In this document: one piece after another, positions 1-64,000 of the stretch
Position numbering within the stretch: the stretch's first letter is position 1
Layout: the number at the start of each line of letters is the position of its first letter
Source: an uncultured Gemmatimonadaceae bacterium
GTDB lineage: Bacteria; Gemmatimonadota; Gemmatimonadetes; Gemmatimonadales; Gemmatimonadaceae
Direction: 5' to 3'
Length of the DNA: 64,000 nt
Assembly: GCA_963740355.1 (NCBI GenBank)
Contig: CAVUDW010000002.1
Location: forward strand, 2,489,537 to 2,553,536
The notes under the pieces: generated by a model
The model's input: the letters and a program-made list of their open reading frames with translations, nothing else
Told to the model about the DNA's origin: nothing
The model's database searches: none
Made by a program: the position numbers and the translations under genes

Positions 1-54
1 GAAACCGGGCCGAAAGTCGCCCGAAACTCAGTCCGCGATCCCTCTGCAATCCTC

Positions 55-267
55 GAACAAGATCTCTGACCCCTTGATCGGGCGCTACGATCAAGATCTC
101 TGACCCCTTGATCAGGCGCTAAGTCTTTGCCCGCCAATATCTTACACCGCGAAATCCCCGAACAAGATCTCTGACCCCTTGATCGGGCGCTAAGTCTTTG
201 CCCGCCAATATCTTACGCCGCGAAATCATCGAACAAGATCTCTGACCCCTTGATCCGCCTTGATCCG
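55..267. repeat. Tandem array of 71-bp unit repeat (4 core copies of GAWCAAGATCTCTGACCCCTTGATC)
   Basis: Cores at 55-79, 89-113, 160-184 and 231-255, with spacings 34, 71, 71. Near-identical 46-bp linkers at 114-159 and 185-230. A 10-bp duplication CCTTGATCCG at 248-267. Reverse complement of the core at 53441-53763. Confidence 0.95.
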
Positions 268-270
268 CGC

Positions 271-1866
271 TCAGGCGAGGGCGTACTGCGCCGTCACGTC
301 CCGCTGCGCGCCCTTCACGACCAGCTTGTACTCGTCAGGCCGGAGCAGGGGGTCGTCGCGCAGTTCCAGCGGGAACGACACGATCTTCTCGAGCCGCGCG
401 AGGATATCCGGCTCCTGCTCCAGGACGTACATCGCCACATCCGGGTGCAGCTTGACCACCATCGGGTCACGGCGCCCCTCGACGCCGATCCGCTTCACCG
501 ACCGTTCGACCCGCCGCACGATCGTCTCCGGCGTGAAGATGCGCCCGGTGCCGTTGCAGGTCGGGCATGGCTCCGTGGTCGCCTGGAGATGGCTGGCCCG
601 GACCCGCTGCCGCGTCATCTCGATCAGGCCCAGCTCGCTCACCTGGAACGCCTTCGTCCGCGCCCGGTCGCGACCGAGGTGCGTGCGTAGTTCCTGCAGC
701 ACCCGGTCGCGGTTGGCTCGCGTCTCCATGTCGATGAAGTCGCAGACGATGATGCCGCCCACGTCACGAAGACGAAGCTGACGCGCCACTTCGCGCGCCG
801 CTTCCATGTTCGTCTTCATGATCGTCTTCTCGGGATCCTTCTTGCCGGTATACCGGCCCGAGTTGATGTCGATCGACACGAGCGCCTCGGTCGGCTCGAT
901 GATCAGGTACCCACCTGACGGCAAGTCGCACCGGCGCTTGAAGATGTCGCGGATCTCCGCCTCGACTTCGTGCTTGTCGAAGAGCGGCTGCGTTTCCTCG
1001 TAGAGCTGCACGCGATCGACCAGCTCAGGGCCGACGCCCTTGAGGTACTCCACGATCTCGTTGTACAGCTGCCGACTGTCGACCACCAGCTTGTCGACCT
1101 TGGCACTGAACAGGTCGCGAATGATGCCGCGGGCGAGGTTGGTCTCGCGGTGCACCAGCGCCGGCGCGCGCATGAACTGCCGCTTCCGGTTGATCCGCTT
1201 CCAGTTGTTGATCAGGCCCGTCAACTCGCGCTCGAACGTCTCCGCGGTGACGTCCTCGCCGACCGTGCGCACGATGACGCCACCGGCATCCTTCGGCAGG
1301 AAGGCATTCACCTGCTCCTTGAGCCGCTGACGCTCGGCGCGCTCGCCGATCTTGCGGCTGACACCAACCCGCGATGCGAACGGCATGTACACGAGGAACC
1401 GGCCGGCCATCGAGACCTGCGCGGTCACGCGCGGGCCCTTGGTCGAGATCGGCTCCTTGCTCACCTGCACCAGGATCGTGTCACCGCGCTTCAGGACATC
1501 CTGAATCTGCGGCGCTTCCTTCTTTGGCGGGCGTCCGGAGGTCGGCGTGTCGCTGCCGCGCGAGGCCGCATCCTGCGCAGCTTCGGCCGCGTCCTCGCCG
1601 TCGTTTTCATCGTCGTCATCGTCATCGTCGTCATCCGTCTCGTACACGAGATCGGAGGCGTGCAGGAAGGCACTCTTTTCCGTGCCGATGTCGACGAACG
1701 CAGCCTGCAACCCTGGCTGGACCGCTTCCACGCGACCGAGGTAGATGTCGCCGACCATGCGGCGTGCCTCGGGACGCTCGACCAGCAGTTCAACCAGCTG
1801 GTCGTCTTCAATGATGGCCACGCGCACTTCACGTGCGGCGGCATTGATCAGGATGTCACGCTTCAT
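271..1866 (-). CDS. Rne/Rng family ribonuclease (RNase G/E catalytic domain)
   Basis: S1 motif GDIYLGRV...AAFVDIG, KEPISTKGPRVT, IDINSG, RLRDVGGIIVCDFIDM and Zn-link CPTCNGTG. Start moved to ATG at 1866 (MKRDILIN). Confidence 0.95.
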   Translation of the reverse strand: MKRDILINAAAREVRVAIIEDDQLVELLVERPEARRMVGDIYLGRVEAVQPGLQAAFVDIGTEKSAFLHASDLVYETDDDDDDDDDENDGEDAAEAAQDAASRGSDTPTSGRPPKKEAPQIQDVLKRGDTILVQVSKEPISTKGPRVTAQVSMAGRFLVYMPFASRVGVSRKIGERAERQRLKEQVNAFLPKDAGGVIVRTVGEDVTAETFERELTGLINNWKRINRKRQFMRAPALVHRETNLARGIIRDLFSAKVDKLVVDSRQLYNEIVEYLKGVGPELVDRVQLYEETQPLFDKHEVEAEIRDIFKRRCDLPSGGYLIIEPTEALVSIDINSGRYTGKKDPEKTIMKTNMEAAREVARQLRLRDVGGIIVCDFIDMETRANRDRVLQELRTHLGRDRARTKAFQVSELGLIEMTRQRVRASHLQATTEPCPTCNGTGRIFTPETIVRRVERSVKRIGVEGRRDPMVVKLHPDVAMYVLEQEPDILARLEKIVSFPLELRDDPLLRPDEYKLVVKGAQRDVTAQYALA

Positions 1867-2216
1867 GCACGCCTCGCGGCACCGCGTGAGGCGACCCTTG
1901 CACACGCAGCCCGTGGGCTGACCAACGTGAAAGTTGACCGACACGCGGACGCGCGCCGGCCACCAGCGGATGCCGCACTACGCGCCTCACCCGGTCGAAT
2001 CAGCGTTGCCCGCCCGCAAGACTTTGCGGCTCCGCGTGCGCGACTGCGACCGGTGGCCATCAGCTGATGGCCGGTGAAACGAGTACGGCCTGATTCACCC
2101 AACGCCGCAATTCCAGCGCCGACTGCAAATCAGGGGCAAACACACCATTGCGGGGGTCGCTCCGCAACAGCGATCGGGCGCAGCGCACTCAGGCGCGCCG
2201 CACAGCAACGGGAAGG

Positions 2217-2858
2217 CTATCGCGGCGTCACGCCGGACGGCACCCCAGTCGAGAGTGAAAAGCCAGAACCGGAGATTGGCCCGCCCTCATTCGGCGCATG
2301 TCGGAACGGACTGAAGATCAGCCAGAGCAGCACCACCAGGAATCCGAGCCCGGCCTGCCACTCGTTGTGACGCATGTAGAGCTTGAAGCTGAAGGCCCCC
2401 GACCGATCGGCACCCACCGGCCCCGACCAGGCAGACAGCCGAGGAATGAACGCCGGCACGTTGGCCTCGTATTCCGCATACGCCGCACCGTAGAGCCCGC
2501 GCAGGAAGTCACGCTCGCGTTCGATCGTCGGCTTGTAGACCACCAGCCAGAAGACCAACACCAGAATCACGGCCACCCAGTGCGCCGCGATCCCGAAGCC
2601 GAGCGCCAGCAGGAAGCTCCCGAAGTAGAGAGGATTGCGCGTGTGCGCGTACGGACCGGTCGTCGTGAGGACCTGATTCTTCACGATGTGCCCCGTCGAC
2701 CAGGCTCGGATCAACGCACCGAGAAAGGCCACAATCCCCCCGACCAGGATCCGGTCGGGGGTCGCATACCGCGGAGCGAACCAGAGAAAAGCCGCGCCAA
2801 AGAGGAACCCGAGCGGAACGCGGATCCGCTGCGTCAGCGATCGTTTTCCGTCGTTCAC
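2217..2858 (-). CDS. Isoprenylcysteine carboxylmethyltransferase/PEMT family membrane protein
   Basis: LTTTGPYAHTRNPLY and ERERDFL...YG..YAEY...VPAFIP motifs, hydrophobic helices, GTGA overlap with the upstream stop. Confidence 0.85.
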   Translation of the reverse strand: MNDGKRSLTQRIRVPLGFLFGAAFLWFAPRYATPDRILVGGIVAFLGALIRAWSTGHIVKNQVLTTTGPYAHTRNPLYFGSFLLALGFGIAAHWVAVILVLVFWLVVYKPTIERERDFLRGLYGAAYAEYEANVPAFIPRLSAWSGPVGADRSGAFSFKLYMRHNEWQAGLGFLVVLLWLIFSPFRHAPNEGGPISGSGFSLSTGVPSGVTPR

Positions 2859-4072
2859 CCGGTGATTTCCTTGACCAGATGGCGGGCAATCACAAGGCGC
2901 TGGATCTCCGATGTGCCCTCACCGATCTCACAGATCTTTGCGTCGCGCATGTATCGCTCGACGGGATAGTCCTTGGTGTAGCCGTAGCCGCCGTGGATCT
3001 GGATGGCCTTCAACGTCGCGCGCATCGCCAATTCCGAGCAGAAGAGCTTGGCCATGGCGGCTTCCTTGCCGTACGGCTTGCCCTGCTGCGCCAGCATGGT
3101 GGCGTGGTACGTGAGATGCTTCCCCGCCTCGATCTCGGTGGCCATGTCGGACAGCTGGAACGACACGCCCTGGAAGTTCACGATCGATTGCCCGAACTGC
3201 TTGCGCTCGATCGAATACTTGCGCGCCTCCTCGAACGCGCCCTCGGCGATGCCCAGCGAGAGCGCGGCGATGCCGATGCGGCCTGCGTCGAGTGTGCGCA
3301 TGAAATTGATGAACCCCATCCCTTCTTCACCGAGCCGATTCTCGACCGGCACCTCGACGTTCTCGAAGATCAACTCGCGCGTGTCGCTGGCGCGCCAACC
3401 GAGCTTGTCTTCCTTCTTCCCGGCGCGGAATCCCGGCATCGGCACGATGGAATCGTCATGCCCGATGCCAACGGCCCTGGCCGCCGCGAGGTCGACGGTT
3501 TCCTTGGTGAGGATGAAGGAACTGATGCCCTTCGTCCCCGCCGCTGGATCGGTGACTGCCGTCACGATGAACACTTCGCCAACACCCGCATGGGTGATGA
3601 AGCGTTTCGTGCCATTCAGGATATAATGGCCGTTCTTTCGGACCGCCGTCGTCTCCGTTCCACCGGCATCGCTACCGGCGTTCGGTTCCGTGAGGCCAAA
3701 GCCGCCCAGCACCTTGCCGGCGGCCAGCAACGGCACGTACCGCTGCTTCTGCGCGTCGTTGCCGAAGTACACGATCGGAGATGTGCCGAGCGTGGTGTGG
3801 GCCGAGATCGTGATCGAGTGGCTGGCGCAGACCTTGGCCAGTTCATGGATCGCGATGATGAACGCGGTCTGGTCGAAACCTGTACCGCCCAGGTCCTCCG
3901 ACCATGGAATGCCGAAGAGACCGAGATCGGCCATCTTCGCAATGTTTTCCCACGGGAACGACGAGTCGGCGTCGTGCTTCGCAGCGACCGGTCGGATATG
4001 GTCTTCTGCAAAGCCCCGGACCATTTCCCGGACCTGCAAGTGCTGTTCGTTGAAGTAAAGCGAGTCGTCCAT
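2855..4072 (-). CDS. Acyl-CoA dehydrogenase (short/branched-chain type)
   Basis: FGLTEPNAGSDA, LNGTKRFIT, RKQFG, IQIHGGYGY, IGEGTSEIQR. Start at ATG 4072. Confidence 0.95.
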   Translation of the reverse strand: MDDSLYFNEQHLQVREMVRGFAEDHIRPVAAKHDADSSFPWENIAKMADLGLFGIPWSEDLGGTGFDQTAFIIAIHELAKVCASHSITISAHTTLGTSPIVYFGNDAQKQRYVPLLAAGKVLGGFGLTEPNAGSDAGGTETTAVRKNGHYILNGTKRFITHAGVGEVFIVTAVTDPAAGTKGISSFILTKETVDLAAARAVGIGHDDSIVPMPGFRAGKKEDKLGWRASDTRELIFENVEVPVENRLGEEGMGFINFMRTLDAGRIGIAALSLGIAEGAFEEARKYSIERKQFGQSIVNFQGVSFQLSDMATEIEAGKHLTYHATMLAQQGKPYGKEAAMAKLFCSELAMRATLKAIQIHGGYGYTKDYPVERYMRDAKICEIGEGTSEIQRLVIARHLVKEITG

Positions 4073-4215
4073 TAGGCAGGCGTTGGGGGCAGCCACGTGT
4101 GGGCGCCCGTAAACCGGGAAGTTAGCGGATGGTGCTGCGGTCGGTGATGCAGGATGTGATTGAAGTCTCGGGCGGTGTCGACTGTTTCAGACGCACACCC
4201 TCGCCCTGATGTTTC

Positions 4216-6279
4216 TCAGCGTCCGTGTGCGCGGATCACGTCCAGGAATGGCTCCGCATACCGCTCGAGCTTGACGGGCCCGACACCCGGCAGCGTGGCC
4301 ATGGCGGCAGTCGTCAAGGGCCGCCGCGTGGCAAAGGCGGCGAGGGTGGCGTCTGGGAAGACCACATAGGCCGGCTTGCCGGCCGCGAGCTGCGCACGAC
4401 AGGCCTTGAGCGCGTTGAACAATTCCGTGTCCGACTCCGTGACGGCTCCACCCTTCTCGGTCTGCTTGCGCTGCTTGTCCCGCCGCTCATTCGGATCGCG
4501 CGGCGCCTTGGTGCGGGCCGCGCCGCCGGTCGCCCACGCGCTGCGGATGGCGGGTGCCGCTCGGCGTTCACCGAGACAGTTGTCACACGCGCCGCACTCC
4601 GCGCGGGCCGCCGGGTCGCCGAACCATTGCAGCAACGCCTGGCGACGACAGGTGGTGGCGTAGGCGTAGCGCTGCATGGCTTCGAGCTTGTCGAATTCGC
4701 GTTGCCGGCGGCGATCGATCGAACGCCAGTCGATGGTGACGCGGTCGAGCGACATCGCTGGATCCACCAGTCGCAAGCCGCCGCCGACACGCTCCAGGGC
4801 AACGAACTGTCGTGATTCCAGGCGCTCCAGCATCGGGAACGATCCCGCGAATCCACCGAACGCGGACGGCAGCACATCGAGGTCGATGATGGCGCCACGC
4901 GTGAGTTGATCCTTGGCCATTCGCCAGCAGGCTCGGAGCAGGTCACGCTCCATTTCGAACCCCGCCCCGAGTTCCTCGCGAATGCGCTCCGGCGTCGCGA
5001 GCAGGCGGAGTCGGACCAGCCCGGCTGATTCTGGATCCCACCGCAGGACGCCAGCGTCCGCCAGCACACGGAGCGCGGATTCCACGGCCTTCGACGACAC
5101 CTTGCCACCGATGCCGCCGGCCAGTTCGTCTGCTGTTGCCGACACCACGCCGCCACGGTCCGCTTCTCGCTGGCACCGACGGTGCACTTGCTCGATCAGC
5201 GCGCGATCGGGCAGTGCGGACTTGATGAAGAATTCGTGTGTGAAGCGATCGGGGAACGCGTGCAGCAGCACACAGCGGCTCTGCTGGCCGTCACGTCCCG
5301 CACGGCCTGCTTCCTGATAGTACGCCTCGAGGGTGCCTGGCATCGCGTAGTGGACGACCAGTCGCACGTTCGACTTGTCGACGCCCATGCCGAAGCTGTT
5401 CGTGGCCACGATGACCCGTGTGCGCTCGGACATGAAATAGTCCTGCACACGTCGGCGACGTTCGTCGTCGAGGCCGGCGTGATAGGCGCTGGCTGGCACG
5501 CCCTGGTCATCGAGATACTGGGCCATGCGCTCGACGGTCTTGCGCGTCGACGCGTAGACGATGCCGGTGCCGTCCTCGAGGTTCCGCAGCAGGTCGAGCA
5601 CCACGGCGTCCTTCTCGCGATCACCCTTGGCGGCGATCACCTGGTACGAGAGGTTCGGCCGATCGAACCCGGTGACGATGATTTCCGGATCCTGCAGGTC
5701 GAGGATGCGTGCGATGTCTTCGCGCACCACCGGTGTTGCGGTCGCCGTGAGGGCGATTGTCGGCGGATTGCCGAGTCGCTGCCGCACCTCACCCACGCGT
5801 CGGTAGCTGGGACGGAAATCATGTCCCCATTCGCTGATGCAGTGCGCCTCGTCCACCGCCAGGAGCGCCACGCCGATGGCCTTCAAACGCTCGGCCGTGG
5901 CCCCGACATCGAAGCGCTCCGGGGCTACGTACAGCATCTGGATCTCGCCGCGCTGTGCGCGCACCAGGCGATCAGAGACTTCCGCACTGGACAACGTGCT
6001 GTTGATGAACGCGGCCGCGATCCCACGTCGCTCGAGCGCGTCCACCTGGTCCTTCATCAGCGAGATGAGTGGGGACACCACCACCGTCAGGCCGCGTGTG
6101 ATCAGCGCGGGCACCTGATAGCAGAGCGACTTGCCACCGCCGGTGGGCAGCACGACGAGGGTGTCGCGCTTGTCGAGCACACTCCTGATGGCACGTTCCT
6201 GCCCGGGGCGAAACGCAGGATAGCCAAAGCGATCCTTGAGGACCGCCAGCGCATCATCGAATGTGGGAGAGTTCAGCAT
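4216..6279 (-). CDS. recQ: RecQ family ATP-dependent DNA helicase with C-terminal HRDC
   Basis: PTGGGKSLCYQ, DEAHCISEWGHDFRP, YYQEAGRAGRDG, Zn motif CRR...CGACDNC, HRDC PAYVVFPDATL. Confidence 0.95.
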   Translation of the reverse strand: MLNSPTFDDALAVLKDRFGYPAFRPGQERAIRSVLDKRDTLVVLPTGGGKSLCYQVPALITRGLTVVVSPLISLMKDQVDALERRGIAAAFINSTLSSAEVSDRLVRAQRGEIQMLYVAPERFDVGATAERLKAIGVALLAVDEAHCISEWGHDFRPSYRRVGEVRQRLGNPPTIALTATATPVVREDIARILDLQDPEIIVTGFDRPNLSYQVIAAKGDREKDAVVLDLLRNLEDGTGIVYASTRKTVERMAQYLDDQGVPASAYHAGLDDERRRRVQDYFMSERTRVIVATNSFGMGVDKSNVRLVVHYAMPGTLEAYYQEAGRAGRDGQQSRCVLLHAFPDRFTHEFFIKSALPDRALIEQVHRRCQREADRGGVVSATADELAGGIGGKVSSKAVESALRVLADAGVLRWDPESAGLVRLRLLATPERIREELGAGFEMERDLLRACWRMAKDQLTRGAIIDLDVLPSAFGGFAGSFPMLERLESRQFVALERVGGGLRLVDPAMSLDRVTIDWRSIDRRRQREFDKLEAMQRYAYATTCRRQALLQWFGDPAARAECGACDNCLGERRAAPAIRSAWATGGAARTKAPRDPNERRDKQRKQTEKGGAVTESDTELFNALKACRAQLAAGKPAYVVFPDATLAAFATRRPLTTAAMATLPGVGPVKLERYAEPFLDVIRAHGR

Positions 6280-6385
6280 GCGGGAACGCGTGGAACGGCG
6301 TGACTGTCAGGGCGCACGCCGTCCAGCATCACCGGGCAAGTCAGCGCCGCGTCATCGCGGGCTGCAGGAAATTGCACCGCTGCAA

Positions 6386-6832
6386 TCAGGTGATGAAGCC
6401 AGCCTTCGAGGCCTGCTGTGATTCCCAGCGGGCCTTCAGGCGCGCGCGGCGGCGCTCCATCTCCTCCAGCGCGTCCGGCATCGCCATCACGACCTTCTCG
6501 ATGTTCGCGCAGATGCTCGGCCCCATCCGCCCGCGCAATTCGCCGAGGAAAGGATGCACCTTGGCGAAGGTGCCGATGATCTCACCGTGCGATGCCACGA
6601 ACGACTCCTGGTCGATGGCACCAGTCACCACCATGGATGCGGCCATGTCCCAGTAGCCGATCACCATGCGCATCCATGAATTCTTCTCACCCATCTGCTC
6701 CTTCAGGTATTCGTCGAAGGTGGCCGGATGGAATTCGAGCAGGAACCAGTCGCGCGCCTTCCGCAGCAGCGGTTCGCGGCGAAGATCGAACAGCTGGATG
6801 TTGAGCTGCGCGGATTCAAATGGTGTCGGCAT
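6386..6832 (-). CDS. Conserved hypothetical protein (DUF4760-like)
   Basis: Protein-like segment of the 6386..7048 ORF from ATG 6832 (MPTPFESAQL...DLRREPLLRKARDWF...GYWDMAASMV). Follows the U32 gene by 30 bp. Confidence 0.7.
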   Translation of the reverse strand: MPTPFESAQLNIQLFDLRREPLLRKARDWFLLEFHPATFDEYLKEQMGEKNSWMRMVIGYWDMAASMVVTGAIDQESFVASHGEIIGTFAKVHPFLGELRGRMGPSICANIEKVVMAMPDALEEMERRRARLKARWESQQASKAGFIT

Positions 6833-6861
6833 GAGTGTGGCAGTGGGTGATGATACGATGG

Positions 6862-9348
6862 TCAGACGGCGCGCGCGAAGTGTCCGCGCGTGAACGCCTG
6901 GCCATACAGGGCACGCACACGATCGGTGCCGGCACGCTCTCCGGCTTCCAGCTCGTCGATCATGGCGCGATAACCGGCCACGACATCGGCAACAGGGTCG
7001 CCTGGCACGTTGAACAGCAGGCGATAGTGACGGATGCCGCCACGCCACAGGCGCGGCAGGTACTCTCCCGCCTCGATCGGTCGCGAGTGCAGGAGTCGAT
7101 TGCGGCAGGCACTGTCAGTGGCCACCGGGAAGGTGTACCCGGCGGGATCGGTAATCGAGACGTTGGTGTGTTTCTGCACGCAGAGATCGCGACAGGTCGT
7201 CACCACGCGGTCGAAGGCAGCCGAGAGCACACAGTGTTCGATGGTCATGCCCTCGGGGCGACCGAAGACCACGGCATCGAAGGTGGCACCCTTCCACGGC
7301 TCGCTCACGGCCAGCATCTCATCAACGGTATGCTCGACCGACAACGTCAGTCGGCGCGCGCCGAGCGAAAAGAACTCCGCCGCCGTGTGCTGGTTGAACA
7401 CGTTGAGCGCGTAGTCGCCGGTCACGTCTCGCCCTTCTGCGGCAAGCTCGGCGAGCAGGCCGAGATGGCCCGTCTGGATCGGCAGCATGAGTCCGAGCCA
7501 CTTGCTGACTGCACGCCGGTCTTCCGGCCGAACGATCGTGGGTGTGCGGAGGCGCAGCCCGACGCCCTTGGCGATCAATTGCTCCTGCAACGCCTTCACC
7601 TTCGAGAGCGAAGGTGCCGGGTGCCGCAGGAACGGATCGAACACGATTTCCGTCGCACCCGCCACGGCGGCCGTCAGCGCGTCCTCGATCGAGTAGACCT
7701 CTGCAATCAGCGCGGTGGTCGATTCCGCCGGGATGGTATCGGGAGACTCGATCGCGACGGCGATTGCGGACTCGCGAGCGGCGAGGCGGGACTGCTCTGC
7801 CCAGTCGCGTTGCACCAGCAGCTGGTCAACGATGTCCTGTCGCAGGCGGTTGAGGGCGCTGACTGGCAGGAAGAGATCAGCCGACAAGCCGCTCCGATCG
7901 AGCACCCCGAGCGCAAAGGGTGTCTCGCCAAGACGACCGAGCTGCTCACGGAGCATGGTGTCATCCAGCGCGCGCTTGGTTGCCGGCGCCAGCGCCGTCT
8001 CGCTGCGGGCGCTGACTTCGTCATCGCCACAGGTCGCGACGAGCTTCAATGGGCCGCCAGCGCTCCCGAAGAGTCGCATGTCGAGCCGGTGCTTCCGCTT
8101 CTGGATGTTCGTCGGCAGTGCCGCGTAGCTCTCGCGAGCGGCTGCGAGCAGCGCAGCATGCGACGAGCGTACGACCGTCCAACCGATCGGGATGCGCTGC
8201 CGGGTGGCAATCACCTGACGGAAACGCCCATCCTTCTTCGACACGGTGCGGACGGCGGTGACGGAGAATCCAACGGCCTTCGTGCCGCCTGCTTCGGGCG
8301 GTTCAAAACCAACACCGTCCCCGACTTCGATGGCATGACTGACGTCCACGGTGAGCTCGCTGGCGCTGGCGTCGATCACCGTGCCGAGCGTCATGCCGTG
8401 GTTGTCAGGCTGGTCGCGCGTGATGTAGTCGCGACCCGCCCGCCCGCCGTACATGCCGCCGGTGTTGCCGCGGCTGTAGATCTGCACGAGAGGCTCGGTC
8501 TCGACGATGCTCGGCGGCGTGCGATCACCCGTTGCCAGGCGCGTCAGGAAGCTGCGATAGCCGTGGGTGACGGTGGCCACGTACTCTGGCTTCTTCTTCC
8601 GACCTTCGATCTTCAGGCAGCCAACACCAGCATCCGCGATGTCGGCGAGATGATCATGTGCCGCAAGATCCTTGGCGCTGATGAGATAGCCGCGATCCAG
8701 CTCACTGCCATTCGACTCATCGGTGAGCACATAGTCCTTGCGACAGCTTTGCGCACACGATCCACGATTGGCGGAGCGCTCCGAGATCATGCCGGACATG
8801 TAGCACTGTCCGCTGTACGAGATGCAAAGCGCGCCGTGAATGAACGTTTCGAGGCCGAGCTCAGGCACGGCGGCGCGAATGGCGCGAATGTCGTCGAGCG
8901 TGTTCTCGCGTGCCAGCACGACGCGCTCGACGCCAAGCTTCTGCATCACCAGCGCGCCGGATTCATCATGCACGGTCATCTGCGTCGAGCCGTGGATCTC
9001 GAGACTCGGATAGACCTGGCGGATGAGCCGAACGACGCCGATGTCCTGCACGATCGCGGCGTCGATGCCACGATCGATGCACTCACCGAGGTAGCTCAGC
9101 GCGATCGCCAGTTCTGACGGCTTGACGAGCACATTGAACGTCAGGTAGATGCGTGCGCCGTGTTGATGCGCGAGTCGGCAGGCCGCCTCCAGCTCATCCA
9201 GTGTGAGCTGCGCCCCTTCGTCGCGCGCATTGAACTGCTCGGCGCCCAGGTAGACGGCGTTGGCGCCATTGGCGACGGCCGCGCGGACGGCGTCAAAGGA
9301 GCCGGCTGGCGCGAGCAATTCGGGGACGGACCCTGCGGTACGAGACAT
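6862..9348 (-). CDS. Peptidase U32 family protein with DUF3656-like C-terminus (RlhA-like RNA hydroxylase)
   Basis: PELLAPAG, IHGSTQM, HGALCISYSGQC, NRGSCAQSCR (Fe-S cysteines), LKIEGRKK, C-terminal FTRGHF. Start at ATG 9348. Confidence 0.9.
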   Translation of the reverse strand: MSRTAGSVPELLAPAGSFDAVRAAVANGANAVYLGAEQFNARDEGAQLTLDELEAACRLAHQHGARIYLTFNVLVKPSELAIALSYLGECIDRGIDAAIVQDIGVVRLIRQVYPSLEIHGSTQMTVHDESGALVMQKLGVERVVLARENTLDDIRAIRAAVPELGLETFIHGALCISYSGQCYMSGMISERSANRGSCAQSCRKDYVLTDESNGSELDRGYLISAKDLAAHDHLADIADAGVGCLKIEGRKKKPEYVATVTHGYRSFLTRLATGDRTPPSIVETEPLVQIYSRGNTGGMYGGRAGRDYITRDQPDNHGMTLGTVIDASASELTVDVSHAIEVGDGVGFEPPEAGGTKAVGFSVTAVRTVSKKDGRFRQVIATRQRIPIGWTVVRSSHAALLAAARESYAALPTNIQKRKHRLDMRLFGSAGGPLKLVATCGDDEVSARSETALAPATKRALDDTMLREQLGRLGETPFALGVLDRSGLSADLFLPVSALNRLRQDIVDQLLVQRDWAEQSRLAARESAIAVAIESPDTIPAESTTALIAEVYSIEDALTAAVAGATEIVFDPFLRHPAPSLSKVKALQEQLIAKGVGLRLRTPTIVRPEDRRAVSKWLGLMLPIQTGHLGLLAELAAEGRDVTGDYALNVFNQHTAAEFFSLGARRLTLSVEHTVDEMLAVSEPWKGATFDAVVFGRPEGMTIEHCVLSAAFDRVVTTCRDLCVQKHTNVSITDPAGYTFPVATDSACRNRLLHSRPIEAGEYLPRLWRGGIRHYRLLFNVPGDPVADVVAGYRAMIDELEAGERAGTDRVRALYGQAFTRGHFARAV

Positions 9349-9404
9349 TCCTGAAAGATAGCGACCCCGGGTGCCTGCGGGGCCGTCCAGGGCCCCAGGC
9401 GAGG

Positions 9405-9575
9405 TCAGTCGGTCGGTCCGCGCTCCGTGCGCTTCCGGACGAACCGGAGGATCAGCGCCACCGCCAGCGTGCCGATCGCGGCCAGGCGAAAGGGGTCGCT
9501 GTCCTCGAGAACGCCGTACCCGAACATGCCCGCGCCGATCAACGTGAGCGCGATCTGGACGGTGATGATGGTCAC
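9405..9575 (-). CDS. Small (56 aa) two-helix membrane protein
   Basis: Translated by hand: MTIITVQIALTLIGAGMFGYGVLEDSDPFRLAAIGTLAVALILRFVRKRTERGPTD. The GTG start overlaps the upstream TGA (GTGA) and the tail is basic. Confidence 0.7.
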   Translation of the reverse strand: MTIITVQIALTLIGAGMFGYGVLEDSDPFRLAAIGTLAVALILRFVRKRTERGPTD

Positions 9576-10378
9576 GGCTGGCGCGTCCGATCAAGGAACT
9601 TGCGAACGCCGGCACGGAAATCCTCCGTGGCACGGGACTCCACATTGGTGGCGACACCGATGCCGATGCTCTGCGCAAAGTCGAGATCGTCCATGCGGTA
9701 GAGCAACCGCTTGGTCAGGCCAACCGCCGTGCGCGGGGACTTCACCAGGGCGTCGATGGTCTTCGTCACCTCGGCCGGAAACGCCGCGGTCGGAATGCAG
9801 CGGCTGATGAGACCAATGCGCTCTGCCTCCGCCGCACTGATGAGGCGCCCTGTGAGCACCAGCTCTGCCGCCCGCTTCTCACCCACGGCCCGGCGCAGCA
9901 TCGTCATGACCATCGCCGGAACGAAGCCGATCCGCACTTCGGGATAACCGAAGACTGCCGACTCTTCCGCGAGGACGATGTCGCATGCCGTCGCCAGGCC
10001 CGCTCCGCCCGCGAGGGCGCGGCCGCGCACGATGGCGACGATCGGCTTCGACATCTCGCGCATGGTCGAGAACACACGACCGAGCGCACGTGCGTCCTCG
10101 ATGTGCGCGTCGGGGCCGCTCTCGAGCGTTGCATCGAGGGCCGTCAGGTCGGCACCGGCGCAGAAGTCGTCGCCGTCACCCTCGACGATGATCACACGCA
10201 CGTCGTCCGCCGCCTCGAGTTCGAGCAGCGCTGACGTCAACTCTACGGCGGTCTGCTGATCGAGTGCGTTTTTCTTGTCTGGCCGTGCGAGCGTTATGAC
10301 GCCAAGCCCCTCGGCGCGCACGGTGCGAATGCGCGACCGGACCACGGACAGCGACGACGGCGTCGGTCGGCTCATCAT
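9572..10378 (-). CDS. Enoyl-CoA hydratase/isomerase (methylglutaconyl-CoA hydratase-like)
   Basis: RPDKKNAL, FCAGADL, ALAGGAGLATACD, FGYPEVRIG. Confidence 0.9.
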   Translation of the reverse strand: MMSRPTPSSLSVVRSRIRTVRAEGLGVITLARPDKKNALDQQTAVELTSALLELEAADDVRVIIVEGDGDDFCAGADLTALDATLESGPDAHIEDARALGRVFSTMREMSKPIVAIVRGRALAGGAGLATACDIVLAEESAVFGYPEVRIGFVPAMVMTMLRRAVGEKRAAELVLTGRLISAAEAERIGLISRCIPTAAFPAEVTKTIDALVKSPRTAVGLTKRLLYRMDDLDFAQSIGIGVATNVESRATEDFRAGVRKFLDRTRQP

Positions 10379-10756
10379 TTACTCCTGGTTGCCCTGCACT
10401 GGGAGTTTCAGCGCCGCCGCTTCGTCGGCCGGCACGTTCAACACCATGCGCAGCATGGCGGTCGACACCACCTTGCCCTGTGCATCGGTCTTGAGTGACA
10501 AGGTACCACCGCCGTCGAGGGCGCCATGCAGCAGGAAGTTCAGCGCATTGAGATTCGGCAGTTCAAAGCGTTCGACCTTGCCGGAGATCAGTGCGCCGTA
10601 GTGATCGCGCACACGCTCGGTGGTGAGTTCGCGCGCCAATAGCGGATACCATTCCGGGCGCAGGGCAATCACGCCGCAATTGGCCATGTCGCCCTTGTCA
10701 CCCGATCGGGTGTGCGCGAGATCGAGCAGGCGGACCTGCACTGTCGGCTGTGTCAT
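10379..10756 (-). CDS. AtuA C-terminal-like small protein
   Basis: [36 protein letters not shown] match the AtuA C-terminal domain. Confidence 0.85.
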
Positions 10757-12114
10757 GACACCACCTCAACGTGCGTCGTGACGACGCGCTTGTCGATCAG
10801 CGCCGGCCAGTAGGCGATGACCTCCTCGACTTTCGGGCGACCACCGGCAAATCCGGTGACGCTGGGCGGACCATTGAGCACCAGGGGCGCGATCTCTCGT
10901 GTGAAGCGCTCGACGCTGGCCCGATCCTCACCTCGTACACCGATGCGGTATTGCACTTCTGGCGCGTCACGCCCGTCGCCCGCGAGGTGGCCGTGCGTGG
11001 CGTTGGCGCCGACGAATTCGGAAAGCACCTGGTCGAACTTCAGGCCGAGTCGATCGAGGCGTTCCCGCAAGATCCGATTGGCGAGCTCTGCTTTTTCCAT
11101 CGCATCGGGCCATGAGTACACGAGCGAACCAACCGCCTTGTACCCGGCGCGATAAGCGATGGACACCTTGAGGAACGGCGTCGCAGGCCCACCGGCGATG
11201 CCGTGGACCCGGACACGGTTCTCACCGTCGGCGGCAACCCGAATCGACGTGAAATCCGCGACGACGTCAGGCGTGATGTAGGCGTGAGGATCGCCCATCT
11301 CATACACCAACTGCTCGGTCACACTCGGCACGCTGACGCGTCCGCCGGTATTGGGATGCTTGGTGATCACGAATGACCCGTCCTCGACGACTTCGGCGAT
11401 CGGGTAACCGATGTTCGCGAGGTCGGGGATCGAGCGCCATTCGTGCAGGCAATTGCCGCCGGATGACTGCGCACCGCATTCGAGTATGTGTCCGGCGACG
11501 ATGCCGGCAGCGAGCTGGTTCCATGAATCCGCCGCCCAGCCGAACTCATGTCGCAGCGGAGCCATCGTGAGCGCGGTGTCTGTGGAACGACCCGTGACCA
11601 CGATCTGCGCACCTTGTTGCAGCGCCTGCACGATGGGTGTGGAACCGATGTATGCGTTCGCCGAGAGCACCCTGCCTCGCACGGTGGAGAGCGGCGCGCC
11701 AGTCTCCATGTGCTTCAGCTCGTGCCCGGCCGCCAGCAACTCATCGATGCGCGGCAGGAGATCATCACCGGTGACGACACCGATCTTCACCTTGCCACCG
11801 TGACCAGCCTTGGCGATCGCAGCGACCAGTGCTTGTGCACAGGCGACGGGATTCACGCCGCCAGCGTTGGCAATGACCTTCACGCCGCGTTCGACGATCC
11901 CGGGCAGCACGCTCTCGATCGCCCCGATGAAATCGCGCGCATACCCCATCGCGGGATCACGTTCCTTCTGCTTTTGCAGAATGGACATCGTGACTTCGGC
12001 GAGATAATCGAGCATGAGGTAGTCGATCGGCCCACCGTCGACCTGCTGCCGTGGCGCGTCGAGCGAATCGCCCCAGAAGCCCTGACCGCTGGCAACGCGT
12101 ACCGTCCGTGTCAT
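10753..12114 (-). CDS. Acyclic terpene utilization AtuA family protein (DUF1446)
   Basis: [59 protein letters not shown]. Start at ATG 12114. Confidence 0.9.
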
Positions 12115-12136
12115 CGTATCTCCAGGCGTGACTGCA

Positions 12137-13759
12137 TCACGCCATTTCCATCGGTTGCGGCGGGAGCACGAAGGCTCCGAGATGAGGGCCCGGATTGCGG
12201 CGCGCGGCGCGAAGCGCGAGCGCCAGCAAGGGGCGAGTGTCTTCGGGGTACACGATCGCATCCGCAAAACCACGTGCGGCAGCGTAGCGAGCGTCCAGCT
12301 GTTGTTCGTAGTCCTCGCGCATGGTGGCAATCGACTGCTGCAACTCGTCCGACGGAGCGGCACCGACTTTCTTCAACGCCTCGAGCGTCGGTCCGTGCAC
12401 GGCCGCGATCGCGCTTTCGCCTTCCATGACGGCCATGCGACCGGTGGGCCAGCTGAGGATCAGGTCGGGATCGAAACCCTGCGCTGCCATGGCGTAGTAG
12501 CCGGCGCCGGACGCGTGGTTCACCGTCAGCACGATCTTCGGCACGCGCGCTGTCGCCATCGCCTCGACCCAGCGTGCACCAGCGCGAATGATGCCGTCGT
12601 GTTCTGCCTCCGGCCCAACCATGAAGCCAGAGACATCCTGCACGAAGAGCAACGGAATACCCTGCCGGTCGCAGCGATCGATGAAGAAAGCGACCTTCTC
12701 TGCGCTCTCGGCGTAAATGATGCCACCGAAACGCGGCTTCTCACCCGGGCGACCCTTGATCAGTCCGCGCTGGTTCGTGATCACACCAACCGCGATGCCT
12801 TCGATGCGAGCGTCGGCGCAGATCACTTCCTTCGCGAGGTCGCCCTGGAATTCCATCAGGGAGCCGGCGTCGACGACCGCCTCCAGCACATGGTGCATGT
12901 CGTAGGACATGCGATGGTCAGCCGGCAGCACATCGTAGAGCGACTCCGGCGCACGCGCTGGCGCCGTCGGGGCGACATCGGCGTTGCGAGCGTCGTGTTG
13001 CGCACCAGGCAGCCGCTGGATCATCTCGCGCAACATGCGCAAGCAATGCGGATCATCGTCGGCGGTGTAGTGTGCCACACCGCTGATCGCCGTGTGTGTG
13101 CTGGCACCACCGAGTGTTTCACCATCGATGGTCTGGCCGGTGGCGCCCTTCACCAGGTTCGGTCCGCCGAGTCCCATGAAGGAGGTGCCCTTCACCATCA
13201 CGATCACGTCGCTGAGCGCCGGCAAATAGGCGCCGCCCGCGATGCACGGACCCATGACGGCCGACAACTGCGGAATGCGCAGGTATCGCCGCATGATCGA
13301 GTTGTAGTAGAAGATGCGCGCCGCGCCGTACTGGCCCGGGAACACACCGCCCTGGTACGGCAGGTTAACGCCGGCGCTGTCGACCAGATACACGATCGGC
13401 AATCGACACCGCATCGCCAGTTCCTGCGCGCGGAGGATCTTCTTGATCGTTTCAGGCCACCAGGAACCCGCCTTCACGGTGGCGTCGTTGGCGACGATCA
13501 CGACTTCACGGCCCTGCACGACGCCGAGCGCCGTGATCACGCCGGCCGCGGGGGCCTGGCCGTCATACTGGTCGTACGCGACGAGCAGTCCGAGTTCGAG
13601 AAACGGGGCACCGACATCACACAGCGCGGTGACGCGCTCTCGTGCCGTCAGCTTGCCGCGGGCATGCTCCTTTGCCGATCGCTCGGGACCGCCACCTTCA
13701 CGAACTTTCGCCTCGACTTCCCGAACGGCGTCGCTGAGCTGCCGCAGGCGCGTACTCAC
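12137..13759 (-). CDS. Acyl-CoA carboxylase carboxyltransferase subunit (MccB/LiuB-like)
   Basis: [49 protein letters not shown]. Confidence 0.9.
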
Positions 13760-14169
13760 GTCGGCAGCGACTCCTTCTCCGCAAACCAGGTGCGGATGAA
13801 TTCGACCAGGTCAGCGGTACTCGTTCCGGGGCCGAAGAGCTGGCCGACGCCCTGTGCCTTGAGCGATTCCATGTCTTCCTTCGGGATGATGCCGCCACCC
13901 GTGAGGAGGATATCGTCGCGCCCCTGCTCCTTGAGCAACGTGAGCACGCGTGGAAAAAGCGTCATGTGGGCGCCGCTGAGGATCGACAGCCCAACGACAT
14001 CCACGTCCTCCTGGACGGCCGCCGTAGCGATCATCTCGGGGGTCTGGTGGAGTCCTGTATAAATCACTTCCATGCCGGCGTCGCGCAGGGCGGCCGCCAC
14101 AACCTTGGCACCACGGTCGTGGCCATCGAGCCCCGGCTTCGCCACCAGCACGCGAATCGGTCGGGTCAT
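13756..14169 (-). CDS. Cobalamin-binding small subunit of acyl-CoA mutase
   Basis: [12 protein letters not shown] (DxHxxG), [20 protein letters not shown]. Confidence 0.95.
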
Positions 14170-14208
14170 AACACTGAGGTCGTAGGGACGAATGACAGCA
14201 TGGGAAAG

Positions 14209-14994
14209 CTAGCGGCGGGTTCGCTTGCGAGGGAGCAATGGCTTCCGGGCCACCAGCAACATCTCGGCCGAGGTGCGGCGGAGGGGCCGATCCTCCAGCC
14301 CGTCATACACCGCCTCGACCTCGAGGCCGGCGTCGGTACAGAGCTCAGCGAGGCGCGTGGCCGTGTAGAGCCGGATCCGGTGCATGCGCTGACCGGCCCC
14401 GGACGGGCCCCGCCACGTGGTCTGGATAGTGATCTCACCGCTGATCGGGTCGAACGCGCGGTCATGGCTGACGGCGGTGCCGTCCTGCGTCTTCCAGCTG
14501 TCGCGACCGACCCAGCGCGACACGACGCCGTCGCGGCTGCCGCCGTACCAGACCAAACGGCCGCCGGGCGCCAGCACCCTCGCGAACTCCTCGATCACAG
14601 TCGCGTCGTCGCGGGCGTCGTCGAAGAATCCAAAGGACGTGAACAGGTTGAGCACTGCATCGAACTTGCCCGACCAGGGTGCGGGCAGCGAGCGCATGTC
14701 GCCGCGTCGGTACCGAAGTCGCTTGCCCGTGCCACGCTCCTTGGCGATGCGAAGCAACGGCATGGAGTAGTCGACGCCCGTGACGTCGTAGCCGGCCTCG
14801 GCCAGCAGGTGGGCGTGCCGTCCCTGCCCGCATGGACAATCGAGAATTGCCGCACCGTCGGGCAACTCGAGGATTTCCATCAGACGCGTGACTTCGGCAC
14901 GATTGATGGTTTCCTCGAACAGTGGCTCGAATTCGAGGAGATAACTCTCGTCGAAGTAGGTCTGCCACCATGCGGATTCTTGTCCAGGCGTCAT
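14209..14994 (-). CDS. Class I SAM-dependent methyltransferase
   Basis: ILDCPCGQGRH, VTGVDYS, GDMR, FTSFGFF, LAPGG. Start at ATG 14994. Confidence 0.85.
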   Translation of the reverse strand: MTPGQESAWWQTYFDESYLLEFEPLFEETINRAEVTRLMEILELPDGAAILDCPCGQGRHAHLLAEAGYDVTGVDYSMPLLRIAKERGTGKRLRYRRGDMRSLPAPWSGKFDAVLNLFTSFGFFDDARDDATVIEEFARVLAPGGRLVWYGGSRDGVVSRWVGRDSWKTQDGTAVSHDRAFDPISGEITIQTTWRGPSGAGQRMHRIRLYTATRLAELCTDAGLEVEAVYDGLEDRPLRRTSAEMLLVARKPLLPRKRTRR

Positions 14995-15036
14995 CGGATG
15001 CGACGGAAAGCTCTTGCCGAGGAGAACTGCGCGGGG

Positions 15037-15083
15037 AAAACACACCGACCGCCCGCGCCATCCACGATGGCACGAGCGGTCGG
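15037..15083 (-). terminator. Putative intrinsic terminator downstream of mutase large subunit
   Basis: Hairpin CCGACCGCTCGTGCCATC-GTG-GATGGCGCGGGCGGTCGG followed by TGTGTTTT on the minus strand. Confidence 0.5.
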
Positions 15084-15136
15084 ATCATCAAGCGACCGAC
15101 AACTGATCCGCGACGGACGCGGAACGCGGTGGTCGA

Positions 15137-16828
15137 TCAGAAGAAGACCGGCTCCCGATAGGCTCCGAACACATCCTCGAGCGCCGCACGAATCTCGAAC
15201 AGGGTGGCATAACTGCGGGCGCAATCGAGGATCAACGGCACCAGGTTTGCCGATCCCCGCGCTCCACTACGCAACGCGTCGAGATTCCGCTGGACGGCGG
15301 CGTTGTCGCGCGTCGCACGCATGGTCGCCATGCGCTCACGCTGTTCGCGTTCCGCATCCATGCCAACCTTCAGCAGCGGGATGGTGATCTCCTCGTTGTC
15401 GTTCGTGAACTCGTTGACGCCGACCACCAGGCGCCGCCGCTGCTCGATTTCCCACTGATGCCGTGATGCGGCCTCGGCAATCTTGCGCTGGAACCACCCT
15501 TCCTCGAGTCCCTTCACGACACCGCCCTGCTCCTCGATCTGTGCGAAGAGTGCTTCGGCCTCGCGCTCGAGCGAATCGGTGAGTGATTCGACGTAGTAGG
15601 ACCCGCCCAGTGGATCCATGACGTTCGGGATGCCCGTTTCGTAGGCGAGAATCTGCTGCGTGCGAAGTGCCACCTGCACCGCTTCCTCGGTCGGCAGCGC
15701 GAGGGTCTCGTCCATCGAATTAGTGTGCAACGACTGCGTGCCGCCGAGCACGGCGGCGAGCGCCTGATAGGCCACGCGCGCGACGTTGTTCATCGGCTGC
15801 TGTGCCGTGAGCGTCACACCAGCCGTCTGCGAATGGAACCGCAGCATCCACGACTTCGGATCGCGCGCACCGAATTTTTCGCGCAGGACACGGGCCCAGA
15901 TGCGACGTGCGGCGCGCAGCTTCGCGATTTCCTCGAAGAAATCGTTGTGGATGTCGAAGAAGAACGAGAGCCGCGGTGCGAACGAGTCCACGTCCAGCCC
16001 GCGCGCGATCCCGCGCTCGACGTAGGTGAAGCCGTCTGCGAGCGTGAACGCCAATTCCTGCGCAGCGGTCGCACCCGCCTCACGGATGTGGTACCCCGAG
16101 ATGGAAATCGTGTTGAAGAGCGGCGCGTTCTGCGCGCTCCACTCGAATCCGTCGACGATCAGGCGCAGCGCGGGCTCGATCGGGAAGCACCAGGCATGCT
16201 GCGCCATGTACTCCTTCAGGATGTCGTTCTGGACCGTGCCACGAATCTTCGAGGCCGGCACACCCTGCTTCTCGGCGGCGGCGATGTAAAAGCAATAGAG
16301 GATCAGCGCCGGGCCGTTGATCGTCATCGACGTCGACACCTGGTCGAGCGGGATGCCGTCGAAGAGCGTCTCCATGTCGGCGAGGGATGAGATCGAGACG
16401 CCGGTCTTGCCGACTTCGCCTTCCGAGCGTGGATGATCGGCGTCGTAGCCCATCAAGGTCGGGAAATCGAACGCCACCGAGAGCCCGGTCTGTCCCTGCG
16501 AGAGCAGGAACTTGAACCGCTCGTTCGTGTCGCGGGCCGAGCCGAAGCCTGCGAACTGGCGCATCGTCCAGAGCTTGCCGCGATAACCGGTGGGGTGAAT
16601 TCCGCGCGTGAAGGGCCATGCTCCTGGCACTTCGAGTGCGATTTCCGGATCGGGCCCGTCGAGCGGTGTGTAGAGGGGCTCGACCGGGTTGGCAGAATTC
16701 ACGTAGGCGATGTCGCGCTTCTCGCCCTTCTCGTAGCGTGCACGCCAGCTCGCTACTTCGTTGCGGAGCCGTTCGAGCTCAGCCTGCTGCTCGCGGACGG
16801 TCTCGGAAAGATCAGAGATCGAAGTCAT
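15137..16828 (-). CDS. B12-dependent acyl-CoA mutase large subunit (MCM family, ICM-type specificity residues)
   Basis: [53 protein letters not shown]. Confidence 0.95.
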
Positions 16829-17958
16829 GTCGGGAGCCCCGCCATCAGGGTTGCACTACGCGCCAGGAGCGCATCAGCGATTGCAAACGGAGTGGTGTCA
16901 CCACGCTCGAGAGCGGGAAGCGCGTCATCGATGAACGACTGCGTGCCGGCGTCGCTCCACAACCGACGTCGCAGACGGTCCTCGGCAACCTCCACGACCC
17001 GTTCGCGCATCCGGCTCCGGCGCCGCTCCGCCAGTCCGCCTGAATCCTGAAGGTAGTCGAAGTGCCGGGTGATGGCCGCGAGGAGCTCGGGGATACCGCG
17101 GCCATCGGCCGCCACGGTATTCACCACGGCGGGGACCCAGCCGCCTGCGGCATGTGGGTCGGCCGAGGCTTCCCGCGCCGCTTTCGCCGGGGACAGCGCC
17201 TTCTGTGCGGCGGCCTTTTCGGCGGTGCCCAGCTTCCGCAGGTCTACTCCGTGATGGGCTGGTACACCACGCATCGTGTCGCCCATCCGCATGCCCAACA
17301 TCAATTCGATGTCGCCGCGCAGCCGGTCGGCACCCGGGCGATCACTCTTGTTGACGACGAACAGGTCCGCGATCTCCATCACGCCGGCTTTCAGCGTCTG
17401 GATGCTGTCGCCGCTCTCCGGGACGAGCACCACCACGCTGGTATCGGCCGTGCGCGCGACGTCCAGTTCACTCTGCCCCACACCGACCGTCTCGATGAGA
17501 ATGCGGTCGAACCCGAATCCGTCCAGCACGTCGCACGTTTCGCGCGTGGCCGCAGCCAGCCCCCCGAGCGATCCACGGGTGGCCATCGACCGGATGTAAA
17601 CGCCGGGATCGAGTGCGACCCGCTCCATGCGGATGCGATCACCGAGCAGCGCGCCGCCCGTGAATGGCGAGGTCGGATCGACGGCGACGACGGCGACCGT
17701 CAGGCCATCGGCACGCATCGCCTCGACGAGGGCGGTGGTGATCGTACTCTTGCCTGCGCCCGGCGGCCCCGTGATGCCAATGCGTCGCGCGCGGCCAAGG
17801 CGAGGGTGGAGCACGGCGAGCAAGGCGTCGAAACCACTGCGATGGTTCTCGACGATCGAGATCGCTCGCGCCAGCGCGGCCCGTTGTCCGGCGTCGAATG
17901 CCGTCAGCAGTGATGCGATGGCCGGTGGCACGTTCACGGAATCAGCGATTCCAGTCAT
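16825..17958 (-). CDS. meaB: MeaB/ArgK family mutase-associated GTPase
   Basis: [46 protein letters not shown]. Confidence 0.95.
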
Positions 17959-18929
17959 GTCGTGACGGGATCTGGTTGGTGTTCATCATGTTCGTCGTCG
18001 ATGTCACCCACGACTTCTTCGAGCAGGTCCTCCAGCGTCACCAACCCCAGCACCGGACCGTCGCCCTCGCGCACGAGCGCCAGGTGCTGGCGGTTCTGCA
18101 GCATGGCGAAGAGCTGGTCGCTGCACTTGCGATCGATCGACGCGATGCCGACCGGGCGCACCGGCAGCGCCGCCTCGCCCTCGCTGGTGAGGACGTCGCG
18201 CACGTGGACCATCCCGACGACGTTGTCGAGCGTGTCCTTGTACACCGGCACCCGGCTGTAACCGGACTGTGCGATCTGGCGTGCCTGGTCGGCATGCGAG
18301 AGGGTCACATCGAGTGCGAAGACCTGGTCGCGCGGCGTCAGGACGTCGCGCAATGTTTTATCACCGAATGCGACCAATCCGGTGATGATCTCACGCTCTC
18401 CCGGCAAGCTGACACCCTCGCGTTCGCCTTCGCGGAGCAGCACCTCGAGCGCCTCGCGTTCGGCGTTCGCTGGCGTCGCCGTGCTTTCCGGGCGCAACAC
18501 CCGCTCGAGTGCGCGCGCCGGGAGCAGGAACACCGCCAACACCACTTCGACGACCTGCAGCACCGGCAGCAGGAAGGGGGCCAACGGCACGGCCCAGCGC
18601 TGGCCGACGGCGCGGGGCACGGCAACGCCGAGGATCAGGATGCCCAGCGCGGTCAGCAGCAACCAGACGGCAAGAGTTCTCGGCTCGTCGCGCAGTGCAA
18701 GCGACAGCATCGCCCCGCCTGACAGGACGATGGCCGCTGCGCCCGCACCAGCGGCGTGCTGCAGCCGCTGTGGCTGCTCCAGGTAGGCCTCCGCCAGGCC
18801 GGCACCCCGCAATCGCTGCTCGACCCAGTGTCGCAGCCAGATACGACTGACCGCGCGCACCGCTTGCGACGCCAGCGTCATGGCTGCGACACCGGCAATG
18901 ATGAGGAGGGCAAGTGAAAAGGAGCCCAT
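17955..18929 (-). CDS. CNNM/DUF21-CBS domain protein (hemolysin family)
   Basis: TM region, VLTPR, GYSRVPVY, GLVTLEDLLEEVVGDI.DE. No C-terminal CorC domain. Confidence 0.85.
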   Translation of the reverse strand: MGSFSLALLIIAGVAAMTLASQAVRAVSRIWLRHWVEQRLRGAGLAEAYLEQPQRLQHAAGAGAAAIVLSGGAMLSLALRDEPRTLAVWLLLTALGILILGVAVPRAVGQRWAVPLAPFLLPVLQVVEVVLAVFLLPARALERVLRPESTATPANAEREALEVLLREGEREGVSLPGEREIITGLVAFGDKTLRDVLTPRDQVFALDVTLSHADQARQIAQSGYSRVPVYKDTLDNVVGMVHVRDVLTSEGEAALPVRPVGIASIDRKCSDQLFAMLQNRQHLALVREGDGPVLGLVTLEDLLEEVVGDIDDEHDEHQPDPVTT

Positions 18930-20164
18930 CAGCCTTCCTCGCCGTCAGGGCTTTCGACCAGTGGCTCCAGTCGCTCGAAGTACACGCGCAGCACTTGCCG
19001 ACGCCGCACCTGCTCGACGACCACGCGGAACCCGGCGATCTCCAGTTGCTCACCGGCCCGTGGTACGCGGCCGAGTCGCTCCATGATCAAGCCGCCCACG
19101 GTGCCGACTTCGTCACTTTCGATGTCGACGCCAAGCGTCTCCGACAGCTCGTCGAGCGTGATCCGGCCCGTGACCCAGAATTCACGATTCGCCCGACTCT
19201 CGAACTGCCGCTCCGCTTCGGTGTCGTGCTCGTCCTCGATCTCGCCGACGATCTCCTCGAGAATGTCTTCGATGGTGACGATGCCAGCGGTGCCGCCATA
19301 CTCGTCCATGACGATCGCGATGTGCTTGCGCTGCGAGCGAAACTCACGCAGCAAGGCATCGATCGGCTTGGTCGGGGGGATGTAGTAACCAGGGCGCATC
19401 CGCGACAGCCAGCCCTGCGCGGGCTCCTCGTCGTCGAGAATGTCAGCGAGCAAGTCCTTCACATACAACACGCCGATCACGTCGTCGATCTGTTCGCGAT
19501 AGACAGGCAGTCGCGAGTGCGCCGATGAGCGGAAGCGATCGATCACTTCCGACCAGGGCGTCTCGCGTTCGATTGCGATCAGCTCCACGCGCGGCGTCAT
19601 GATCTCCTGCACCTGCGTTTCGCCGAGCGAGAAGGCGCCCTGCAACAGCGTCCGTTCCTTGCCCGTGACGTCAGCCTCGGCGGCCACGATGTCGAGGAAC
19701 TGCTCGGTCGCCACATCGTCGGCGTCGGCATCGACCTTCGCGACCGGAAATGCGGAGGCGAGCCCATGCTCGACCCGTTCCATCAGGAGCACCAGCGGTG
19801 TCGCCATCAGCGTCACGAAAGCTGCCCAACCTGACAGCCACGCACTTGGGCCATCGGCACGTGTCGCACCGATCGTGCGCGCGAGGGTCTCGGCCGCGCC
19901 AACGACCGCCAGAAGCAGCACGAGCGCGGCGATCAATTGCGGGCCTGACTCCTGCCAGAGCGGTGGTGCCACGGCACCGGCGAAGAGGAAAAACAGCAGT
20001 CGCGAACCGCTCAGCGCCCGATGCACGCGTTCACGATCGCGCACCAGCCACGCCCGACGCACATCGTCGGCCGGACCGGCGGTGAGGCTTGTGACAAGGC
20101 CATCCGCCGCAACGGAGGCACCGGCGGCGAAGAGAAGGAATGCGAACAGCAGCCAGAGCAGCAT
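18929..20164 (-). CDS. CNNM-CBS-CorC/HlyC domain protein (hemolysin family)
   Basis: IMTPR, HSRLPVY, DEYGGTAGIVTIEDILEEIVGEI.DE and CorC motif TVGGLI..LGRVP..GE. Start at ATG 20164. Confidence 0.9.
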   Translation of the reverse strand: MLLWLLFAFLLFAAGASVAADGLVTSLTAGPADDVRRAWLVRDRERVHRALSGSRLLFFLFAGAVAPPLWQESGPQLIAALVLLLAVVGAAETLARTIGATRADGPSAWLSGWAAFVTLMATPLVLLMERVEHGLASAFPVAKVDADADDVATEQFLDIVAAEADVTGKERTLLQGAFSLGETQVQEIMTPRVELIAIERETPWSEVIDRFRSSAHSRLPVYREQIDDVIGVLYVKDLLADILDDEEPAQGWLSRMRPGYYIPPTKPIDALLREFRSQRKHIAIVMDEYGGTAGIVTIEDILEEIVGEIEDEHDTEAERQFESRANREFWVTGRITLDELSETLGVDIESDEVGTVGGLIMERLGRVPRAGEQLEIAGFRVVVEQVRRRQVLRVYFERLEPLVESPDGEEG

Positions 20165-20169
20165 ACCGG

Positions 20170-20622
20170 TCAGACGAGGCCGCGACGAATGGCGGCACGG
20201 AGATACTTCTCCTGTGCACGCCACATCGGCGACTGCACGCGGGCCTCACCATCCGGATGTTCGAGGCCCAGCGTGTGCAGCGTACCGTGGATCACCAGGC
20301 GCGCGATCTCCTCGCGGACCGGCACGCCCCACGCCTTCGCGTTCAGTCGCGCGACGTCGGCGCAGATATACATGTCCCCCGTCACCGGAGCGTCATTCAC
20401 GGGGCGTGTCAGCTCGAAGGTGATGATGTCCGTCGCACCGGCGTGCCCGAGCTGCTCGCGATTCATCCGCGCCATGGCCCGCGACGAGAGGAACGTCACG
20501 CTGATGATGGCGTCATCGATTTCTTCCGCCTTCAGTGTCAGGCGGACGAGTGCATCAACTCGTGCGGCACTGAGTGGCGCACGCTGGCCGCCCGGCGCGG
20601 CAGACTCGACTTCGATCGGCAT
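20170..20622 (-). CDS. ybeY: rRNA maturation RNase YbeY
   Basis: TDIITF, GDMYIC, IHGTLHTLGLEH (H3xH5xH). Confidence 0.9.
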   Translation of the reverse strand: MPIEVESAAPGGQRAPLSAARVDALVRLTLKAEEIDDAIISVTFLSSRAMARMNREQLGHAGATDIITFELTRPVNDAPVTGDMYICADVARLNAKAWGVPVREEIARLVIHGTLHTLGLEHPDGEARVQSPMWRAQEKYLRAAIRRGLV

Positions 20623-20664
20623 CAGCGTCGGCCTGCGTTGGCGACGCTGCGTCGCTGCGGAGGG

Positions 20665-21618
20665 TCAGTTTCCACTGTCATGCGCATAGGCCCGGATGAT
20701 GTCCCGTACAAGGCGATGCCGGACGACATCGGCTTCGCTGAAGTAGTGGAACGCGATCCCTTCCACGCCGGGAAGAATGCGCTCCACCTGCATCAATCCT
20801 GACTGCTCACGCGTCGGCAGGTCGATCTGCGTCTTGTCGCCCGTGATGACGATCTTTGAGTTCACGCCGAGGCGGGTGAGGAACATCTTCATCTGGGCAT
20901 TGGTGGCGTTCTGTGCCTCGTCGAGGATCACGAACGCATCACCGAGGGTCCGGCCACGCATGAAGGCCAACGGTGCAATCTCGATGACGCGGGTCTCGAG
21001 CGCCTTGATCACGCGCTCCGGCGGCATCATCTCGTCGAGCGCGTCGTACAATGGACGCAGGTACGGGTCGACCTTGGCTTGCATGTCGCCCGGCAGGAAC
21101 CCGAGCGACTCGCCGGCCTCGACGGCAGGGCGCGCCAGCACGATCCGCTTCACCCGCTTCCGCATCAACGCATCGACGGCCGCCGCCACTGCAAGATACG
21201 TCTTGCCGGTACCAGCAGGGCCGATGCCGACGACGATGTCATGGTCGGCAATCTTCTGCAGGTACTCCGCCTGCCCTGGCGTCTTCGCCTGCACCACACG
21301 CTTGATGCCTGGCAATGCAATGCGCGCGGGATCGAGGGGACCCGACTCGCCAGTGGTATCCTCGGACATGCGCAGCACATCGTCTGCCGTGAACGACGCA
21401 CGCTGCCGTGCGGCCTCCACCATGCGCTGCGCCGTGTGCATGGCGCGATCGACCGCCTGCGGCTCGCCAGCAAGCGTGATCGCCTCGCCACGCATGCCAA
21501 CGCGCACACCGTGAATGCGACCGAGCTCGATCAGGTTGGCGTCGTTCACACCAGCGAGCGTCAGCAGATCGGCGCCCTCGGTGGAGACCTTTTGCGTCAC
21601 GAGTGTCGTTCCGGTCAC
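20665..21618 (-). CDS. PhoH family ATPase
   Basis: GPAGTGKTYLA, RPAVEAGESLGFLPGD, RGRTL, DEAQN, VVRHRLV. Confidence 0.95.
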   Translation of the reverse strand: MTGTTLVTQKVSTEGADLLTLAGVNDANLIELGRIHGVRVGMRGEAITLAGEPQAVDRAMHTAQRMVEAARQRASFTADDVLRMSEDTTGESGPLDPARIALPGIKRVVQAKTPGQAEYLQKIADHDIVVGIGPAGTGKTYLAVAAAVDALMRKRVKRIVLARPAVEAGESLGFLPGDMQAKVDPYLRPLYDALDEMMPPERVIKALETRVIEIAPLAFMRGRTLGDAFVILDEAQNATNAQMKMFLTRLGVNSKIVITGDKTQIDLPTREQSGLMQVERILPGVEGIAFHYFSEADVVRHRLVRDIIRAYAHDSGN

Positions 21619-23408
21619 GACGGCTCCTTGAGCTTGATGGCGAGGCTGAGCGCGCTCAGGTCACGCTCGCTGACAGGGCTTGGCGCACCTTCGAAGAGCG
21701 CACGCGCCGCGGTGGTCTTCGGGAAGGCAATCACATCACGCAGCGACGTCGAGCCGGCGAGCAACATCGCAATCCGGTCGAAGCCGAGCGCGAAGCCGCC
21801 GTGTGGCGGTGCGCCGGCGGCCAGGCCGTCGAGCAGGAAGGCGAAGCGTCGCTGGATTTCATCCGCCGGAACCTTGAGCAACCGGAAAATTGTCTCCTGC
21901 ACCACCGGATCGGTGATGCGGATCGATCCAGAGCCGAGCTCGTTGCCGTTGTAGACAGCGTCGTAATGCATGGCGCGACAGTTCCACGGCTCGGACTCGA
22001 GCATGTGCGTGTCGTCAGGATGTGGCGCGGTGAACGGGTGGTGCGCGGGCATGTGCTCGCCCGTTTCGGGATCGAGTTCGAACAGCGGGAAATCCACGAT
22101 CCAGCAGAAGGCGTGTGCCGTGCTGGGCGCAATCTCGGGACGGCGCGTCAATTCGAGGCGCACCTGGCCCATGCCTGGCAGCGCCGTCTTGTCACTCCCG
22201 ACACCAGCGAGCAGGAGATCGCCAACGGCGCCGCCGATCTTGTCCATCGTCTCTGCGCCGAACGCTTTCGTGCCCTGCCCTTCCCAGCCGGCCTCCGTGC
22301 GCTTCGCCCACAGCAGTCCGCCCAGTCCATTCGACTTTGCCACCGCTGCCAGCGCATCGATCTCCTTGCGCGAGAACGCGGCACCATTGGCAACGCGGAT
22401 GCCGCGCAACTTGCCACCTGCCGCAATGCCGTCGTGCACGAAGGCTGCGGCGTCTGGCTGCACATGGGCCGTCCAGTTCTCCAGCTCGAAGCCATATCGC
22501 AGGTCTGGCTTGTCGATGCCGAAGCGCTCCATCGCATCGGCCCATCGGATGCGCTGGAACGGGGTCACGATGTCGTGGCCGGCCACCTTCCAGAGCGCCA
22601 CCAGCACGCGCTCGATCGTCGCCTGCACGTCCTCCTGTGTGACGAAGGCACATTCGATGTCGATCTGCGCGAACTCCGGCTGGCGATCGGCGCGAAGGTC
22701 TTCGTCGCGGAAGCAGCGCGCAATCTGGAAGTAGCGATCAAAGCCCGCCACCATCAACAGCTGCTTGTAGATCTGCGGCGACTGTGGCAGCGCGTAGAAC
22801 TCGCCCGGATGCACCCGGCTCGGTACGAGATAGTCGCGCGCACCTTCGGGAGTCGTCTTGGTGAGGATCGGCGTCTCGATCTCGAGAAAGCCTTGCGCGG
22901 TCATCGTCGAGCGAGCGACCTGCAGCAGACGATGACGGAGGATCAGGTTGGCCTGCAACTCGGGCCGGCGAAGATCGAGGATGCGATGCTTCAGTCGCAG
23001 TTCCTCCGCTGCGAGCTTCTCGTCCTTGCCGCGTGCGACAGGGATGGCCGGAGTGACCGCCGGGCCGACGATCCGCAGCGACGTGACCTGCAACTCGATG
23101 GTGCCGGTCTCGAGATCGCCGTTCACCATTTCAATGGGCCGTGCCGCCACCACACCTTCCACCTCGACCACCGTTTCGGCGCCAAGCTTGTCCGCGGCGG
23201 CAATGACGTCCGCCGGCGTGAATCGCGGATCACAGGTCGCCTGCAGCAATCCGGCGCGATCGCGCAAGTCGAGAAAGACGATGGCGCCCATGGACCGGCA
23301 GCGGTGCACCCAGCCACCGAGGCGAACGGTCTGGCCAACGTGTTCCGAGCGCAATTCGCCGCACAGATGGCTGCGGCGCGAAGTGGCGAACAGTGAAGCA
23401 ACAGTCAC
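21615..23408 (-). CDS. aspS: Aspartate--tRNA ligase
   Basis: TPEGARDYLVPSR, ALPQSPQ, CFRDEDLRADRQPEF, HHPFT, PPHGGFALGFDR. GTG start at 23408 overlaps the VanZ stop. Confidence 0.95.
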   Translation of the reverse strand: MTVASLFATSRRSHLCGELRSEHVGQTVRLGGWVHRCRSMGAIVFLDLRDRAGLLQATCDPRFTPADVIAAADKLGAETVVEVEGVVAARPIEMVNGDLETGTIELQVTSLRIVGPAVTPAIPVARGKDEKLAAEELRLKHRILDLRRPELQANLILRHRLLQVARSTMTAQGFLEIETPILTKTTPEGARDYLVPSRVHPGEFYALPQSPQIYKQLLMVAGFDRYFQIARCFRDEDLRADRQPEFAQIDIECAFVTQEDVQATIERVLVALWKVAGHDIVTPFQRIRWADAMERFGIDKPDLRYGFELENWTAHVQPDAAAFVHDGIAAGGKLRGIRVANGAAFSRKEIDALAAVAKSNGLGGLLWAKRTEAGWEGQGTKAFGAETMDKIGGAVGDLLLAGVGSDKTALPGMGQVRLELTRRPEIAPSTAHAFCWIVDFPLFELDPETGEHMPAHHPFTAPHPDDTHMLESEPWNCRAMHYDAVYNGNELGSGSIRITDPVVQETIFRLLKVPADEIQRRFAFLLDGLAAGAPPHGGFALGFDRIAMLLAGSTSLRDVIAFPKTTAARALFEGAPSPVSERDLSALSLAIKLKEPS

Positions 23409-23785
23409 GCAACTGACTCCCGGCGCCGTGCAAGCGCCGTCACGAGAGATAGACCACCGGCAGCGCCAGCGGTGTCGGCCAACCAGTCCTGCACGTCCAT
23501 ACTGCGATTCGGAATGAACTGCTGATGCCATTCATCGGCCGCACCAAGTGCCGAGACGACCAGAAGCCATCGCAACGCGGTGAGCATCATGCTCGTTCGC
23601 GCCGCCCACGCCACTGACGCACCAAGCAGCGCATACGCCGAAAAATGAACGACCTTGTCACTGTTGTGTGGCATGCTCGGCGGATGCGGCCATGACGTTG
23701 CCGTGAGGATGCCGAGCACAACGACGAACGGCACCAGCCAGCGTGTCCACTCGCGCGATCGCGCGGCGGGGAGCGGCGCGGTCAC
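23405..23785 (-). CDS. VanZ family membrane protein
   Basis: DKVVHFSAY, DEWHQQFIPNRS...DWLAD. GTG start at 23785. Confidence 0.85.
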   Translation of the reverse strand: MTAPLPAARSREWTRWLVPFVVVLGILTATSWPHPPSMPHNSDKVVHFSAYALLGASVAWAARTSMMLTALRWLLVVSALGAADEWHQQFIPNRSMDVQDWLADTAGAAGGLSLVTALARRRESVA

Positions 23786-24237
23786 AGGACCTCCGCGCCG
23801 AGCAACCGCTGTACGAATTCGTCCGCAGTGGAACAATGCATCAAGTCTTCGCGGACCGCTTCATGCCGCAGAATCCGCGAGATGCGACCCAGGGCGCGCA
23901 CATGGGCACCCGCCGCGCTGCCCGGCCCGAGCAAAAGGAAAAACAACGAGACCGGCTTGCCGTCGAGGGCATCGAAATCGATCGGCTCTGGGGCCACGCC
24001 TGCCGCCACGATGATGGTGTCGACCTCATTCGTACGGCCGTGCGGGATGGCGATGCCGCTCCCGATGCCCGTGCTGAGCAGCTTTTCCCGGTCGAGGACC
24101 GCTGTCACCATGGTCTCGAGTGCAGCCGGACTGGCCGAGGGCATGGCGAGCTGGACCAGCTCACGCAACACCTCGTCCTTCGTATGGCTGACAAGCGGAA
24201 CCTTGACGCGCTCCGGTGTGAGAAGATCGGACAGCAA
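23782..24237 (-). CDS. PTS EIIA domain protein (PtsN/fructose-type)
   Basis: REKLLSTGIGSGIAIPHGR, FDALDGKPV.LFFLL. Confidence 0.9.
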   Translation of the reverse strand: MLSDLLTPERVKVPLVSHTKDEVLRELVQLAMPSASPAALETMVTAVLDREKLLSTGIGSGIAIPHGRTNEVDTIIVAAGVAPEPIDFDALDGKPVSLFFLLLGPGSAAGAHVRALGRISRILRHEAVREDLMHCSTADEFVQRLLGAEVL

Positions 24238-24409
24238 TTCTCGATGGTTTCGGGGATCTGGATGAAACTAGCGGCCCCGTCACAGGCGGGGTAGCGCGGC
24301 GGCGTCCAACGCCTTGTGCGACAAGTGGTTGGAACCTCGAAGCGACGGACAGGAACCGCCGAGATGATCGGCGGGGACGGAGAACGCCGGGCAGTGGTTA
24401 GAATTCAGG

Positions 24410-25471
24410 GTGACCACGCCCCTGACCAATCTCCTCGACCTGACGCCAGCGGACGCTCGGCAGGCCCTTCTGGCTGCACTCGTCGAGCTCGGGCAGCCGT
24501 CGTATCGAGCCGATCAGGTTCTCCGCCGGCTCTGGATCAACCCGGCCCCCGACTTCGACGCGATGTCGGAGTTGCCGGTCGGCCTGCGCCAATCGTTGGC
24601 GGAACGATTCACCCTGCCGCGGCTCACACTCGCCGTTCGCCAGGCATCGACCGACGGGACCGAGAAGTTCCTCTTCACGATGGCCGATGGTCAGGCGATC
24701 GAGACGGTCGCGATCCCCGACGGCGATCGCATGACGTTCTGCATTTCGTCGCAGGCGGGGTGCGCACTCGCCTGCGCCTTCTGCGCCACTGGTGTGATGG
24801 GATTCCAGCGCAACCTCGCGGTGCACGAGATCGCAGGCCAGGTTCGCGAACTGGCGATGCTCTCCCCGCCCGTGAAGGCGACCAACATCGTCTTCATGGG
24901 CATGGGCGAGCCGCTCATGAACTGGAAGGCGGTCAGCCCGACCCTCACTATCCTCAATTCGCCGGAAGGCTTCGGCATTGGGGCGCGCCACATCACCGTC
25001 AGCACGGTCGGCGTGTTGCCTGGGATCATCGCGCTCGGTCAGCGTGCGGAGCAGTTCCGCCTCGCGATTTCCATTCATGCGCCGAACGACAAGCTCCGGC
25101 AGGAACTGATGCCGGTGAATACGAAATTTCCGCTTGCCGAGGTCATCGCCGCGGCCGCCGCGTTCGACCGTCGCGTCACCTTCGAATACGTGATGCTCGG
25201 CGGCGTCAACGACAAGCGGGTGCACGCGGACGAATTGGCATCGCTGGCGACGGATTGCCGCGCCTTCGTGAACCTGATTCCGCTGCATCCGGGTGGAGGG
25301 CTTGGCTTCGACCCCACCCCACGCGACAGCATTCATCAATTCGCCAACTGGATTCGCGACGATGGTGTGGAAGTCGCGATCCGCCGCAGCCGCGGGTTGG
25401 ACATCAGCGCGGCGTGCGGGCAACTGCGCGTCGAAAAAATCGGACGCCGTCGCGAACTGACCGCGCCCTGA
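24410..25471 (+). CDS. rlmN: 23S rRNA m2A2503/tRNA methyltransferase RlmN
   Basis: CISSQAGCALACAFCATG, FMGMGEPL, VNLIP, DISAACGQL. Confidence 0.95.
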   Translation: MTTPLTNLLDLTPADARQALLAALVELGQPSYRADQVLRRLWINPAPDFDAMSELPVGLRQSLAERFTLPRLTLAVRQASTDGTEKFLFTMADGQAIETVAIPDGDRMTFCISSQAGCALACAFCATGVMGFQRNLAVHEIAGQVRELAMLSPPVKATNIVFMGMGEPLMNWKAVSPTLTILNSPEGFGIGARHITVSTVGVLPGIIALGQRAEQFRLAISIHAPNDKLRQELMPVNTKFPLAEVIAAAAAFDRRVTFEYVMLGGVNDKRVHADELASLATDCRAFVNLIPLHPGGGLGFDPTPRDSIHQFANWIRDDGVEVAIRRSRGLDISAACGQLRVEKIGRRRELTAP

Positions 25472-25472
25472 A

Positions 25473-25907
25473 TCAGGGGTGAAATGCTTCGAGCGGCGGC
25501 TTGTAGGCGCTGCCGAGTTTCACCGTCAGATCGAGCCCACGATCGAGCGAGTCCTTTCCTCGCTCGATCTGCGCCCCGCCCAGCACACGTGCGGCGCGAT
25601 CGGCGGCTTCGGGCTTGTTGGTATAGTCGATGATCAGCGTCTGCCCGCGACGTCCCTTCGGATCATTCGCGTAGCTGATCACATCGAAGCCGCGGTCCCG
25701 CAACAGGAATGTGGCGCGGCGTGCGAGCCCCGTCACGCCACTCGAGTTCAGGACTTCGACGACGATGCGCTCGCCTTGCGGCGCCCGCGTCGTGTCGCCA
25801 AGCACCGCCAGCACCCCTGTACCGGACCAGCGCCGCGCACCGTACACGCCGACCGCAATCACCACCAGCAATGCAACGCCCAGCAGAACGACACGCGATC
25901 GTTTCAT
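25473..25907 (-). CDS. LytR C-terminal domain protein
   Basis: N-terminal TM, VEVLNSSGVTGLA, L..RGFDV...AN, DLTVKLG. ATG 25907 overlaps the upstream stop. Confidence 0.8.
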   Translation of the reverse strand: MKRSRVVLLGVALLVVIAVGVYGARRWSGTGVLAVLGDTTRAPQGERIVVEVLNSSGVTGLARRATFLLRDRGFDVISYANDPKGRRGQTLIIDYTNKPEAADRAARVLGGAQIERGKDSLDRGLDLTVKLGSAYKPPLEAFHP

Positions 25908-26452
25908 CGAACGGCGTTCCACAGTGCGACGGTCTCAGGATGGAGGCCCTTCCCTTCACGAAGTGACCATTCGAGGCGACACTTCACGACCTGCCGAAAC
26001 ACGCCCGCGAAGTCACTCGGCACCAGCGCGGCGAGCCATGCCCGTTCCGACACCATGAACTTGCGCCCCGGCTCGAGAAAGTCCGCCATGAAGAGGGCCT
26101 GACCAGTGCGCGCCCAGGCGGGATTCCCTAGCGTATGCCAGCGGATCGCGTCGAGTACATCGCGTCTCGCTTCGCCGAGGGATTCGAGCCGTGCAGCCGC
26201 AGCCGGGCCGTGCAGGATCTCGGGCGGCGCCGCAGTGTCCAGCGAGAGTTCGCGGAGTAGCGGTTCTTCCGCATCGCGCAGTGCATCGTGAAGGAGTCCC
26301 GCGTCATGCCAGGCGACGCGCTCGGCATCGGGGATCGCCATCGCGCTGGCCCATGTATCCAGCAACCCCGTCACGCGGGCGATGTGTTCGCGGCGTTTCG
26401 GCGATGCGATCGCCCACACCGGGAGCGGAACGTCAATCGGTTTCGGAGTCAT
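25904..26452 (-). CDS. YqeK-family HD phosphohydrolase
   Basis: REHIARV, LLHDALR, ILHGPAAA, IRWHTLG, FMADFLEPGR. Confidence 0.8.
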   Translation of the reverse strand: MTPKPIDVPLPVWAIASPKRREHIARVTGLLDTWASAMAIPDAERVAWHDAGLLHDALRDAEEPLLRELSLDTAAPPEILHGPAAAARLESLGEARRDVLDAIRWHTLGNPAWARTGQALFMADFLEPGRKFMVSERAWLAALVPSDFAGVFRQVVKCRLEWSLREGKGLHPETVALWNAVR

Positions 26453-27315
26453 CAGGACTGCGGCGGGAAAGGGTCGCCGAGGCGATGGTTGTCGAGGAGT
26501 CGCGTGGCACCGACACGGGCTGCAACGATGAGGAAGTCATTCGCCCTCGCGATCGCCACCGGCATCATGCGCCGTGGGTCAACGATGTCGAGATAGTCCA
26601 GTATTGCACCTTGTTCTGCCAGCACGACCTGTTCGCCAACGGCGCGCAGTCGTGCAGGGTCGCGCTCTCCGTCATGGAATGCGGCGACCGTCGCGGCCAG
26701 CGCACGTGACAGGGCCAGTGCGGCAATTCGTTGCGATGCGTCGAGGTAGCGGTTCCGACTCGACATGGCGAGGCCGTCGCGTTCCCGCACGATCGGTGCG
26801 ATATCCAGCACGATCGGGAAATCGAGGTCGTCCACCAGCGCTCGAATGAGCGTTGCCTGCTGCAGGTCCTTCTGGCCGAACACCGCGACATCCGGCTGCA
26901 CGAGATTGAAGAGCTTGGCCACCACGGTCAGCACACCTGCGAAGTGGCCCGGCCTGATGGCCCCCTCCCAGCGATCGGCGACCGACTCCGGCACGATGCT
27001 GACGACGCGAGGTCCCGGATACATCACCTCGACGCTCGGCACGAAGGCGATCGTCGTGCCGTGCTGGGCTGCCGCCGCAAGGTCGGCTTCCTCGGTGCGG
27101 GGATACTTGGCCAGGTCTTCCGTCGGTGCGAATTGCAGCGGATTGACGAAAATGCTGAGCACCACACAATCACACACGGCGCGCGCGCGATCGAGCAGCG
27201 AGAGGTGGCCGGCATGCAGCGCACCCATCGTGGGCACGAAGCCAACGCGATCGCCGCGGCCACGCGCCGCGGACACCGCCGCGCGCAAGGCGACGGCATC
27301 CCGTACGACGAGCAT
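26452..27315 (-). CDS. panC: Pantoate--beta-alanine ligase
   Basis: FVPTMGALHAGH, SIFVNPLQF, RPGHF, FGQKD, GLAMSSRN, RLLDN. Confidence 0.95.
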   Translation of the reverse strand: MLVVRDAVALRAAVSAARGRGDRVGFVPTMGALHAGHLSLLDRARAVCDCVVLSIFVNPLQFAPTEDLAKYPRTEEADLAAAAQHGTTIAFVPSVEVMYPGPRVVSIVPESVADRWEGAIRPGHFAGVLTVVAKLFNLVQPDVAVFGQKDLQQATLIRALVDDLDFPIVLDIAPIVRERDGLAMSSRNRYLDASQRIAALALSRALAATVAAFHDGERDPARLRAVGEQVVLAEQGAILDYLDIVDPRRMMPVAIARANDFLIVAARVGATRLLDNHRLGDPFPPQS

Positions 27316-27317
27316 TG

Positions 27318-28157
27318 TCAGCTGAAACTCGTGCTCTCGTCGGGATAACGACCTGCGCGGACATCGTCCGCGTATTCCGTCACCGCCGACTTCACGATAC
27401 CCGCCACATCCGCGTACCGCTTGAGAAACTTGGGCTTGAATCCTTCATTCAGGCCGAGCAGGTCTGGCAGCACGAGGATCTGGCCGTCACATCCCGCGCC
27501 TGCGCCGATCCCAACGGTCGGGATGTGAAGCGCATTGGAGATGTTGCGAGAGAGTTCGGTGGGCATCAACTCCAGCACGATGCCAAAGGCCCCGGCGTCC
27601 TGCAGCGCAAGCGCGTCGGCGAGCAGCTGTTCGGCAACGTCCACCTCCCGTCCCTGCACGCGAGCGCCGCTCAGTGCGGTATCACTTTGCGGCGTGTAGC
27701 CGATGTGCCCCATCACCGGAATGCCGACGTCCACACAGGCGCGAACCGACTCGAGCGCCGTGCGCCCTGCGCCTTCGAGCTTGACGGCCGTGGCATTCGT
27801 CTCTGCAAGTGCACGACCCGCATTGCGCACTGCCTCGCTGGCACTGACCTGGTACGTCATCCAGGGCATGTCGAAGATCAGCATCGCGCGCTTCACGCCA
27901 CGCCGGACCGCCGCGCAGTGCCAGATCATCTGGTCGAGGGTCACGCGCTTCGTCGAGTCGTGCCCCGCGATGACCATGCCGAGGGAATCGCCCACCAGCA
28001 CCATGTCCACACCAGCCGCATCCACGAGGCGCCCGAAGAGGACGTCGTATGCAGTGGTGGCGACGATCTTCTCGCCCTTCGCCTTCTTCGCCTGCAGGTC
28101 ACGGATCGTGACCGGCTTCCCATTGGTCGCCGGTGGTGGCGTCATGTGTGCGCTCAT
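27318..28157 (-). CDS. panB: 3-methyl-2-oxobutanoate hydroxymethyltransferase
   Basis: TAYD, LVGDSLG, VKLEG, GHIGYTPQ, GIGAG..CDGQILV. Confidence 0.95.
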   Translation of the reverse strand: MSAHMTPPPATNGKPVTIRDLQAKKAKGEKIVATTAYDVLFGRLVDAAGVDMVLVGDSLGMVIAGHDSTKRVTLDQMIWHCAAVRRGVKRAMLIFDMPWMTYQVSASEAVRNAGRALAETNATAVKLEGAGRTALESVRACVDVGIPVMGHIGYTPQSDTALSGARVQGREVDVAEQLLADALALQDAGAFGIVLELMPTELSRNISNALHIPTVGIGAGAGCDGQILVLPDLLGLNEGFKPKFLKRYADVAGIVKSAVTEYADDVRAGRYPDESTSFS

Positions 28158-28167
28158 TCAGTCCTCG

Positions 28168-28695
28168 TCAGGCAACGGTTTCCCAGGAGCCGGACCAGCG
28201 TCGCTCATGACGAGCGTCGTCGCTGCCGGCGGTGTCCATGCCCGCGTGCACCTGCGCAGCGGCGATCGCCTCTGCCGCTCCATCAACACCAAGCAACTCC
28301 GCCAACTCCCGCTGCCAGAACTTACGGTCGGTGAGACCAGGGTGCGGCACCAGCAGTTCGCGACTGGTCACGGTCACCGCGTCAGCCCAGACGATATCCA
28401 GATCGAGTGTCCGTGGTCCCTTCGTCACCAGGCGTTCCCGCCCATGCTGCTCCTCGATGGCCTGCAGCTCGGCGAGCAAGGCAGGCAGGCTGGTCGTCGT
28501 GTCGACGAGCAACATCTGGTTCAGGTACGCTGGCTGCGGCGGCCCAAACGCCTCAGTCTCCTCGACCTGCGAGGAGGCGACGAGCGTGATGCCGTCGAGC
28601 GACGCGACGGCATCCACAGCACTGCGCAGCAGCTCAAATCGGTCCTGCATGTTGGAACCAAGCGCAATCGCGACCCGAACGCGTGGGGTGGTCAT
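28168..28695 (-). CDS. folK: 2-amino-4-hydroxy-6-hydroxymethyldihydropteridine diphosphokinase
   Basis: IALGSN, GPRTLDLDI, VPHP..DRKF. ATG 28695 overlaps the folB stop. Confidence 0.9.
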   Translation of the reverse strand: MTTPRVRVAIALGSNMQDRFELLRSAVDAVASLDGITLVASSQVEETEAFGPPQPAYLNQMLLVDTTTSLPALLAELQAIEEQHGRERLVTKGPRTLDLDIVWADAVTVTSRELLVPHPGLTDRKFWQRELAELLGVDGAAEAIAAAQVHAGMDTAGSDDARHERRWSGSWETVA

Positions 28696-29048
28696 GCGCG
28701 GACACCGCCCTCGACCACCACTTCGGCATGGTCGAGGGGGCCAGGAAGTGCGACGTGCGGCTTCCGGATCGCCACGCGCGCGCCGAGGACATTCGGGCAC
28801 GCCATGGCGCCATCGACGATGTGCTGCGCGATCGTCTCGAGGTACAACAGCGGCCCCTGCGAGACGACCGCGCTCGCGACCGCGTACAGGTCACGATAGT
28901 CCACGCCAATGCTGCCAGTGTCGACGCTTGCGGCCCACACCGTCAAATCAATCTCCAACGGTTGCGCAAACTCGGCTTCGTGCGGCAGGACGCCGACGCA
29001 GACGTGAAAGCGCATGTTGCGGAGCGTGATCTCTACTGGAGACGGCAT
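28692..29048 (-). CDS. folB: Dihydroneopterin aldolase
   Basis: GVLPHE...Q.LEIDL, VDY, LETIA, IRKP. Upstream of folK. ATG 29048. Confidence 0.85.
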   Translation of the reverse strand: MPSPVEITLRNMRFHVCVGVLPHEAEFAQPLEIDLTVWAASVDTGSIGVDYRDLYAVASAVVSQGPLLYLETIAQHIVDGAMACPNVLGARVAIRKPHVALPGPLDHAEVVVEGGVRA

Positions 29049-29106
29049 GCAGTCCGAAGTGGGGTGTGCAACGATGACGTGGTGCGATGTGGCGACGTCG
29101 ACAATC

Positions 29107-29897
29107 CTACTGACTGCAGCTGTCGAGGCCAGCGCGCAATTCGCGCACCAGTGACAGGGCCGCATCGACCGACGTCTCCGCCAACTTCACGACCGCACTT
29201 CCAACGACGACACCATCGGCCATCTCGCCAACGACTGCCGCCTGATCCGCCGTGCTGATACCGAAGCCGACACAAATGGGCAGCGCCGTCGCACCACGCA
29301 GGCGTTCGATGGTCTCCGGCAGGTCGCCCGCCAGCGAGTCCTTCGCACCGGTCACGCCGAGCCGACTGATGAGGTACACGAACCCGCTGCCATGTCGCGC
29401 GATCTCTGCCATGCGCGTGGCCGGCGTCGTGGGTGCCACCAGTCTCACATACGCCAACGGCGATGTCCCGAGCCATTCTTCACGCTCGGGATCGGCGCCG
29501 ACGGGAAGGTCGGTGATCAAGATGCCAGACACGCCTGCATCGGCAGCGCGCTGCAACGCATCCGGCCCCGCATTCATGACCGGGTTAAGGTAGCTGAACA
29601 GCACGACCGGCACGGTGAGATTGGCATCGCGCACCATCTCCAACGCACCATCGAAGTTCATGCCCTGTTCAAGCGCGATCTGCGAGCTGCGCTGGATGAC
29701 TGGCCCATCCGCCAGCGGATCGGAAAACGGGACGCCCAGCTCGATACAGTCGGCGCCTGCGGCTTCGAGCCCCTGGAGAAGCGCCGCCGAACGTGCTCGG
29801 TCGGGATGCCCCGCCGTGATGTACACGACGAGCGCTTTCCGCCCCGCAGCACGCATCGCGTTCATGTGCTGGGTGAGGTGTGCTGCCGCCCCGACGC

Positions 29898-29901
<4 letters not shown>
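29107..29901 (-). CDS. trpA: Tryptophan synthase alpha subunit
   Basis: [34 protein letters not shown]. Confidence 0.95.
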
Positions 29902-31103
<1,202 letters not shown>

Positions 31104-31796
31104 CTACTGCACTCCTGCGAGAGACAATTGTTCATCGTCCCTGCTGTCGCTGCGCGCTGCGGCGACGAATCGCTGCAGGCGCGCTTGATCCTTGATTCCG
31201 GGGGCCGATTCGACTCCCGACGAGACGTCCACTACATCCGGCGACAGAAGCCGGATTCCCTGCTGCACATTTTCCGGCGTCAATCCGCCGGCCAGAATGA
31301 GCAACGCACTCGACTCCGGCGCGGTGCGGATGGCACGCAATGGCGCAACCAAGGCACGCCAATCGATCGCCACGCCCGTCCCACCAAGTGCACCGGGGAC
31401 GTAGGCGTCGAGCACCACGCCATCGGCAACTTCAAAAAGCGCGCTGGCCCGCTCCGCATCGAACGATTGCGGCGGGACGCGCAACACGGCCCAGATGCCG
31501 CCAGGCCACCGCTCCCGCAGGTCGAGCACCATCCGCGGTGACGGGTCACCATGGAGTTGCACGATGTCCGCGCCCGCTTCCATTGCGGAGCGAACGATAT
31601 CATCCACCGGCTCGTGCCCGACCACAACGACGCGGGTTGCGGTTCCGGCCTGATCGAAGACGGTGCGGGCGGTGGCGGGCGTGAGCAGCCGCGGACCGCC
31701 TGCGAGAATGGCGCCGACGTATCGCGCACCCGCCGCCAACGCTGCGGCGGCGTCACCCGGACGAGTCAATCCACAGATCTTCACGGCGGCCGTCAT
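31104..31796 (-). CDS. trpF: Phosphoribosylanthranilate isomerase
   Basis: VKICGLT, VQLHG, GGTG, LAGGL.PEN, DVSSGVE..PGIKD. Confidence 0.95.
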   Translation of the reverse strand: MTAAVKICGLTRPGDAAAALAAGARYVGAILAGGPRLLTPATARTVFDQAGTATRVVVVGHEPVDDIVRSAMEAGADIVQLHGDPSPRMVLDLRERWPGGIWAVLRVPPQSFDAERASALFEVADGVVLDAYVPGALGGTGVAIDWRALVAPLRAIRTAPESSALLILAGGLTPENVQQGIRLLSPDVVDVSSGVESAPGIKDQARLQRFVAAARSDSRDDEQLSLAGVQ

Positions 31797-31799
31797 GCG

Positions 31800-32630
31800 T
31801 CAGGCCCGTCGGCGCACACGAGCCACGCCGGTGAGGCTGGCCACCGCGTCGGTCGGAGACGCGGCCGCTGACACCGAGGAACCGACCAGCACCGCGTCGG
31901 CGCCACAGGCCGCGGCGCGTTCGACGTCGCTCCTGTCGTGCACACCGCTTTCGTAAATCGCGAGGTGTGTGACCGGCACCAGCGGCAACAGACGTGCGCT
32001 CACCGCAGAATCGAGTTCGAGGGTCTCGAGATCGCGGTTGTTGACGCCGATCAGCAACGCGCCTGCCGAGAGCGCGTCGTCTAGTTCTTCCTCGTCACGC
32101 ACTTCGACCAGCGGCTCGATGCCGAGCATTCGTGACACAAAGACCATTTCAATCAAGACATCGGTCGGCAACGCACGGGCGATCAGCAGCGCGGCCGCCG
32201 CGCCCGCACGCCGCGCTTCAACCAGCTGCACGGCATCGGTGATGAAATCCTTGCGAATGCACGGGCCAAGTCCGAGCGCCGCTGCGACGCGCAGGTCGTC
32301 CAGCATCCCGCCGAACTCGAGGGGCTCCGTGAGGATCGAAAACGCTGACGCACCGCCGTCGGCGTACGCCCGCACCTGCGTGGCCGCGTCGAGCGACACG
32401 TTGATGGCGCCCTTGGAGGGCGAGCTGCGCTTCAGCTCCGCGATCACCGCGACGTCCGGTCGCGCGGTGAGCGCGGCGAGAATGTCGACGGTCGGCGGGG
32501 TGCTGAGCGCCTCAGCGACCTGGTCGGCGTACGGCTTCGCCGCGCGCGACTGCGCCGCACGCTCGGCGCTTGCCGAGCTCAACCGGCCGAGTGGGCCAGC
32601 AGGCGGGGTCCAGAGGCGAGCCACTTGCAT
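31800..32630 (-). CDS. trpC: Indole-3-glycerol phosphate synthase
   Basis: VIAELKRSSPSKG, SILTE, RKDFI, GVNNRDL, ESG. Confidence 0.95.
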   Translation of the reverse strand: MQVARLWTPPAGPLGRLSSASAERAAQSRAAKPYADQVAEALSTPPTVDILAALTARPDVAVIAELKRSSPSKGAINVSLDAATQVRAYADGGASAFSILTEPLEFGGMLDDLRVAAALGLGPCIRKDFITDAVQLVEARRAGAAAALLIARALPTDVLIEMVFVSRMLGIEPLVEVRDEEELDDALSAGALLIGVNNRDLETLELDSAVSARLLPLVPVTHLAIYESGVHDRSDVERAAACGADAVLVGSSVSAAASPTDAVASLTGVARVRRRA

Positions 32631-32670
32631 TTCGGGATTCCTTCGGCAATAGTCTTCGGCAGTTCTTCGG
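32625..32670 (+). promoter_or_regulatory. Candidate lexA promoter with TTCGG-N6-TTCGG direct repeats (putative LexA box)
   Basis: TTCGG at 32631, 32642, 32655 and 32666 (two 11-bp-period pairs). -35-like TTGCAT at 32625-32630. Confidence 0.5.
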
Positions 32671-32737
32671 GGCGGTCGCCCAGCCTCGGCAATCTAGCGT
32701 AGTCACTTCGTCCTCTGTATCAGCCGGAGCCGGACCC

Positions 32738-33349
32738 ATGTCGCTCACCAAGCGTCAGCGTGAAATCCTCACCTTTCTTTCGCTCTACAGCGACGAGAAC
32801 GGCTACGCGCCTAGCTTCGAGGAAATTGCCGAGTATTTCGGCTTTACCAGTCTGGCCACGGTGCATGAGCACCTGAGCAACCTCGAGCGGAAGGGCTACA
32901 TCCGGCGCGGCTACAACGAGAGCCGGGCGATCGAGATCCTTCCGTCGGATTCGTCACCCCGATTCGTCGAGTTGCCGCTGTTGGGTCTGGTTGCCGCCGG
33001 CATGCCGATCGAAGCCGCGGTCACGGGCGAAACGATGGCCATTCCGCCGGACATGCTGCGGAAGACCGGGAACCACTATGTGCTCAAGGTTCGCGGCAAC
33101 TCGATGATCGACGAGCAGATTCGCGACGGCGACTTCGTCGTCGTGAACGAGCGGAAGAGCGCCGACAACGGAGAGATGGTGATCGCGCTGTTGGAGCGCA
33201 CGTCGGCCACCGTCAAGCGCTACTACCGTGAGAAGGACGGCCGCATCCGCCTGCAGCCGGCCAACGATGCGATGGAGCCGATCTTCACCGACGAGCGGAA
33301 CCTCCTGATTCAGGGTGTGGTCGTGGGTGTGCTCCGGAAGTACTCGTGA
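32738..33349 (+). CDS. lexA: SOS repressor LexA
   Basis: LTKRQREIL...PSFEEI wHTH, VAAG cleavage site, GNSM catalytic Ser, TVKR catalytic Lys. ATG 32738. Confidence 0.97.
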   Translation: MSLTKRQREILTFLSLYSDENGYAPSFEEIAEYFGFTSLATVHEHLSNLERKGYIRRGYNESRAIEILPSDSSPRFVELPLLGLVAAGMPIEAAVTGETMAIPPDMLRKTGNHYVLKVRGNSMIDEQIRDGDFVVVNERKSADNGEMVIALLERTSATVKRYYREKDGRIRLQPANDAMEPIFTDERNLLIQGVVVGVLRKYS

Positions 33350-33729
33350 GCGCGGCAGGATCGTTCCGAGGGTTGCGGACGGCGATTTACGCCGTGGCTG
33401 ACCTGCCGCGGGCGAAAGCCTGGTACACCGAGGTGCTGGAGCGCGCCCCGTACTTCGACGAAGAGTTTTACGTCGGCTTCAATGTCGGCGGCTTCGAGCT
33501 GGGCCTGATCCCTGAGCCGGAAGCGCCAGCGGAGCGCGACGCGGCGGGCGTGCCGTTCTGGGGCGTGGCTGATGCAGAAGTAGCGTATGCGCGGCTCCTC
33601 TCACTTGGTGGCCTCGATCATGAGCCGATTCAGGATGTCGGCGGGGGCGTGAAGATCGGCGCCGTCCGCGATCCGTTCGGGAACGTGCTCGGGGTCGTCG
33701 AGAATCCGCATTTCCGTTTTGAGGAGTAG
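33346..33729 (+). CDS. VOC/glyoxalase family protein
   Basis: AKAWYTEVL, GFELGL, QDVGGG, RDPFGNVLGVVEN. GTGA overlap with lexA. Confidence 0.85.
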   Translation: MSAAGSFRGLRTAIYAVADLPRAKAWYTEVLERAPYFDEEFYVGFNVGGFELGLIPEPEAPAERDAAGVPFWGVADAEVAYARLLSLGGLDHEPIQDVGGGVKIGAVRDPFGNVLGVVENPHFRFEE

Positions 33730-33842
33730 CCTCAAAACGACCCCGGAATCTCAAGTTGGGACGGTAAACATCCGAAACTGACGGGTGATCCACGGCCGGT
33801 CGCGACCACGCGCCAGCCTCTCACCACCGCTCGGATTTCGGC

Positions 33843-35033
33843 ATGCGCCTCGTTCTCCTGGACAATGAGCACCACGTTGCCGACGCCCATCGGCGCGCAC
33901 TGAGGACGGTTCGGCCCGAGTGGGACGTTGTCCTGGCGACGAGCAACGCGGCGGCCATTGCGGCGCTCGAAGCGGCGCCGGCCGACATCTTCATCTCGGA
34001 ACTCGGTCGGCCGCCGGCAGATGGTGTGGCGCTGTTCGAGGCGGTGAAGGAACGGTGGCCGGCAACCGTGCGAATCGCGCTCTCCGAATTTGCAGAGCGA
34101 AGTGTGGCACTCCGCCTCGAGCGTAGTGTGCATCGATTCCTGCACAAGCCTTGCGACACGTACATGCTGGCGATGCTGATCGAGCGGAGCAGCACGCTGC
34201 GCGGCGCGATCAGCGATCCAACGGTGCTGGCGGCGATCGGTGGACTGGAAGCGATTCCGCGGCCGCCGGTCACAGTGCAGGCTCTCGAGAAGGTGCTCGC
34301 TGATCCAGACGCGGGTGTCATCGCCGTGGCCGCCGTGATCAGTCGCGACGCGGCCCTCACCGCGCGATTGCTTCGCGTGGTGAACAGCTCGTTCTTCGGC
34401 GTGGGCCGTCAGGTGACTCGCGTCGACGCAGCGGTGAACTTCATGGGCGTGTCACTGGTGCGAGCGATTGCACTGGCCGACGGCGCGACGCGATCGTTCA
34501 AGGTTGCGCCGGATGTGCTCGACCTCGATGAATGGAACATGCACGCCGTGCGGGTGGCGGCTTCGGCGCGCGACATCACGCTTGCGATGTGTCCACAGGA
34601 CCGGTCGCTTGCTGACGAAGCGTTTCTCGCAGGCCTCCTGCACGATGTCGGGCAGGTCGTGATGGCGGGTGTCGCACCCACCGCATGGCGAGAACTCGAA
34701 ACACTGGCGCTCAGCGAAGCCACGCCGATCAACGATCTCGAGCGGCGCAGCGATCGGGTCTCACACGCATTGGTGGGTGCGTACCTGCTCAGTCTTTGGG
34801 GACTTCCGTCCAGCGTCGTGGAAGCCGTCGCGTTTCATCACACGCCGGAGCGTCTCGCCGGCACGATGTTCGACGCGTCCATCGCCGTCCACGTCGCGGA
34901 TGCGTTGGCCGCCCGTAGCCCAGGTCGCGCGGCCCCGGCGCTGCACTTGCCCAGCGTGGCTGGTGCGGGGATTTCTGACGAACAGCTCGACGCGTGGCGG
35001 TCTCGCTATGGCGCACTCGAGGTCGCGGCCTGA
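33843..35033 (+). CDS. Receiver-like + HDOD domain protein
   Basis: N-terminal REC-like fold ending FLHKP. HDOD motifs LLRVVNSSFFG, AGLLHDVG, HALVGAYLLSLWGLP, FHH. Confidence 0.85.
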   Translation: MRLVLLDNEHHVADAHRRALRTVRPEWDVVLATSNAAAIAALEAAPADIFISELGRPPADGVALFEAVKERWPATVRIALSEFAERSVALRLERSVHRFLHKPCDTYMLAMLIERSSTLRGAISDPTVLAAIGGLEAIPRPPVTVQALEKVLADPDAGVIAVAAVISRDAALTARLLRVVNSSFFGVGRQVTRVDAAVNFMGVSLVRAIALADGATRSFKVAPDVLDLDEWNMHAVRVAASARDITLAMCPQDRSLADEAFLAGLLHDVGQVVMAGVAPTAWRELETLALSEATPINDLERRSDRVSHALVGAYLLSLWGLPSSVVEAVAFHHTPERLAGTMFDASIAVHVADALAARSPGRAAPALHLPSVAGAGISDEQLDAWRSRYGALEVAA

Positions 35034-35087
35034 GCGGCTTGAGTCATCGTCGGCGGAACGGAGATGACCCAATACTGTCGAACCGAG

Positions 35088-36128
35088 TCAGGCGCTCCGA
35101 ACTCTTGACGCCGCCACCAACGCGTCGAGCACCGCCAACGCCGCACCCGTGTGCATCGCGCCCTTGACCTCCTCGACGAGGGGCGCAAAGTCGCCGCCGT
35201 CGCGATGCACGAGCAATGCGGCTGCGGCGTTGAGCGCCACTGCGGCCTGAGCGGCCTCACTACCGCCACCAGCCAGCACGGCACGTACGATCGCGGCATT
35301 CTCCGCCGGCTCGCCACCCACGAGATCGTCAGCCGAAAGGTGGCGATACCCGTAGTCCGCCGGGTCGATCGCCCACTCGCGCACATCCGCATCCGCACGT
35401 AATTCGCGGACATGCGTCACGCCCAGCGGTGAAATCTCATCCATGCCGGGCTCGCCATGCACCACCAGCGCATGCGTGGTGCCGAGTTCGCGCAGCGCAC
35501 CAGCGATCAGGTCGAGCCTCGCGCGATCGGCGACGCCAATCACCTGACGTCCAGCGGTGGCTGGATTGGCGAGCGGGCCAACCATGTTCATCACCGTCTG
35601 GATCGCGAGCTCGCGACGCACCGGCCCCACATGGCGCATGGCGGGGTGCATGAGAGGCGCGAACATGAAGACGATACCGACCTCGCGAAGGATCGCCGCC
35701 ATTCGCGCCGGCGTGAGGTCGATCTGGACGCCGAGTGCCTCGAGCACGTCGGCGCTGCCACTCTTGCTGGTGAAGCTGCGATTGCCATGCTTCGCGATGC
35801 GAACGCCGCAGGCGGCGGCCACCAGTGCGGCGGCGGTCGAGATGTTGAACGTCGACACCGCACCGCCGCCAGTGCCACAGGTATCGACCAGCGCATCTGC
35901 GGCGTCCGCATCGAGCGTGATCATGGCGCGGCGCAAGGCACGCGCGGCGCCTGCGACTTCCGATGGCGTCTCGCCCTTTACGCGCAATCCCATCAGGAGC
36001 GCCGCGACCTGCGCCGGGGTTGCGGCACCAGCCATCACCACGTCGAATGCAGCGCCTGATTCGTCCGCGCTCAGGCTGTGCCCACTCGCGAGCCGGCGCA
36101 CTGCGTGACGCAGCAGTTCGTCAGTCAT
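35088..36128 (-). CDS. trpD: Anthranilate phosphoribosyltransferase
   Basis: DTCGTGGG, FNIST, KHGNRS..SKSGSADVLE, GMDEIS. ATG 36128. Confidence 0.95.
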   Translation of the reverse strand: MTDELLRHAVRRLASGHSLSADESGAAFDVVMAGAATPAQVAALLMGLRVKGETPSEVAGAARALRRAMITLDADAADALVDTCGTGGGAVSTFNISTAAALVAAACGVRIAKHGNRSFTSKSGSADVLEALGVQIDLTPARMAAILREVGIVFMFAPLMHPAMRHVGPVRRELAIQTVMNMVGPLANPATAGRQVIGVADRARLDLIAGALRELGTTHALVVHGEPGMDEISPLGVTHVRELRADADVREWAIDPADYGYRHLSADDLVGGEPAENAAIVRAVLAGGGSEAAQAAVALNAAAALLVHRDGGDFAPLVEEVKGAMHTGAALAVLDALVAASRVRSA

Positions 36129-36177
36129 CGCGCGTTCTCCCACGACCTTGCCGCCACGTCGTCGTCCTGCCGCGCGC

Positions 36178-37482
36178 TCACGTTGCGGACAACACTGGCA
36201 AGAGCCGCTCGGCGAGGCGTGCCTGCGTTGCGACCAGCGCGATGATCAGCCCGAGGAGGCGCACGCGATCCACGTCGGCCTCGGTGAACACGCCCTGCTG
36301 GTTGCGATTGGCGATGTTGACGACGCCGACCAGGTCTTCGCGATACACGAGCGGGAAGCAGATGAAGCTGCCGCTGGTGAAGTATTCATCCTTGAGCAAG
36401 GGATGCTGGCTGGCTTGCGATGCGTCGGTCACGAGGATGACCTGGCGACTGGCGGCGACCTTGCCGGCCACACCGCTCCCGATGGCCACTCGATAGCCGT
36501 CGCGAACATCGCGCGCCACGCCGCGCGCAGCGGCCAGATAGAGCATCCCTGGCTCGGGAGCGCGCATCATGAGTGACACACGCTGCGCCTGCATGTCCTC
36601 GCCGACCAACGTGAGCAACTCGTCGGCCAGGCGACGTGGATCCGGCGAGCTCGCATCCATCGACAGCACACGGTCGATCAGGTATACCGTGCGCTCGCGA
36701 TCGCGCAGCTCTTCGTTGCGCCGATGCAGCTCGATGTGCGCCTGCTCGGTCTGGCCCAAAGCCGCTTCGAGTTGCTTTTGCAGGCTCTCGGCGCGGCGTT
36801 GGAAGCGACGCGCATCTTCCTGGATCCGACTGGTTTCGCGTTCCAGCTGCACGACTCGCGCACGATCCGCGCCGTCGTTGAGCACCTGTGCCTGCGAGGA
36901 CATCTTCGTTTCCAGCTCACCGAGGCGACGATCGTACTCGCCATGGATGCGCTGCGTCACTGACTCGAGGGTGATGACGGCCTCTCGCCGCGCATCGAGT
37001 TCCGCGAACCGGGCGAAGGCAAGATCGAACAGTGCCGCGTTCGGAAGAAACTTTTCGATCGTCCGTCCGCCGAAGAACTTCTTCGGTTCGACCACCGTGA
37101 GGACGCCCCCGAGCGCACCATCGAAACGCAGCCCGCGAATCGACAGGGTGGCATTTTCGACCGGCGGCAGGCCAAGCAGGCGCGCGAAGTCGGCCGCGCG
37201 CTCGGTGACGTCGACGAAAGTGGAGCCGGCGGCGATCCCCTGCCGGACGCCGATGGGGAGCTGATCGAAGGCGACTTCGAGCTGCGTCGGGCGCGACGAG
37301 CCGACGGTGGTCGGGCTCAGTCGGTCGGTGAGGAGCTCGCGGCGGCCGTCGTAGCGGAAGAACGCCAGATATGCGCCGCGATCCAGTTCAGCGAGCGCTT
37401 CGCCAAGCACACCGATCGCGCCGCCGAGATCAGGCGCGACGGCCAGCGAATGCGCCAGGGAAGCGAGCGTGCGAGGAGCCAT
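36178..37482 (-). CDS. GAF domain protein with central coiled coil
   Basis: C-terminal GAF (VSLMM, GSGVAGKVA, SFICFPL, VGVVNI, FTEAD) and a helical coiled-coil middle. ATG 37482. Confidence 0.75.
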   Translation of the reverse strand: MAPRTLASLAHSLAVAPDLGGAIGVLGEALAELDRGAYLAFFRYDGRRELLTDRLSPTTVGSSRPTQLEVAFDQLPIGVRQGIAAGSTFVDVTERAADFARLLGLPPVENATLSIRGLRFDGALGGVLTVVEPKKFFGGRTIEKFLPNAALFDLAFARFAELDARREAVITLESVTQRIHGEYDRRLGELETKMSSQAQVLNDGADRARVVQLERETSRIQEDARRFQRRAESLQKQLEAALGQTEQAHIELHRRNEELRDRERTVYLIDRVLSMDASSPDPRRLADELLTLVGEDMQAQRVSLMMRAPEPGMLYLAAARGVARDVRDGYRVAIGSGVAGKVAASRQVILVTDASQASQHPLLKDEYFTSGSFICFPLVYREDLVGVVNIANRNQQGVFTEADVDRVRLLGLIIALVATQARLAERLLPVLSAT

Positions 37483-37631
37483 CTGGTGGGTGGGGGTCAG
37501 TGCGGCGCAGCGCGTTCCGACGGCGCACTGCCGCCCCAAGGGTGACGGGCTCGTGCGGGGTTGTCAATCCGTTGTCCCATCACGACTTGGATTGCTTGAA
37601 GTCACTTCCCGGGCGGCCTAGCTTTGTCCCA

Positions 37632-38422
37632 ATGTCGCGCCGCACCTTCCAGTTGGTCGTTCAGTACGATGGCGAGGCCTTTGCCGGGTGGCAGCGACAG
37701 CCGGCGCAGCGGACTGTGCAAGGCGTGCTCGAAGACGGCCTTTCCCGCTTGATGCAGATGCATGTTCCGGCCATCGGCGCGGGCCGAACCGATGCAGGTG
37801 TGCACGCACTGGGCCAGGCGGTGAGTATCACGGCACCTGAAAAGTGGGAGCCAGAGCGGCTGCGACGCGCGCTCAACGCAGTCCTGCCACGCGACGTGCG
37901 TTGTTCAGCGGTGCACCAGATGCTGCCCGAATTTCATGCGCGCTACAGTGCCGTCCAGCGCCAGTACCATTATCTGGTCGGCACCGATGCGGACGCGTCC
38001 AGTCCGTTTCGATACAACCGGGAGTGGGCACTCGCGCACCCCCCTGCCCTGGATCTCCTTAAAGCCGAGGCCGCTTCGGTCGTTGGCGAGCACCAGTTTC
38101 ATGGGTTTGCCGTCAAAGGCACGGCGCCTGCGGACGACGATCATCGGTGCGACGTGCAGGTGTGTCGCTGGGAAGTCCGTCCCGGTGGATTGGTGCTGGT
38201 GATCGCGGCGAACCGATTCCTGCACCACATGGTGCGCTTTCTGGTCGGCACTATGGTAGAGGTCGGTACTGGTCGGCGACCGCCGGCACCGTGCGCTCGC
38301 TGCTCGACGCGGCGACGAATCGCGACGTCAGCCCTCCGGCTCCGGCCTGCGGCCTGTACCTTGAACACGTCAGATATCCGGCCCACTTGTACATTGCCGC
38401 GCCGCCAGCGGTCGCGGCCTGA
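37632..38422 (+). CDS. truA: tRNA pseudouridine(38-40) synthase (one frameshift near 38285)
   Basis: YDG..F.GWQ, AGRTDAGVHA.GQ, FLHHMVR in one frame. APACGLYL..VRY continues in ORF 38147..38422. Confidence 0.9.
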
Positions 38423-38427
38423 TCCAT

Positions 38428-39928
38428 ATGTCGAACGCCCTTTCCGTCATCACGCACCGCCGCGCGAGCCTGCGCATCCGACTCCGGGCCATGGCCCTTC
38501 GACTCACGACATTTTCCGGCGCGCTGCTTGCCCTCGCCTGTCAGGGCGTTTCGGCGGCCCCCAGTGATGCGCAGCGACCCGCAGCGGCAACGCCGTCGGT
38601 CGCCGCGCCATCGCGCGCAGAACAGGCAGCCGCATCGCTGCCCGTGTCGCGCCGAACCGCCATCACCGAGGCCGTGGCGAAGGTCGCGCCGGCAGTCGTG
38701 ACGGTGCAGACCGAAACGGTGCAGCAGGTCGCGGCCGATCCGTTCGAGATGTTCTATGGCGGTCGTAGCGGCCAGCGGACGCAGGCTGGCATCGGCTCCG
38801 GCTTCATCGTGCAAATCCGATGGCGTGATCGTGACCAACGCACACGTCGTCGCCGGCGCGACGAAAATGAGCGTCGCACTGCGCGATGGGCAGACGTACG
38901 ACGCCAAGTTGATCGGCATCGATGAACTGAACGACCTGGCCGTGCTGCGGATCAATGCGACCAAACTGCCCGTTGCGCCCATCGGGACGTCAGCCGACCT
39001 CGCGATTGGTGAGTGGGCCATCGCGATCGGAAATCCCTATGGCTTCCTGCTCGGCAACACGGAGCCGAGCGTGACGGCGGGCGTGATCAGCGCCACCGGC
39101 CGTAACCTGGTGCCGCAGCAGGGACAGGAAGGCGGAGGCACGTATGTGGACATGATCCAGACGGACGCCTCGATCAATCCGGGTAACTCCGGCGGCCCCT
39201 TGGTGAATGCGCTTGGCGAAGTGATCGGCGTCAACACCTCGATCTTCTCGCCCACCGGCAGCAGCATCGGTCTCGGCTTCGCAATTCCGATCAACCGTGC
39301 CATGCGCGTCGCGGATGACCTGGTAAAGCACGGCGCCGTGCGTCACCCGTGGATCGGCTTGCGGATTGCGCAACCCGCCGGGAACTCGCCACGCGATGTG
39401 CTTCGCTCAGGCGTCGTGGTTCGCAGCGTCGTGCTTGGTTCGCCGGCGGCGCAGGCCGGCATCAAGCCCGGCGACAGGATCGTGGTCAGCCGTGGTCGTA
39501 CGTTGCGCAACGTGTTCGACTGGGAAAGCGAGATGCTGGAACTGCGTGTCGGCGAAGCCGCGCCGATGGTCGTCAGTCGTGACGGTGTCAGTGAGCGAAT
39601 CACCGTCACCCCCGCCGACTTGCCTGAGGTTGGTGCGAAGAAAGTCGAGGTGCTGCGTGACGTGCAGTTGGTCACTTTGACACCGGCCATTCGCCAGGAA
39701 CGCAGCATTCGCTCGGCCCGCGGGGCGCTCGTCGTCAACGCCAGTGACCGGGTGATGGACCAGCTCGGAATTGCGGCTGGTGACGTGATCATCGGTGTCA
39801 ACCGCAGTTCCGTTTCATCGGCTGAGGAGGTGGCGCGTGCCATCGAACAGCTTGCCGGCCGCGGCGTCATCCAGCTCATCATCGAGCGGCGTGGCTCCAT
39901 GTACTCCACACAGTTCTACATCCAGTGA
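38428..39928 (+). CDS. HtrA/DegP-like serine protease with two PDZ domains (one frameshift near 38813)
   Basis: GSGFIV in ORF 38428..38925, then TNAHVV, DLAVL, QTDASINPGNSGGPL in ORF 38756..39928. The start codon is uncertain (38428 or 38491). Confidence 0.9.
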
Positions 39929-41367
39929 TGTCTTCGTCGCACACGAATTATTCATCGCCGTTGGCCGAACGGTATGCGTCCCCCGCCATGCTCGAGCTCT
40001 GGGGCGCGCAGAACCGCTACAGCCTGTGGCGACGGCTCTGGCTTGCGCTCGCCGAAGGTGAGCAGCGCCTTGGCGTCGAGATTCCCGACGAGGCCATTGT
40101 GCAGATGCGCGCGGCGGTGGACAACATCGACTTTGCGGCGGTTGCGGAGTACGAGCGCCGGTTTCGCCATGACGTGATGGCGCATGTGCATGCGTTCGGC
40201 GATGCCGCGCCAGCGGCGAAAGCCTTCATTCACCTCGGCGCGACATCGGCATTCGTGACCGACAACGCCGACCTGATCCTGATGCGCCGCGGGCTTGAAG
40301 TGCTGCGCTCGAAGTTGGCCGCGTCGTTGCGCGCGATGATGGTGTTCGCACGCGAGTGGCGCAACGAACCGACGCTTGGCTACACCCACCTGCAGTCGGC
40401 GCAGCTGACGACGGTCGGCAAGCGCTGCACGCTGTGGATGCAGGACTTCCTGCTCGACCTCGCTGACCTCGAGCACCGCATCGCGACTCTGCCCTTCCGC
40501 GGCGTGAAGGGCACCACCGGCACGCAGGCCAGCTTTCTCGCGCTCTTCGACGGCGATCACGGGAAGGTGCGCGAACTGGATCGCATGGTGACGCAGGCGA
40601 TGGGTTTTCCACGACCGCTGCCGGTGACGGGCCAGACCTACAGCCGCAAGCTCGACGCGCAGGTGCTGGGCGTCGTGAGCGGGATTGCGTCCAGTGCCTC
40701 GAAGTTCAGCGGCGACATTCGCATGCTGCAGGCGTTCGGCGAAATCGAGGAACCGTTCGAGAAGGAGCAGATCGGCAGCTCTGCGATGGCATATAAGCGC
40801 AATCCGATGCGGGCAGAGCGCATCGCATCGCTGGCGCGGTTCGTCCTGTCGCTCGAGCCAAACGCGAACCAGACGCATGCCGTGCAGTATTTCGAGCGCA
40901 CGCTGGACGATTCCGCGAATCGCCGCCTGGTGATCCCCGAGGCATTCCTCGCCTGCGACGCAATCCTGATCCTGGTCGCGAATATCGCGAAGGGGCTCGA
41001 GGTGCATCCGGAGCGCATCCGCCGTCGCGTCGATGACGAGTTGCCCTTCATGGCGACGGAAGAGCTGATCGTCAACGCGGTGCGCGCCGGTGGCGATCGC
41101 CAGCAGGTGCACGAGGTGATTCGGCGCCATGCGATCGACGCAGCACGTGCGGTGAAGGACAACGGCATTCGCAACGACCTGCTCGAACGTCTCACCGCTG
41201 ATCCGGAGTATCCCGTGAACCTCGATGTGCTGCGGAGTGTGATGGCGCCGGCCAGATTCGTGGGGCGCAGTGCCGAGCAGGTGGATGAGTTCCTGGCCGA
41301 GGAAGTGGAGCCGGCGCTGGCCGGGCTGATGACCGACGAGACCGCAGCCGGGGCCGTTCGTGTTTGA
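39928..41367 (+). CDS. purB: Adenylosuccinate lyase
   Basis: [30 protein letters not shown] signature. Confidence 0.95.
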
Positions 41368-42304
41368 GGCGCGCCCGACACCGATCGGCGTCCCGACGAC
41401 GCGCTTGCCGCTCTTCCATGCCGCCCGCGGCAAGGTGCGCGATGTCTACGAGGTGGACGACGAGCGCTTGCTGCTGGTGGCCACGGATCGTGTCAGCGCG
41501 TTCGACGTCGTGATGCGCGAGGCGGTGCCGTACAAGGGCATCGTGTTGACGCAACTCACGGCCTGGTGGTTGAAGCAGCTCGAATCCGAAGTGCCGCATC
41601 ACATGATTTCAGCGGATGCGCGCGAGATCGTGCGTGAGGTACCCGAGCTTGCACCACACCTCGCGACCATCGCAGGTCGGTCGATGCTGGTGAAGCGCGC
41701 GCAGATCTTTCCTGTCGAATGCGTGATCCGCGGTTACATCAGCGGCTCTGCCTGGAAGGAGTACGCCGCCCACGGCACGCTCGCAGGCGAATCACTGCCC
41801 GCTGGCATGGTGGAGAGCCAACGTTTGCAGCCGGCGATCTTTTCGCCCGCCACGAAGGCGGTGACCGGGCACGATGAAAACATCACCGTCGACCGGATGC
41901 GAGCCGTCGTCGGCGAAGCACATGCTCGCCAACTCGAGGAGATGACGCGCCTCGTGTACGAGCGCGGTGGGAAGATGGCGGCCGAGCGTGGCATCATCAT
42001 CGCCGACACCAAGTTTGAATTCGGCATGTGGCATGATCGCATCATCCTCTGCGACGAAGTGCTCACGCCGGACTCGTCGCGCTTCTGGCCGGCCGACGGG
42101 TATGTGGCTGGTGGAGCGCAGCCGAGCTTCGACAAGCAGCCACTGCGCGACTGGCTCCACAACGAACGAATCGCGGGACGCTGGAATGGCGAGGCACCGC
42201 CGCCCACCCTGCCGGATGCGGTCGTCGAAGCCACCAGCCTTCGGTACCTCGATGCCTACCTTCGGCTCACCGGCACCGCGCTCGACCTCACGCAGTTCAC
42301 ATGA
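41360..42304 (+). CDS. purC: SAICAR synthase
   Basis: [40 protein letters not shown]. Confidence 0.95.
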
Positions 42305-42615
42305 GTTTCTCTCGCGAGGGATATCCCTTCATGGCTGCGTGCGGCGCCGTCGCGTTCAGTGTGATGGCTGCAGCAAGCTGGCGTCGAAGCTGGTCGCTCT
42401 GGGTTCTGGGGTTCTTCGCGCTCGTGATCACCGCGTGGGTGGCATGGATCTTCAGGCGATCGCCAGCAGCCGCAGAGCCAGTTGCTGTCGCGGCATCATT
42501 GGTGGTGCGGTCGTCTACAACATCGATTGCCACTGCTGAAACTGGCCATGCCGGTTTGGCGGCGCGTCCTCGATCGCTGGCGGCGGGCGTGGCATCGACG
42601 GGCGGTTTCACTTGA
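42301..42615 (+). pseudogene. Truncated phosphatidylserine decarboxylase-like ORF (N-terminal membrane segment only)
   Basis: The N-terminus REGYPF...W.FR..P resembles Psd proenzyme starts and sits directly before pssA. Only 104 aa, with no catalytic or cleavage region. Confidence 0.55.
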
Positions 42616-43547
42616 ACCGGCCGAAGGAACGCCCCACAGGGATGCGCCGCGCCGTCGTATTGTTCCCCGGTGGCCTCACCATGGGGAACCTGTTTTTCGG
42701 GATCTTCGCGATGATCAGCGCCAGCCGCGGCGAGTTCGGTCGCGCGGTGTTGTTCATCGTCTGCGGTGGCGTCTGCGATATGCTCGACGGCCGCGTGGCT
42801 CGGGCCACGAATTCCGGCAGCGAATTCGGTGAGCAACTGGATTCGCTCGTCGATGCCATCTCGTTCGGGCTCGCGCCCGCGATGATCACCTACTTCGCCG
42901 TGCTCACGCCGACCGAACCAGGGCGTGATCGATGGTCGTGGATTCTCGTCTTCTTCTTCTGCATGTGTGCGGTGCTCCGACTGGCGCGCTTCAACATCAC
43001 GCAGGCCGGCGCGAAGAAGAGCTACTTCGTGGGGCTGCCGAGTCCCGCGGCGGGCGGCACACTCGCGACGTACCACTGGTTCGCACAGACGCCCCTGTAT
43101 CAGCAGACGATGATCGGCGACCTGCCATGGCACGAGTTGGTGAAGTACCTGATGATTGGCCTGTCGTTGCTGATGATCAGTAACGTGCGGTATCCGGCCT
43201 TCCCACGCACGGGTTTCCGCGACTGGCGGGGCGTGGTGGGATCGGTCACGGTGCTCACCTGCCTCGCAGGCGCGATTTTCCTGCCCCGCGAGTTCTTCTT
43301 TCCTGCCGGCCTCACATACGTGCTGGTGGGACTGCTCGGCACGATCCTGCAGTCGCTGAGCGATCGGCCCGATCCACTCGGGTCCGACGATCTCACCGAC
43401 GATCGTGCCATCGCCGCGTCGGATGCGCTCACCGTGGTGAGTGCGAACCGCCGACGGAAGCGCCGACGTTCGCGCGATGACAACCCGGTGATCTCGCCAT
43501 CACCGTCTTCCAATCCTCCCCGCTCGCCACAAGAGCCCAAAGAATGA
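42612..43547 (+). CDS. pssA: CDP-diacylglycerol--serine O-phosphatidyltransferase
   Basis: CDP-alcohol motif DMLDGRVAR...GEQLDSLVD..SFG.AP, LRLARFN, FVGLPSP. Confidence 0.9.
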   Translation: MNRPKERPTGMRRAVVLFPGGLTMGNLFFGIFAMISASRGEFGRAVLFIVCGGVCDMLDGRVARATNSGSEFGEQLDSLVDAISFGLAPAMITYFAVLTPTEPGRDRWSWILVFFFCMCAVLRLARFNITQAGAKKSYFVGLPSPAAGGTLATYHWFAQTPLYQQTMIGDLPWHELVKYLMIGLSLLMISNVRYPAFPRTGFRDWRGVVGSVTVLTCLAGAIFLPREFFFPAGLTYVLVGLLGTILQSLSDRPDPLGSDDLTDDRAIAASDALTVVSANRRRKRRRSRDDNPVISPSPSSNPPRSPQEPKE

Positions 43548-43801
43548 GCCGCTTTCGCGTCAGTGTTCATATCGTCCCCCGCAAGGGACTGCTCGATCCG
43601 CAGGGCAAGGCCGTCACCGACGCGCTGCATGCGCTGGGGTTCAGTGATGTCGACGACACGCGCATTGGTCGACACATCGTACTCGACGTCAAGGCCGACA
43701 GCGCCGCCGCAGCCGAGCTCTCGGTGAAGGCGATGTGCGACAAGCTGCTCGCGAACCCGGTGACGGAAGACTACCAGATCGCATCGACGGTGACGGCCTG
43801 A
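43544..43801 (+). CDS. purS: FGAM synthase subunit PurS
   Basis: LDPQG.AV, MCDKLLANPV.EDY. Confidence 0.95.
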   Translation: MSRFRVSVHIVPRKGLLDPQGKAVTDALHALGFSDVDDTRIGRHIVLDVKADSAAAAELSVKAMCDKLLANPVTEDYQIASTVTA

Positions 43802-43803
43802 CG

Positions 43804-44496
43804 ATGAAGTTCGGAATCGTCACCTTCCCCGGCTCCAACTGCGATGTCGACGCCCTGCACGCCGTCACCGACCAGCTGGGGCAAACGGCCGTGTCGCTCT
43901 GGCATCGTGATCACGACATCCAGAACTGCGATGTGCTGATTCTCCCGGGTGGATTCAGCTACGGCGACGCGCTCCGCGCTGGCGCCATCGCGCGCTTCAG
44001 CCCGATCATGCAGGAAGTGGTGGCGCATGCCGAACGCGGCGCCCCGGTGATCGGCATTTGCAACGGGTTCCAGATCCTGTGCGAATCGCACCTGCTCCCT
44101 GGTGCCCTGATGCGCAACGCGGGACTGCAGTTCATCTGCGACTGGGTGCACCTGCGCGTCGAAGGTTCGGCGCCGATGTACCTGAGCGGCTACCAGCCAG
44201 GCCAGGTGCTCCGCATCCCGATCGCACACGGCGAGGGACGCTTCGAAGCCGACGCGGCGACGCTCGACGCGCTCGAGGAGAAGGGTCAGGTGGTGTTCCG
44301 CTACTGCGACGCGAACGGTGTCGTCACCGACGCGGCGAATCCGAACGGTGCCACGCGTGGTATCGCGGGGATCACGAATGCGGCGGGTAATGTCCTTGGC
44401 ATGATGCCGCATCCAGAGCGCGCCGTAGAGGCGCTGCTTGGATCGACGGATGGCTTGCCCTTGTTTGAATCCTTGCTGGCACGGGTGGGCGCATGA
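43804..44496 (+). CDS. purQ: FGAM synthase glutaminase subunit PurQ
   Basis: [35 protein letters not shown] 43804. Confidence 0.97.
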
Positions 44497-46781
44497 GTAC
44501 GACGACTTCGAAGGTGCAGGCGCGACCCGGCGATCCTGCCATCACGCCGGCGCTGGTGGCGGAGCACGGCATCACACCATTCGAGTACGAAAAACTCCTC
44601 GGTCTGCTTGGGCGTGAGCCGACGTTCACCGAACTTGGCATCGTCAGTGCGCTCTGGAGCGAGCACTGCTCGTACAAGCATTCACGGCCCGTCTTGAAGA
44701 CGCTGCCGACCAAGGCGCCATACGTGTTGCAAGGTCCTGGCGAAAATGCCGGCGTGATCAGCGTCGGTGATGGCTGGGCGGTCGCGTTCAAGATCGAGAG
44801 CCACAATCACCCGTCCGCCGTGGAACCGTACCAGGGCGCGGCGACTGGTGTGGGCGGCATCCTGCGGGACGTGTTCACGATGGGCGCACGGCCGATCGCC
44901 ATGCTCAACTCGCTCCGTTTCGGGAGCCTCGATTCGCCGCGCGTGCGCTGGCTGGTGTCGGGTGTCGTGAAGGGAATCGGTGACTACGGCAATTGTATCG
45001 GTGTGCCGACGGTGGCCGGCGATGTGATGTTCGATCCCGCGTACGAGGGCAACCCGCTCGTGAACGCGATGTGCGTTGGCTTGATGCGCGAGGATGAGCT
45101 CATCACTGCCAAGGCGGAAGGCATCGGCAATCCGATCCTTGCGGTTGGCGCGCGCACCGGTCGCGACGGAATTCACGGCGCCAGCTTCGCCTCGGAGGAC
45201 CTGAGTGAGGAGAACGAAGCCAAGCGCCCGCGGGTGCAGGTCGGCGACCCGTTCACCGAGAAGTTGTTGCTCGAGGCATCGCTCGAGCTGATCCGGAGCG
45301 GGCACATCGTCGCCATCCAGGACATGGGCGCGGCTGGCCTGACGTCGAGCAGCGCAGAGATGGCTGAGCGCGGCGATGTGGGCGTCGTGATCGACGTCAC
45401 CAAGGTTCCCGTGCGCGAAGAAGGGATGACGCCGTACGAAATCCTGCTCAGCGAAAGCCAGGAGCGCATGCTCGTCGTCGCGAAGCGTGGACACGAGGAA
45501 GAAGCGAAAGCCATCCTGCGGAAGTGGGACCTGCAGGCCGAAGTGATCGGTGAGGTGATCGCCGAGCCGGTCTACCGCGTGGTCGAGGGTGATCGTGTGG
45601 TGGCGGAGTTCCCGGGAAGCCGACTCGTGACGGAGTGCCCGCAGTATCACCCGGAAGCGCGCGAGAGCGAGGCGATCATCGCCCTGCGCGCACGCGACCC
45701 TCACGCGGTACCGGAGCGTGCCGAAGAGGCGGATGCCGCATGGACGCTGCGTGAGTTGCTCTCGTCGCCGACGATTGCCAACAAGCGCTGGATCTACCGG
45801 CAGTACGATTCGCAGGTGCGCACGAGTACCGTTGCGGGGCCTGGGGCGGCCGATGCCGCCGTGGTGCGCCTCCGTGGCACCACCAAGGCGCTCGCGCTCA
45901 AGACTGACTGCAACTCACGTTACGTGTACCTCGATCCGCGCATGGGCGGACGAATCGCTGTTGCGGAGGCGGCGCGCAACGTGGCCTGCACTGGCGGTCG
46001 CCCGATGGCGATCACGAATTGCCTGAACTTCGGTAATCCGAAGAAGCCCGAGGTGTTCTTCCAGTTCCGTGAAGCCGTTGGCGGTATGGGCGAGGCGTGC
46101 CTTGCTCTCGGTACACCCGTGACCGGTGGCAACGTCTCCCTCTACAATGAAAACCCCCAGGGCGCGGTGTTCCCGACGCCCACGGTCGGCATGGTTGGCC
46201 TGATCGAGAACATCGAGCACATCACCCGCAGCGCCTTCCACGTGGCTGGCGACAGCATCGTGCTGCTCGGTAGCGACACGAATGAACTGGGCGCGAGTGA
46301 ATATCTCTCGCGGGTGCACGGGCTCACCATCGGCGCGGTGCCGGTGGTGGATCTCGATCACGAGAAGCGGCTGGTCGACGCACTGCTCGAGGCGATCGCG
46401 GCCGGCGTGATCCACTCGGCGCATGACATCAGCGAGGGTGGACTGGCTGTCGCGCTGGCGGAATGCTGCATGGGCGACGCCGACCTGTCGTACGGTGCCA
46501 CGGTGGACATTGCCGATGCCGCCGTGACGTCGGACCGTGCGGCGCTCTTTGGCGAGGCACAGGGACGTGTCTTGGTCAGCACTTCCAATGCTGAGGCCGT
46601 AATGAAGCACGCGGCGTCGCATGGCATCGCCGCACGAGTGATCGGTACTGTCACGGCAGATCAACGCCTCGTGCTCCGCACGGGTGCACGAACGATCGAC
46701 ACACCGCTGGCGCCCTTGGCAGAGGCGTACTTCAATGCGATTCCCGCACTGATGCAACGCGCTGCCACTGCGACGGCTTGA
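44493..46781 (+). CDS. purL: FGAM synthase subunit PurL
   Basis: [40 protein letters not shown]. Confidence 0.97.
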
Positions 46782-46793
46782 GGACATAGACGA

Positions 46794-48173
46794 ATGTGTG
46801 GAATCTTCGGAGTTTTCGGCACGCCCGACGCGGCGGCGCTGACGCATCTCGGCCTGTACGCGCTGCAGCATCGCGGTCAGGAGTCCGCCGGGATCGTGAC
46901 GGTGGATCTCGACGGCGCGGCACACCCCATTCGCGCGATGGGGCTGGTGTCGGAGGCGATCCCGGCGTCCGCCATTGCACCGCTGATCGGTGACGTGGCG
47001 ATCGGCCACACGCGGTACAGCACCGCCGGCAGCTCGACGGTCGAGAATGCGCAACCGATCATGGCACGTTTCAAGGGCGGCGTGATCGCGCTTGCGCACA
47101 ACGGCAACCTGACCAATGCGTCGGAGATTCGCGCCGAACTCGAGGCACAGGGATCGATCTTCACGTCGACCATGGATTCGGAGGTGCTGCTGCACCGCCT
47201 GGCGCGGTCGAACCACGAAGATCCTATCCAGCGGCTGACGGATGCACTGGAAGGGGTTGAAGGCGCGTACTCGATCGTCGTCCTCATCAACCAGACACTG
47301 CTCGCGGCACGTGATCCGCGTGGATGGCGTCCGCTGGTGCTCGGTCGGCTCGGCGACAGCATCATCGCGACCAGTGAGACCTGTGCCCTGGACATCGTGA
47401 ATGCGACGCTGCTGCGGGAAGTGATGCCGGGTGAGATCGTGGCGATCGAGGCGGGCGAGATTCGGACAGTGCAGGCGTTCGAGGTGCAGCCGCTGAAGAA
47501 GTGTGTGTTCGAGCACGTGTACTTTGCGCGTCCCGATAGCCAGATTTTCGGGCACAGCGTCGATCGGGCACGCCGTGCGCTGGGCAAGCAGCTGGCGCGC
47601 GAGTGCCCTGCACCGGGCGCAGATCTCGTCTTTGCGGTGCCAGATTCCTCGAATGCCGCGGCGCTCGGTTATGCGGAAGAGAGTGGCCTGCCACTCGAAC
47701 TGGCCCTGATCCGCAATCACTACATCGGACGCACGTTCATCCAGCCAACGCAGTCGGGACGCATTGCGAAGGTGAAGGTGAAGTACAACGCCGTCCGCGA
47801 AGTCCTGCAGGGCCGCAGCGTGGTGATGATCGATGACTCGATCGTGCGCGGGACGACCACCCGCGGCCTGGTGAAGATGATCCGCGATGCCGGTGCCCGC
47901 GAAGTCCATATGCGAGTGAGCTCGGCACCGGTTACTGGGCCGTGCTGGTACGGCATCGATACGCCGCGGAAGGAGGAGTTGATCGCCTCCGCGCGAAATG
48001 TCACCGAGATCGGTGACGCGCTTGGCGTCGACTCGCTTGGTTATCTCTCGATCGACGGCATGTTGTCGTCCGTCCCGGGTGGACCGACCGGGTTTTGTGA
48101 CGCATGCTTCAGTGGGAACTATCCCACCGAGCCACCGGCAGACCTGGTCAGCGGGCGTGCGTACGGCCTCTGA
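46794..48173 (+). CDS. purF: Amidophosphoribosyltransferase
   Basis: N-terminal MCG, LQHRGQES, GHTRYST, DDSIVRGTT. Confidence 0.97.
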   Translation: MCGIFGVFGTPDAAALTHLGLYALQHRGQESAGIVTVDLDGAAHPIRAMGLVSEAIPASAIAPLIGDVAIGHTRYSTAGSSTVENAQPIMARFKGGVIALAHNGNLTNASEIRAELEAQGSIFTSTMDSEVLLHRLARSNHEDPIQRLTDALEGVEGAYSIVVLINQTLLAARDPRGWRPLVLGRLGDSIIATSETCALDIVNATLLREVMPGEIVAIEAGEIRTVQAFEVQPLKKCVFEHVYFARPDSQIFGHSVDRARRALGKQLARECPAPGADLVFAVPDSSNAAALGYAEESGLPLELALIRNHYIGRTFIQPTQSGRIAKVKVKYNAVREVLQGRSVVMIDDSIVRGTTTRGLVKMIRDAGAREVHMRVSSAPVTGPCWYGIDTPRKEELIASARNVTEIGDALGVDSLGYLSIDGMLSSVPGGPTGFCDACFSGNYPTEPPADLVSGRAYGL

Positions 48174-48218
48174 CCGGCCTCCTCTACCCCACCGTCTCAC
48201 GTGTCGACTTCTGCACCC

Positions 48219-50888
48219 ATGACCGATCGCCGTTACGTCTACTTCTTCGGCAACGGGCAGGCCGACGGCACGCGTGAGATGAAGGCGATACTCGGCGGCA
48301 AGGGGGCCAACCTCGCTGAGATGACGAATATCGGCGTGCCAGTGCCGCCGGGATTCACGATGACCTGCGAGCTCTGTGCGCTCTACCTGCGCGACCAGGC
48401 GTACCCGCAGGAGTTGCGCGACGAGGTGGCCCTCAACCTCACGCGTCTCGAGGAAGTGTCGGGCAAGCGGTTCGGCGATCGCAGCAATCCGTTGCTGGTG
48501 TCCGTGCGTTCCGGCGGCGCCGTCTCGATGCCCGGGATGATGGAGACCATCCTCAATCTCGGCCTCAACGATGAGACCGTGGAAGGGCTGGCGACGAACA
48601 GTGGAAATGCGCGCTTCGCATACGACAGCTACCGCCGCTTCCTGCAGATGTATGGCGATGTCGTGCTCAACGTGCCGATGCAGAAGTTCGAGCATCTGCT
48701 GGAAGCGAAGCGCCTGACGCAGGGCGTCAGCAACGACTCCGACCTGAGCGAGGCGTCGCTGCGCACCCTTGTGGAGGAGTACAAGCTCCTCGTGCGTCAC
48801 TCGGCGGGCCGCGACCTCCCGATGGACCCCGTCGAGCAGCTCTGGGGCGCCACCGAGGCCGTGTGGCGAAGCTGGATGTTGAAGAAGGCGGTGGACTACC
48901 GCCGCGTGAACGGCATTCCCGATACCATCGGCACGGCCGTGAATGTGGTCGCAATGGTCTTCGGCAACATGGGCGATGACTCCGGCACCGGCGTGGCGTT
49001 CACGCGAGACCCGTCGACCGGGGAGCGTGCGTTCTACGGCGAATTCCTGGTGAACGCACAGGGTGAGGATGTCGTGGCCGGCATTCGCACCCCACTGCGC
49101 ATCGATCGCATGTCGGAGCTGCTGCCCGAGGCATACCAGGAGCTGATGCAGACGCAGCTCGCGCTGGAAACACATTTTCGCGACATGCAGGACCTCGAGT
49201 TCACCGTCGAGCGCGGGAAGCTGTACCTGCTGCAGACGCGCACCGGCAAGCGAACGTCGGCGGCCGCGCTCCGCATCGCGCGCGACATGGTCAACGAAGG
49301 GCTGATCACGCCCAACGAGGCGGTGATGCGCATCCCTGCCCATCAGCTGGACCAGCTACTGCACCCGGTGATCGATGCGGGCCAGCGCGCGCCCGTGATC
49401 TGCAAGGGGCTGCCGGCATCACCTGGCGCGGCCAGCGGGATTGCCGTTTTCGACGCCGACACCGCGGAGCAGCGTGCGGCGCGTGGCGACAGCGTGATCC
49501 TGGTGCGCGACGAAACCACACCAGAGGACTTCCACGGCATGGTCGTCGCACGCGCGGTGTTGACGGCGCGTGGCGGCATGACGAGCCACGCCGCCGTGGT
49601 TTGTCGCGGCATGGGAAAGTGCGCGGTGGTGGGCGTGACGAAGATGACCGTCGATGCCGAAGGTCGACACTTCAAGGTCGACGAGACCATCGTCCGCGAG
49701 GGCGACTGGATCACCGTCGATGGAGCCACCGGCAACGTCTATCTTGGCGAATTGCAGACGGTGCCGAGCGAAGTGATGCGCGTCATCAACGGGACGATCA
49801 GGCCAGATCAGGCACCGACGTACCTTGCGTTCCGACAGGTCCTCGAGTGGGCCGATGGTTCGCGCCGACTCCGTGTGCGCGCGAATGCCGATACACCGAA
49901 GGATGCGCGCATCTCGCGAGCGTTCGGTGCCGAGGGCATCGGTCTCTGTCGCACGGAACACATGTTCTTCGAGGGAGACCGGATCAACTCCGTGCGCGAG
50001 ATGATTCTCGCGCACGATGAGACAGGTCGACGACGCGCGCTCGCGAAGCTGCTGCCGATGCAGCGCAGTGACTTCGAGGCGATCTTCGAGGCGATGAACG
50101 GTTTCCCGGTGAACATCCGCCTTCTCGATCCGCCGCTGCATGAGTTCCTGCCACATGGCGGCGAGGAGACGAAGATGCTGGCGCGGCAACTCGGGGTATC
50201 GCGCGAGGAGCTGTTGCGGGTGGTGGATTCGCTGCGCGAGACGAATCCGATGCTCGGCCATCGTGGTGCGCGACTGCTCGTGACGTATCCGGAGATCACG
50301 GAGATGCAGGTGCGCGCGATCTTCGAGGCGGCCGTGAAGGCCAAGCGTCGCGGCATCGATGTGCGTCCCGAGATCATGGTGCCGCTGATCATGAGTGCCA
50401 AGGAGCTGTCGCACCAGAAGGCGATCATCGATGAGGTCGCACGCCAGGTGCTGGGCGGCATGGGCGAACCTGTGGAATACCAGGTCGGCACGATGATCGA
50501 GTTGCCGCGCGCCGCGTTGACCGCGTCCGAGATCGCAAAGGTGGCCGAGTACTTCTCGTTCGGCACCAACGACCTCACACAGACGACGCTTGGGCTGAGC
50601 CGCGATGATGCCGGTCGCTTCCTGCCGCTGTACGTGGAGAACGGCATGTTGCCCGACGATCCATTCCAGGTGCTTGACCAGGAAGGGGTTGGCAAGTTGA
50701 TCCGCATCGCGATGGAATCGGGCCGGAAGACTCGCCCTGGAATGAAGGCGGGAATTTGCGGTGAGCATGGGGGTGACCCGAAGAGCATCGCCTTCGTGCA
50801 TCGCACAGGCTTGGACTATGTCAGCTGTTCACCGTTCCGCGTGCCGATTGCGAGACTGGCCGCGGGTCAGGCTGCGCTCGAGTCGTGA
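48219..50888 (+). CDS. ppdK: Pyruvate, phosphate dikinase
   Basis: LGGKGANL, SVRSG, GGMTSHAAV, GIGLCRTEHMF, FSFGTNDLTQ, GICGEHGG. An alternative GTG start is at 48201. Confidence 0.97.
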   Translation: MTDRRYVYFFGNGQADGTREMKAILGGKGANLAEMTNIGVPVPPGFTMTCELCALYLRDQAYPQELRDEVALNLTRLEEVSGKRFGDRSNPLLVSVRSGGAVSMPGMMETILNLGLNDETVEGLATNSGNARFAYDSYRRFLQMYGDVVLNVPMQKFEHLLEAKRLTQGVSNDSDLSEASLRTLVEEYKLLVRHSAGRDLPMDPVEQLWGATEAVWRSWMLKKAVDYRRVNGIPDTIGTAVNVVAMVFGNMGDDSGTGVAFTRDPSTGERAFYGEFLVNAQGEDVVAGIRTPLRIDRMSELLPEAYQELMQTQLALETHFRDMQDLEFTVERGKLYLLQTRTGKRTSAAALRIARDMVNEGLITPNEAVMRIPAHQLDQLLHPVIDAGQRAPVICKGLPASPGAASGIAVFDADTAEQRAARGDSVILVRDETTPEDFHGMVVARAVLTARGGMTSHAAVVCRGMGKCAVVGVTKMTVDAEGRHFKVDETIVREGDWITVDGATGNVYLGELQTVPSEVMRVINGTIRPDQAPTYLAFRQVLEWADGSRRLRVRANADTPKDARISRAFGAEGIGLCRTEHMFFEGDRINSVREMILAHDETGRRRALAKLLPMQRSDFEAIFEAMNGFPVNIRLLDPPLHEFLPHGGEETKMLARQLGVSREELLRVVDSLRETNPMLGHRGARLLVTYPEITEMQVRAIFEAAVKAKRRGIDVRPEIMVPLIMSAKELSHQKAIIDEVARQVLGGMGEPVEYQVGTMIELPRAALTASEIAKVAEYFSFGTNDLTQTTLGLSRDDAGRFLPLYVENGMLPDDPFQVLDQEGVGKLIRIAMESGRKTRPGMKAGICGEHGGDPKSIAFVHRTGLDYVSCSPFRVPIARLAAGQAALES

Positions 50889-50909
50889 ACGGGCGCCAAG
50901 AGTGGTCGG

Positions 50910-52016
50910 GTGGCTGAGGCGCTGAAAGCGCAGTTTGGTGTTCCCGTGGTGCGGCGCCTCGCCAAAGAGATCGCCGGCGTGTACAAGCGGTTCGACAGGA
51001 AGGCCTTCGAGCGCGACGCGCTGGATGGCTTCGAGGCGCTCGAGCTGCTCGATCGGGGGCGTCACCTCGGGACGATGCTGCACCGTCACCTGCCGGGCGA
51101 TTTCGCGTCGGCCGTGGACATCCTTCTGGCGACGCTGCCGACAGCGCGCGCGGGTGAAGGTGGAATGGCGTCGTTCTTCTACCTGCCCCACACGGAATTC
51201 GTACGGGCGCACGGCGTGCCGCACTTCGAGGACTCGATGCGCGCGCTGCATGCGCTGACGCAGTGCTTCACCGGCGAGTTCGCCATTCGCCCATTTCTCG
51301 AGCATGATGAGGCGCGCACATTGGCGCGGCTCGAACAATGGGCAGTCGACCCGAATGTGCATGTGCGTCGGCTCGTCTCGGAAGGCACGCGGCCGCGCCT
51401 TCCGTGGGCACCGCGCCTGCGCTCTTTTCAGCGCGATCCCAGTGCGGTCTTGCACCTGCTCGAGCTGCTGCGTGACGACGCGGAACTCTACGTTCGGCGT
51501 TCAGTGGCCAACAACCTCAACGACATCGGGAAGGATCATCCGGAACGGCTAGTGACGGTTGCCGGCCGCTGGGTGCAGGGTGCGACAGCGGAGCGTCAGT
51601 GGATCGTGCGTCATGCCTTGCGGTCATCGGTCAAGCGCGGTGACCTCGCGGCGCTCAAGGTCCTTGGGTTCGGCACCACCTCACGCCTCGAGGTCGTACA
51701 GTCGAAGGTCGAACCGGCGCGGCCGAAGTTGGGTGGTCAAGTCGTTGTCACCTGCACCGTGAAGAATCCGTCGCGACGAACGCAGCGCGTGATCGTCGAC
51801 CTTCGTGTGCACTTCACGAAATCCAATGGTGCGACGAGCCCGAAAGTCTTCAAGCTCGCGACGGTCGACTTGGCACCGGGTGCCACACGTGCGCTTCGGA
51901 AGACGGTTTCGCTGGCGGACCTCACCACCCGAAAACACTATCCAGGTCTCCATACGGTGGAGCTGCAACTGAACGGCGCAGTGCAGCCACTCGGAAAATT
52001 CACCGTGGTTCGCTGA
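50910..52016 (+). CDS. AlkC-like DNA alkylation repair glycosylase with C-terminal Ig-like domain
   Basis: EFAIRPF, VRRLVSEGTRPRLPW, YVRRSVANNLNDI.KD, beta-rich C-terminus ending TTRKHYPG. Confidence 0.85.
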   Translation: MAEALKAQFGVPVVRRLAKEIAGVYKRFDRKAFERDALDGFEALELLDRGRHLGTMLHRHLPGDFASAVDILLATLPTARAGEGGMASFFYLPHTEFVRAHGVPHFEDSMRALHALTQCFTGEFAIRPFLEHDEARTLARLEQWAVDPNVHVRRLVSEGTRPRLPWAPRLRSFQRDPSAVLHLLELLRDDAELYVRRSVANNLNDIGKDHPERLVTVAGRWVQGATAERQWIVRHALRSSVKRGDLAALKVLGFGTTSRLEVVQSKVEPARPKLGGQVVVTCTVKNPSRRTQRVIVDLRVHFTKSNGATSPKVFKLATVDLAPGATRALRKTVSLADLTTRKHYPGLHTVELQLNGAVQPLGKFTVVR

Positions 52017-52032
52017 CGCAGCGCCGTCGCAA

Positions 52033-52791
52033 TCACCGCGTTGAGTGCGGACGAAAACCCATCGCCGTATTCAGCCAGCGCACGAGTGGCACCATCGTCC
52101 GAAACACGTCCTCGAGGCGATCAGGCAACGACGCCGACGTGACCTCGGCCTGTTTCAACGGGCACCCGGCGGTGAAGCTCTGGTAGCGAAGCCAGTCGCC
52201 TGCAGGATGATCCGCGTCGAATCCGCGCGGCATCCGCTTCAGCACCGCCTCCGTGGACAAGTCACCGAGCAACTTGCGGAATGGTCGCGCCTTCACGATC
52301 GCGTTGAATTCCTCATGCCCGACGTCGAGGGCGCCGCGAATGCGCTTCAGCACTGGTGACGGCGGCATCCAGACGCCACCGCCAGCAAAACAGGCACGTG
52401 GCTCGAGATGGAAGTACAGCCCGGCGCCACCATGTACGGCGTCCTGACCCACGTTGCCCTTCGAGTCGCGGTGGAAGAACCAGCAGGCGGCATTGGTCTT
52501 GTACGGTGCCTTGTTCTTGCTGAAGCGGATGTCACGATGGATGCGGAACATGCTGCCCTTCAACGTCCCTGTGATCTCAGGCATGAACGTGGCGAGCCGA
52601 GCATCCATCTCCTCGATCAATGCCTTCATCGGTTCGCGCAGCGACTGCTCGTAGGTCTCGCGACGAACCTCGAACCACTCGCGGTTGTTGTTGTCGGCAA
52701 GACCCTTGAGGAACGTGAATGCGTCGGTTGGGAAGCCGGTGAATTCCGTGTCGACGATCGCTGTCTTGCGGGCAGTGCCCGCCTTCTTCAT
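52033..52791 (-). CDS. DUF2461 (TIGR02453-like) protein
   Basis: NNNREWF, FRIHRDIRFSKNKAPYK, LKRMPRGF..DHP. ATG 52791 overlaps the upstream stop. Confidence 0.85.
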   Translation of the reverse strand: MKKAGTARKTAIVDTEFTGFPTDAFTFLKGLADNNNREWFEVRRETYEQSLREPMKALIEEMDARLATFMPEITGTLKGSMFRIHRDIRFSKNKAPYKTNAACWFFHRDSKGNVGQDAVHGGAGLYFHLEPRACFAGGGVWMPPSPVLKRIRGALDVGHEEFNAIVKARPFRKLLGDLSTEAVLKRMPRGFDADHPAGDWLRYQSFTAGCPLKQAEVTSASLPDRLEDVFRTMVPLVRWLNTAMGFRPHSTR

Positions 52792-53414
52792 CGCGCCCAT
52801 CCAGCTGGCCTCGGCAGGGTGAAATTTTCCGGACTGTTGGTGCGACCATACCAATCGGCGCCCATGCGAGACACGAGATCGAGCTTCTGCGGGTCGATGA
52901 TGCCGTCGGCACCAACGATCGATTCGTCGGCGTGCGCCGCCACCACTTCACCAAGGATGACGGCGCAGGTCGATGCGGATTCCGGGTAGAGCTGGAACGA
53001 TGCGAGCTTGCACTCGAAACTCATCGGAGCGCCGCGCACACGACGAGGCGCGACGGCGTGCGATGCGTCCGATGCAATGTCTGCGCGCTCGAATTCGCTC
53101 GTGTCTGCATCGAAGGCGAACGACGTGGCGTTCATGGCATGAACCATCGGGTACGCGACCAGGCTGACGACGAACTCGCCCGTATCGCGGATATTGCGTG
53201 CCGTGTCCTTCAGCGAGCCATCCGCGTGGTGCTGCACCGAGATCATGAGCGTCGGCGGCTTCGGCGTGAGCATCTGGAAGAAGCTGAACGGCGCAAGGTT
53301 GGCGACACCGTCCGTAGACAGGGACGACACCCAGGCAATCGGGCGCGGGGCGATGGTCGAGGCCATCCAAAAGTAGGATGTGCGGCGGTCCATCGCCGTA
53401 AAGTCGAGCAGCAT
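52788..53414 (-). CDS. Flavin reductase family protein
   Basis: PRPIAWVS, NLAPFSFF, KDTARNI...GEFVV, FECKL, SRMG. Confidence 0.9.
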   Translation of the reverse strand: MLLDFTAMDRRTSYFWMASTIAPRPIAWVSSLSTDGVANLAPFSFFQMLTPKPPTLMISVQHHADGSLKDTARNIRDTGEFVVSLVAYPMVHAMNATSFAFDADTSEFERADIASDASHAVAPRRVRGAPMSFECKLASFQLYPESASTCAVILGEVVAAHADESIVGADGIIDPQKLDLVSRMGADWYGRTNSPENFTLPRPAGWAR

Positions 53415-53440
53415 GCGGTTCAGGGAAGATGGCGTTCTGC

Positions 53441-53779
53441 GATCAAGGGGTCAGAGATCTTGATCGGGGGAATTCGGGCGTAAGCTATTGCACGGCATTC
53501 GCTTAGCATCCGATCAAGGGGTCAGAGATCTTGATCGGGGGAATTCGGGCGTAAGCTATTGCACGACATTCACTTAGCATCCGATCAAGGGGTCAGAGAT
53601 CTTGATCGGGGAGTAGAGTTCGGGCGCGATCAGAGTCAGCTATTCGCGCGGCATTCGCTTAGCATCCGATCAAGGGGTCAGAGATCTTGGTCGGGGGAAT
53701 TCGAGCGTAAGCTATTGCCCCACATTCACTTGAGCTCCGATCAAGGGGTCAGAGATCTTGGTCGGGGGAGATCTTGGTC
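53441..53779. repeat. Tandem array of 71-bp unit repeat (5 core copies of GATCAAGGGGTCAGAGATCTTGRTC)
   Basis: Cores at 53441, 53512, 53583, 53668 and 53739, with spacings 71, 71, 85, 71. Partial copy at 53768-53779. The linkers are similar to each other. Confidence 0.95.
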
Positions 53780-53851
53780 CGTGGCGCGGCGGGTGGACGA
53801 GCCCAGCATCGGTGCCAGGACACACGGAAGATCGCACGAAAACCTCCCGCG

Positions 53852-53893
53852 AAAAGACAGAGAGCCCAGCCGGATGGCTGAGCTCTCTGTCTT
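53852..53893 (-). terminator. Intrinsic terminator of ssrA
   Basis: Hairpin AAGACAGAGAGCTCAGCC-ATCC-GGCTGGGCTCTCTGTCTT then TT, immediately after the tmRNA 3' end. Confidence 0.8.
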
Positions 53894-53897
53894 GGCA

Positions 53898-54254
<357 letters not shown>

Positions 54255-54300
54255 GACATTGTGAACAGTAATGAGGATGGTGGCGCGACGCACCTCCGCG

Positions 54301-56397
54301 CTACCCTTCCTCTTCCTCTCCACCCTCTCCCATACCCTCACCGTCTTCGGCCTGTTCCACGTTGAGGGGACGTGCGAACCGAACACAGTTGCGGCCTTCG
54401 CGCTTGGCTGCGTACAGCGCCTTGTCGGCGGCCGGGAAGAGCTCGTCTCCGAGCCGGGCCGTCTCGGGATACGAGGCGACACCGAACGATGCGGTCACAT
54501 GCACGAGGTGTTCACCGACGCCAATCGTCCTCGCCTCGATCGCTGCGCGCATGCGCTCCGCGACCTCCCAGGCCATCGCCACATCGGCCTTGCCGAGGAG
54601 CATGACGAACTCCTCGCCACCATACCGCGCCACGAGGTCCACGCCGCGTACGCCTGCCGCGAGCGACGCGGCGATCGAGCGCAACACATGGTCGCCGACG
54701 TCGTGCCCGTAGAGGTCATTCACCTTCTTGAAGTTGTCGACGTCGCAGACGACCAAGCCAACGTTGTGCCCAAACCGATCGGCCTCGGCAACGGCGCGTG
54801 CAAGCGCATCATCAAAGGCGCGACGATTGGGCAGCCCTGTGAGCGCATCGGTGCGCGCGCGGCGTGTGGCTTCCTCGATCTGCCAGACCGTCTCGAGCGA
54901 CACGGCCGCCACGGCACCGAGCAGTCGCACATTCCGCATGTCGCGCAGCAGCACACCGCCGACCGAGTCACTCTCCACCACGATTGCGCCAGACACGTTG
55001 CCACTCTGCTTCATCGGCACCACGCTCAAGCTGCCGAGCGTGGTCACCACATGCCCGGCGTTATAGACGGGCGTGATCTGCTCGAGCAGCTGTGCATCTT
55101 CCCACACTTGCGGCAGTCCAGCCGCACAAAGCTGCCCAACGAGCGACTCCGCTGACACAGGCGCACCACGTTCCAGATGATGCCCCGACGTGACGCTCTG
55201 AATCACTCCGGTCATCGTCTCGGGATACCACCGAACGAGCGCCGCACGTGTGGCCCCGGTGACCGTGAGCGCGGAATCACAAATGGACTGCCCGAGCGTG
55301 TCGATCGTGCGCTGTTGCTGGAACACCTGCGATGCCTGCAACAGTGATTGCGACTGTCGATTCTGGCGGCTGTATTCCGCCTGCGTTTCCAGCAGTTGCG
55401 ACAGCAGGCCAAGGTTATCGGCAAAACGCGGCAACCAGCGCGCGAGAAGTTCGTGCGATACCGTCAACTTCGACGCGTGCAGCGAGAGGACGCCGCTTGC
55501 ACTCGTCGGCCCTTGTACGGCAACCGCCGCCATGGTCCCCTCACCTGGCCGATCAAACAACGCGACGCGCGCCGCAGCCTGCACCGCAATCAGTTCGCCA
55601 CCAAGCTGCTGGTACCCAGTGAGCCACTTGTCCTTTTCGTCGCTCGCCCACGCCACCGGCGCAAGCGAACTACCGTTGCGCGTCGCACGCCAGAAGACGG
55701 CATCCGTCACGCCGAGGGTGTCGCGGACTTGCCGCAGATACCGGGCAATGGCCTCGATGCGAGTCTGTGCCTCGATGGCTTCTGACTCGACGAGTGTGCG
55801 AACTTCGGTCAGTGAATTCGGAAATTCGAGCGCGGCTTCGGTTGGGCCGGCTGCGAACGCAGGGAGTTCCGACAACGTGCGAATGGTGCCGCGCTGCAAT
55901 GACCGAAGGATGTACACGATGGGCAGGATCGTGACCGTCACGACGATCGCCAGCCCATACGTCAACTCGCTCAGCGGTGTTGGCGCACCGGCGATCACGG
56001 GCGACACCAGTACCACGAACAATGTGCCCGTCGCGCCGAGGAACACGCCACGCCAGCCTGTTGCCACCGTCGCGCCGAGTGCGCACACACAGGCCGCAAC
56101 GAATGCGAGCGAGTGCGCGCCGCCGGTCTGCACCGCGATCAACGCCGAGAATGGCGCAACAAGGCTCGAGGCGTAGCCGAGTGCACGACGGCGACCATCA
56201 GTCGTCGTCGGCAGCATCAACAACGAGACCCCACCGGCGATCAACACCGCGAGCGCAGCGATGATGAAATCCAGTCGTGCCACCTGTGCTGCGGGCACCG
56301 GAATGCCAGCCAGCGGAACTGCGACAGCAGACGCCACCAGCCATGGAATGGCGAGCAGCGCGTACTGGAGTCGGGAGCGCACGGGTGAATGCTTCAC
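54301..56397 (-). CDS. Membrane-anchored GAF-GGDEF diguanylate cyclase
   Basis: N-terminal TM helices, GAF-like middle, DALTGLPNRR, DVDNFKKVND.YGH.GD, RGVD (I-site) and GGEEF. Confidence 0.9.
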   Translation of the reverse strand: MKHSPVRSRLQYALLAIPWLVASAVAVPLAGIPVPAAQVARLDFIIAALAVLIAGGVSLLMLPTTTDGRRRALGYASSLVAPFSALIAVQTGGAHSLAFVAACVCALGATVATGWRGVFLGATGTLFVVLVSPVIAGAPTPLSELTYGLAIVVTVTILPIVYILRSLQRGTIRTLSELPAFAAGPTEAALEFPNSLTEVRTLVESEAIEAQTRIEAIARYLRQVRDTLGVTDAVFWRATRNGSSLAPVAWASDEKDKWLTGYQQLGGELIAVQAAARVALFDRPGEGTMAAVAVQGPTSASGVLSLHASKLTVSHELLARWLPRFADNLGLLSQLLETQAEYSRQNRQSQSLLQASQVFQQQRTIDTLGQSICDSALTVTGATRAALVRWYPETMTGVIQSVTSGHHLERGAPVSAESLVGQLCAAGLPQVWEDAQLLEQITPVYNAGHVVTTLGSLSVVPMKQSGNVSGAIVVESDSVGGVLLRDMRNVRLLGAVAAVSLETVWQIEEATRRARTDALTGLPNRRAFDDALARAVAEADRFGHNVGLVVCDVDNFKKVNDLYGHDVGDHVLRSIAASLAAGVRGVDLVARYGGEEFVMLLGKADVAMAWEVAERMRAAIEARTIGVGEHLVHVTASFGVASYPETARLGDELFPAADKALYAAKREGRNCVRFARPLNVEQAEDGEGMGEGGEEEEG

Positions 56398-56599
56398 GAT
56401 GACGGTATGGAACGTCCGGGGATGTTGGTGGACATCACCGGCAAGAGGTGTCCGAATTGCAAAGGTCGGCAGCTGCGAGCAAACGCATGAACGTGCGTCA
56501 CCGCGGGAACCGGCCTGAGCCAGTCCAGCAGCGAATCACCATCTGGACGACTGACCCCACCCGAGGGCACGGGCGGACGAGCAGCGTTCCGACCGTCGA

Positions 56600-57640
56600 T
56601 CAGCCTTCGGCGTCCTGCGTTGCGACGGCCGTCACCGGCGATTCTGCGGTGTGCGACTCGAGGTACCGCTGACGATTCTGGAGGTAGTCGGCGAAGATGT
56701 CTTCCACCTGACTCAACGAATCGACCTGATGAAGCCGCTCACGCAGCTTGGCTGAGCCTGGCAAACCTTTGCAATACCAGCCCAGGTGCTTCCGGAACTC
56801 GATGGCCGCACCGCGCCGGTCCACCTCGTAGACGTCGGCCATACGGGCATGACGGATGGCGATCTCGAATCGCTCCTCGACCCCAGGGGCCGGGGGTGGT
56901 GTCCGTCCCTCGAGCAGCGCCCTGGCCTGATCGAAGATCCATGGCTGACCGAACGAGCCACGCGCAATCATCACGGCGTCGCACCCCGTCTCGACGCGCA
57001 TCCGAAGGGCGTCCTCGGCGGTCTTGATGTCGCCGTTGCCGATGACCGGAATGGACAGCGCAGCCTTGACGGCCGCGATCTCGTCCCAGTGGGCGTGCCC
57101 GCTGTACATCTGCGTGCGTGTACGAGGGTGCAGCGCAAGCGCGCGCGCCCCAGCGTCCTGACAGCGGAGCGCAATCGTGACCGGATCACGCATCTCCTCG
57201 TTCCAGCCGCTGCGAATCTTTACCGTGACTGGCAGGTGCGTGCTGGCGGCAACGGCCCGGATGACCGTCTGTACCAGGTCGAGGTCGCGAAGGCAGCCGG
57301 AGCCACCATTCCGCCGAACGACCTTCTTCACCGGGCACCCGAAGTTGATGTCGACGAAATCCGGCCGGAACACGTCGGTCACTAGCGCCGCTGCCTCGCC
57401 CATCGCGACCGGATCGGCGCCGAAGATCTGGACGCCGATCGGGTGCTCCTCCGGCAAGAACCGGAGCTTGGCGATCGTCGCCTCATTCTCCCGGCGAATC
57501 CCCTCTGCCGACAGGAATTCCGTCACGACCACGTCGGCCCCGTGCGTCCGGCAGAGCCTCCGAAACGGCGATTCAGAGACGCCAGCCATCGGCGCGAGGA
57601 TCAGTGGCACAGCGTGCCCGACGGGATACGGAAATTCCAT
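56600..57640 (-). CDS. dusB: tRNA dihydrouridine synthase B
   Basis: LAPMAGVS, DINFGCP, VTVKIRSG, HPRT, GNGDI, MIARG..G.PW. ATG 57640. Confidence 0.9.
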   Translation of the reverse strand: MEFPYPVGHAVPLILAPMAGVSESPFRRLCRTHGADVVVTEFLSAEGIRRENEATIAKLRFLPEEHPIGVQIFGADPVAMGEAAALVTDVFRPDFVDINFGCPVKKVVRRNGGSGCLRDLDLVQTVIRAVAASTHLPVTVKIRSGWNEEMRDPVTIALRCQDAGARALALHPRTRTQMYSGHAHWDEIAAVKAALSIPVIGNGDIKTAEDALRMRVETGCDAVMIARGSFGQPWIFDQARALLEGRTPPPAPGVEERFEIAIRHARMADVYEVDRRGAAIEFRKHLGWYCKGLPGSAKLRERLHQVDSLSQVEDIFADYLQNRQRYLESHTAESPVTAVATQDAEG

Positions 57641-57795
57641 CGATGGAAGATACCCGGAAAGGGCAATTCCGTGCAGTTTCGTCGTTTGACACCCCTCTGG
57701 CTGGCGGGTACCTTCGCCTGTTCCCCGGGGTGGTACCACTTCCCCCGCCACCCGTTCGACACGGCTCGGCGATGACGGCCGAATCAAGGAACCCG

Positions 57796-58248
57796 ATGGA
57801 ACTGCGCGAGTTTTTCTCACTGGATGCCGTACAGCTCGACCTGAAGGGCACGACCAAGGACGACGTTCTGAAGGAGCTGATCGGGCTCCTCAAGCTCGAC
57901 GAGAAGTCCGAGGGCATGCTGTTCAAGATGCTGAAGCGCCGTGAGAACCTCGGGTCGACGGGCATCGGCCGCGGCATCGCGATCCCGCACTGTCGGTCGC
58001 TGGTGGTGAACAAGCTCCGCGTGGCTTTCGGCCGGAAGCCCGATGGTGTCGACTTCAAGGCGATGGACGACAAGCCCGTCCACTTCCTGTTCCTGATCGT
58101 CGCGCCGCCGCTCGAGGTCTCCAATCAGTACCTCCCGGTACTGGGCAAGATCGCGCAGTTCGGGAAGGAAGCGGACGTGCCTGAAAAGTTGACAGCGCTG
58201 CAGTCACCAGAAGACTTCATGCGGCTGCTCGCCGAAAAGGACCTTTAA
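57796..58248 (+). CDS. PTS EIIA domain protein (PtsN/fructose-type)
   Basis: RENLGSTGIGRGIAIPHCR, DFKAMDDKPV.FLFLI. ATG 57796. Confidence 0.9.
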   Translation: MELREFFSLDAVQLDLKGTTKDDVLKELIGLLKLDEKSEGMLFKMLKRRENLGSTGIGRGIAIPHCRSLVVNKLRVAFGRKPDGVDFKAMDDKPVHFLFLIVAPPLEVSNQYLPVLGKIAQFGKEADVPEKLTALQSPEDFMRLLAEKDL

Positions 58249-58369
58249 GCCCCGGTCTCGCTTCACTGATCGAAGGGTGCCTGCCGCCACCGGCAGCATG
58301 CCGTGGCGGCGCCCGAAAAACCCTCGGCGATGACGTGACCTGCCGAGGCCGCCCGGAGTCATTGGCGGC

Positions 58370-60459
58370 ATGCGAGAACCAGTCTCTTCGGACTACCGAC
58401 ACGACATCGACGGCCTGCGCGCCATCGCGGTCCTGTTGGTGATCGTGCACCATGTCGCCCCGCAGCTGTTGCCGGGGGGATTCATTGGTGTCGACGTGTT
58501 CTTCGTCATCTCCGGCTATCTGATGACAGGTATCCTCGATCGATCGATGCGAGATGGCTCGTACCGATTTGTCGAGTTCGTGTGGAAGCGCTGCCGACGC
58601 ATCGTGCCGGCGCTCGTCACGGTGCTGGCTGCCACCCTGGTTGTTGGCGCCTGCATCATGACCGGGCCTGAGTACGTCAACCTTGGCCGTCATCTCGTCG
58701 CAGGCAGCCTCTCGGCTTCCAACCTGCTGCTGTGGAGTGAGGTCGGCTACTTCGACACCAGCGCTGCGGTGAAGCCGTTGCTCCACCTCTGGTCACTAGG
58801 TGTCGAGGAGCAGTTCTACCTTATCTGGCCATTGTTGCTCTCAGTGTTGCCGCTCGCTCGACGAGTGCGGCTGCTTGCGATCCTGGCGATCGTGGCGTTG
58901 TCGCTGCTCGTCAGCGAAGATCTCGCGTACGCTGAGCCTTCGCAGGCGTTCTACATGCTCCACTCGCGCGCATGGGAGCTGGGAGTGGGCGCGCTAGTCG
59001 CACTGGCGATGCCAATCTCGACGACGTCTGACACTGAGGTGTTGGATCGCCAACGCCTGCTGCGTGGAATCGCGGCGGTGCTCGGTGTTGGGCTCATCGT
59101 GCACGCAGCGTGGCGCACGACGGCTGCCGATGCGTGGCCTGGACTGACAGCAATAGCACCGGTACTTGGAACGGCTCTGGTCATTGCGGCGGGGCCGCGC
59201 ACATTGGTCAGCCGTCACCTCCTTTCGGGCCAGTCGCAGACCTGGCTTGGTCAACGAAGCTATTCGTTGTACCTGTGGCATTGGCCACCGCTCGCATTTC
59301 TTCACATCCTCGCTGCAGAGCACAGCTGGTCTGGGAATGTTGTGCAGTGGGCTGCCGTCCTGCTCATGGTGCCCGTGTTCGTACTGGCGCACGCGACGCT
59401 GATCTTCGTGGAGCGCCCAGCGCGACACCGTGCCGCACGGGTTCAGTCGCGGGTGACGATATCCGCGCGTCACCTGAGACCGTACGGTTTCGCGCTGGCG
59501 GCGGTCGCTGCGACCGCCATGGCCGTGGTTCAGGGTCGCGGTCTTCCCGCACGTTATGGTGGCGCCGGCACGGATGTCGCCGCGGCGATGCGTGACGCGT
59601 CACCTGACTCCATCACCGCATACGGCGCGCATGCGTCGCGCTGTCACCTCGCTGACAAGGGAAACGCCACCTGGTGCTGGCGGACGCCGGGCATTGGCAA
59701 GGGCATCGCTGTCTTCGGCGACAGCCATGCCGAGGTCATCTTCGCCGGAATCGATGCGTGGCATTCCACGGCGCCGTTGTTCCTCACTGGGCGCAAGGGC
59801 TGTGCACCAATTCTCCAGCAGGAAGCCATCGCGGATCGCGAGGCGGAGATTTGCAGGCGAGCGGCGAACCTCGCCGCTAACGCCATACTCGCGGACACCT
59901 CGATCGGCACCGTGCTGCTCGTCTCACGAGGCCCGGCGTACATCACCGGCACGGGATTCGGTGTGGACTCGCAGCGGCGCGTGGTTCCCGTCGCATTGCA
60001 ACGATCACCGGCGATTCGGCGAGCCTCCGGCGGGCCTACGAGTCCGGGCTGGAACGCAGCGTTCAGACATTCAGCCGGGCCGGCAAGCGCGTGCTGCTCG
60101 TGATCGGCGTTCCTGAGCTTGGCTTCCAGCCTGAGGAGTGCCTCATCGGGCGCCCGCTCGGCTTGCGTGAGTTGCGAGCGCCGTGCGCCATTCCACGCGT
60201 CCGCGTCGAAGAAAGAAACGCGGACTATCGCGCGCTGGTCCGGGCGATCGCGACGCGCAATCCATCGCTGGAAGTCTTCGACGCACAATCCATCTTCTGT
60301 GATGACGTGTTGTGCCATGCACAGCAAGGCTCGCGTTTACTGTATCAGGACGGCAACCACCACCTCACGTTGCTCGGCAGCCGACTCGTCACACGCCGGC
60401 TGCAAACCGTCCTCGATCGAACGCCAACGGTGACTCGACTCGCAATCGCGGAGCGGTAG
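58370..60459 (+). CDS. Acyltransferase-3 + SGNH domain O-acyltransferase (OafA-like; one frameshift near 59995)
   Basis: DIDGLRAIAV, GVDVFFVISGY, HLWSLGVEEQFY, SYSLYLWHWP, GDSHA. The C-terminus continues in the frame of ORF 60091..60459 (YQDGNH). Confidence 0.85.
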
Positions 60460-60531
60460 CGCAGCGTCGCCAGGTGCTGTTGCAGGCGGTCCGCAGACCG
60501 CCTGCCGACGTTCAACGCTGGGTGCTTCCCC

Positions 60532-62093
60532 TTACTCCCACTCGATCGTCGCGGGCGGTTTCGAGGGATGTCGTAGACCACCCGGTTGACGCCGTCCACC
60601 TCGTTGATGATGCGATTCGAGATCGTCCGAGCAGCGTCCGGCGGAACCGCGACCAGTCGGCGGTCATGGCGTCGGTGCTGGCTGACTGCACCGCACGTGC
60701 GATGACGTGTCTCGTAGGTGCGTCCGTCGCCCATGACGCCGACCGTCTGCACGGGCAGGAGACGGCGAACACCTGCCAGTATCGCGGCATAGAGCCGCGC
60801 ACGACGCGGGTTCCCTCGAGGTCAGGATCGCGTGGGCGACTCGCGCAGCATCGTCGAGCCGCTCCGCGTCGACCTCGCGCCGAGGATGCGGATCGGCGAG
60901 CCCGGGGCCGGGGAACGGATGCCGCCCGACCAGATCTTCCGGCAGGCCGAGTTCGCGCCCGACCTCGCGCACTTCGTCCTTGAACAGTTCGCGCAGCGGC
61001 TCGATCAGCTCGAACGCATGTCGGCTAGGAAGCCCGCCCACGTTGTGATGCGTCTTGATGGTCGCCGACGGACCGCCGCGTCGCACTGACGCACTCGATC
61101 ACGTCGGGGTAGAGCGTGCCCTGCACCAGGAACTCGCCGCGTGCTCGCCCGCCGTCGGCGGTCGCCTCCTCGAACACGTCGATGAAGCGTTGCACCGATC
61201 ATCCGCCGCTTGATCTGCGGGTCGGCATGTCCCTTGGTACCGTCGAGGAACTGCTTTTCCGCACGTACCACCCTCAGCTCGATGCTGAGCTCGGCGGAAG
61301 GTCGCTCGACCTGCTCCCGTTCGTGCATGCGCAGCAGGCCGGTGTCGACGAAGATGCAGCTCAGCTGGTCGCCGATCGCCCTCCCCACGAGGGCCGCCAC
61401 CACGGCGCAGTCCACGCCGCCGCTCAGGCCGCAGATCACCTGCGCGTCACCGACACGCTCACGAATGCTGGTTGATCCTTTTGGTCGATGAAATGGCCGG
61501 GCGTCCAGTGAGGTGCAGTGACACACCTCGAAGAGGAAGTTCTGCAGCATCTCAGCGCCGCGGACGCTGTGCATCACCTCGGCGTGGAATTGCACGGCGT
61601 GAATCGGCTTGGTCTGGTGCCGGAATCCTGCGACCGTGGAGCCGCTGCGCGCAGTCTGCACATATCCTGGCGGCACCGTTTCGACATGATCGCCGTGACT
61701 CATCCAGACCTGCGACTTGTCACCGACATCGAAGCCAGCGAACATGCCGGCTGATTCCATCACTTCGACATCGGCGCGGCCATACTCGCGTCGTCCCCGC
61801 CGCCGATCACGCTGCCGCCCTGCAGGTGCGCGATCAACTGCATGCCGTAGCGAACGCCCAGCACCGGGGCCGCGTCCAGCAATGCGGGATCGATCGTCGG
61901 CGCGCCGACGTCACTCACCGAGCTGGGACCGCCGCTGAGGATGATGCCGGTCGGGTTCCAGTCCTTGATCCATTGCAACGAGCGCGTCGCGGGATGGATC
62001 TCGGAAAAGACGCGCGCCTCGCGCACGCGGCGCGCGATGAAAGAACTGCGTGAACTGCGATCCGCAGTCAATGATCAGGATACGACTGCTCAC
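60532..62093 (-). CDS. guaA: GMP synthase (multiple frameshifts)
   Basis: Fragments across frames: [66 protein letters not shown] and terminal [12 protein letters not shown]. Confidence 0.9.
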
Positions 62094-62607
62094 CGGTTGC
62101 TCCAGTTGGCATCGGTCAACTTGATGATCTCGACCTGTCGCGTGTCGAGATCGAGAATGGCAGCTGTCGGCGATCCGTGCAGCCACCCGCACGCCTCTCC
62201 GGATTGACGATCAGCGTCTTGCCGCGCGTCTTCATTTCCTCGCGATGCGTGAACCCATGCACCACGATGTCATGCGACTCGAGCGAACGGGGCCCTGCCT
62301 CGTTCGGTCGTGCACGACGAGAATGCTTTTCCATCAGGTCGAAGCTGTGGGGCGACTCGAACAGCTCCGAGCCCAGCCCGGTCATCGCCATGGCGCGCAG
62401 CGCCTCATGGTCACCGTGGTTCGACCACGAACACGCCGTTGAGCGCCAACTGCAAGTCCTGAATCGGCTTGAGACTGAACGGTGAGCAGTAGTCACCAGC
62501 GTGGATCACGTCACCCAACAGGCCTGCCGGCCGATCCCGCTTCCGCCAGCTCGGCAACGGCATCGATGCGATGAGCGTGTGTGTCTGCCATCAGTCCGAA
62601 TGCGCAT
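62090..62607 (-). CDS. YfcE-like metallophosphoesterase (multiple frameshifts)
   Basis: Fragments MRI(G)LMADTH, VIHAGDY, VHGFTH, TLIVNP. The start overlaps the lysA stop. Confidence 0.7.
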
Positions 62608-63894
62608 CAGGCAGACCTCCAGTGCGGGGTAAGGTGCTCGTTGCGCACCAGGTCATCGTACGACTCTCGCACGGTGGCGACGCCCCATCGATCGCCATCC
62701 ACCAGCACCTCGGCGGGGCGTGACCGGGAGTTGTAGTTCGAACTCGTCGCATTAGCCATAGGCGCCAGCGTTGCGCACCGCGAGCAGCACGCCGGACGAC
62801 ACGTCCGGCATCGGTCGATCGAGCGCGAGAAAGTCGCCACTCTCGCAGACGGGCCCAACGACGTCCACCGTTTGTGACGTGGCCGTCGTCGGCAGCACGG
62901 TTTCGATCTCGTGATGCGCCTCGTAGTGCGACGGGCGCAACAGGTCGTTCATGCCAGCGTCCACGATCATGAAATGCTTCGAGCCACTCTCCTTGCGGTA
63001 GAGCACCTCGGTCAGCAGCACGCCGGCCTCGGCAACGAGGAAACGCCCGGGCTCCACGATCAGCTCGACGCCAGCGTCCCCGAACGTCTCGCGGAGCACC
63101 GGGCGAATGCAACCAAATCAGCCACCGGCTCACCATCGAAGTACTGCGACCGGGAATCCACCGCCAACGTCGATCATGCGGAGGGTCGTGATGCCTTCGC
63201 CGCGCACCGCGTCAAGCAATGCGCGCAAGCGCTGCTGCGCGTCAGCGAACGCAGCCACCTCGGCGATCTGTGAGCCGATGTGCATGTCGAGGCCGACGGT
63301 TCGATGCCTGGCAGCATCGCGGCGCGCTTGGCGGCGTCGATGCCGCGCACGATCGGAATGCCGAACTTGGTTCCTTCCTCGCCGGTCGCGATGTAGGCGT
63401 GGCCCGCCGTGACGTTGACGACGCCGGGATTGATGCGAAGCGACACCGGCGCCACGACACCGCGCGCGGTCGCCACCTCGGACAGCACCTCGAGCTCGGC
63501 CTCACTTTCGACGTTCACACACCGCACACCCACATCGAGCGCATTCTCGAGATCGAGCCGCGTCTTGCCGACGCCCGCGAAGACGATGTCGCCGCTGAAG
63601 CCGGCCAGTCGGGCGCGGTGCAGTTCGCCCGCCAGAACGACATCGACACCGGCGCCGCACTCGCGCACCACGGTCAGCAGCGCGAGGTTCGAATTCACCT
63701 CATTCGTAGTGGATGTGCACCGGCAGCCCAACCAGCGCCGCCGCCAGGCGCGCGTAGGCGCTTCGAACTGCCGCCGCCGAGTAGACGTACGTTGGCGTCC
63801 CGACGGCGGCAGCGATCGCGGTGAGCGACACGTCGTCGCACACCAGCTCATCGTCACGCCGCCAGAACCCAGTGGTCAGTACGCCTTCGCCCAT
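62607..63894 (-). CDS. lysA: Diaminopimelate decarboxylase (multiple frameshifts)
   Basis: GTPTYVYS, FAGVGKT, NVESEAEL, KFGI, VEPGRFLVA, VDAGMNDLLRP, VGPVCESGD, GAYG, SNYNSR.RPAEV. Confidence 0.9.
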
Positions 63895-64000
63895 ATCACC
63901 TCATATTTCGCTGGCTCGCCGGTCACCATGCACTTGGTGGGGGGATTCGGTGAACGGAATTCGGGGTCAGGAATGCAGCGGATCGTCGCCTTCGTTTCTT
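63876..64000 (-). CDS. proS: Proline--tRNA ligase, archaeal/eukaryote-like type (3' end, partial)
   Basis: Translated by hand: ETKATIRCIPDPEFRSPNPPTKCMVTGEPAKYEVIWAKAY-TGA, the typical C-terminus ending in AY. Confidence 0.85.
   Translation of the reverse strand, partial: ETKATIRCIPDPEFRSPNPPTKCMVTGEPAKYEVIWAKAY

Follow-up and report, generated by a model that had tools for sequence, protein, structure and literature searches.

The tandem repeat array at 53441-53779 of the DNA stretch analyzed here (referred to as the window, 64,000 nucleotides in total) is, with a probability of roughly 0.8, a cluster of REP-type repeats that go with a RAYT-like tyrosine transposase (Y1/HUH) of TIRYT type. 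As judged from genome comparison, the repeat family that includes this array is physically linked to a RAYT-like gene with which it co-evolves, and its arrays have been homogenized locally. The window makes up the final 64 kb of contig C2 in a 5.45-Mb assembly with 65% G+C and five contigs.

Repeat arrays in the window

Five 25-nt cores matching GATCAAGGGGTCAGAGATCTTGRTC occupy 53441-53763 on the + strand. They are built as GATCAAG-GGGTCAGAGAT-CTTGATC, with cores 4 and 5 ending in CTTGGTC. The start-to-start spacings are 71, 71, 85, and 71, and the core coordinates therefore leave focal linkers of 46, 46, 60, and 46 bp. The features of the two arrays in the window and of the genes next to the focal array are as follows.

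55..255, - strand: second array of the same family, with cores at 55-79, 89-113, 160-184, and 231-255
52788..53414, - strand: flavin-reductase-like gene with a flavin reductase domain, left neighbor of the focal array
53441..53465, + strand: REP-like core 1, 25 nt, with 7-bp arms GATCAAG/CTTGATC and an 11-nt loop containing GGGGTCAG
53466..53511, + strand: 46-bp linker module 1, with dyad-symmetric conserved TAA..T..A..TTA positions
53512..53536, + strand: core 2
53537..53582, + strand: 46-bp linker module 2
53583..53607, + strand: core 3
53608..53667, + strand: 60-bp linker, equal to the 46-bp module plus about 14 additional bases
53668..53692, + strand: core 4, 3' arm CTTGGTC
53693..53738, + strand: 46-bp linker module 4
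53739..53763, + strand: core 5, 3' arm CTTGGTC
about 53764-53779, + strand: partial core at the array end, 3' half only, read by eye
53898..54254, - strand: tmRNA gene (ssrA), neighbor of the array, found by ARAGORN and Rfam

An earlier note on this DNA, made from the letters alone, had described five cores with 7-bp inverted ends and 46-bp linkers, one of them 60 bp long. The coordinates agree with this description, as does Tandem Repeats Finder (TRF), which reported the focal array at 53440-53769 with a period of 71, 4.5 copies, and a score of 448. The inverted array with the same core and period that the note placed at 55-255 was also recovered; it holds four cores on the - strand, and TRF gave a period of 71 and a score of 301. 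Its cores are spaced by 34, 71, and 71, its 46-bp linkers lie at 114-159 and 185-230, and their sequence differs from that of the focal array. The window contains nine core matches at two or fewer mismatches, compared with a mean of 0.00 in 100 dinucleotide-preserving shuffles, none of which (0/100) had any match; chance is therefore excluded for the window cores.

Genomic context of the focal array

The focal array is antisense to both of its neighbors, the flavin reductase gene and ssrA, and 26 nt separate the flavin reductase start codon from core 1. The gene order of a DUF2461 gene, the flavin reductase gene, ssrA, and a GGDEF gene is conserved across the genus. From the flavin reductase start to ssrA, the spacer measures 483 bp here versus 45-258 bp in ten congeners, and the core was absent from all ten of the orthologous congener spacers in which it was sought. 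The longer spacer here and the lack of a core in these congeners thus identify the array as a lineage-specific insertion that was followed by expansion. A role for ssrA or the flavin reductase gene need not be assumed to account for it. Among 20 sequencing runs, at most 0.36 of the sampled words of 53300-54300 were present in any run; this value equals the share of that interval taken by the tmRNA gene, and therefore no run among the 20 holds the array.

Beside the tmRNA gene, visual inspection of the - strand shows a hairpin followed by TTTTCG at about 53851-53892, a site that was not among the calls of the terminator scan.

Distribution of the core in the genome

With 149 copies, the core ranks first among all 16-mers of the genome. 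When one mismatch was allowed in the 16-nt heart of the core, 206 copies were found, 104 of them forward and 102 reverse, whereas the reversed control gave 0. At two or fewer mismatches, the scan returned 222 copies (147 exact, 59 with one mismatch, and 16 with two) in 53 clusters of one to nine cores, so that the family reaches far beyond the two loci of the window. Contig C2 carries 116 copies, contig C3 carries 106, and the three small contigs carry 0. C2 and C3 are of opposite GC skew and therefore look like two replichores.

Gene calls were made with a rough GC3-based caller rather than taken from an annotation, and gave 86-90% coding across contigs (about 87% overall). A first gene caller had been discarded after it gave 60-64% coding on the two large contigs and 60-72% over all five. 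By the GC3-based calls, 215 of the 222 cores lie outside genes (p ~1e-175). Of the clusters, 28 lie in tandem, 16 in convergent, and 9 in divergent spacers; the genome-wide totals of these spacer classes are 2819, 722, and 722, respectively. Convergent spacers hold 16 of the 53 arrays versus 17% expected (p 0.016 by count, 0.054 by length). Of the arrays in tandem gene contexts, 18 have sense and 8 have antisense orientation (p 0.076). Cores in the sense of the leading strand number 131 versus 91, a bias that is nominal only because the cores within arrays are non-independent and gene orientation is a confounder.

The spacing of cores on the same strand is dominated by 71 bp (69 cases), followed by 25 bp (26 cases, in which cores abut), 72 bp (8), and 70 bp (2). 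Neighboring cores are co-oriented at 145 of 169 junctions and inverted at the other 24, of which 22 are of the '+-' type versus 2 of the '-+' type (p 3.6e-5). This is the same polarity as that found around the transposase gene described below, and the bias may reflect the ends of an ancestral element that carried the gene. The '+-' core pairs are predicted to form long REPIN-like hairpins, with DNA dG values of -18 to -49 kcal/mol.

The core consensus is ccGATCAAGGGGTCAGAGATCTTGaTCgg, and GGGGTCAG is present in every core. A GTAG or CGTC tag was sought on both strands of this consensus, and neither was present. The core hairpin has no T tract. Neither strand of the core sequence had a match in the literature searched.

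The Y1/HUH transposase gene

A Pfam Y1_Tnp (PF01797) search of the genome returned only two matches. The earlier note had stated that no cognate enzyme lies in the window, which is true; a 236-aa HUH/Y1 ORF is located elsewhere in the genome, at C2:1530271-1530978, about 0.96 Mb from the window on the same contig. This is the one Y1 gene found flanked by the repeat units: one flank holds four cores (+), the opposite flank holds three in inverted orientation (-), and the spacing in both is 71 bp. The gene is single-copy, and its one paralog, 34% identical, is accompanied by a different repeat family.

The 236-aa protein matched Pfam Y1_Tnp with an E-value of 2.9e-12. It scored 79.7 bits against the NCBIfam REP_Tyr_transpos model (cut-off 80) and 23.7 against the IS200 model (cut-off 55). 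The HUH histidines H60 and H62 and the tyrosine Y120 of the YIDLNPV motif are invariant in all 14 aligned homologs. A single-sequence phmmer search of the PDB with this protein gave no match; a profile search of solved structures ranked E. coli TnpA-REP (4er8) first, with an E-value of 1.8e-6, and ISDra2 TnpA was matched at 5.6e-3. The AlphaFold2 model of the protein (pLDDT 86.8, pTM 0.85) likewise had 4er8 as its best match (E 5.9e-9, TM 0.77 on the target, 160 columns, 19% identity), with the IS200/IS605 transposases next at E ~1e-5. Residues from about 145 to 236 form a helical C-terminal extension that is conserved in the genus and contains three helices at 167-213 in the model. Pfam searches of this extension at E up to 1 found no match in any of the 14 members (0/14), Bac_DnaA_C, HTH_23, and HTH_28 included, and the extension modeled alone was poor (pLDDT 60.6).

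The flanking cores support the 236-aa ORF as the putative gene for the cognate RAYT-like enzyme of the repeat family. With 222 cores, 215 of them extragenic, and a Y1 gene bracketed by them, the suggestion of a genome-wide REP/BIME-type family tied to a RAYT-like HUH transposase has proved well founded.

Orthologs and variant cores in related genomes

A homolog of the transposase was found at E up to 1e-5 in 15 of the 20 genus genomes, this one included, and 11 orthologous congener loci (L043-L053, 50-59% identity) were retrieved. Five of the 11 are flanked by variant cores (GTTCAAG..CTTGAAC, TTTCAAG..CTTGAAA, GATCATG..CTTGATC, and similar), and four by inverted arrays of 23-bp units that retain GGGGACGGAG. 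One locus has direct repeats only, and the last, which is truncated by a contig end, has a one-sided 25-bp direct repeat of unrelated sequence. The motif GGGG[T/A]C[A/G]GAG is retained at 10 of the 11 loci, the exception being the locus at the contig end, and the repeats on the two sides are inverted wherever both flanks of a congener gene show repeats.

Compensatory change in the core was examined with 18 flanking cores from six related genomes. In the 7-bp stem, 88.1% of cells were paired, and all slid controls were lower. Two of the seven stem pairs, 1-25 and 2-24, change on both sides, giving nine such cells versus 4.1 +/- 1.3 in shuffles, of which 0 of 500 reached nine. These comparisons support the view that the core hairpin has been kept by compensatory change.

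Of 41 relatives searched, a count that includes this genome, 11 contain the exact core (one mismatch or fewer). The copy numbers elsewhere are 79 in G007, 60 in G018, 28 in G010, and 8 in G003, and the remaining relatives have one to five copies, which may be chance matches or remnants. Besides this genome, only one of the 11 core-bearing genomes exceeds 60 copies. The absence of the core from a relative is weak evidence, because many of the assemblies are fragmented and repeats may be lost from them. Across 400 other genomes of the class, a degenerate core pattern matched in only one, and there just once.

Outside the genus, the two closest homologs of the transposase are from a Gemmatimonadales MAG (46% identity, with two stops in frame) and a Nitrospiraceae MAG (41%). 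Both have GGGGTCAG upstream on the + strand and downstream on the - strand, with 0 matches in the control orientation. Among 16 more distant loci scanned for GGGGTCAG, 15 had none and one had a single upstream match only.

The 46-bp linker

Linkers of the same array had an identity of 0.885 (59 pairs) and linkers of different arrays 0.504 (2286 pairs), compared with 0.228 in an out-of-register control. The corresponding values for the core were 0.945 and 0.918, part of this conservation being built in because cores were detected by allowing up to two mismatches in 16 nt. The contrast between a near-invariant core and a linker homogenized at each locus, which had been noticed from the two arrays of the window, is therefore a property of the whole family. 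The nearest neighbor of a linker in another array had a median identity of 0.68 (range 0.43-0.93), and the sole close pair between arrays lay 1.5 kb apart. This strong divergence between arrays gives no sign of recent transposition of the 71-bp unit. The proposal that the family spreads as such a unit is thus not supported, and the unit was not found in 19 congeners.

The linker had also been taken for a second palindromic module, and this part of the description failed. RNAalifold found no consensus structure in the linkers of 30 array representatives with either RNA or DNA parameters, a complementarity scan showed an excess in no register and no covarying register, and the folding z-scores were at shuffle level (-0.19 for DNA and -0.16 for RNA, with 1/30 and 2/30 below -2). 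A conserved second hairpin in the linker was ruled out on these three grounds.

The information in the linker lies on A/T positions 7-8, 16-18, 23-24, 32-33, and 38-40. The conserved positions are dyad-symmetric about position 28 (T16A17A18 with T38T39A40, and T24 with A32), with a dyad score of 3.88 versus 1.3 at the next center; the score was reached by 0 of 1000 column shuffles. The dyad pattern is made up of invariant bases only. Since the linker is not a hairpin, recognition as duplex DNA is the simpler account of the dyad. It is conceivable, though doubtful, that the 46-bp module is a duplex-DNA binding site of fixed length, TAA-N5-T-N7-A-N5-TTA, for a dimeric protein, either a TIRYT-type C-terminal domain or a nucleoid protein.

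At 18 of 73 5' array edges, a linker-like 46-mer lies ahead of the outermost core with no further core in front of it, and at 1 of 33 3' edges one follows the outermost core (Fisher p 0.006); these edge counts place the 46-bp module on the 5' side of the core. The composite signature of dyad and core was counted 33 times in this genome and in none of the 19 congeners among the 20 genus genomes. In three congeners with the exact core, the 71-bp core-to-core spacing was met in one case, which was composed of shorter spacings. The repeat periods in other species are 23, about 57, or 144 bp.

Comparison with known systems

The earlier note could not assign the architecture to a known family. Such an assignment can now be made, as the loop sequence GGGGTCAG fits the TIRYT motif GGGGWSAS and tandem REP arrays are known from Pseudomonas fluorescens SBW25. 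Di Nocera, De Gregorio & Rocco (2013) describe RAYT-like TIRYT/TIRtron genes that lie between inverted repeats sharing GGGGWSAS; the repeat families occur as dimers or clusters, and one S. maltophilia family is self-complementary and closely spaced (PMC3733652). TIRYTs are probably TnpA-REP subclass 2.1 according to Quentin et al. (2018), whose text on this subclass describes long proteins with a C-terminal HTH-like domain and leaves the target of that domain open (PMC6006769).

The system found here resembles the TIRYT/TIRtron type in its RAYT-like Y1 gene set between inverted repeats, in the fit of GGGGTCAG to GGGGWSAS, in a protein that is longer than E. coli TnpA-REP (236 vs 165 aa), and in repeats dispersed as singles, dimers, and clusters, a likeness drawn from the motif and the published description (PMC3733652). 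It differs from TIRtrons in several respects. Its 222 cores place it among the larger populations of the type, the families in that paper being termed 'moderately abundant' (PMC3733652); its repeat is a true hairpin with compensatory evolution; and a direct 71-bp tandem unit with a length-conserved 46-bp module dominates. Pfam matches of the C-terminal HTH kind reported for subclass 2.1 appeared in 0 of the 14 members here.

Nunvar et al. (2010) describe RAYT genes as always lying between inverted REPs (PMC2817692), the arrangement that defines a REPtron and that the 236-aa ORF shows. The enzyme of the E. coli REPtron (TnpA-REP, 4er8) has the same fold and catalytic motifs and was the best match by structure and by profile, and this REPtron shares with the present system a single-copy gene bracketed by inverted, high-copy, extragenic hairpin repeats as well as composite higher-order arrays with conserved inter-REP motifs. 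The differences are the low identity to 4er8 (19%), the lack of a GTAG tag here, and the position of the conserved motif, which is in the loop and not 5' of the stem. Unlike in BIMEs of the E. coli type, orientation does not alternate, 145 of 169 neighboring pairs being co-oriented.

In P. fluorescens SBW25, Bertels & Rainey (2011) reported tandem arrays in which one REP type recurs at even spacing and in a single orientation; REP clusters adjoin each RAYT, 61% of REPs are doublets, and arrays are exceptional (PMC3116915). Both the inverted doublets that form long hairpins and the evenly spaced tandem arrays have their counterparts in the present family, but here direct tandem arrays predominate and doublets are the minority (24/169 junctions inverted). 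With IS200/IS605 elements, the system shares the Y1 HUH fold and subterminal hairpins inverted around the gene. Unlike in those elements, there is a single copy of the gene, and the ends are present in high copy number apart from it; the protein also appears closer to TnpA-REP than to IS200 TnpA by its NCBIfam and profile scores. Taken together, the repeat family and the gene very probably constitute a TIRYT-type REP/RAYT system whose composite 71-bp tandem unit is specific to this species.

Proposed mechanism and alternative explanations

In the mechanism proposed here, the 25-nt core would be the recognition element of the enzyme, a 7-9-bp stem presenting an 11-nt loop with GGGGTCAG. If it acts as E. 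coli TnpA-REP and the TnpA of IS200/IS605 do, the enzyme would attach to the core hairpin in DNA that is single-stranded at the replication fork, make a cut close by through a phosphotyrosine link, and then rejoin the DNA; cores and inverted doublets would thereby be seeded in intergenic DNA. Binding, cleavage site, and mobility are thus attributed to the 236-aa enzyme from what is known of these relatives. Half-cores occur in the arrays, and from them a cut inside or beside GGGGTCA/GAGAT would be expected. In this species, the core would then have become joined to the 46-bp module on its 5' side, and the resulting 71-bp unit may have been amplified in place as identical cores recombined unequally or slipped during replication. 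Such local multiplication would produce arrays of fixed period, with similar linkers inside each array and diverged ones in different arrays. Old seeding combined with local tandem duplication fits the data better than recent transposition of 71-bp units.

The alternative that survives best, although it is unlikely, is that the arrays are a satellite maintained by the host, in which phased sites serve a nucleoid or topology protein or a transposase-like C-terminal domain, and that the role of the transposase is historical. IHF and gyrase bind the BIMEs of E. coli. Several features of the arrays would suit such a use: the linker is held at 46 bp (69 units at 71, 8 at 72, and 2 at 70) despite about 50% divergence, its A/T positions show the dyad symmetry reported above (3.88 vs 1.3; 0/1000 shuffles), and cores remain more than 90% identical inside arrays with diverged linkers. 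Enzyme recognition, conversion, and host use are all candidates for keeping the cores alike amid linker divergence. However, the composite unit occurs in none of the 19 congeners and the array is lacking at the 10 orthologous loci, and a host function would therefore be very young. The C-terminal extension also lacks a Pfam HTH family at E up to 1 (0/14), and the rules of array placement are weak, as is seen in the p values for convergent spacers (0.016/0.054) and for sense orientation (0.076).

It is very unlikely that the arrays are purely a product of slippage, with a palindromic 25-mer of single origin spread by recombination and slippage and the Y1 gene as a passenger or target. The homogeneity within arrays and the strict 71-bp period are what slippage yields, and no evidence was found for recent movement of units between loci. 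Slippage cannot, however, put one core at 53 separate intergenic sites on both replichores. It also leaves unexplained why 10 of 11 congener Y1 genes have variant repeats of their own beside them, the compensatory changes in the stem, and the presence of GGGGTCAG in the same polarity at homologs in other phyla.

Elements acting at the RNA level, with transcribed hairpins as terminators, mRNA stabilizers, or small RNAs of about 71 nt, or with a CRISPR-like array, are hardly credible: E. coli REPs do influence mRNA decay and termination (PMC2817692, PMC3733652), and numerous arrays lie directly past gene 3' ends in sense orientation (18 sense vs 8 antisense in tandem contexts; in the window, the array at 55-255 directly follows the - strand ORF 271-1944 and is sense to it), but an Rfam scan of the focal array matched no family to the repeats at E up to 1 and only the tmRNA nearby, a promoter and terminator scan of 53300-54000 called no site, the focal array is antisense to both neighbors, and its core hairpin has no T tract. 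The CRISPR-like array was ruled out, since its would-be spacers share 88.5% identity inside an array and are homologous from one array to another, unlike those of a CRISPR.

Implications

In sum, the focal array is best read as a REP-type cluster of a RAYT-like transposase, and its nature is settled in that a putative cognate enzyme gene exists in the genome and the family type is already in print. The array appears to be a fairly ordinary bacterial selfish repeat of the REP type, with the unusual two-part tandem unit as a modest curiosity. For annotation, ssrA-adjacent arrays of this kind should not be taken for CRISPRs, small-RNA genes, or island attachment scars. If the linker is indeed a binding site, a transposase end-hairpin would have been rebuilt in one species into a phased, BIME-like protein-binding 71-bp satellite, and a DNA target, the linker, would be known for the first time for the C-terminal domains found in this subclass of transposases. 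The species-specific 71-bp unit with its dyad spacer is a handy substrate for asking what the enzymes or host proteins recognize. A high-copy GGGGWSAS system with a true hairpin that co-evolves with its enzyme across the genus links the 'TIR' and 'REP' descriptions of these repeats.

A second enzyme-repeat pair

The genome studied here (Gemmatimonadaceae assembly GCA_963740355.1) holds a second enzyme-repeat pair besides the first RAYT-like gene and the 25-nt core. The gene of this pair is:

Contig C3:374499-375140 (locus L010), second RAYT-like gene, Y1_Tnp 33.9 bits

It shares 34% identity with the first RAYT-like gene, and both of its flanks carry inverted copies of a repeat different from the core. 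A 15-nt motif from this flanking repeat has 105 exact copies in the genome; thus, the gene and its own inverted repeat constitute a pair. The genome-wide k-mer list revealed two more high-copy 16-mer families (~96 and ~80 copies), whose units are GGGG-rich and palindrome-like; one of them is similar to the 23-bp units beside the RAYT orthologues of congeners. As the genome yielded just two PF01797 genes, neither the ~96-copy nor the ~80-copy family could be matched to a partner gene.

Genome organization

GC skew is positive on contig C2 and negative on C3 across nearly the full length of each; judging from this pattern, these 2.55-Mb contigs resemble the pair of replichores of a single chromosome. 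At the start of the 29-kb contig C5 lies:

C5:1-387 and C5:1-1126 (locus L073), second tmRNA copy at the contig start

After this copy, which is 97% identical, comes the GGDEF gene region neighbouring ssrA, again as a second copy (87% identity). By eye, contigs C1 and C4 likewise start within tRNA-like sequence. All 222 cores fall outside C1, C4, and C5, and these contigs may represent islands, a second strain, or contamination. GATC occurs at 46,367 sites in the whole genome, versus ~17,600 expected from base composition; every 25-nt core contains three.

RAYT homologs in relatives

The homologs concerned are:

Congener G007, contig C6 (locus L048), 1252-1420 and 2383-2551, terminal inverted repeats of the RAYT orthologue
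Gemmatimonadales MAG record (locus L011), 1501-2083, closest homolog outside the genus

The terminal inverted repeats in G007 are long (~170 bp), and each is built from a pair of cores at 144-bp spacing, between which lies a homologous 119-bp filling; with such ends, this orthologue looks IS-like. The MAG homolog (46% identity) has two in-frame stops, and may therefore be a pseudogene or contain sequencing errors. Despite these stops, the conserved loop motif of the core, GGGGTCAG, is still present on either side of it.

Truncated cores

Partial cores were located as follows:

Congener G018, contig C96 (locus L074), 760-1760, partial cores
Window, 53764-53779, partial core
Window, 248-268, partial core

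In G018, 5' halves of the core, ending at GGGGTC, sit ahead of full cores; in the genome under study, 3' halves come after the last core of an array. The recurrence of such truncated cores may point to a site within the loop at which breakage or cleavage occurs.
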